DNA of 32,000 nucleotides from Bacillus subtilis subsp. subtilis str. 168 (GCF_000009045.1 NC_000964.3:3990001-4022000); one strand, 5' to 3'. Positions 1 to 32,000 are shown, numbered from the stretch's first letter. Notes: a model not told the origin generated them from the letters alone. Numbers and translations: made by a program.

Positions 1-967
1 CAGCACACATTTCCTCAAGGCCGCGTTTCGCTTCCCAGCCTAGTTCTCGCTTGGCTTTCGCAGGATCTGCAAAGCATGTGGCGATGTCTCCCGGACGGCG
101 GTCCGCAAAACGGTATGGAACCTCTTTCCCTGACACTTTTTCAAAGGCTTTGACCATTTCCAGCACGCTGTAGCCTGTGCCTGTTCCAAGGTTGTATGCA
201 TCGGCTCCTGTAGAGTTCAATACTTTTTCCAGCGCCTTGACGTGGCCTTCTGCGAGATCAACGACGTGAATATAATCGCGTACGCCTGTCCCGTCTTTTG
301 TCGGATAGTCATTTCCGAATACGCTTAATTGCTCGAGCTTCCCGACTGCTACCTGTGCCACATACGGCATAAGGTTATTTGGGATTCCGTTCGGGTCTTC
401 ACCGATCCGTCCGCTTGGATGCGCGCCGAACGGGTTAAAGTAACGAAGCAGCGCAACGCTCCACTCATTGTCGGCTGTATGCAAATCACGCAATATTTGT
501 TCAAGCATGAGCTTCGTCTGCCCATAAGGATTTGTCGCGCCTAATGGAAAGTCTTCCGTAATCGGCGATGTTTCCGGAACGCCGTATACTGTCGCAGATG
601 AACTGAATACGATTTTCTTGACGCCGTATTTCTCCATGGCCTCGCATAAAATAAACGTTCCTGTCAAATTGTTATGATAATATTTGAGGGGAATCGCCAC
701 AGATTCGCCGACTGCTTTTAACCCTGCAAAATGAATCACAGCTTCGATTTCATTTTCAGCAAAAACGGAATCTACCGCTTCCCGGTCCAATAAATCCGCT
801 TCGTAGAACGTTAAATCTTTTCCTGTAATCTCCTTGACACGGTTCAGCGCTTCAGCTGAACTGTTGGACAGATTATCAAGAACAACAATCTCGTAGCCGC
901 TGTTCAATAGTTCAACACATGTGTGGCTGCCAATGTAACCGGCACCGCCAGTAACAAGTATTGCCAT
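1..967 (-). CDS. galE: UDP-glucose 4-epimerase; the 3' end runs off the window start, so it is absent from the ORF track
   Basis: The reverse complement from 967 reads ATG GCA ATA CTT GTT ACT GGC GGT GCC GGT TAC ATT GGC = [13 protein letters not shown], a Rossmann GxxGxxG N-terminus. The frame stays open to base 1. An AGGAGGG RBS lies 7 nt upstream (975-981). The + strand ORF 329..544 is its antisense shadow. Confidence 0.93.
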
Positions 968-1081
968 GATGTAAACCCTCCTAAAAAATGACCTGTTTTC
1001 ATTATATAGTGTTTAGAACCGGTCCACATCCATTTTTAAGAAGTTTAATCGTTTATTAATAGTTTTTTCATATTTTTTAGC

Positions 1082-1588
1082 TTAAACCCTTGCCAGCAAT
1101 TCGATAGAGGTTTCAGCAAGAATGTGCTCTTTCATTTCTTGATAGAGCTCATTCAAGTAAAAGCCCGGCTGAAGATTCAGCTCAGCATCTAAAGCATAGA
1201 CCGTCAATGTATACGCATGATCCTTGTCAGGCGGTGTCGGCCCGCAATACTGGTGAATCACCTTTGGATCGTTGCTTCCCGCAAGCGGTGAAGCAAAGCT
1301 GTTTTGCCCTTGTATCATCAAGTCCTGTCTTTCCTCACTCGCATGTTCAGGAAGCTCTCCGATGTAAGCCGGAATATTAGCCGCTGTCCAGTGAATCCAG
1401 CTGAATCCGCATACGGGAATGGCGTCATGATCGATGAAAGTAAGTGCGAGCGTCTTTGCTCCGGACGGGATGTCATCAAAATGAATTGGAAAGGATACAA
1501 ATGGGTTTCCTTCTCTCTTATATTTTTCATCCGCGTATTTTGAATACTTGTCATGTAAATATGGATTTGCTTCTACGTATATGTTCAT
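1082..1588 (-). CDS. yxkA: PEBP (YbhB/YbcL, Raf-kinase-inhibitor-like) family protein
   Basis: 168-aa ORF. AGAGGG RBS 6 nt upstream of the ATG at 1588. PEBP-type core (..FIDHDA.., ..HQYCGPTPP.., ..HAYTLTVYALD..). Divergent from the LysR gene yxjO. Confidence 0.85.
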   Translation of the reverse strand: MNIYVEANPYLHDKYSKYADEKYKREGNPFVSFPIHFDDIPSGAKTLALTFIDHDAIPVCGFSWIHWTAANIPAYIGELPEHASEERQDLMIQGQNSFASPLAGSNDPKVIHQYCGPTPPDKDHAYTLTVYALDAELNLQPGFYLNELYQEMKEHILAETSIELLARV

Positions 1589-1675
1589 ATGAATCCCTCT
1601 CTCTATTTTCTCGTTCTATAGGTATACTAAACGAATCGATGTATAATCAGTGATAAACAAATACGCATGTAAACG

Positions 1676-1688
1676 TAACAATTTGTTA
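1676..1688. promoter_or_regulatory. LysR-type T-N11-A box (TAACAA-T-TTGTTA) in the yxkA/yxjO divergent intergenic region
   Basis: Perfect 13-bp dyad TAACAATTTGTTA read directly. It ends 30 nt upstream of the yxjO ATG. LysR regulators classically bind T-N11-A dyads in the region shared with a divergent target gene. Confidence 0.5.
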
Positions 1689-1717
1689 TGGATAACTTGC
1701 AGTGAAGGAGATATTTC

Positions 1718-2593
1718 ATGGATTTAAAATGGCTGCAAACCTTTATTGCCGCAGCGGAATCAGAGAGCTTCAGGGAGGCGGCTGAGCATCTGTATCTCAC
1801 ACAGCCTGCCGTTTCTCAGCATATGAGGAAATTGGAAGATGAACTGGACATGAGGTTGTTTTTGCATAGCGGAAGACGAGTCGTACTGACTGACGAAGGC
1901 AGGCTCTTTTTGCCTTATGCCAAAGAAATGATCCATGTTTACCAAGCTGGAAAGCAGAAAGTCAGTCAATGGAAACAGGGGTACAGCCGATCACTCACGC
2001 TGGCCGTACACCCCTACATTGCGTCCTATATCTTGCCTCGCTTTCTGCCAGCCTATATCCAAAAACATCCGCATGTCGAGCTTTCAACTCATGTGGCTGG
2101 ATCTGACGCTATTAAACAAGCGGTGGAACACAATGAAGCTGATATTGGTTTGTCGCGGAAAGACCCGAACACCAACACTCTTTATTATCAGCATATATGC
2201 GAAGGTACGCTTTGTCTGGCGGCTCCTTTCCAAGAAAGCAGACCGGATGCTGCATCCGTCTTAACCCGCTATCGGCTGCTAACGCATGATCATCCGTCAT
2301 ATGGGGATGCCTTTTTAGATAACATCCGATCACATTACCCGTATCTTCAAATGATGGCTGTCGGGCAGACGGATACGGCTGTCCACATGATGAAAGCGGG
2401 AATGGGGGCATCTTTCCTCCCTACCTACATTATCAAACAGGAAGAAGCCGAAAAAAAGCTGATGGCTGTCAGCACGCCTGCACATCTAGAATTGCCTGCG
2501 TCCCAAACGTTTATGATGTGGAAAAGAAACAGCGAAGACATTCAGCATTTTCACGCCATGTTACATGACTTTATGCAGCGCGAACAAGTATAG
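1718..2593 (+). CDS. yxjO: LysR-family transcriptional regulator
   Basis: 291-aa ORF. N-terminal wHTH (LKWLQTFIAAAESESFREAAEHLYLTQPAVSQHMRKLE) followed by a LysR substrate-binding-type C-terminal domain. GAAGGAG RBS upstream. Confidence 0.9.
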   Translation: MDLKWLQTFIAAAESESFREAAEHLYLTQPAVSQHMRKLEDELDMRLFLHSGRRVVLTDEGRLFLPYAKEMIHVYQAGKQKVSQWKQGYSRSLTLAVHPYIASYILPRFLPAYIQKHPHVELSTHVAGSDAIKQAVEHNEADIGLSRKDPNTNTLYYQHICEGTLCLAAPFQESRPDAASVLTRYRLLTHDHPSYGDAFLDNIRSHYPYLQMMAVGQTDTAVHMMKAGMGASFLPTYIIKQEEAEKKLMAVSTPAHLELPASQTFMMWKRNSEDIQHFHAMLHDFMQREQV

Positions 2594-2670
2594 AGCTGAA
2601 AAATCAATCTGCCGGTTGACGTTTTTCTTTCCTATTTTCGCTATGCTTAATGCAGAAAGGATTTGATGAC

Positions 2671-3144
2671 ATGGCGATGAGCCCTTATATTTTTATTGTA
2701 TTGATTCTTATTATTTTATCGATGTATCGAGAAAGAACGGTAAAGCCCGGGAAGTTGCTGATCATTCCACTGTTGCTCTTATGGGGCGTATCTGCATCGT
2801 TTCAGCCGGCGTATTTTCATTCCGTATTACATGTGGCGATCAGCGGCATTTTATTACTGATCGGGCTGGCCTGCGGGTTTGGCATTGGGAAGATGGTAAA
2901 TGTACGGATTCACCCGGAAACCGGAAAGGTCACTTCACGCGGCTCACTTGGGAGTGTTATCCTCATTCTAGTGATACTTTCTTTGCGCATGGCCGCGAGA
3001 ACATGGCTGCCTGAGAGCAACGAGATGTTTATTGCCATTATTCATTCTATGTTCTTCGTTCCCCTCGGCACCATCACAGCCCGCAACATCATGCTTTACA
3101 AAGCATACAGACGACTGACCGCTGGCAAAGTATCCATTCAATAA
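2671..3144 (+). CDS. yxjN: Small polytopic membrane protein (CcdC/DUF1453-like), first gene of the yxjN-yxjM-yxjL cluster
   Basis: The ORF opens at 2650. The ATG at 2671 sits 9 nt after AAAGGA and begins the hydrophobic MAMSPYIFIVLILIIL. About 4 predicted TM helices. The exact start (2650, 2671 or 2677) is uncertain. Confidence 0.7.
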   Translation: MAMSPYIFIVLILIILSMYRERTVKPGKLLIIPLLLLWGVSASFQPAYFHSVLHVAISGILLLIGLACGFGIGKMVNVRIHPETGKVTSRGSLGSVILILVILSLRMAARTWLPESNEMFIAIIHSMFFVPLGTITARNIMLYKAYRRLTAGKVSIQ

Positions 3145-3161
3145 CCGAAAGAAGGACCAGC

Positions 3162-4382
3162 ATGAACGGACAAACTCCGGCTCGGCACTACTACAAGAAG
3201 CTTGTGCCGAGCCTTATTCTCATTTTGAATTGCATACAATTTTTATCTCATCCAACTAAGGCTGATCCCATTTTGTTAGCATTTGTATTTGCGGTATACT
3301 TAGCATTCATTTGGATCATTCCCTATGTGGCATCCACTGCTGTTAGTTTGAGCATATTCATCGGACTCTGGCTCCTGACCGATTTCTTTTGGGCTGTTTC
3401 CGGCCAAGAGCAGGGTGCCGCCTATTTTTTGATTGTATTTTTAATGATATATGCCGCCTTTAGACTCCCTTCACGGCTATCCTTGATCTTCACAGCATGT
3501 TTAATTGGAGGCAACATATTACTCCTATCCTCACAAGGGGGAAGCTTGAATACCATCATCAGCAACATCTCGATCATGCTCGGTCTGTACGTCCTCTTCT
3601 CCTCCATGCGTTTCAGACGAGAAGCGAGAAGGGAGGCTGAACGGAATCATGCTGAATTGGCAAAAATGCATGTGCAGCTGGAGCATGCTCATAAAGAACT
3701 CCAGAAAGCGCATGCAGAGCTGCAGGAGGCTTCTGTTCTTTCATTAAGGTACGCGGTCCTTGAGGAACGTACAAGAATTGCCCGCGACATTCATGACAGC
3801 ATCGGTCACGAGCTGACTTCTGTGATTGTTCAGCTTCAATCCCTTCCCTATATCCTTAAAAGCAGCAAGGAGGATTCAGAAAAAGTCATTCAAAATGTAC
3901 TGAGTGTCGCCAGGGAGTGTCTTCAAGAAGTGCGGTCTGTTGTTCACCAAATGGGCCGTAGTGAATCGATGGTGGGGCTTACCGCTTTGCGGGGGCTCAT
4001 TCATCAAGTGGAGGAACGGAGCGGCTTGCACGTTTCTTTAGATACTGCCGGACTGTCAGAAGAGTCTTGGCCTCCAAACGTGAGCGAAACGATCTACCGC
4101 ATCTTGCAGGAAGCGCTGACCAATATCATTCGTCACGCTGACGCTTCTCATGCGGCGGCCGTCATTTCTAATGACAAGTCCCATCTCTATGTCACAATCA
4201 CCGACGACGGACAATTCACCGGCAGCCTTACTTATGGATTTGGCCTGACAGGAATGAAAGAGCGCGCAGAAAAAGCAGGCGGTTCCCTTACTTTCAGTGC
4301 CGTACAGCCGAGCGGCCTGAAAATTGAGCTGTCATTGCCGCTCATGACAACGAATAAGGAGCAAAAAGATGAACAAAGATAA
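3162..4382 (+). CDS. yxjM: Sensor histidine kinase, HisKA_3 (NarL-partner) class. The N-terminal half is entirely membrane-embedded with very short loops.
   Basis: 406 aa. About 5 TM helices in residues 15-160, then a coiled-coil linker, an H-box ARDIHDSIGHELTS and an HATPase_c G-box (GFGLTGMKERAEKAGG). GAAGGA RBS upstream. Confidence 0.92.
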   Translation: MNGQTPARHYYKKLVPSLILILNCIQFLSHPTKADPILLAFVFAVYLAFIWIIPYVASTAVSLSIFIGLWLLTDFFWAVSGQEQGAAYFLIVFLMIYAAFRLPSRLSLIFTACLIGGNILLLSSQGGSLNTIISNISIMLGLYVLFSSMRFRREARREAERNHAELAKMHVQLEHAHKELQKAHAELQEASVLSLRYAVLEERTRIARDIHDSIGHELTSVIVQLQSLPYILKSSKEDSEKVIQNVLSVARECLQEVRSVVHQMGRSESMVGLTALRGLIHQVEERSGLHVSLDTAGLSEESWPPNVSETIYRILQEALTNIIRHADASHAAAVISNDKSHLYVTITDDGQFTGSLTYGFGLTGMKERAEKAGGSLTFSAVQPSGLKIELSLPLMTTNKEQKDEQR

Positions 4383-5025
4383 AATACGCGTAGCGCTTGC
4401 CGATGATCAGCCGCTTGTGCGTGAAGGCTTCCGCTACGTCATCAACGCACAGACGGATATGACGGTTTCTGGCGAGGCCGGCGACGGTCACGATATTATA
4501 GCACTCGCAAAACAAACAAAACCCGATGTCATCCTCATGGATGTCCAGATGCCGCGTTGCTCAGGCATCGAAGCGGCGAAAGACATTATGTCCGCACTTC
4601 CAAATACAAAGATAGTCATTTTAACCACCTTTGACACGGAAGAATACGTATTTGAAGGCATCCGTGCGGGCGCAGTCGGCTATCTGCTGAAGGATACACT
4701 TCCTGAGGAGTTGATAGATGCGATTCGCGCTGCGGCCAGAGGCGAGGCGATTTTCCGTACAGTCACAGCTGCTAAAATCATCAGTGAGACATTTCGGGCG
4801 AAACAGCAAACTCATGCCGAAGAACTGGCAGAGCCGTTCACCAAAAGAGAGCTTGAGGTTCTTCAGCAAATGGCCTACGGACTGAGAAATGAGGATATTG
4901 CTGAAAAGCTTTTCGTCAGTGAAAGCACTGTGAAAACCCACGTGCACCGCATCCTGCAAAAATGCAATGCCCAAGACCGGACACAGGCAGTCGTTTTTGC
5001 CATTCGAAACGGTATTGTGCAATAG
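4369..5025 (+). CDS. yxjL: Response regulator, NarL/LuxR family (REC plus LuxR HTH)
   Basis: 218 aa. Phospho-acceptor context VILMDVQMP. C-terminal LuxR HTH (TKRELEVLQQMAYGLRNEDIAEKLFVSESTVKTHVHRIL). Its start overlaps the yxjM stop by 14 nt (AAGGAG RBS inside yxjM), which suggests translational coupling. Confidence 0.93.
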   Translation: MNKDKIRVALADDQPLVREGFRYVINAQTDMTVSGEAGDGHDIIALAKQTKPDVILMDVQMPRCSGIEAAKDIMSALPNTKIVILTTFDTEEYVFEGIRAGAVGYLLKDTLPEELIDAIRAAARGEAIFRTVTAAKIISETFRAKQQTHAEELAEPFTKRELEVLQQMAYGLRNEDIAEKLFVSESTVKTHVHRILQKCNAQDRTQAVVFAIRNGIVQ

Positions 5026-5043
5026 AAATCTCTCATCCCGCCA

Positions 5044-5052
5044 TGCTAAAAT
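5044..5052 (+). promoter_or_regulatory. Possible extended -10 promoter element (TGcTAAAAT) for pepT
   Basis: TG-n-TAAAAT read directly in the 43-nt gap between yxjL and pepT. There is no convincing -35, and pepT could instead be read through from yxjL. Confidence 0.3.
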
Positions 5053-5074
5053 AAGACAAAGGAGATGATTGGAA

Positions 5075-6307
5075 ATGAAAGAAGAAATCATTGAACGGTT
5101 TACTACATATGTAAAAGTCGATACACAGTCCGATGAATCCGTTGACACTTGTCCTTCCACACCCGGCCAATTGACATTAGGAAACATGCTAGTTGATGAA
5201 TTGAAGTCCATCGGCATGCAGGATGCAGCCATTGATGAAAACGGCTATGTCATGGCAACTCTTCCCTCCAATACTGAAAAAGACGTGCCGACAATCGGCT
5301 TTCTCGCTCACGTCGACACCGCTACAGACTTTACCGGCAAAAATGTGAATCCGCAAATCATCGAAAGCTATGATGGAAAAGACATCGTTCTTAACGAACA
5401 GCTGCAGGTCACCCTGTCACCTGATCAATTCCCTGAGCTGTCCGGCTATAAGGGCCATACACTCATCACCACAGACGGCACCACCCTTCTCGGCGCAGAC
5501 AATAAGGCCGGTATCGCTGAAATCATGACAGCCATGGATTACCTCATCAAACACCCTGAAATCAAGCACGGCACAATCAGAGTCGCCTTTACGCCTGATG
5601 AAGAAATCGGAAGAGGGCCGCACAAATTTGATGTGAAACGGTTCAATGCATCCTTTGCCTACACGGTTGACGGCGGGCCGCTCGGCGAGCTTGAATATGA
5701 AAGCTTCAATGCCGCTGCCGCAAAAATTACGATTAAAGGCAACAACGTACATCCCGGAACAGCTAAAGGAAAAATGATCAACTCTGCGAAAATCGCGATG
5801 AAGCTGAACAGCCTGCTGCCGGCAGACGAAGCGCCTGAATATACGGAAGGTTATGAAGGCTTCTACCACCTGCTGTCGATTCAAGGAGACGTAGAGGAAA
5901 CAAAGCTCCACTACATTATCAGAGACTTTGACAAAGAGAATTTCCAAAACAGAAAAGAAACAATGAAGCGTGCCGTTGAAGAACTTCAAAACGAATACGG
6001 GCAAGACCGGATTCTGCTGGATATGAACGACCAATACTACAACATGAGAGAGAAAATTGAACCTGTCATCGAAATCGTCAACATTGCCAAGCAAGCGATG
6101 GAAAACCTCGGCATCGAACCGAAGATTTCCCCCATCCGCGGCGGAACCGACGGATCACAGCTGTCCTACATGGGGCTTCCGACGCCAAACATCTTTACAG
6201 GCGGGGAAAACTTCCACGGCAAATTTGAATACATCTCAGTTGACAACATGGTCAAAGCCGTAAATGTCATCGTTGAGATTGCAAAGCAGTTTGAAGCGCA
6301 AGCATAA
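5075..6307 (+). CDS. pepT: Peptidase T (tripeptide aminopeptidase, M20B)
   Basis: The ORF opens at TTG 5069. ATG 5075 gives [21 protein letters not shown] (410 aa). M20 metal-binding motifs are present (LAHVDT, GADNKAG, PDEEIG). AAGGAG RBS upstream. Confidence 0.93.
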
Positions 6308-6313
6308 CGCCAA

Positions 6314-6344
6314 AAGCCAGTCCAAAAAAGGACTGGCTTTTTTG
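6314..6344 (+). terminator. Rho-independent terminator after pepT
   Basis: GCCAGTCC (6316-6323), loop AAAAAA, GGACTGGC (6330-6337), followed by TTTTTT. Confidence 0.85.
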
Positions 6345-6352
6345 TGTGAAAA

Positions 6353-6379
6353 TGAAACATTTTAAACACGTCCTCCGTA
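6353..6379 (+). promoter_or_regulatory. ECF-sigma (sigma-W/X/M-type) promoter-like element TGAAAC-N17-CGTAAA
   Basis: TGAAAC at 6353-6358 and CGTA at 6376-6379. The spacer is 17 nt, whereas the classical sigma-W spacing is 16. It lies about 33 nt upstream of the small ORF at 6412. Confidence 0.4.
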
Positions 6380-6411
6380 AAACAAGTATCAACAAATGAG
6401 GAGGAAAAACA

Positions 6412-6540
6412 ATGACAAAACATGCAATCGCTGCCAAGAGTCTCTTGAAAAAATGGATCATTTCCAGGCCGCTTAACATGAAAAAGAAATCCAGCCCATT
6501 TCAAAAAATCAGAAAAATGTTCAAACGCTTCTTCAAATAA
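6412..6540 (+). CDS. Unlisted small ORF encoding a 42-aa strongly basic peptide (MTKHAIAAKSLLKKWIISRPLNMKKKSSPFQKIRKMFKRFFK)
   Basis: Strong RBS GAGGAGG (6399-6405) 6 nt before ATG 6412, and TAA at 6538-6540. It is flanked by the pepT terminator and the ECF-like promoter upstream, and by its own terminator downstream. It falls below the 60-aa cut-off of the ORF track. Confidence 0.55.
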   Translation: MTKHAIAAKSLLKKWIISRPLNMKKKSSPFQKIRKMFKRFFK

Positions 6541-6582
6541 AACATCAAATCCCCTAAATACAATCCGTATTCACCCGTACCG

Positions 6583-6610
6583 CCCAAATGCTCCGTAATT
6601 TGGGTTTTTT
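6583..6610 (+). terminator. Rho-independent terminator after the 42-codon ORF
   Basis: CCCAAAT (6583-6589), 8-nt loop, ATTTGGG (6598-6604), then TTTTTT (6605-6610). Confidence 0.55.
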
Positions 6611-6921
6611 GTGTTCAATTCCGCAAAATAGGGTATAAACCAAACAAGCAAGAAAACAGCACCCAAAAACAGGTAATTCGAATTACGTAAACTTAGGTTA
6701 AAAGTTATATAAAGGAATTTATTTTATCGTCGATAGTAACTATAGAACCAATCATCAACAAGAGCAAACAGCGTAATTCAAGACTATTTTCAGGTCATCA
6801 GGTAATACTGTTTTAGAGGGACAGTTTCTTGTTATTTATTGATTTAGAATTTTTTGAATACTTTTTGGCATTTTATCCGTACAATAGAGAGTACCAAAAC
6901 TTTTTTTGGGAGGTATGTAAT

Positions 6922-7092
6922 ATGATCCTATTTATTATCATCGCATTATGCGGCTATCTTCTTTTTTCTTTCAGCAAGGACAATCGCCGCAAACCGCAAA
7001 AGACAAGCCCTCTGCCAGCAGCCGCACCTCATCACAACAACCTAATCGACCTTGACGCCATCCGCCAAAAACGCCGGATGCATCTTTCCTAA
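6922..7092 (+). CDS. yxjJ: Small single-pass membrane protein (56 aa from the best start)
   Basis: The ORF opens at 6829. ATG 6922 lies 8 nt after GGGAGG and begins the TM helix MILFIIIALCGYLLFSF, followed by a basic, Pro-rich tail. Confidence 0.6.
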   Translation: MILFIIIALCGYLLFSFSKDNRRKPQKTSPLPAAAPHHNNLIDLDAIRQKRRMHLS

Positions 7093-7107
7093 TTCTATAT
7101 TTCAAAC

Positions 7108-7137
7108 GAAAAGGCTGCTGAATCACGCAGCCTTTTA
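7108..7137 (+). terminator. Rho-independent terminator after yxjJ
   Basis: AAAGGCTGC (7110-7118), loop TGAATCAC, GCAGCCTTT (7127-7135), with a short T-run. Confidence 0.75.
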
Positions 7138-7158
7138 AAATTGTTTTGATTTAGAGCC

Positions 7159-7186
7159 TGAAACCTTTTCGCCACCTATCCGTAAT
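7159..7186 (+). promoter_or_regulatory. Sigma-W-type ECF promoter TGAAAC-N16-CGTAAT for yxjI
   Basis: TGAAAC at 7159-7164, an exact 16-nt spacer, and CGTAAT at 7181-7186, 35 nt upstream of the yxjI ATG. From memory, yxjI is listed in the B. subtilis sigma-W regulon. Confidence 0.75.
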
Positions 7187-7220
7187 TTCATACAAGGCAA
7201 ACCCAAAGGAGACTTCAGCA

Positions 7221-7709
7221 ATGATCGAGTTATTTATGAAACAAAAAATGTTCTCATTTAAAGATGCATTTCACATTTATGACCGGGATGAACAAGAAAC
7301 ATTCAAGGTGGAGGGGCGTTTTTTCTCGTTAGGAGACTCATTACAAATGACAGACTCATCTGGGAAAACGCTCGTTTCCATAGAACAAAAACTAATGTCT
7401 TTATTGCCGCGCTATGAGATTTCAATTGGCGGGAAAACAGTTTGTGAGGTAACGAAGAAAGTAACGTTTTCCAAACCGAAATTTGTGATTTCCGGGCTTA
7501 ACTGGGAAATAGATGGTGATTTATGGAGGGATGAATTCCAACTGACGGACGGGGAAAATGTCCGGATGTCAGTGAGCAAAAAGTGGCTCAGTTGGGGTGA
7601 TTCCTATCACTTGCAGATTGCATACGAGGAAGATGTTCTGATTTGCACTGCCATCGCTATCGTGCTTGATATGGTTTTATATAACGATGAAGATGAAAGT
7701 ATTTTCTAA
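7221..7709 (+). CDS. yxjI: LURP-one-related / Tubby C-terminal-like (DUF567, scramblase-like fold) protein
   Basis: 162-aa ORF. AAAGGAG RBS 8 nt upstream. N-terminus MKQKMFSFKDAFHIYD... is typical of the family. Confidence 0.85.
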   Translation: MIELFMKQKMFSFKDAFHIYDRDEQETFKVEGRFFSLGDSLQMTDSSGKTLVSIEQKLMSLLPRYEISIGGKTVCEVTKKVTFSKPKFVISGLNWEIDGDLWRDEFQLTDGENVRMSVSKKWLSWGDSYHLQIAYEEDVLICTAIAIVLDMVLYNDEDESIF

Positions 7710-7715
7710 AAAGCA

Positions 7716-7743
7716 TTGACAATTGATCCAAAAGTAATAATAT
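7716..7743 (+). promoter_or_regulatory. Sigma-A promoter for the yxjH S-box leader (TTGACA-N16-TAATAT)
   Basis: TTGACA at 7716-7721 and TAATAT at 7738-7743, read directly. It lies about 40 nt upstream of the riboswitch. Confidence 0.6.
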
Positions 7744-7785
7744 TAAGATAATTGAAATCTGAATATGAAGTTGTACCTTATCAAG

Positions 7786-7930
7786 AGAGGTGGAGGGACT
7801 GGCCCTATGATACCCGGCAACCGCTGTTTCAAACAGAATGGTGCTAAATCCTTAAGAACATTGCGTTCTTGCAGATGAGGCGGAGATTTGATCGTTCAAG
7901 CTCTTCCTTACACAAAGGAAGAGCTTTTTA
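7786..7930 (+). promoter_or_regulatory. SAM-I (S-box) riboswitch with intrinsic terminator, leader of yxjH
   Basis: Canonical S-box core CTTATCAAGAGAGGTGGAGGGACTGGCCCTATGATACCCGGCAACC...GGTGCTAAATCC. This is followed by the terminator CAAGCTCTTCCTT/AAGGAAGAGCTT plus a T-run (7898-7930). Confidence 0.92.
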
Positions 7931-7963
7931 CATGCTTAATATTTCAGAAAAGAGGCGAATAAC

Positions 7964-9097
7964 ATGGCTCAACAAACGAATGTTGCAGGACAAAAAACAG
8001 AAAAACAACGCAAAGCACCTTTCCGCGCCGATCATGTCGGCAGCTTGCTTCGTTCCGTTCCGGTAAAGGAAGCCCGGCAAAAAAAAGCGGCTGGTGAGAT
8101 GACAGCGGAACAGCTTCGTGATATCGAAAATCAAGAGATCACCCGCATCGTGGAAAAACAAAAAGAAATCGGTCTCGATGTGGTAACAGACGGGGAATTC
8201 CGGCGTTCCTGGTGGCATTATGACTTCCTGGAAGGGCTTGACGGTGTGGAACCGTTCATCCCGGCTGAGGGGATTCAGTTCCATAACACAAAAACGAAAG
8301 CGCGCAGCATCAAAGTGACGGGAAAACTCGATTTTACGAGCCACCCAGCGCTCGGTGATTATCAATTTTTACATGAGATTGCCGGTAACGCGACGCCAAA
8401 ATTGACCATTCCCAGTCCAAATATGCTGTTTTTTGGCGAAAAGGCGGATAAAGGGATTTATGACGATCAAGAGGAATACTTTCATGATATGGCCCAAGCG
8501 TACAAAAAAGCAATCAAAGCCTTCTATGATGCTGGCTGCCGTTATCTCCAGCTTGATGATACGTCATGGTCTCTCTTCTTTGAGGACAAAGGCAGAGAGG
8601 TTGTCCGGGCGCTCGGCGGTGATCCAGAAACATTGCCAGCCATATTTGCCAAAACAATTAACGATGCCGTCGCAGACCGGCCTGACGATTTAACGATCAC
8701 AATGCACATTTGCCGCGGCAACTTCCGCTCAACCTGGGCGGCATCAGGAGGGTACGACGCTGTAGCGGAAACGATTTTGGACGGCTTAAACCTTGACGGC
8801 CTTTTCTTGGAATACGATGATGACCGCTCCGGAAACTTTGATCCGCTCCGTTTTGTGAAGCGCAAGGATCTGCAAATTGTGCTCGGCTTGATCACATCGA
8901 AATACGGCGAGCTTGAAAATCCTGAGGATGTGAAACGCCGTATCAATGAAGCCGCGCGTTTTGTCAGCTTGGACCAGCTATGCCTGAGCCCGCAGTGCGG
9001 TTTCGCCTCTACAGAAGAAGGCAACCTTCTGACAGAGGAGCAGCAATGGGCAAAGCTGCGCCATGTCATCGACATTGCCAACGATGTGTGGAGATAA
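7964..9097 (+). CDS. yxjH: MetE-C-terminal-domain-like (cobalamin-independent methionine synthase family) methyltransferase, single-domain, 377 aa
   Basis: The ORF has a GAGG RBS. Conserved family motifs include VVTDGEFRR, HICRGN and a Zn-ligand-like LSPQCGF. It is preceded by an S-box leader. Confidence 0.9.
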   Translation: MAQQTNVAGQKTEKQRKAPFRADHVGSLLRSVPVKEARQKKAAGEMTAEQLRDIENQEITRIVEKQKEIGLDVVTDGEFRRSWWHYDFLEGLDGVEPFIPAEGIQFHNTKTKARSIKVTGKLDFTSHPALGDYQFLHEIAGNATPKLTIPSPNMLFFGEKADKGIYDDQEEYFHDMAQAYKKAIKAFYDAGCRYLQLDDTSWSLFFEDKGREVVRALGGDPETLPAIFAKTINDAVADRPDDLTITMHICRGNFRSTWAASGGYDAVAETILDGLNLDGLFLEYDDDRSGNFDPLRFVKRKDLQIVLGLITSKYGELENPEDVKRRINEAARFVSLDQLCLSPQCGFASTEEGNLLTEEQQWAKLRHVIDIANDVWR

Positions 9098-9104
9098 TCT
9101 ATCA

Positions 9105-9134
9105 TTGACAGAAATAGAAAATGTGTGAATAATA
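9105..9134 (+). promoter_or_regulatory. Sigma-A promoter for the yxjG S-box leader (TTGACA-N17-AATAAT region)
   Basis: TTGACA at 9105-9110, and an A/T-rich -10 preceded by TGTG around 9124-9134. Its position relative to the riboswitch matches that of the yxjH promoter. Confidence 0.5.
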
Positions 9135-9165
9135 GATACTATCAGAAAATTTAATAAAAAGGTTT

Positions 9166-9321
9166 TCCTTATCAAGAGAGGTGGAGGGACTGGCCCTGCG
9201 ATACCCGGCAACCGCTGTTTAACAGAATGGTGCTAAATCCTTTAGAGCAATGATTGCTCTTGAAGATAAGGTTGAGATTGTCACGCAAGCTCTTCCTTAT
9301 CCAAAGGAAGAGCTTTTTTAT
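9166..9321 (+). promoter_or_regulatory. Second SAM-I (S-box) riboswitch with terminator, leader of yxjG
   Basis: Core nearly identical to the first copy (CTTATCAAGAGAGGTGGAGGGACTGGCCCTGCGATACCCGGCAACC...GGTGCTAAATCC). Terminator CAAGCTCTTCCTT/AAGGAAGAGCTT plus a T-run (9286-9320). Confidence 0.92.
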
Positions 9322-9349
9322 ATTTGAATGGAAAGAAGGAATGGACAAC

Positions 9350-10486
9350 ATGTCACAACAAACAACACCCGCAGAACAAAAATCACTTCAAAGAAAAAAA
9401 CCGCCGTTTCGCGCGGATCAAGTCGGAAGCCTGCTAAGATCTGAGCCCGTCAAAAAAGCGCGGCTGCAAAAAGCGGCCGGCGAAATGACCGCTGAGCAGC
9501 TTCGCCAAATTGAAAACGACGAAATCATCCGCATTGTGGAAAAACAGAAGGAAACCGGCCTGAACGTCGTGACAGACGGTGAATTCCGCAGAGCATGGTG
9601 GCACTTTGATTTCCTGGAAAACTTAGATGGCGTTGAGCCGTTTACTCCTGAGCAAGGCATTCAATTCCATAACGTACAGACAAAAGCACGCGGCATTAAA
9701 GTCACAGGCGATATCGACTTTTCAACTCACCCAATGCTTGAAGATTACTCATTTCTCCATAGCATTGCCGGTGACGCGACGCCAAAGATGACGATTCCAA
9801 GTCCGAATATGCTGTTTTTCCGCGGAAAACTGGAAAAGGATGAATACAAAAACGATTATCAACTTTTCCAGCACGATGTATCCAAAGCATATAAAAAAGC
9901 GATTCAAGCGTTTTATGACAGAGGCTGCCGCTACCTCCAGCTTGATGATACAGCGTGGGCCGTTTTCTTATCAGAAAAAGGCTTAAAACAAATCGAAGCG
10001 TTCGGAACAACGCCTGACGAGCTTCGCCAGCTGTTTGCGAAATCCATTAACGACGCGATTGCAGACCGCCCGGATGACTTGACGGTAACCATGCATATTT
10101 GCCGCGGCAACTTCCAGTCCACTTGGACAGCGGAAGGCGGCTATGACGCAGCAGCCGAAACCATTTTTGACGGCTTGAATCTTGACGGACTTTTCTTAGA
10201 GTATGATGATTCACGCTCAGGCGGATTTGAGCCGCTCCGTTACGTAAAACGGTCTGATCTTCAGCTTGTTCTTGGCTTAGTGACATCTAAATTCGGTGAG
10301 CTTGAAAATCCGGATGACGTGAAACGCCGTATCGAAGAAGCGTCCCGTTATGTAAGCTTAGACCAGCTTTGCCTCAGCCCTCAATGCGGATTCGCTTCAA
10401 CTGAGGAAGGCAACAAGCTGACTGAAGAACAGCAATGGGCGAAGCTCCGCCATGTGGTTGAGATCGCTAATGATGTTTGGAAATAA
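9350..10486 (+). CDS. yxjG: Paralog of yxjH: MetE-C-terminal-like methyltransferase (378 aa from the best start)
   Basis: The track ORF (9254) runs through the riboswitch terminator, so that start is implausible. ATG 9350 follows GAAGGA by 9-10 nt and gives MSQQTTPAEQ, collinear with YxjH. Confidence 0.9.
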   Translation: MSQQTTPAEQKSLQRKKPPFRADQVGSLLRSEPVKKARLQKAAGEMTAEQLRQIENDEIIRIVEKQKETGLNVVTDGEFRRAWWHFDFLENLDGVEPFTPEQGIQFHNVQTKARGIKVTGDIDFSTHPMLEDYSFLHSIAGDATPKMTIPSPNMLFFRGKLEKDEYKNDYQLFQHDVSKAYKKAIQAFYDRGCRYLQLDDTAWAVFLSEKGLKQIEAFGTTPDELRQLFAKSINDAIADRPDDLTVTMHICRGNFQSTWTAEGGYDAAAETIFDGLNLDGLFLEYDDSRSGGFEPLRYVKRSDLQLVLGLVTSKFGELENPDDVKRRIEEASRYVSLDQLCLSPQCGFASTEEGNKLTEEQQWAKLRHVVEIANDVWK

Positions 10487-10491
10487 GCAAA

Positions 10492-10536
10492 GAAAAAAAC
10501 ACACTTGATTCCCTAGCGGAGCAAGTGTGTTTTTTA
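10492..10536. terminator. Bidirectional terminator between the convergent genes yxjG and yxjF
   Basis: AACACACTTG / CAAGTGTGTT stem with a 14-nt loop, an A-run on the left and a T-run on the right. Confidence 0.8.
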
Positions 10537-10538
10537 TG

Positions 10539-11312
10539 TCATTGTGCGGTGTAGCCCCCATCAAGGACGACAGCCTGCCCAGTGACGCCCTTCGCCTTCT
10601 CGCTTGCCAAAAACACGGCATAATCCGCAATTTCCTTGACGGAAAGCAGTCGCTTTTGCGGCACAAGCGGAAAAATGACTTGTTCAAGTACAGAGTCGTA
10701 AGGGACATTTCTAGTTTTCGATAGATCGCTAAGCTGATTGCGTACAAGCTGGGTATCGACATAACCCGGACAGAGCGCATTGACTGTTATGCCGTGGGGC
10801 GCGCCTTCCAGCGCCCCTACTTTTGTGAGTCCAATGACGCCGTGCTTGGCGCTATTATAAGCGGATTTCCCTGCAAAGCCCACTAATCCATTAACAGACG
10901 CAATATTAATGATTCTGCCAAACTGCTGTTTTTTCATGATCGGAAAAACATGCTTCATTGCAATAAAGGGAGCCGTCAGCATGACCTTGATCAGCTGTTC
11001 AAAGGTGTCTGTCGGAAACTCTTCAATCGGAGCGACGTGCTGAATACCGGCATTGTTCACCAGAATATCCAAGCGGCCGTATTGTTTTTGGATGACGTTC
11101 ACCGTATCAGCAACTTGCGCTTCCTTTGTCACATCATACGGAATGGCCGCCGCGTCAAAGCCTTCTTCTGCAAGCTTGGAGGCTGCTTTTTCACATGCTT
11201 CCGGACGGAGGTCTGAAACGATGACGCTGGCACCTTCCCGGGCGAATTCTCTTGCGATTTCGAATCCGATTCCGCCGGCAGCCCCTGTCACCAAAGCGAC
11301 TTGTTTTCTCAT
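10539..11312 (-). CDS. yxjF: Short-chain dehydrogenase, 3-hydroxybutyrate dehydrogenase-like
   Basis: SDR motifs: TGAAGGIG near the N-terminus, NNAG, and the catalytic S...YxxxK (SAYNSAKHG). ATG 11312 (MRKQVALVTG) is preferred over GTG 11321, which lies inside the GGGAAGGTG RBS. Confidence 0.88.
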   Translation of the reverse strand: MRKQVALVTGAAGGIGFEIAREFAREGASVIVSDLRPEACEKAASKLAEEGFDAAAIPYDVTKEAQVADTVNVIQKQYGRLDILVNNAGIQHVAPIEEFPTDTFEQLIKVMLTAPFIAMKHVFPIMKKQQFGRIINIASVNGLVGFAGKSAYNSAKHGVIGLTKVGALEGAPHGITVNALCPGYVDTQLVRNQLSDLSKTRNVPYDSVLEQVIFPLVPQKRLLSVKEIADYAVFLASEKAKGVTGQAVVLDGGYTAQ

Positions 11313-11328
11313 GTCAAACACCTTCCCA

Positions 11329-11979
11329 TTAAGAATTGAGTACAGACTGGCTTACAGCGAAATCAGCTTCTGTTTTTTCATAAACCTCTTCAATTGTGAC
11401 ACCATCCTGAAGCTCCGTCAGTGTCATGCGGCCGTTCACAAAATCAAATACAGCCAAATCCGTAATCAGCCTGTGTACGACTTTCTGGCCTGTCAGCGGA
11501 AGGGAGCATGTTTTTTTCACCTTTGATTCACCATGCTTATTGACGTGCTCCATGATGACAACGATTCGTTTCGCCCCGTTGACGAGATCCATGGCGCCGC
11601 CCATCCCTTTTACCATTTTGCCCGGGATCATCCAATTGGCCAAATCCCCCTGCTCCGAAACCTCCATTCCGCCGAGAATAGCTAAATCGATATGCCCGCC
11701 TCTTATCATCGCGAATGACTCAGCGCTGTCAAAATAAGAGGCGCCTGTCACTTCAGTGATCGTTTCCTTTCCCGCATTGATCAAATCCGCGTCTTCCGTT
11801 CCTTCCAGAGGATAGGGGCCAATTCCGAGCAAGCCGTTTTCCGACTGAAGCATGACGTGAACGCCATCGGGTATCTCATTTGCGACAAGCGTCGGCATTC
11901 CAATCCCGAGATTCACATTCATGCCGTCCTTGATTTCTTGTACAGCCCGTTTGACCATTCGTTTTCTCGCTTCCTTCAC
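11329..11979 (-). CDS. scoB: Succinyl-CoA:3-oxoacid CoA-transferase subunit B
   Basis: 216 aa, family-I CoA-transferase beta subunit (..SENG.. glutamate motif in [10 protein letters not shown]). The GTG start overlaps the scoA TGA (GTGA, 11976-11979). Confidence 0.92.
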
Positions 11980-12692
11980 TTGGCCTCACCCTTTCCCGAT
12001 GCTTGCTGAACTGTTCGTTTTTCAATCCGTTTTTCTTGGCTCGCGCCAAGCACGACATGCTGTACGTAAATTCCCGGCGTATGGATGTGATCTGGATCGA
12101 GCTCTCCTGCTTCCACGATTTCTTCCGCCTCGGCAATCGTGATCTTGCCTGCCATGGCGGCAATGGGATTGAAATTTCTCGCCGTTTTCCTAAAAATCAA
12201 ATTGCCCATGGTGTCCGCTTTCCACGCTTTGACGATCGCCACATCGCCGGTAATGCCTCGCTCCAGCACATAAGTCCGGCCGCCGAATGTTTTATGTTCT
12301 TTTCCCTCGGCTATGGAGGTGCCGACGCCTGTCGCCGTATAAAATCCCGGTATGCCTGCACCGCCTGCACGAATTCTCTCAGCGAGCGTTCCTTGGGGAA
12401 CAAGCTCTACCTCAAGCTCTCCGCTTAAAAACTGCCGCTCAAAAATTTTATTTTCACCGACATAGGAAGCGATCATTTTCTTGATTTGCTTGTTAGCCAG
12501 AAGCAAACCAAGCCCCCAGTCATCGACTCCGCAGTTATTGCTGACAACGGTTAAATCCTTTACTCCCTGATCTCTTATAGACAAAATGAGCTGTTCAGGG
12601 ATGCCGCACAGCCCAAACCCTCCCGCGATCAGCGTATCCCCATCATGAATCAGTTTCGCAGCTTCCTTGCTTGATGACAGCACTTTTCCCAT
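11976..12692 (-). CDS. scoA: Succinyl-CoA:3-oxoacid CoA-transferase subunit A
   Basis: 238 aa, family-I CoA-transferase alpha subunit ([16 protein letters not shown]). Translationally coupled to scoB. Confidence 0.92.
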
Positions 12693-12715
12693 ATTGATGC
12701 CCCTTTCGTTTTCTT

Positions 12716-14140
12716 CTACACTAGACCAGTCAGGCTGTAAATCGCGATCACAGCAAATACGGCAGCCGTTTTAATGAGCGTGATCGCAAAAATATCGCGA
12801 TAGGATTGCCGGTGGGTCAAACCCGTCACGGCCAGAAGCGTGATAACGGCGCCATTATGCGGCAGTGTATCCATCCCGCCTGATGCCATTGAAATGACCC
12901 GATGCATCACCTCTGGCGGAATATTGTAAGCCTGAATCGCCTGTAAGTATTGTTCTGACATCGCGCTTAACGCAATGCCCATTCCTCCCGAAGCCGAGCC
13001 GGTGATTCCCGCCAGCGCAGTTGTCGTAACGGCGCCATTTACAAGCGGATCGGTAAAAGTATGTGAAATTCCGCTGCTCAGCTTATGAAACCCCGGCAGC
13101 GCGGCGATAATGCCGCCGAACCCGTACTCAGCACCCGTATTCATAGATGCCAGCAAGGCGCCGCCAATTCCTTCATTCAGCCCTTCCTTCAATTGGGCAA
13201 ACACACTTCTCCAATCAAATAATATCGTTGTGATGATGCCAATCACTAAAGCAATCTCCACCGACCAAATAGCAGCCGCTGAAGAAATATCAAGCCTGCC
13301 GAACTCCTTTAATCCTATGGAAGAAAAATCAAATCCATTCGGATACCACTTTGGCAGGTAAATGGTGAAATATTTATTCACTGCACCGACGAGAATAAGC
13401 GGGACAAAGGCAAGCGCGTGCCGAATCGGGCTTTTGTCCGGTTCAGCCGCGGACTCAATCGATTCAGGAGCAGGAGCATTCTGCGAATCAAAACCGCCAT
13501 AGCCTTCGCCAGATGCCTGCGCTTTCTTCCGCCTTGATTCCAAATAGAGCATCCCAGCTGCCAGCACAATCACTGCGCCCATCAAACCCAGCCAAGGGGC
13601 GGCATAAATGTCTGTTTTGAAAAACGACGTCGGGATGACATTTTGGATTTGCGGCGTTCCCGGAAGTGCGTCCATCGTAAACGTAAAAGCTCCTAAAGCA
13701 ATCGTACCCGGGATGAGGCGTTTTGGTATGTTTGCTTCTTGGAACATGTTTTTCGCAAAAGGATATACAGCAAATACGACAACAAACAGGCTGACACCGC
13801 TGTACGTCAAGACAGCACCCATCAGCACAATGGCAAGTATCGCTCTTTTTGCCCCGACAAGCCGGACAATTGTTTTCGCGATTGATGCCGCAAGCCCGGC
13901 CATTTCAACGACCTTTCCAAAAATAGCACCGAGCAAAAACACTGGGAAATACAGCTTAATAAAACCCGCCATCTTCTCCATAAAAATTGATGAAAAAAAA
14001 GGAAGCACATGGCTTGGATCTGTCAGCAGCACCGCGAATAACGCGCAAATCGGCGCAAACAATATGACAGAAAATCCCCGATACGCCGTAAACATCAGCA
14101 AACCTAACGCCAATAGAATGATGATCAGTTCCACACACAC
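12716..14140 (-). CDS. yxjC: GntP-family permease, a likely 3-hydroxybutyrate/ketone-body transporter by context
   Basis: About 474 aa, polytopic throughout, and the first gene of the same-strand yxjC-scoA-scoB-yxjF cluster. The start is uncertain: GTG 14140, or GTG 14134, which has better spacing from GGGGGA. Confidence 0.85.
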
Positions 14141-14244
14141 ATCCCCCGTTTCCGCGAACTAGAAAGCGTTTACAAAAACCTGTCCGCATCGGCTGTTTCC
14201 GTCCCCTTTCCATATGTACGAGAAGCGTGGGCCAACTATTCCGA

Positions 14245-14280
14245 TTAAAAAAGGAAAGCTCCTTTTTTCGGAGCTTTCCT
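14245..14280 (-). terminator. Rho-independent terminator after yxjB
   Basis: GGAAAGCTCC (14253-14262) and GGAGCTTTCC (14270-14279), with TTTTTT following on the minus strand (14245-14252). Confidence 0.85.
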
Positions 14281-14287
14281 CTACCAT

Positions 14288-15136
14288 TCATTTCATTCCT
14301 ATTAGGATATCAACATCAACCGTAATATCGGCTGATTTCATCTCTTTCAGCAGGCTGACTCGATCTTTCGGCGCCGACCAGGCAAGCGGCGTCATCTTGA
14401 GAAGCCAGTGGATCGCCTGCTGGTCAAGCGTTTTAACATAGCGCAGCCTGACAGGACGGCTGTGTGCTGCATTTGCTGTAAAACGCTCAACTGCTGCCGT
14501 ATTGGAATACGTGCGCCTTGGTGAATCAGTATATAAAAATTGCCTTAATTCTATTAAATAGTCGCTTCGCGGCACTACTTTTATGAGCATGCCATCATTC
14601 TTCAGCAGTCTATGAAACTCTGCATAATTGGACGGCGAAAAAATAGACAGAACAACATCAAATTGGCGATCATGAAAAGGAGCACGCGCCACATCGGCAA
14701 CCGCCCACATCAGATCTTTGAATGCCTTAGAAGCTTTTAAGATCCCGTCCTTCGAAAGATCTATGCCGGTTCCTATCGCTGCTTTCCCTGCATAATCAAA
14801 CCCGCAAAGCGCATTCAAATGAGAACCCTCACCGCAACCGCTGTCCAAGATGGTGAATGCCTCATGACCAGATTTGGGATGACTGATGAGCTCTGCAATC
14901 GCATCATGGAGCGGGTCAAAAAAACCACATTCTCCAATCAGCCTGCTCCTCGCTTCAAAAAGCTCGGCACCGTAACTGGTTTTGACCGGCTTCGTCAGAA
15001 AGTTCACGTAGCCGTGCCGAGATAGATCAAATGTATGTCCTCGTTCTGTACAAATCAAGCTTTTCCCTGATGCCGCATCCATAGAAGAATCGCAGAGCGG
15101 GCATCGAAACATGCTGAAATCAACTGTTCGCTTCAT
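14288..15136 (-). CDS. rlmA: 23S rRNA (guanine-N1)-methyltransferase, RlmA family
   Basis: N-terminal Zn-ribbon (FRCPLC...C) followed by the class-I SAM-MTase motif ILDSGCGEG. ATG 15136 (MKRTVDF) follows GGGGTG by about 10 nt. The historical name is yxjB. Confidence 0.85.
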   Translation of the reverse strand: MKRTVDFSMFRCPLCDSSMDAASGKSLICTERGHTFDLSRHGYVNFLTKPVKTSYGAELFEARSRLIGECGFFDPLHDAIAELISHPKSGHEAFTILDSGCGEGSHLNALCGFDYAGKAAIGTGIDLSKDGILKASKAFKDLMWAVADVARAPFHDRQFDVVLSIFSPSNYAEFHRLLKNDGMLIKVVPRSDYLIELRQFLYTDSPRRTYSNTAAVERFTANAAHSRPVRLRYVKTLDQQAIHWLLKMTPLAWSAPKDRVSLLKEMKSADITVDVDILIGMK

Positions 15137-15485
15137 GATAAAAAACACCCCATTCATTCATTTTTAGATAAATGAAAAAGGCATAGACAAATAAACCTAG
15201 GCCTATCTCAAAAATTGGCCAGGTCTGGCAGTTTGTCTACACCTGTCATTATCTATAACGAATGAATTGGATAATCATGAAAAAAACTCCCTTTCTGCTG
15301 TATGGGTTTCCCCGTTTCCATCATACAACAAATATCCAGGAGCTGGAACCTTATAGTGAAGAAAAATCAGTACTGACATGCTGGTATCCCGCCAACATCA
15401 TATCAGCATAGCAATCCAGCATGTTTTTCCTTTATTTTCTCATTTTAGAATATAAATTTTATTATTGTGAAAATAGTTAAAAAGG

Positions 15486-15514
15486 TTGATTTTCAAAAAG
15501 TGAAAGGATAAAAT
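15486..15514 (+). promoter_or_regulatory. Sigma-A promoter for the nupG leader (TTGATT-N17-TAAAAT)
   Basis: TTGATT at 15486-15491, a 17-nt spacer, and TAAAAT at 15509-15514, about 27 nt upstream of the purine aptamer. Confidence 0.7.
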
Positions 15515-15540
15515 ACTGCTATCATCTTAGAAAAAGACAT

Positions 15541-15610
15541 TCTTGTATATGATCAGTAATATGGTCTGATTGTTTCTACCTAGTAACCGTAAAAAACTAG
15601 ACTACAAGAA
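15541..15610 (+). promoter_or_regulatory. Purine (G-box) riboswitch aptamer
   Basis: TCTTGTATATGATCAGTAATATGGTCTGATTGTTTCTACCTAGTAACCGTAAAAAACTAGACTACAAGA. The P1 (CTTGTA/TACAAG), P2 and P3 helices and the conserved junctions (UAUA, AAUAUGG, GUUUCUACC, CCGUAAA) are all readable. The discriminator before the 3' P1 strand is C, which indicates the guanine/hypoxanthine class. Confidence 0.92.
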
Positions 15611-15659
15611 AGTTTGAATAAATTTGAACGAGTTGAAAAGGACAAGTTCTTTTCTGTTT

Positions 15660-15718
15660 GCTCTTATTTTTCACACTTTCTGCACTTCCAGAATTTGTGA
15701 AGGATAAGAGCTTTTTTT
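15660..15718 (+). terminator. Expression-platform terminator of the purine riboswitch
   Basis: About 16-bp stem (GCTCTTATTTTTCACA / TGTGAAGGATAAGAGC, including two G-U pairs), followed by TTTTTTT (15712-15718). Confidence 0.8.
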
Positions 15719-15751
15719 GTTTCCATAATAACCCTCATAGGAGTTGCTATC

Positions 15752-16945
15752 ATGTACTTTTTACTAAACCTTGTCGGTCTCATTGTGATTATGGCAGTTG
15801 TATTCCTATGTTCTCCGCAGAAAAAGAAAATCAAGTGGCGCCCGATCATTACGTTAATTGTTCTGGAATTGCTGATTACTTGGTTTATGCTGGGAACAAA
15901 AGTCGGAAGCTGGGCCATCGGTAAAATCGGTGATTTCTTCACTTGGCTGATTGCTTGCGCCAGTGACGGTATCGCGTTTGCCTTTCCGTCAGTGATGGCG
16001 AATGAAACAGTAGACTTTTTCTTTAGTGCGCTTCTTCCAATTATCTTTATCGTCACATTCTTTGATATTTTAACGTATTTCGGCATTTTGCCTTGGCTGA
16101 TTGATAAAATCGGATGGGTGATTTCAAAGGCTTCCCGCTTGCCGAAATTAGAAAGCTTTTTCTCTATTCAAATGATGTTCCTTGGAAATACCGAAGCACT
16201 TGCGGTCATCCGCCAGCAGCTTACGGTTTTAAGCAACAACCGCCTGCTCACATTCGGTTTAATGAGCATGAGCAGCATCAGCGGCTCCATTATCGGATCT
16301 TATCTTTCAATGGTGCCTGCGACATACGTGTTTACAGCCATTCCTTTGAACTGCTTAAACGCGCTGATTATCGCAAACCTGCTGAATCCTGTTCACGTGC
16401 CGGAGGATGAAGATATCATCTATACACCGCCTAAAGAAGAGAAGAAAGACTTTTTCTCTACGATTTCTAACAGTATGCTTGTCGGCATGAACATGGTTAT
16501 CGTTATTTTGGCAATGGTGATCGGATATGTCGCATTAACGTCAGCAGTTAATGGCATTCTTGGCGTTTTCGTACATGGCCTGACCATCCAGACAATTTTT
16601 GCTTATCTGTTCAGTCCGTTCGCATTCCTGCTTGGACTGCCAGTGCACGATGCGATGTATGTTGCTCAGCTGATGGGCATGAAATTAGCAACGAACGAGT
16701 TTGTTGCGATGCTTGACTTGAAAAACAATCTCAAATCCCTTCCGCCTCACACCGTTGCGGTGGCGACGACATTCCTGACGTCCTTTGCAAACTTCAGTAC
16801 TGTCGGCATGATTTACGGCACGTACAATTCGATCCTTGACGGAGAAAAGTCAACGGTCATCGGGAGAAACGTGTGGAAACTGCTCGTCAGCGGAATTGCG
16901 GTATCTTTATTAAGTGCTGCGATTGTCGGCCTGTTTGTGTGGTAG
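15752..16945 (+). CDS. nupG: Purine nucleoside transporter, concentrative nucleoside transporter (NupC/CNT) family
   Basis: 397-aa polytopic ORF with an AGGAG RBS 7 nt upstream, preceded by the G-box riboswitch. The historical name is yxjA. Confidence 0.9.
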   Translation: MYFLLNLVGLIVIMAVVFLCSPQKKKIKWRPIITLIVLELLITWFMLGTKVGSWAIGKIGDFFTWLIACASDGIAFAFPSVMANETVDFFFSALLPIIFIVTFFDILTYFGILPWLIDKIGWVISKASRLPKLESFFSIQMMFLGNTEALAVIRQQLTVLSNNRLLTFGLMSMSSISGSIIGSYLSMVPATYVFTAIPLNCLNALIIANLLNPVHVPEDEDIIYTPPKEEKKDFFSTISNSMLVGMNMVIVILAMVIGYVALTSAVNGILGVFVHGLTIQTIFAYLFSPFAFLLGLPVHDAMYVAQLMGMKLATNEFVAMLDLKNNLKSLPPHTVAVATTFLTSFANFSTVGMIYGTYNSILDGEKSTVIGRNVWKLLVSGIAVSLLSAAIVGLFVW

Positions 16946-16952
16946 AAACATT

Positions 16953-16985
16953 GAGCCATATCCCTTTTCGGATATGGCTCTTTTC
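16953..16985 (+). terminator. Rho-independent terminator after nupG
   Basis: GAGCCATATCC (16953-16963), loop CTTTTC, GGATATGGCTC (16970-16980), then TTTT. Confidence 0.85.
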
Positions 16986-16986
16986 A

Positions 16987-17658
16987 TTATTGATAAATAG
17001 AGGCTGGCACCTGCACATCCCGGATTCCCGCTGCATAAGGCCCCAAGTCATACTGGCCGAAGACGATGGCGATCCCGTTTGCCGTAAAGTAAAACATTGT
17101 GTCTCTGTTTAGGGTTATATCCTCTTTCTTTACATCAGAGAAAAACAGCACATCGTGTTTTTTGATATAGCTATATAGGTAATCTCTCGTTTTGCTGACT
17201 TTTGTTTTGGTGTTCAGAATCTGATCCAGCGTCACCCGCTTTTGTGCTTTCAAGTCATAGTTGAAGGACTGGACAGACGTTAGACCGTGGGCGCCCCCTG
17301 AATAGATATAATTGAGTGTTTGAATGCTGAGCTTGCCTGCCGCATTGTATTTGACGCTGAAGGATGTTTGATATTCCCGTTTTAAAGCCCTGCTGTTCGC
17401 CTGCTTTTTTGTTTTTCAGGTATTCCTGATACGATTGTTCATGTAGGCTTTCAGCTCTTGATTGATTTTCTTTTCAAACGCGGCATTCCCGACGTGATGC
17501 ACTTGTGGATACGTTAACTCCTTGATCTTTTTGTACGTATGGGTGCTGACAGTCGGTGTTTTCGCTTGAACTGCTTTTAAAGATGGGGCCGCATATGCAA
17601 ATACAGAAAAAAGCAAGACTGCAATGCCCGCGGCTTTCAGCATGTTATTCCATTTCAT
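16987..17658 (-). pseudogene. Disrupted gene for a secreted DUF4163/DUF3298-like (PdaC/RsiV-type) protein. The signal-peptide half (17416-17658) and the C-terminal half (16987-17415) share one frame and are separated by TGA at 17416-17418.
   Basis: AGGAG RBS plus ATG 17658 gives MKWNNMLKAAGIAVLLFSVFAYA (a signal peptide). After the TGA the same frame continues ...EYQTSFSVKYNAAGKLSIQTLNYIYSGGAHG...FGQYDLGPYAAG, the DUF3298 signature. The track start of the second half is a TTG with no RBS. Confidence 0.7.
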
Positions 17659-17770
17659 ACAATCTACTCCTTTGATGTCGTTGTTTATCATTCCCTTATT
17701 TAAGCAATACACACTTTTATAGACTGATTAAATCGAAAGAAGTTTCTAGGTCTAACAGCATGATTTTTCC

Positions 17771-17801
17771 AATAAAAAAAGAGACACAGGATGTCTCTTT
17801 T
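17771..17801 (-). terminator. Terminator (bidirectional in form) after the 96-aa gene
   Basis: AAGAGACA (17779-17786) and TGTCTCTT (17792-17799), flanked by an A-run and a T-run. It starts 3 nt after the stop codon. Confidence 0.8.
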
Positions 17802-17802
17802 T

Positions 17803-18093
17803 TTACTGTTTGCGCCCAGAAATCGCTTCATGAAGGGCTTGTGCCAAATCTGTATTTCCGAACATCTCTAATACCGCAATGACAGTCTGGTCCGGAATGT
17901 GCTCTGCTTCGTGTTTTGGCACGACCAGATCGTCCATGGTTTTTTTCAAGCTTTCATTCAGCTTTTGCTGCGGATACGCTTTGGCGTACAGCTCCATCGG
18001 ATCAAGATCATGGTTCACGCACCACTGGGCAAACACCAAAATCATCATATTTTCATCGCGTTCGTAAGCTTCAGTGAGCTGTTTTTCGTTCAT
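17803..18093 (-). CDS. Hypothetical 96-aa acidic protein immediately downstream of katE
   Basis: ORF with an AAGGAG RBS 7 nt upstream of ATG 18093. I recognise no motif. It lies only 49 nt after the katE stop. Confidence 0.65.
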   Translation of the reverse strand: MNEKQLTEAYERDENMMILVFAQWCVNHDLDPMELYAKAYPQQKLNESLKKTMDDLVVPKHEAEHIPDQTVIAVLEMFGNTDLAQALHEAISGRKQ

Positions 18094-18142
18094 TTGTCAT
18101 GCTCCTTATGAAAAGTATCTTCCTTAAAGATACAGGAGCCGA

Positions 18143-20203
18143 TCAAATTCGTCTATCCCAATGGCGATGAGCAGCAACCGCATCGATAAATGCCTTGCTG
18201 AAAGCGGTGTAGTCAGGTTCATCTTTAGCCGTTACGATGCCTAGCCCCTCTGTTGTCCCGACAGAGGATTGAAGAAGGTCAATTCCTTCATTTGCCGCAC
18301 CGATCGCCTTGTAGTGATTGTAAGCTTCTCTGATAAACGCCATCGCTTGTTTGTTGTCTTTTAACTCCAGTCCTCCTGCGGCATAGACGGCATCATACAG
18401 AACAGAATCAACCGTCAGGAACGTGCCGCTGGCCTCAAGCTGCTGTCCGCTGCCGCTTGTCATATACCCCAGATTTTGACTGATGATATCCACTGTGATT
18501 CCTTCTTGCTTTAAGGCTTCCAGTACTGTTTGCAGCTCTTTTTCATGAAATCCGTTTCCGGCGAGTACAGCGACTTTTCTTGTTGACGCGGTTTTCACTG
18601 TACGGGCTTGGCTTAACGCAGGCGAAGTAAGAATTTCTTTAGATGCTTTACGCTTCGCGGGCGCCGCCACGCCTACTCCTTTGGCGATTTCTTCTGCTAA
18701 ATCTGCATCGACATTGCTGAAGACATCAACGACCTGCCGCTGTACGTCTTTGCTTTTGACCTTCCCGACCTCGAAGCAGAAAGCAGAAATGATGTGCTGT
18801 TTCTCCACAGGAGACATGCTGTTCCAGAAAAGCTTCGCCTGTGAGTAATAATCGTTGAAGCTGTCGCTTCGCTGGCGGATTTTTTTGCCCTCGACTTTTT
18901 CCTGATAGTGGACGTAGCCGCCTTCTTCAGCTGTCGCAGGCGACGGATCATTGTTTTGCAGTGAGTTTTTATGATAAGCGACAGGTCCCTTATTGATCGT
19001 CATCCGGTGATAGCCGTCGTATTGGTTGTTATGGAATGGACAGACCGGCCGGTTAATCGGAATCTCATGGAAGTTCGGGCCGCCAAGACGGATGAGCTGT
19101 GTATCCGTATAAGAGAAAAGCCGCCCCTGCAATAGCGGGTCATTGGTAAAATCGATGCCCGGCACGACATTTCCCGGGTGGAATGCGACTTGTTCTGTTT
19201 CCGCAAACACATTATCCTGATTGCGGTTCAGCGTCATTTTTCCAATGATCTTCACCGGCACAAGCTCTTCCGGCCACAGCTTAGTTGGGTCAAGAATATC
19301 AAAATCAAACTTGAATTCATCTTCCTCATCAATCATCTGCACGCCGAGCTCGTATTCAACCTTGCCGCCGTTTTCAATTGTTTCCCACAGGTCACGGCGG
19401 TGGAAATCTGGATCTTTCCCGGCAATTTTTTGCGCTTCATCCCATACGAGAGAATGCACGCCGAGCACCGGCTTCCAGTGAAATTTCACGAAACGTGCCT
19501 TTCCTTGTTCATTGACAAAACGGAACGTGTGAACGCCGAAGCCTTCCATCATTCTGTAGCTGCGCGGGATGCCTCTGTCAGACATCGTCCACATCACCAT
19601 GTGGGCAGACTCAGGGTTATTGGCGACAAAATCCCAAAATGTATCGTGAGCAGTCGCAGCCTGAGGCATTTCATTGTGTGGCTCAGGCTTAAACGCGTGA
19701 ACCAAATCCGGAAATTTGATTGCGTCCTGAATGAAAAACACCGGAATGTTATTTCCCACAAGGTCATAGTTTCCTTCTTCAGTATAAAATTTTGTCGCAA
19801 AGCCTCTGGCATCCCGCACCGTGTCTGCGGAGCCTTTAGAACCCGCAACCGTAGAAAAACGGACAAATACCGGTGTCTTCACCGAAGGGTCCTGAAGAAA
19901 TTTGGCCCGTGTGTATTCCGTCATTGGTTCGTAAACCTGAAAAAAGCCATGCACGCCAAATCCGCGCGCATGCACAACGCGCTCCGGAATCCTCTCATGG
20001 TCAAAGTGCGTCATTTTCTCCCGGAAATGAAAATCCTCCATCAGCGTCGGGCCGCGAACCCCGGCTTTTAACGAGTGCTCATCCTCTGACACTCGCAAGC
20101 CTTGGTTTGTCGTCATTTTCTTCCCGCTGTTATCGGTCCTGTACTGCTCAAGCTGCTCGTCCTTTGAGTGTTCATTTACACGTTTGTTTTGGTCATCACT
20201 CAT
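18143..20203 (-). CDS. katE: Large-subunit (HPII-type) catalase, 686 aa, with a C-terminal DJ-1/PfpI-like domain
   Basis: Catalase core ([30 protein letters not shown]) plus a C-terminal extension of about 150 aa typical of clade-2 catalases. GGGGGAG RBS upstream. Confidence 0.95.
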
Positions 20204-20244
20204 GTCTGCTCCCCCTTTTTAAAACGAAACATTCTACAGCACAT

Positions 20245-20270
20245 TTACCCGTGGCGTTCTTCATATAAAC
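20245..20270 (-). promoter_or_regulatory. Sigma-B promoter for katE (GTTTAT-N14-GGGTAA)
   Basis: On the minus strand, GTTTAT (20270-20265), a 14-nt spacer and GGGTAA (20250-20245) match the sigma-B consensus GTTTAA-N12-15-GGGWAW. The element lies about 40 nt upstream of the ATG. katE is an established sigma-B general-stress gene. Confidence 0.8.
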
Positions 20271-20357
20271 TGCTAATCCGCTCATTAGGATTTTTGGTCT
20301 ACATATAAATATGCGGTCATACACATTTGAAATAAGCCTTCTTCACAGAAAGAAAGG

Positions 20358-20372
20358 ATGGAAGCGCTTACC
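20358..20372 (+). promoter_or_regulatory. Candidate catabolite-responsive element (cre) upstream of citH
   Basis: ATGGAAGCGCTTACC compared with the cre consensus WTGNAANCGNWNNCW shows one mismatch, at the last position. It lies 32-46 nt upstream of the citH ATG. Confidence 0.4.
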
Positions 20373-20403
20373 AAAAAAGCTGTTGAATAGGGGAGGTCAT
20401 ATC

Positions 20404-21684
20404 ATGCTTGCCATACTCGGTTTTGTGATGATGATTGTCTTTATGTACCTTATTATGTCTAACCGGCTTTCCGCTCTTATTGCTTTGATTGTCGTTCCTA
20501 TTGTGTTTGCCCTGATCAGCGGATTTGGCAAAGATCTCGGCGAGATGATGATTCAGGGCGTTACAGACCTCGCCCCTACCGGTATCATGCTGTTATTCGC
20601 CATCCTGTATTTCGGCATTATGATTGACTCAGGCCTGTTTGATCCTCTCATTGCCAAAATCTTATCGTTTGTCAAAGGAGATCCGTTAAAAATCGCCGTA
20701 GGCACAGCGGTTCTGACCATGACCATTTCGCTGGACGGAGATGGGACAACAACCTATATGATTACCATTGCAGCGATGCTGCCTCTCTACAAACGGCTCG
20801 GCATGAACCGTTTGGTGTTAGCGGGAATAGCGATGCTTGGTTCGGGGGTTATGAATATTATCCCGTGGGGCGGGCCGACTGCGAGGGTTTTGGCTTCCTT
20901 AAAATTGGACACGTCAGAGGTCTTTACACCGCTGATTCCCGCTATGATCGCCGGCATTCTCTGGGTGATCGCCGTTGCTTATATCCTCGGAAAGAAAGAG
21001 CGGAAGCGGCTCGGCGTCATTTCGATTGATCACGCACCGTCTTCCGACCCGGAGGCCGCACCGCTCAAGCGTCCCGCTCTTCAATGGTTTAACCTGCTGC
21101 TGACTGTCGCTCTGATGGCCGCACTGATCACCAGCCTGCTGCCGCTCCCTGTTCTTTTTATGACTGCGTTCGCCGTTGCCTTGATGGTTAACTATCCAAA
21201 TGTCAAAGAGCAGCAGAAACGAATCTCGGCGCATGCGGGTAATGCGTTAAACGTTGTCTCAATGGTGTTTGCTGCGGGCATATTCACAGGCATTCTCTCC
21301 GGCACAAAAATGGTGGATGCCATGGCGCATTCTCTCGTTTCACTCATCCCTGATGCCATGGGCCCGCACCTGCCGTTGATCACTGCGATCGTCAGCATGC
21401 CCTTCACCTTTTTCATGTCGAATGACGCCTTTTACTTCGGTGTCCTTCCCATCATCGCCGAAGCCGCTTCCGCTTACGGAATAGACGCCGCTGAAATCGG
21501 GAGGGCCTCCTTGCTGGGGCAGCCTGTGCATCTGCTCAGCCCGCTTGTGCCTTCCACCTATCTATTGGTAGGAATGGCAGGCGTCAGCTTTGGCGACCAT
21601 CAAAAATTCACTATTAAATGGGCCGTGGGAACAACGATTGTGATGACCATTGCGGCGCTTTTGATTGGGATTATTTCTTTCTAA
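20404..21684 (+). CDS. citH: Divalent-metal:citrate/H+ symporter (CitMHS family)
   Basis: The track ORF opens at 20311. ATG 20404 follows GGGGAGG by 6 nt and begins the first TM helix MLAILGFVMMIVFMYL (426 aa). Confidence 0.9.
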   Translation: MLAILGFVMMIVFMYLIMSNRLSALIALIVVPIVFALISGFGKDLGEMMIQGVTDLAPTGIMLLFAILYFGIMIDSGLFDPLIAKILSFVKGDPLKIAVGTAVLTMTISLDGDGTTTYMITIAAMLPLYKRLGMNRLVLAGIAMLGSGVMNIIPWGGPTARVLASLKLDTSEVFTPLIPAMIAGILWVIAVAYILGKKERKRLGVISIDHAPSSDPEAAPLKRPALQWFNLLLTVALMAALITSLLPLPVLFMTAFAVALMVNYPNVKEQQKRISAHAGNALNVVSMVFAAGIFTGILSGTKMVDAMAHSLVSLIPDAMGPHLPLITAIVSMPFTFFMSNDAFYFGVLPIIAEAASAYGIDAAEIGRASLLGQPVHLLSPLVPSTYLLVGMAGVSFGDHQKFTIKWAVGTTIVMTIAALLIGIISF

Positions 21685-21800
21685 ATGTATGAGCTTGATC
21701 GTAGCATTGAGTGAGTACGTGATTTACAGAGGGGAGAAGATCAAATAGGATATTATGAGTGAATAGAAGATTCATGCCAACAACTTCTCATTACAATCAT

Positions 21801-21831
21801 AAGAGCCTGCTATATTGCAGCAGGCTCTTTC
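21801..21831. terminator. Hairpin terminator shared by the convergent genes citH and bglS
   Basis: AGAGCCTGCT (21802-21811), 7-nt loop, AGCAGGCTCT (21819-21828). The U-tracts are short on both strands. Confidence 0.6.
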
Positions 21832-21841
21832 ACATTTGGCA

Positions 21842-22570
21842 TTATTTTTTTGTATAGCGCACCCAGTCATAATGAGCGTATAGCGGATTTACACCATTGT
21901 AGGAGCCAAGCCATTCATCGACACCCGTGCCATTCCACAAGTTCATCATGATCTTTCCAGGTGTTGTCGGAATTTGGTTTGTTGCAGTATGTTTTAATTG
22001 CCCGTCGACATACCATTTAATAGAGTTTGGCTGCCAATCGAATGCATACGTATGATAGGCATTGGCTGCATCAAACCCGAGATCAACAATCTTCTCATGG
22101 TTTCCTGCACCATTTGTATAATAGTTAAATTGAACCTTCGTTGTGTCTTTTCCTAAAAATTCGATATCAATCTCATCCCAAGGAGTTCCATCTGTTGGAC
22201 CTGTGTAAGTGAAGAACGATGAAACGATCCCTGTGTTTTTAGCTGGTTTCATTCTGACTTCATAAAGTCCATAGCCATATGTTTGAACAGAACGGTTTTC
22301 CCCGCAGTCAAACTTGTTATAAGCTGGGCTTGTTAGCGCTAAACGCATTTCACCCAATGACGTCATTGATACGTTATTAGCCCGCCACGTGCAGTTGAAC
22401 ATATTTCCATTCGAATAACCATCTGCTTTTTGCCAAAAACCGGAGTTATAGCCGTTAAAAGGGTCAAAAAACGATCCACCTGTTTGAGCTGAGGCAGTAG
22501 CAGTGACTGCAAACAAACTCATAAACAATCCAGTGACAAGAAGCAGCAACACTCGTTTCAGATAAGGCAT
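21842..22570 (-). CDS. bglS: Secreted endo-beta-1,3-1,4-glucanase (lichenase), GH16
   Basis: 242 aa, with a signal peptide (MPYLKRVLLLLVTGLFMSLFAVTATASA) and the GH16 catalytic motif EIDIEF. Confidence 0.95.
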   Translation of the reverse strand: MPYLKRVLLLLVTGLFMSLFAVTATASAQTGGSFFDPFNGYNSGFWQKADGYSNGNMFNCTWRANNVSMTSLGEMRLALTSPAYNKFDCGENRSVQTYGYGLYEVRMKPAKNTGIVSSFFTYTGPTDGTPWDEIDIEFLGKDTTKVQFNYYTNGAGNHEKIVDLGFDAANAYHTYAFDWQPNSIKWYVDGQLKHTATNQIPTTPGKIMMNLWNGTGVDEWLGSYNGVNPLYAHYDWVRYTKK

Positions 22571-22717
22571 ATTGGCATTCCCCTTTCATTGAAAGCGTTT
22601 TCTATGTTGATCTTACATGATTCTTTTAAAAGGGAACATCGGTCAAAATAATGATAATATCGAATCTTACTAACTTGAATCCTGTAACTATCATCATCTT
22701 CCCTCTGAAAAAAATAA

Positions 22718-22800
22718 AAACCTAAATTACCATCAGCACAGACAGAGATGATCCGCACTCATTGCAATTTAGGTTTTGCCTGCTTTATCAGTAACAATCC
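22718..22800 (-). promoter_or_regulatory. LicT-responsive RAT (ribonucleic antiterminator) overlapping an intrinsic terminator in the bglS leader
   Basis: On the minus strand, GGATTGTTACTGATAAAGCAGGCAAAACCTAAATT (22800-22766) is a BglG/SacY-family RAT. Its 3' half (AAAACCTAAATT) is also the 5' arm of a terminator closed by AATTTAGGTTTT plus TATTTTTTT (to about 22718). Confidence 0.88.
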
Positions 22801-22851
22801 TACCATTTTCATATGTGAATGTAAGAAAAAGTGAACACAAGGAAACACAAA

Positions 22852-22866
22852 TGTCAGCGCTCTCAT
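22852..22866 (-). promoter_or_regulatory. Candidate cre site at the licT stop and the start of the bglS control region
   Basis: On the minus strand, ATGAGAGCGCTGACA has one mismatch to WTGNAANCGNWNNCW. It overlaps the last base of the licT TAA. Confidence 0.4.
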
Positions 22867-23699
22867 TATGCTTGTTTAACTACCCTTTCTATGTGAATGG
22901 TTAAATACAGCAGCTCGTCACTTGTGAGCTTGTGCTCATACTCCCGCTCAATGTAGGTTTGGATTTTCTTCGTGCATTCATACGCGCGATGATACTTTTC
23001 TTTCACTGTATCCAGCAAAAAATCGTCCTGGCTTTCCATGTGAGTGCCGTTAAATAGACGCTGCGCGAAAAACTTTAAGTGGGTGACGAACCGATAATAG
23101 TGAAGCGATTCTTCGTTGAATTCAATCTTAAAATGGTATTTTACAATACTCAAAATCTCTTGCATGACTTTTGTAATGTTGATAATATTGGGCATCTCTT
23201 CATTCAGCTCGGCATTTACAATATGCAGAGCAATAAAGCCTGCTTCATCCTCTGGCAGAGACACACCAGTCTTGTTTTTTACCATAACCAACGCTTCTTT
23301 GCCGATCGCAAATTCGTCTTTGTAGAGCCGTTTTGTTTCCCACAGCAAGGCGTTTTTGATATCAAGCCCTTTCTGGTTGCGCTGGATGGCAAAGTTAATA
23401 TGGTCGGTCAGCGACACATAGATGCTGTCGTTGAGCTTTTTGCCGAGCTGTAATTTTGCGTAGCTGATAATCTCTTCGGATACTTCCATACACTCGATCG
23501 GTATATCATACAAAAGGGTTTTGAACTTTTCTGATACATCCTTGTTATCGAGCGTGAACACTTTCTCAATGCGGGCTTCATCGACATCATCGCCGGACTT
23601 TTTCTGAAACGCGAGCCCCCTGCCCATGACGACCAATTCTTTCCCCTGTTCATTGACCACGCTGATCACATTATTGTTGATCACCTTCGCAATTTTCAT
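22866..23699 (-). CDS. licT: BglG/SacY-family transcriptional antiterminator (CAT RNA-binding domain plus PRD1 and PRD2)
   Basis: ATG 23699 (MKIAKVINNNVISVVNEQGKELVVMGRGLAF, the CAT domain) follows GGAGGG by 8 nt. The TTG at 23714 used by the track lies inside the RBS. 277 aa. Confidence 0.93.
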   Translation of the reverse strand: MKIAKVINNNVISVVNEQGKELVVMGRGLAFQKKSGDDVDEARIEKVFTLDNKDVSEKFKTLLYDIPIECMEVSEEIISYAKLQLGKKLNDSIYVSLTDHINFAIQRNQKGLDIKNALLWETKRLYKDEFAIGKEALVMVKNKTGVSLPEDEAGFIALHIVNAELNEEMPNIINITKVMQEILSIVKYHFKIEFNEESLHYYRFVTHLKFFAQRLFNGTHMESQDDFLLDTVKEKYHRAYECTKKIQTYIEREYEHKLTSDELLYLTIHIERVVKQA

Positions 23700-23740
23700 G
23701 GCATGTCCCTCCAAATCTACTAAGAACAGACTATATCTTG

Positions 23741-23768
23741 ATTGTACATTCTTTTTGTACTAGGTCAA
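23741..23768 (-). promoter_or_regulatory. Sigma-A promoter for licT (TTGACC-N16-TACAAT)
   Basis: On the minus strand, TTGACC (23768-23763) and TACAAT (23746-23741), about 40 nt upstream of the licT ATG. Confidence 0.55.
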
Positions 23769-23794
23769 TATCATCAGGGAAAGACGGAAGCTGG

Positions 23795-24475
23795 TCAGTA
23801 CAATTCACTCCGTACCTGCTGCCCGGGCTGTTTTTGAAGCAGCGCCTCCAGATGGCGTTCAAATGATGCCTTGTCAGCTTTCTGCTTTTTGACAATGCTG
23901 TTCATGATTTTAATGCTTTCAGCACTGTATTGTGTATATTGTTTTTTCAGCTGATCCAGCTGCTGTCTTGTCTTCTTCGCGTTTTTCGGTGTGACTTGGT
24001 TGATGAGTTTGATCATACTGTCTGCGGTCTCAAAAAAACCGGCTCTATTTTCTGTCAGCTGCTGAATTTCGATGCGGCTCATATCTTGATTACGCGTTTT
24101 TTGAAGCAAGGCAACCGCCTCGCTGTTTTGTTTTTTGAGCGATTTGTTCTCAAGCTTAATCGATTCGAGATTCTCCTTCGCAATGTCTGCTTCTTCTTCA
24201 GTCATGCTGATTCGCACGAAGTATTCTGGATTGCCGATTCCATAATCAAATGCTTCGCTCACTTGTATCATGGAACTGAACACAATGGCCAGCTGCCTGT
24301 CGCTTGCGAGGGCTTGGAAATCCTGCTTTTTCTTACTGCTCATCGGTTTGGCTGCGGTTTGTTTTACTGTCTTTTGATCACAGTCTGCGAACATCTGAGC
24401 CTCACCTTCACTTTCGCATGCGCTCATCACAAGAACTGTGACCAGCAGGCTTATACACAAGCCTATTCGCCTCAT
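23795..24475 (-). CDS. yxiP: Lipoprotein with a long coiled-coil-like, K/Q/E-rich body
   Basis: ATG 24475 follows GAGAGGAGA by 6 nt and gives MRRIGLCISLLVTVLVMSAC, a lipobox with Cys at position +20. The 14-codon N-terminal extension in the track is unlikely. Confidence 0.8.
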   Translation of the reverse strand: MRRIGLCISLLVTVLVMSACESEGEAQMFADCDQKTVKQTAAKPMSSKKKQDFQALASDRQLAIVFSSMIQVSEAFDYGIGNPEYFVRISMTEEEADIAKENLESIKLENKSLKKQNSEAVALLQKTRNQDMSRIEIQQLTENRAGFFETADSMIKLINQVTPKNAKKTRQQLDQLKKQYTQYSAESIKIMNSIVKKQKADKASFERHLEALLQKQPGQQVRSELY

Positions 24476-24681
24476 GCTCTGTCTCCTCTCTGCTGAATCC
24501 CTTCTGGAAAATACCATAAAATATAGTTAAATGGTACCAGATGCACCTAACCCCAGCAATAAATCAAAAGTATGATTTGAAGCGAAAAAACATAAATATT
24601 TTGTAAAAATTGACGTGCATTCCATTCTTTTCAGGCCCATTTCTCGTACAATAGAAGTATCGTTACCGGAGAGGGGCTCTG

Positions 24682-25968
24682 ATGATGAAACGTTTTACGA
24701 AACAAGAAAACAGCTGGGTGTTATATGACTGGGCAAATTCAGCTTACTCAATTGTCGTGACCACCGCGGTATTTCCGTTATTTTATAAATCAGCAGCTGC
24801 GGAAAGCGGTGTCAGCGCCGCTCAATCGACTGCCTATCTGGGCTATACCATTGCGATTTCAACGTTTATTCTTGCGATGCTCGGCCCTATTTTAGGCACA
24901 ATCGCCGACTATGAAGGGTGCAAGAAAAAGTTCTTCGGTTTCTTTGTGTCAGCCGGTGTCGCCAGCACCGCGATGCTCGCCTTTATCCCTAGTGAACATT
25001 GGCTGCTATTGTTGCTGTTTTATACGGTATCGGCTATCGGTTTTTCCGGCGCCAATGTGTTTTATGATGCCTTTCTCGTGGACGTCACGCCTGAGAAGCG
25101 GATGAATCTCGTCTCGGCACGGGGTTTTGGCTTAGGATACATTGGAAGCACGATTCCATTTATCATCAGTATTGCTGTCATCCTGCTCGCACAAGCAGAG
25201 ACTATTCCAGTGTCTGTATCGGCCGCAAGCCAGCTGTCCTTCTTCATAACGGCTGCCTGGTGGGGGCTGTTCACCATCCCAATGATTAAACATGTCCATC
25301 AACGCTATTACATCAAAAAAGAACCTCATATTGTCATCAACAGCTTTAAGCGGCTCGGCCAAACGATGAAACGGATCAGGCAATACCGGGCACTTTTCCT
25401 CTTCTTGCTCGCTTATTTCTTTTATATCGACGGAGTCGGCACGATTATTACGATGTCGACATCCTATGGATCAGATTTAGGGATCGGCTCCTCAAGCCTT
25501 CTGATCATCCTATTTGTCACCCAGGTAGTCGCCGCGCCGTTTTCGATTATATACGGAAAACTGGCAGAACGCTTCACGGGGAAGACCATGCTGTACGTCG
25601 GGATCGTCATTTATATGATCGTCTGCGTGTATGCCTATTTTATGGAGACAACGCTTGATTTCTGGATACTGGCTATGCTTGTCGCCACCTCGCAAGGCGG
25701 TATTCAAGCCCTAAGCCGTTCCTATTTCGCCAAGCTTGTGCCAAAGCGCCACGCCAATGAATTCTTTGGCTTCTACAACATTTTTGGAAAATTCGCCTCA
25801 ATTATGGGGCCGCTGCTCATTGCCGTTACCGCCCAGCTGACCGGTAAATCCTCGACTGCGGTGTTCAGCCTGATCATTTTGTTTGTGATTGGTATTGTGA
25901 TTCTTGCCTTTGTTCCCGAGGAAACCAGCACAGATGTCAGCCAGCAGCAAAATGACCTGCCCCTTTAA
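24682..25968 (+). CDS. yxiO: MFS transporter (UMF1/Atg22-like subfamily)
   Basis: 428 aa, about 12 TM helices. GGAGAGGGG RBS 5 nt upstream. Confidence 0.85.
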   Translation: MMKRFTKQENSWVLYDWANSAYSIVVTTAVFPLFYKSAAAESGVSAAQSTAYLGYTIAISTFILAMLGPILGTIADYEGCKKKFFGFFVSAGVASTAMLAFIPSEHWLLLLLFYTVSAIGFSGANVFYDAFLVDVTPEKRMNLVSARGFGLGYIGSTIPFIISIAVILLAQAETIPVSVSAASQLSFFITAAWWGLFTIPMIKHVHQRYYIKKEPHIVINSFKRLGQTMKRIRQYRALFLFLLAYFFYIDGVGTIITMSTSYGSDLGIGSSSLLIILFVTQVVAAPFSIIYGKLAERFTGKTMLYVGIVIYMIVCVYAYFMETTLDFWILAMLVATSQGGIQALSRSYFAKLVPKRHANEFFGFYNIFGKFASIMGPLLIAVTAQLTGKSSTAVFSLIILFVIGIVILAFVPEETSTDVSQQQNDLPL

Positions 25969-25986
25969 CTGGGAGCAGGTCATTCA

Positions 25987-27426
25987 TCATTTATTCGCTT
26001 TATTCACCTTCAGCTGTTTCCCTTTGACGGTTGTGTTCTTCATCACTTTGAGAACATGAGGGCCTTTACCATTTAAAATCTCAACGTATGAGGCGTTATC
26101 CATGATCGTGATGATGCCGATGTCGTCAGCTGACACACCGTCAATTTTGGCAATCGTTCCTACAAAATCAACGGCTCTGATTTTCTTTTTCTTTCCGCCG
26201 TTAAAATACAGCTTCATAATGTCTTTATTCAGCTCTTCGCTTTTGTCCTTTTTGCTTTCCGGACGGTCATTCAGTTTAGCTAGAAATTCTGGTTTCTTCC
26301 TTGCCACTTCCTCTTGAGAAGGTGCTTCTATTTTTTGGATTTCAAATCCGATATATTCTTCAATGTCGGCTAAAAACCGTTTTTCGAAGGCCGTGACAAA
26401 CGAAATGGCCTTTCCTTTGTTCCCTGCGCGTCCCGTTCGGCCCGTGCGGTGGACATAGCTTTCTTTTTCAAGCGGCAGATCATAGTTGATGACAAGGGAG
26501 ATATTTTCAATATCAATCCCGCGCGCGGCGACATCCGTCGCCACTAAGTAACGGTACTCGCCACGTTTAAATTCATTCATGACGTCGAATCGGTCTTCCT
26601 GAATCATTCCGCCGTGAATTTTATCGCATGGATATCCCAAGTCATCCAATTCATCGGTCAGCTGATTGACGTGCTCCTTCGTTCGGCAGAAAATGATGCA
26701 GCTGTCGGGATTCTCCGTCATCAGCACATCTTTCAGCAATGAAAACTTATTCTCTTCTCTTACTTGAATCACCGCATGTTCAATATTTCTTGTGGTTAGG
26801 CCGGCCGCTTTGACCTCGATATGCTCGGGGTTTTGCATATATTGACGGCTCAGCTTCTCGATATCCTGCGGAAGCGTCGCTGAAAACAGCATCGTCGTAC
26901 GCTCAGTCGGCAGATGCTTGATAATCGCCTCCACCTGCTCAATGAAGCCCATATTCAGCATCTCATCCGCTTCATCAATGACCAAATAAGAGAGACGATC
27001 CAACGGCAGCGTGCCTTTTTCGATATGATCCAGAACACGTCCCGGCGTGCCGACAACAATGTGGCTTTTTTGCTTAAGCTCAGCTTTTTGTTTATCAAAG
27101 GAGGATTTTCCAAATACGGCTGTCGCTTTGATCCGTTTAAATCGTCCGATGTTCGTGATATCTTCCTTTACTTGCACCGCAAGCTCACGGGTCGGTGTTA
27201 AAATAAGCGCCTGCGGCTTGTTTTCATCCCAATTCGCCAGCTCACAGAGAGGAATCCCGAACGAAGCCGTTTTCCCGCTTCCTGTCTGTGATTTGACGAC
27301 AAGATCCTTTCGTTCAAGGGCAGCGGGGATCACACTCTGCTGCACCTTGGTCGGTTCTGTATATCCCAGTCCTTCCAATGCTCGTAAAATGTCATGACTG
27401 ATTTGATAGTTTTTAAAATGACTCAT
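25987..27426 (-). CDS. dbpA: DEAD-box RNA helicase with a C-terminal DbpA-type RNA-binding domain (specific for 23S rRNA hairpin 92)
   Basis: ATG 27426 ([10 protein letters not shown]) follows AGGAG by 7 nt. Motifs are the Q-motif (PTKVQ), I (SQTGSGKT), II (DEAD), III (SAT) and VI ([10 protein letters not shown]). The C-terminal domain of about 75 aa ([20 protein letters not shown]) is the DbpA RBD. Historical names are yxiN and deaD. Confidence 0.93.
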
Positions 27427-27507
27427 GTATAAACTCCTGTCTCTTGCAGATGTTCTCATTATACTCTAATTGACCAAGGCATATGTGTTTTGTCGAAAAA
27501 TGATGTA

Positions 27508-28659
27508 TTAAAAGCCAGCGATTCCCTGGCGTTTTAGCTCCTGAACAGCCAATCGCGCCAGTGCGTCGGCCCCCGCGCGATTCGGGTGCAGCGTATCTCC
27601 ATCCATATAAAGCCCGAGTGTTCTTTCCGGACCGATCGATGTAAAGTATGCCGAGCTGAGGACATTTAAGTCAATGAGATATGTTTTTTCCTCTTCGGCC
27701 AAAGCTAAAATAGAGGCCCTGTACCATCTGTTTACAGACGAATGGATGCCTTCAGAAGTAAAATCGGTTGCCCGGCCCTGAGGCGTTGATAGGATGACGT
27801 CCGCTCCTTTCGCTTTTACCTGACGAATCATATCACGCATCACCTCTTTAAACTCCGCTTCAGATTCTTTATGCTTCGGATTTGTGTCATTAATGCCAAG
27901 CTGCAACATAAAATAATCTCCGGGTTTAATATACTTCAGAATCGCCTCAAGCTGTCCATCATTTCTGAACCCTCTCGCGATCTGCCCGCCAGACGCCATG
28001 TTTCTCACTTGAAAGGTGTGTTTATCGATATAGTGAGGCAGCATCTGCCCCCAGCCCGCCTGCTTGCTGCTGTTGAGCGGATAATAATTGCACACCGTCG
28101 AGTCGCCGCCGACATAAATGGTTCGATTCGTTACCGGCTGATCAGACAATTTCTTTATTTTCAAGGCGCTGAGCGTAAAAGCGGTGCCTGCCTTTCCCTC
28201 TGTCACCAGCAGATTCAGCTGCCCGTCGGTGACGGGAATTTGGAACGTATCCTCCGCGCCATCCCCTGTCATATTGATGACCTGAAACACGCCCTCCGCT
28301 GCCACACTGGCCCTTGCCGTATTGCCAAGCGTCACCTTCACCTCATAAAGGCCATTCGGGAGATCAACATTAAACGTGTTATTGCTTTTCGTCCCATACG
28401 CTAAAAACTGAACCGCATCACTCTTCACACCAGCCCCGGATGCCGCCACATCCCTCATATTCTCCGGTGTTTGAAAACCGTAGCCCTTTGACCGGTCATA
28501 CCGATCAGACGCCCTGACACCAATATAACCAGGCTCCATCGAACCGCTTCCAAAGTCAAACTGATACACCTTCGGCTCCGCCGCCTTCACATTCTCAATC
28601 CCGCCAAAACACAGCATCAGCATCATCACAAAAACCGCTGCCATCCATTTTTTCATCAA
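27508..28659 (-). CDS. yxiM: Secreted SGNH/GDSL-family esterase (rhamnogalacturonan-acetylesterase-like) with an N-terminal beta-sandwich or carbohydrate-binding-like domain
   Basis: Signal peptide MMKKWMAAVFVMMLMLCFGGIENVKA. SGNH block I is IYVGGDSTV, block III is LGINDT and block V is DTLHPN. Confidence 0.88.
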   Translation of the reverse strand: MMKKWMAAVFVMMLMLCFGGIENVKAAEPKVYQFDFGSGSMEPGYIGVRASDRYDRSKGYGFQTPENMRDVAASGAGVKSDAVQFLAYGTKSNNTFNVDLPNGLYEVKVTLGNTARASVAAEGVFQVINMTGDGAEDTFQIPVTDGQLNLLVTEGKAGTAFTLSALKIKKLSDQPVTNRTIYVGGDSTVCNYYPLNSSKQAGWGQMLPHYIDKHTFQVRNMASGGQIARGFRNDGQLEAILKYIKPGDYFMLQLGINDTNPKHKESEAEFKEVMRDMIRQVKAKGADVILSTPQGRATDFTSEGIHSSVNRWYRASILALAEEEKTYLIDLNVLSSAYFTSIGPERTLGLYMDGDTLHPNRAGADALARLAVQELKRQGIAGF

Positions 28660-28776
28660 GACTCCCCCTCTATGAAAACGAATACATTAATGCATACTCG
28701 GTGATTGTTTCTTTATGATGACTGAATTAAGAAAAAAATTGCGTTGAGGAATAAAAATGAGGGGAGAGTCTCAAGA

Positions 28777-28808
28777 AGGGGAAAATCAGTGTGACTTCTT
28801 GTCACACT
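28777..28808 (-). terminator. Putative terminator closing the small-ORF array; the hairpin is built from the last 7 codons of the final ORF
   Basis: AGTGTGAC (28788-28795), loop TTCTT, GTCACACT (28801-28808). On the minus strand it is followed by GATTTTCCCCTTCTT. Confidence 0.4.
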
Positions 28809-29136
28809 TGATCACATCCCAACCTCCGCAATAGAAGCTTATTTGGTTTTCTTCGTCATACACATAATAACGGAGTCTTTCCCATTGATCGTCAGTCGGT
28901 ACAATCTCCAATGCAACCGAATCGATGGATTCAAGGTCATCCAGCTTTGATGCACTAATGTTTTCAAACCGCAATTGAATGTCACAGGTTTGAGCAGATC
29001 GTTTTCATTCAAACACAGGAATATGAATATAACGATCATCTTCTTTCATATAGAAAGAAAACTCGTTTAATGTAAATGGACCTGTATCCTCATCAGAAAG
29101 ATGCTGTTTCAATTTCTCGTATTGTGTGATATTCAA
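28786..29136 (-). pseudogene. Last ORF of the array (about 115 codons), interrupted by an in-frame TGA at 29005-29007
   Basis: A TTG at 29136 lies 7 nt after AGAGGG and 11 nt after the yxiK stop. It reads (M)NITQYEKLKQHLSDEDTGPFTLNEFSFYMKEDDRYIHIPVFE-TGA-KRSAQTCDIQLRFENISASKLDD...FYCGGWDVIKCDKKSH in one frame. The track's 62-aa ORF (28786..28974) is the distal part and has no RBS. Confidence 0.55.
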
Positions 29137-29147
29137 ATGAATTCCCT

Positions 29148-29609
29148 CTATTTATATGATTCACCGCCAATCATATAAATGTCCACAGCATCGTATTCAA
29201 ACCATATGATCCGTTCGCCTGAGTCCGTTAGGCATTGGAGCTTCCCTTCTGAAAAATAGCTTTTATCCGGTTGAGGATCAGTGATCAGAAAAACATCATC
29301 ATTGATGGAAGCTAGCAGAAAGAGAAAATCTGCAATATCCCGGTCTGCTTCCTGTAATATGGATTGGAAATGGAATTCCCTTTTGGCCAGCTTCGTCACC
29401 TTGTAAGCATGACCTTCAAAATACTCGGACAGGTCTTCTATAAATGAACCAGTCGTTATTACCTGTATCATGATTCGATCGTAGGCAAGCCCTGCCCAAA
29501 AACGATAAAACGACTCTGCATCTTCAAGTTCGCATGCCATAACGGTTTGGTCAGGCTTAAGCTCGATCATGTCCAAATTGCCAATACTGCTTATAGAGGT
29601 TATTTCCAT
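29148..29609 (-). CDS. yxiK: Hypothetical 153-aa cytoplasmic protein, a candidate orphan immunity protein
   Basis: ORF with a GGGGAAG RBS, starting 15 nt after the yxiJ stop. It has no signal peptide, TM helix or catalytic motif. The symbol is assigned by position in the 168 gene order. Confidence 0.7.
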   Translation of the reverse strand: MEITSISSIGNLDMIELKPDQTVMACELEDAESFYRFWAGLAYDRIMIQVITTGSFIEDLSEYFEGHAYKVTKLAKREFHFQSILQEADRDIADFLFLLASINDDVFLITDPQPDKSYFSEGKLQCLTDSGERIIWFEYDAVDIYMIGGESYK

Positions 29610-29624
29610 AAAATCTTCCCCTTA

Positions 29625-29921
29625 TCAGTTGGATAGCGCAACGCAAATCTCTTGTCTGACTTGTTCATACAAGAGAATGTGATGATACAGATCCTTATCG
29701 TTTTTGATCATATCCGGAAGTATGTCAGGATACAGCTCAAAAAAGCTTTTCTCCAACGAACGCCGCTGATGCCGGGGTATCCTTTTATTCGCCAGCACAT
29801 AATCCAAACTGCCAGCAACAAGCATAAAAAACTCATAGATTTCCGCTTCAAAGCCGTACAATTCATCAGGGTACTGCTTTTCTTCAAGCTCTCGCTGTCT
29901 TTTTCTCAGTTTTTGAAGCAC
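29625..29921 (-). CDS. yxiJ: Hypothetical 98-aa helical protein (YxiJ-like family), a candidate orphan immunity protein
   Basis: ORF with a GGGAGAGGA RBS, starting 27 nt after the yxiI stop. The + strand ORF 29652..30182 is an antisense shadow. Confidence 0.7.
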   Translation of the reverse strand: MLQKLRKRQRELEEKQYPDELYGFEAEIYEFFMLVAGSLDYVLANKRIPRHQRRSLEKSFFELYPDILPDMIKNDKDLYHHILLYEQVRQEICVALSN

Positions 29922-29948
29922 GTTGATCCTCTCCCTTCCGCAATAATC

Positions 29949-30437
29949 TCATTTATTTCGAAACAGAATAGGCGGATCATTATCTATCGCCTCCAACAGC
30001 TCTTCACCAAACACAGTGATTGCACATTTCCACGGGTCTCCCAAAAGTCCCCAGGAGAAGTCCTGATGAAAAAAGAAATAATAGTCTCCATTTGGAAATA
30101 CGGGAACAGGCCATTCGCCAAATTCATCCTTAGGCATTGCCTGATGAGGACTAAAGGTATATCCGTCATGCTGCCAATCTAGTGCGTACATTACATCGTT
30201 CTTTCCAGTACCTAATTGAAATGCTTTTAAAATAGAAGTCTCTAAATCACTTAGCACTCCGCTCACATCATTATGACCAGCTTTACTGCTCATCGCGCTT
30301 GAGATATCAAACACTCGATATGGATCAGGCGGGATGATGTGATGACATCTGCTTCCGGGCTTCCATTTTATGATCTTGTTCACTTCTGACCAGATGCGGT
30401 CTTGTTTTGTCTGACTTAAAGCGCGCCAATTCATCAT
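29949..30437 (-). CDS. yxiI: Hypothetical 162-aa protein (DUF2716-like), a candidate orphan immunity protein
   Basis: ORF with an AGGGATGAG RBS region, starting 17 nt after the preceding stop. W/F/P-rich core (..WQHDGYTFSPHQAMPKDEFGEWPVPVFPNGDYYFFFHQDFSWG..). Confidence 0.7.
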   Translation of the reverse strand: MMNWRALSQTKQDRIWSEVNKIIKWKPGSRCHHIIPPDPYRVFDISSAMSSKAGHNDVSGVLSDLETSILKAFQLGTGKNDVMYALDWQHDGYTFSPHQAMPKDEFGEWPVPVFPNGDYYFFFHQDFSWGLLGDPWKCAITVFGEELLEAIDNDPPILFRNK

Positions 30438-30454
30438 AATCTCATCCCTACACC

Positions 30455-31306
30455 TTATTGGATATCCTGCTTATAAACACCAGAAGAGGCCACTGCGTAA
30501 ACAGCGTAACTTGTCAGTTTCAGCTGTTGAACATCTAGGCCTTCACCGTTCGAATCACAGCATGTTATCTCTTCCATCTCTTGACTCACATCGGCAGAAA
30601 TCAAATAAAGAGACGACTTAAGGTCTGCACTGTAACAATTGAACGTCCCAACCAAAAAACCTTCTTCGGATATCGCGAGCTGATCAAATGCTTCTGAGTC
30701 CGGCTCTTTATCCGACAGAATCCACACCCGTCTCACGACCGTTTCATCAAATGCGGCAATGACTGCATCTCCGTAATACAGCATATAAATCAAGCCGTTT
30801 TTTTCTGCAAGTCCATAACAATCATCTACAGCAGGCGCATCCATTTCTTCAAGCTTTCTATCAATGTGTATTTCCTTCTGCTGACCATCTAACGTAAAAC
30901 ACCACACACTATGGCCGTTGGGATTCTCATCATGATAAATCCCTTCATCACATAAACCGACCCAAAGCTGTTGTTTCTAATCCAAAAGACAGCAGGAAAC
31001 CCCTGAAGGCAAGTGAAAAACACTTTTCACCCTTCCCTCTTCTGAAAAAACCTTTACCTTCGGCTCGTACGATTCGTAATAAACGAAGACATAGCCATCT
31101 GCACATTGTTGAAAGAGCAGAATATCACTGTATGAAATCTGCTCTTTCACTCTAAAATCCCGAACATCACCGGAAGGATCATAGATTGTAATGGTGATAC
31201 CACCTTTCAACCCTTTTCCAATGTAGACACGCCCCTGTGGATCAGCATGGAAAAAACAATCTTGGGTGTTCTCGTTGATGATTTTATTCAATTTTAATTT
31301 TTTCAT
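30455..31306 (-). pseudogene. Single reading frame of about 283 codons split by an in-frame TAG at 30977-30979, probably the pair annotated yxiH plus yxzG in strain 168
   Basis: ATG 31306 has an AGGAG RBS. The frame reads ...HLPSGVSCCLLD-TAG-KQQLWVGLCDEGIYHDENPNGHSVWCFTLDGQ... with no frame change (30977 minus 30905 is 72 nt). The second track ORF starts at a GTG with no RBS. Confidence 0.65.
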
Positions 31307-31428
31307 TGGTTATGCTCCTAGGTTCGAAATGAAATGATAAGAATAAACCATTTATTAGCTATTAGTAACGGACAACCTAGTTTCATTAATCGTTTTGGGA
31401 TAAATCTACTTTCCAATTCAGCCTTAAA

Positions 31429-31845
31429 TCATTTAGTGTTTAATTGGTATGCATAAAACGATTGATCATCAAAGCGAACTGTTTCAGCTTCTATAGCAAT
31501 CAGCATTCTGTTCATGTCAATAAGAAAGTTAGCATTTGATTGATACTCCGGAATTATAGAATTTGATAGATTCCCGATTCCTTCTGGATGATAACTCATC
31601 TCAAATACTTGCCAATTGTATTCTTCCGGATCTATTTTTTCCAATCTCATGTCGCCAACATCTGCACTATAATAAGCGGATGCCACATTTTGAAATGAAA
31701 TTTTATGCGTATATTCACCTTCATCTTCAAAAACCTTAATATCAAGTGAGAGTTCTTTTTTAAACACATTAAAATCTAAATGAAGGACACTGCACCCCTT
31801 ATCTATATAATCAACCCATTCATTAATCGTTTGATACATTGTCAT
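31429..31845 (-). CDS. yxiG: Hypothetical 138-aa protein, a candidate immunity protein paired with the upstream partial ORF
   Basis: The track ORF start (31920) overlaps the upstream gene's 3' end. ATG 31845 (or 31839) follows AGAGGCAGGGG and gives MTMYQTINEWVDYIDKG... Confidence 0.65.
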   Translation of the reverse strand: MTMYQTINEWVDYIDKGCSVLHLDFNVFKKELSLDIKVFEDEGEYTHKISFQNVASAYYSADVGDMRLEKIDPEEYNWQVFEMSYHPEGIGNLSNSIIPEYQSNANFLIDMNRMLIAIEAETVRFDDQSFYAYQLNTK

Positions 31846-31895
31846 CCCCTGCCTCTTTTTAAACAATAACGCCTTGCCACCAAGCAGAAAACAAA

Positions 31896-32000
31896 TTACT
31901 CCGTATATTGTTTGATCCAATCATTTAAATCATCTGTTGAATGCAAATAAGTTTCTGATGAATCTTTCAAATCAATCCCACTTAGAAGGATTAACATATC
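31896..32000 (-). CDS. 3' end (last 34 codons) of an upstream ORF that continues beyond the window
   Basis: The minus-strand frame is open from base 32000 and reads ...DMLILLSGIDLKDSSETYLHSTDDLNDWIKQYTE, ending at TAA (31898-31896). It is too short and truncated to appear in the track. It might be yxzC of strain 168, but I cannot confirm this. Confidence 0.45.
   Translation of the reverse strand, partial: DMLILLSGIDLKDSSETYLHSTDDLNDWIKQYTE

Follow-up and report, generated by a model that had tools for sequence, protein, structure and literature searches.

What do about eight small, uncharacterized y-genes do in the best-studied Gram-positive model organism? They lie at 28786-32000, at one end of the window (the whole stretch of Bacillus subtilis 168 DNA that was analyzed, 32,000 nucleotides). 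Comparative genomics supports the sequence-only reading of this region as an orphan or poly-immunity island: very probably, the region forms the distal part of a heterogeneous polyimmunity locus, one attached to the contact-dependent inhibition locus wapA-wapI. Such an assignment gives the genes a concrete role that can be tested, and the array is most likely an ordinary kind of locus, a stock of antidotes against WapA-type toxins from other strains. In the literature, we found no paper that calls the array genes immunity genes; an earlier mention in Koskiniemi et al. 2013 or in the supplement of PMC3482391 is possible.

Anatomy of the array and its linkage to wapA-wapI

The sequence-only reading had divided the region into seven minus-strand units, and all seven were found with the same boundaries. 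From the 32000 end downward, these are the 3' end of yxzC (31896-32000, 34 codons, the rest of the ORF lying outside the window), yxiG (31429-31845, 138 aa), yxiH and yxzG as one 283-codon gene (30455-31306), yxiI (29949-30437, 162 aa), yxiJ (29625-29921, 98 aa, GTG start), yxiK (29148-29609, 153 aa), and yxzJ together with an unnamed 62-aa fragment as one 116-codon gene (28786-29136, TTG start). Unit lengths across the array range from 99 to 284 codons. Successive gaps of 50, 122, 17, 27, 15, and 11 nt agree with the tight same-strand spacing that had been claimed, the last five units being 11 to 27 nt apart, and a purine-rich, Shine-Dalgarno-like stretch precedes each ORF as judged by eye. 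The downstream flank is yxiM (27508-28659, minus strand), a gene for a GDSL esterase with a signal peptide and not an immunity gene, which is 95 to 96% identical across B. subtilis and B. rugosus. GC content is 39.7% in 28786-32000 versus 46.1% in the remaining window, confirming the A+T-richness noticed earlier, and is 32.9% in yxiG. The two units thought to be broken by in-frame stops are indeed interrupted, yxiH/yxzG by a TAG at 30977-30979 and the yxzJ gene by a TGA at 29005-29007. Each is one base from an intact allele (GAG to TAG and TTA to TGA), and the intact alleles, of 283 and 116 aa, are present in other B. subtilis strains.

The units had also been described as mutually unrelated and as free of signal peptides, TM segments, and catalytic motifs, and both descriptions hold. 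Profile-profile comparison with hhalign gave probabilities below 2% for 36 of 36 family pairs, no 19-residue window of the array proteins is as hydrophobic as a clear membrane helix, and domain searches found no enzyme domain in the window units. The profile searches assigned no housekeeping function either; such an assignment had been named in the sequence-only reading as telling against an island. All of the array proteins are net acidic; the 115-residue tip of the 168 WapA contains 31 K and R residues and no D or E. No recombinase or repeat able to explain cassette gain was found at the locus. Searches for defense and phage families, RNA families, and repeats were negative or gave no more than chance-level matches, and promoter and terminator scans gave counts at chance level.

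Contig L001 matches the window identically over 10,572 bases and extends upstream, where it carries yxzC, yxiF, wapI (PF24716), and then a 2334-aa wapA. The map given in the sequence-only reading, with wapA-wapI just beyond base 32000, is therefore right. Between the window edge and wapI stand yxiF and most of yxzC. The partial ORF at 31896-32000, raised as a possible toxin C-terminal tip, proved to be the C terminus of YxzC, a small acidic array protein; it resembles no WapA C-terminal tip, and that candidate was rejected. Across the B. subtilis group, WapA carries at least seven different tips, and the first gene behind the toxin is a different one for each tip. The window units have no Pfam match to WapI, and hhalign probabilities for WapI were at most 0.9% against every array family.

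Orphan toxin tips as well as immunity cassettes had been expected downstream of the toxin gene; the immunity-type genes are there, and the 168 array contains no tips. Classical orphan toxin-tip plus immunity modules in the enterobacterial rhs/cdi style, with some ORFs serving as toxin fragments that can be re-armed, would predict tips. Rhs-core fragments with tips, followed by small genes, do exist in B. nakamurai (L010, 13322-13905), Bhargavaea (L015), Listeria (L021), and Anoxybacillus (L024), and Shouchella (L013) has a Rhs-core/tip fragment at 14186-15211 together with a WapI homolog. However, when seven WapA tips and the Rhs core were searched against L001, the tips matched wapA only and nothing, a Rhs-core fragment included, was matched downstream of wapI. 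The array proteins are moreover all acidic whereas tips are basic, and five of the families occupy immunity slots elsewhere, not toxin slots, so we regard the modular explanation as very unlikely.

Transcription connects the array with the toxin gene. In one transcriptome, wapA, wapI, yxzC, yxiF, yxiG, yxiH, yxzG, yxiI, yxiJ, yxiK, and yxiM drop together 7- to 10-fold (PMC5717166), and several of the wapA-array genes also drop together in a second (PMC4495994). Co-regulation with wapA under WalR-linked conditions would also suit WapA accessory factors that act in export, processing, anchoring to the wall, or regulation, or else an unrelated operon for stress or defense that reads through from wapA, as would the three families that lack a toxin link. 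Yet array content is variable and non-orthologous between strains with a near-identical WapA body, the array is kept where wapA is absent, signal peptides and membrane segments were not found, and nothing matched defense, phage, enzyme, or regulator families, which makes an accessory or read-through origin extremely improbable.

Family-level pairing with WapA and Rhs toxin tips

Of the six complete in-window families, four have relatives in other genomes that directly follow a full-length WapA or Rhs toxin, and so does the neighboring YxiF. YxiG matches PF24711 (E = 1.7e-32; 112.8 bits versus a gathering cutoff of 27). In B. velezensis L098, a homolog with 85% identity starts 3 nt past the stop codon of a WapA of 2343 aa, and a YxiG-family gene in Listeria rocourtiae L021 comes after an orphan tip that is 39% identical to the L098 WapA tip. 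We predict from these neighborhoods that yxiG is an orphan immunity gene against the WapA tip type of B. velezensis, and that 168 resists B. velezensis-type WapA through it.

The YxiH/YxzG gene is intact (283 aa) in L002, L008, and L105. A member of the family lies directly after the B. nakamurai WapA (L010, 12160-13038; profile E = 8e-44), and another adjoins a Rhs toxin of Anoxybacillus that has a 48%-identical tip. The prediction here is that 168 has lost resistance to the toxin type covered by this family.

YxiI belongs to DUF2716 (PF10898; E = 4.6e-51; 173.2 bits versus a gathering cutoff of 24). L. rocourtiae L021 has a DUF2716 gene (12154-12660) that overlaps the stop codon of a WapA-like toxin of 2212 aa, and the tip of this toxin, a barnase-type RNase, matches the Pfam Ribonuclease family (PF00545; E = 1.3e-12). 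In a Foldseek search, the sole notable PDB neighbor of the YxiI AlphaFold model (pLDDT 91) was a CdiI immunity chain, 5t86_I, a weak match with an E value of 0.1. Distant DUF2716 members in Paenibacillus, a Bacillus sp., and Actinopolymorpha have no adjacent toxin. YxiI is a predicted immunity protein, of a family that would pair with a barnase-type RNase tip.

YxiJ matches PF14176 (E = 1.1e-13; 52.2 bits versus a cutoff of 27) over profile positions 31 to 106 of 109. In Bhargavaea L015, a Rhs toxin is followed at a distance of 57 nt by a full-length member of the YxiJ family (E = 1.5e-45), and in Listeria portnoyi L019 a tip with 53% identity has a weak YxiJ-like gene behind it; yxiJ is likewise a predicted orphan immunity gene. 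Outside the window, a relative of YxiF follows the B. rugosus WapA, whose tip is Tox-HNH-EHHH (PF15657), and 168 is predicted to resist B. rugosus-type WapA through yxiF. YxiG, YxiJ, and DUF2716, which are Pfam families of unknown function, and YxiF are in this way linked to specific toxin-tip types, and three tip/immunity-family pairings recur between distant genera (tip identities of 39%, 53%, and 48%).

Relatives in the cognate slot are 85% identical for YxiG, 46% for YxiF, and 52% over 44 residues for YxiJ, and approximately 20 to 25% identical for the YxiH/YxzG family and DUF2716. These relatives are distant, YxiG excepted; the specificity of the 168 copies is something we can only infer, and the copies may have other targets or none. 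The proposed check against known immunity families came out negative: no window unit matched SUKH/SMI1 or a named Imm Pfam family at E values up to 1. PDB sequence searches with YxiG, YxiI, and YxiH/YxzG found nothing.

In the mechanism that we propose, each array protein is small, acidic, and cytoplasmic and would bind and block one type of strongly basic C-terminal nuclease tip, the targets being tips on the WapA and Rhs toxins of other strains and species. The array is expressed with wapA, probably via read-through past a hairpin after wapI, and the cell would therefore hold antidotes to toxins that are not its own. If so, the interpretation of competition experiments between natural isolates would be affected.

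Polymorphism, selection, and comparison with known immunity loci

Array content and order vary between strains and species, as anticipated from the idea of presence/absence and cassette polymorphism. The B. subtilis arrays L001, L002, L089, and L099 differ in their first two or three genes, in the presence of a 252/160/109-aa block, and in which genes are broken. Pseudogenes are frequent (YxiJ is broken in L090, DUF2716 in L089 and L091, and YxiK in L098), and the B. velezensis L011 array holds remnants of YxiG and YxiF. Orphan WapI homologs are part of the B. velezensis L011 and B. spizizenii L106 arrays. The L106 array also contains a gene of DUF2750, a family that PMC3482391 equates with Imm16 in its account of immunity proteins, and an Imm26 match in the L009 array is borderline. 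Arrays with intact genes are found where wapA has been deleted, in B. subtilis L002, B. halotolerans L104/L105, and B. atrophaeus L090/L091.

The array evolves under relaxed purifying selection, with dN/dS of about 0.15 to 0.5 versus 0.03 to 0.13 in the flanks. It also bears signs of horizontal exchange: between B. subtilis and B. atrophaeus, dS is 0.15 to 0.31 for the five genes from yxiH/yxzG to yxzJ versus 0.9 to 1.9 for the flanks, with yxiG an exception at about 1.1. The ORFs might instead be functionless, decaying remnants, former cognate wapI alleles drifting to loss after tip swaps. Of the six complete units, 168 has two that are broken, others are broken in L090, L089, L091, L098, and L011, and dN/dS is several-fold above that of the flanks, all of which such decay would produce. 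On the other hand, dN/dS is well under 1 in every family, intact copies are kept in three lineages without wapA, and the genes are transcribed together with wapA. For the yxiH/yxzG-to-yxzJ genes, dS so far below that of the flanks indicates recent spread and not passive decay, and we consider the decay explanation improbable. Under the polyimmunity reading, genes would be gained when old wapI alleles are displaced by a swap of the wapA tip, or by horizontal exchange, and would be lost through point-mutational decay, which would account for the two of six complete genes that are dead in 168, or through deletion.

Heterogeneous polyimmunity loci were described by Zhang, Iyer, Aravind and colleagues (Biology Direct 2012, PMC3482391), whose account presents them as tandem same-strand genes with small gaps, never interrupted by toxin genes or cassettes, and with structurally unrelated members whose number and type vary between strains of a species. 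Like them, the 168 array is a tandem, tightly spaced, single-strand row of small, unrelated cytoplasmic genes, lacks toxin cassettes, varies between strains in gene number and type, and is probably one message. Unlike them, it is not free-standing but directly joined to wapA-wapI, an active toxin locus, it has no adjacent recombinase, and its families are YxiG, YxiJ, DUF2716, and three without a Pfam model, none of them SUKH or a numbered Imm family. In such loci each member is also an immunity protein that neutralizes a toxin domain; here, relatives in the cognate slot were found for YxiG, the YxiH/YxzG family, DUF2716, YxiJ, and, beyond the window, YxiF, and none for YxiK, YxzJ, or YxzC. The array also resembles the orphan rhs-CT/rhsI and cdiA-CT/cdiI modules (Poole et al. 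2011; Koskiniemi et al. 2014, PMC3967940) in lying directly downstream of a Rhs-family toxin and its immunity gene, in plausibly deriving from displaced earlier cassettes, and in holding immunity genes that mismatch the resident toxin. In those modules, a displaced tip, often with a piece of the conserved core, precedes each orphan immunity gene, whereas in 168 the tip halves are absent, lost or never present; the array is therefore unable to re-arm wapA and would serve for defense only. WapI itself is reported as an experimentally validated small acidic protein that neutralizes the WapA tRNase tip (Koskiniemi et al. 2013, summarized in PMC4436062 and PMC8321402). The array shares its locus and transcription context, but the array families are not WapI homologs, and their putative toxin partners are in other strains or species.

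The acquired interbacterial defense islands of Bacteroidales, which Ross and colleagues are said to have described in 2019, are reportedly arrays of orphan T6SS immunity genes, retained and exchanged horizontally whether or not the matching toxin is present. Similarly, the Bacillus arrays persist without wapA and have dS far below that of the flanks. They differ in their Gram-positive host, in facing Sec-exported, wall-associated Rhs toxins and not T6SS effectors, and in occupying a fixed chromosomal site where no mobile-element or integrase context was seen. We lean, if slightly, toward viewing the array from yxiF to yxzJ as a Gram-positive counterpart of such islands, a store of antidotes to Sec-exported Rhs/WapA toxins that is exchanged horizontally and does not depend on wapA. 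If this is true, the array would contain at least five immunity families not yet annotated as such: YxiF would act against HNH-EHHH tips, DUF2716 would be a barnase-type RNase inhibitor unrelated to barstar, and YxiG, YxiJ, and the 283-aa YxiH/YxzG family would act against three unnamed tips.

YxiK, YxzJ, and YxzC

YxiK, YxzJ, and YxzC are candidate immunity genes by array association only, and were never seen beside a toxin in searches of array genomes, proteins, viral contigs, and metagenomes; if the defense-island comparison holds, they would provide immunity against toxins not yet recognized. A large protein search with the three concatenated as a query returned no match, and scanning viral contigs with alignments of the three gave no relatives. 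YxzC, whose full ORF is L001 9582-9950, has an acidic conserved core of about 81 aa, and the B. velezensis, B. nakamurai, and B. atrophaeus arrays carry homologs of it in other places.

YxiK has no Pfam or NCBIfam match and forms a tiny family (14 representatives among 1.84 billion proteins) that is always inside these arrays where found. Its dN/dS is 0.16 to 0.58. In Foldseek, its AlphaFold model (pLDDT 87), a small alpha/beta fold, had no significant PDB match, and a metagenome scan for relatives turned up nothing beyond a contig of the B. subtilis group and fragments that were too short to show their gene context. Homology between YxiK and YxiF was considered and rejected: a deletion fused the two parts of the chimeric ORF in L011, and the hhalign probability for the pair is 0.3%.

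The yxzJ gene is intact (116 aa) in L002, L008, L009, L090, and L099, and YxzJ homologs with 48% identity terminate the arrays of B. velezensis and B. nakamurai. A plasmid search with YxzJ gave one match, in a record labeled Klebsiella, which is probably Bacillus DNA.

Organization of the array downstream of wapA

The sequence evidence argues that the sequence-only reading of this region, which proposed a poly-immunity island beside a polymorphic-toxin locus, is essentially right, and that a heterogeneous polyimmunity locus adjoins wapA-wapI, with bases 28786 to 32000 (minus strand) as its distal part. This type of system is already well known, and the 168 array adds one more member. Our literature search returned no statement of these genes as immunity genes; a mention in Koskiniemi et al. 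2013 or in the supplement of PMC3482391 is possible.

Seven consecutive minus-strand units make up the array: a partial yxzC (31896-32000), yxiG (31429-31845), yxiH+yxzG (30455-31306), yxiI (29949-30437), yxiJ (29625-29921), yxiK (29148-29609), and yxzJ with an unnamed fragment (28786-29136). The products of all seven are uncharacterised in the strain 168 annotation. From the window edge down, the spacers are 50, 122, 17, 27, 15, and 11 nt, and the GC content is 39.7%, compared to 46.1% in the remainder of the window (32.9% in yxiG). Two units contain an in-frame stop, each a single-base change from a sense codon: a TAG at 30977-30979 in yxiH+yxzG (from GAG) and a TGA at 29005-29007 in yxzJ (from TTA). 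Other strains carry intact versions of both genes, encoding 283 and 116 amino acids, respectively. The ORF list, the sequence, and direct calculation thus reproduced the units, spacing, A+T richness, and interrupting stops first described by eye. The 43-amino-acid YxzJ fragment that results from the TGA is recorded in the cluster listing from many contigs of both B. subtilis and B. halotolerans, and therefore the broken allele seems to be shared between species, through exchange or as an old polymorphism, and not specific to 168. Beyond base 32000 we relied on a public contig (L001) that matches the window's reverse complement perfectly across 10,572 bases. Its upstream extension runs through yxzC, yxiF, and wapI to a 2334-amino-acid wapA, placing the toxin and its immunity gene just upstream of the window, as the sequence-only reading had expected.

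Three array proteins matched Pfam families, all of unknown function: YxiG (PF24711), YxiI (DUF2716, PF10898), and YxiJ (PF14176). The YxzC, YxiH+YxzG, YxiK, and YxzJ units had no match in Pfam or NCBIfam. Searches of the array against anti-phage defence and phage protein libraries yielded no match, sequence searches of solved structures found nothing, and Rfam and repeat searches revealed no RNA family and no meaningful repeats. Profile-profile comparison of nine families from the locus, including WapI, YxiF, and YxzC, gave a probability below 2% for each pair, which makes the array heterogeneous. None of the array proteins has a clear membrane segment, and every one carries a net acidic charge; the tip of 168 WapA (its variable C-terminal toxin domain, 115 residues) contains 31 lysines and arginines and zero acidic residues.

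Linkage of array families to full-length toxins

We gathered 80 loci by the conserved pre-tip region of WapA and looked for relatives of the array proteins in them, using tblastn and iterated profiles. Five families were found to occupy the slot directly 3' of a full-length toxin. YxiF, encoded just beyond the window, starts 5 nt after WapA in B. rugosus (L009), where the tip matches Pfam Tox-HNH-EHHH. A YxiG gene whose product is 85% identical to the 168 copy starts 3 nt after a 2343-amino-acid WapA in B. velezensis (L098), a 292-amino-acid member of the YxiH/YxzG family is the first gene 3' of WapA in B. nakamurai (L010), and a full-length YxiJ relative (E 1.5e-45) follows an Rhs toxin in Bhargavaea (L015); the tips of these three toxins have no Pfam match. 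Finally, a DUF2716 gene in Listeria rocourtiae (L021) overlaps the stop of a 2212-amino-acid WapA-like toxin with a Pfam Ribonuclease tip (barnase/RNase T1 type).

For three of the five families, the pairing recurs between genera with homologous tips. The B. velezensis tip shares 39% identity with an orphan Listeria tip that has a YxiG-family gene 3' of it (E 1.6e-31), the Bhargavaea tip shares 53% with a Listeria portnoyi tip followed by a weak YxiJ-like gene, and the B. nakamurai tip shares 48% with an Anoxybacillus tip adjoining a member of the YxiH/YxzG family. Tip type and immunity family thus appear to be inherited together, which is the pattern expected of cognate pairs. We found no toxin partner for YxiK, YxzJ, or YxzC, and no toxins beside three distant DUF2716 genes. 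Because the cognate-slot relatives are distant, except for that of YxiG, the putative toxin targets are inferred for each family rather than for the 168 copy itself. The value of the finding is practical: several y-genes and the three Pfam families gain a proposed function and a specific proposed toxin partner, and these proposals are open to simple co-expression and competition assays.

Structural models were also considered. The predicted fold of YxiI/DUF2716 is confident (pLDDT 91, pTM 0.88), and its sole notable Foldseek neighbour in the PDB was a CdiI immunity chain (5t86_I; probability 0.89, E 0.1, TM 0.41-0.51), which has been noted as a neighbour of another immunity family (PMC9424270). 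This likeness is no more than a hint. YxiK is modelled as a small alpha/beta protein (pLDDT 87) with generic and partial matches only, and its family comprises 14 representatives among 1.84 billion proteins.

In Paenibacillus sp. FSL R5-0341 (L092, 3664-13538), a distant DUF2716 gene belongs to a long series of small genes, unrelated and all on one strand, that includes DinB_2, 2'-5' RNA ligase-like, Peptidase_S51, LprI, His_Phos_1, CPT-like, and several genes that have no domain, with no toxin nearby.

Turnover, selection, and probable exchange of cassettes

The B. subtilis group carries at least seven WapA tip types, and the first downstream gene differs for each. Our family-by-family map of thirteen loci showed that the yxiG-to-yxzJ block is widely kept in B. 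subtilis, B. rugosus, B. spizizenii, B. halotolerans, and B. atrophaeus, with cassettes added or absent inside it, including DUF2716 and a block of 252-, 160-, and 109-amino-acid genes, the first of which has a borderline Imm26 match. Gene order differs in B. velezensis and B. nakamurai, and pseudogenes and remnants are common across the mapped arrays. Orphan WapI homologues occur in the B. velezensis and B. spizizenii arrays, the latter also with a DUF2750 gene (Imm16 per PMC3482391). The earlier expectation of orphan cassettes at wapA stood for immunity-type genes but not for toxin tips: neither the WapA tip search nor the map revealed a toxin-tip or Rhs-core remnant in the 168-type array, unlike several related loci that retain such fragments.

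A single ORF in B. velezensis (L011, 13363-13734) begins with a match to the YxiK profile and finishes with one to the YxiF profile; a deletion has fused two adjoining cassettes here, an example of array decay. Several genomes also carry a divergently oriented PadR/DUF2812 gene pair between the array end and yxiM (B. subtilis L099, 13678-14537; B. atrophaeus L090, 14543-15402; B. halotolerans L104, 12809-13668; B. spizizenii L106, 7869-8764), which the 168-type window lacks.

Nei-Gojobori dN/dS values were 0.15-0.5 for array genes, compared to 0.03-0.13 for yxiM, yxiN, yxxF, and the wapA body, and the array is therefore still under real, though relaxed, constraint. Between B. subtilis (L008, with the intact 283- and 116-amino-acid genes) and B. 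atrophaeus (L090/L091), dS was 0.15-0.31 in the five genes from yxiH/yxzG to yxzJ (window equivalent 28786-31306), whereas it reached 0.9-1.9 in the flanking yxiM, yxiN, and yxxF (25987-28659), which implies that the block has recently been exchanged horizontally between species. In contrast, yxiG showed a dS of ∼1.1 against B. atrophaeus and B. rugosus, while 168-type yxiG and the B. velezensis cognate-slot gene differed by a dS of 0.46, closer than the saturated flanks predict. Both patterns suggest that cassettes have moved horizontally from species to species.

Expression and arrays without wapA

In one transcriptome, wapA, wapI, yxzC, yxiF, yxiG, yxiH, yxzG, yxiI, yxiJ, yxiK, and yxiM showed a joint 7- to 10-fold drop (PMC5717166), and wapA-yxxG, yxzC, yxiF, yxzG, yxiG, and yxiJ were co-affected in a second data set (PMC4495994). 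Consensus scans revealed no convincing terminator or promoter within the array. Reading L001 directly, we found a hairpin with 12 perfect base pairs (AAGCTTGTATCG...CGATACAAGCTT) and a T-run after it, between wapI and yxiF (∼8985-9025, ∼840 nt beyond window base 32000), which the consensus scan had missed. It looks like a leaky terminator dividing wapAI from the array, and on the simplest reading the array would be transcribed by read-through from the wapA promoter.

Intact array genes are kept where wapA is absent, in one B. subtilis strain, B. halotolerans, and B. atrophaeus; in the B. subtilis strain, the deletion starts shortly before wapA and reaches into yxzC. Just upstream of yxzC, genomes missing wapA (B. 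subtilis L002, 9257-9685; B. halotolerans L104/L105, 8166-8482) carry short remnants of a 148-amino-acid immunity family, the cognate of the B. velezensis L011 WapA type. These remnants are the scar of an earlier wapA-wapI pair. B. halotolerans also has a second same-strand run of small genes upstream of bglPH (L104/L105, 305-2805), with two DUF2247 genes (Imm38 per PMC3482391). This run, probably a further immunity array, stands at the site of the yxiD LXG toxin locus. CP063895.1, a 33-kb plasmid record that bears the name Klebsiella variicola but is probably Bacillus DNA, mis-assigned or a contaminant, encodes a YxzJ homologue (86% identical) at 2178-2480.
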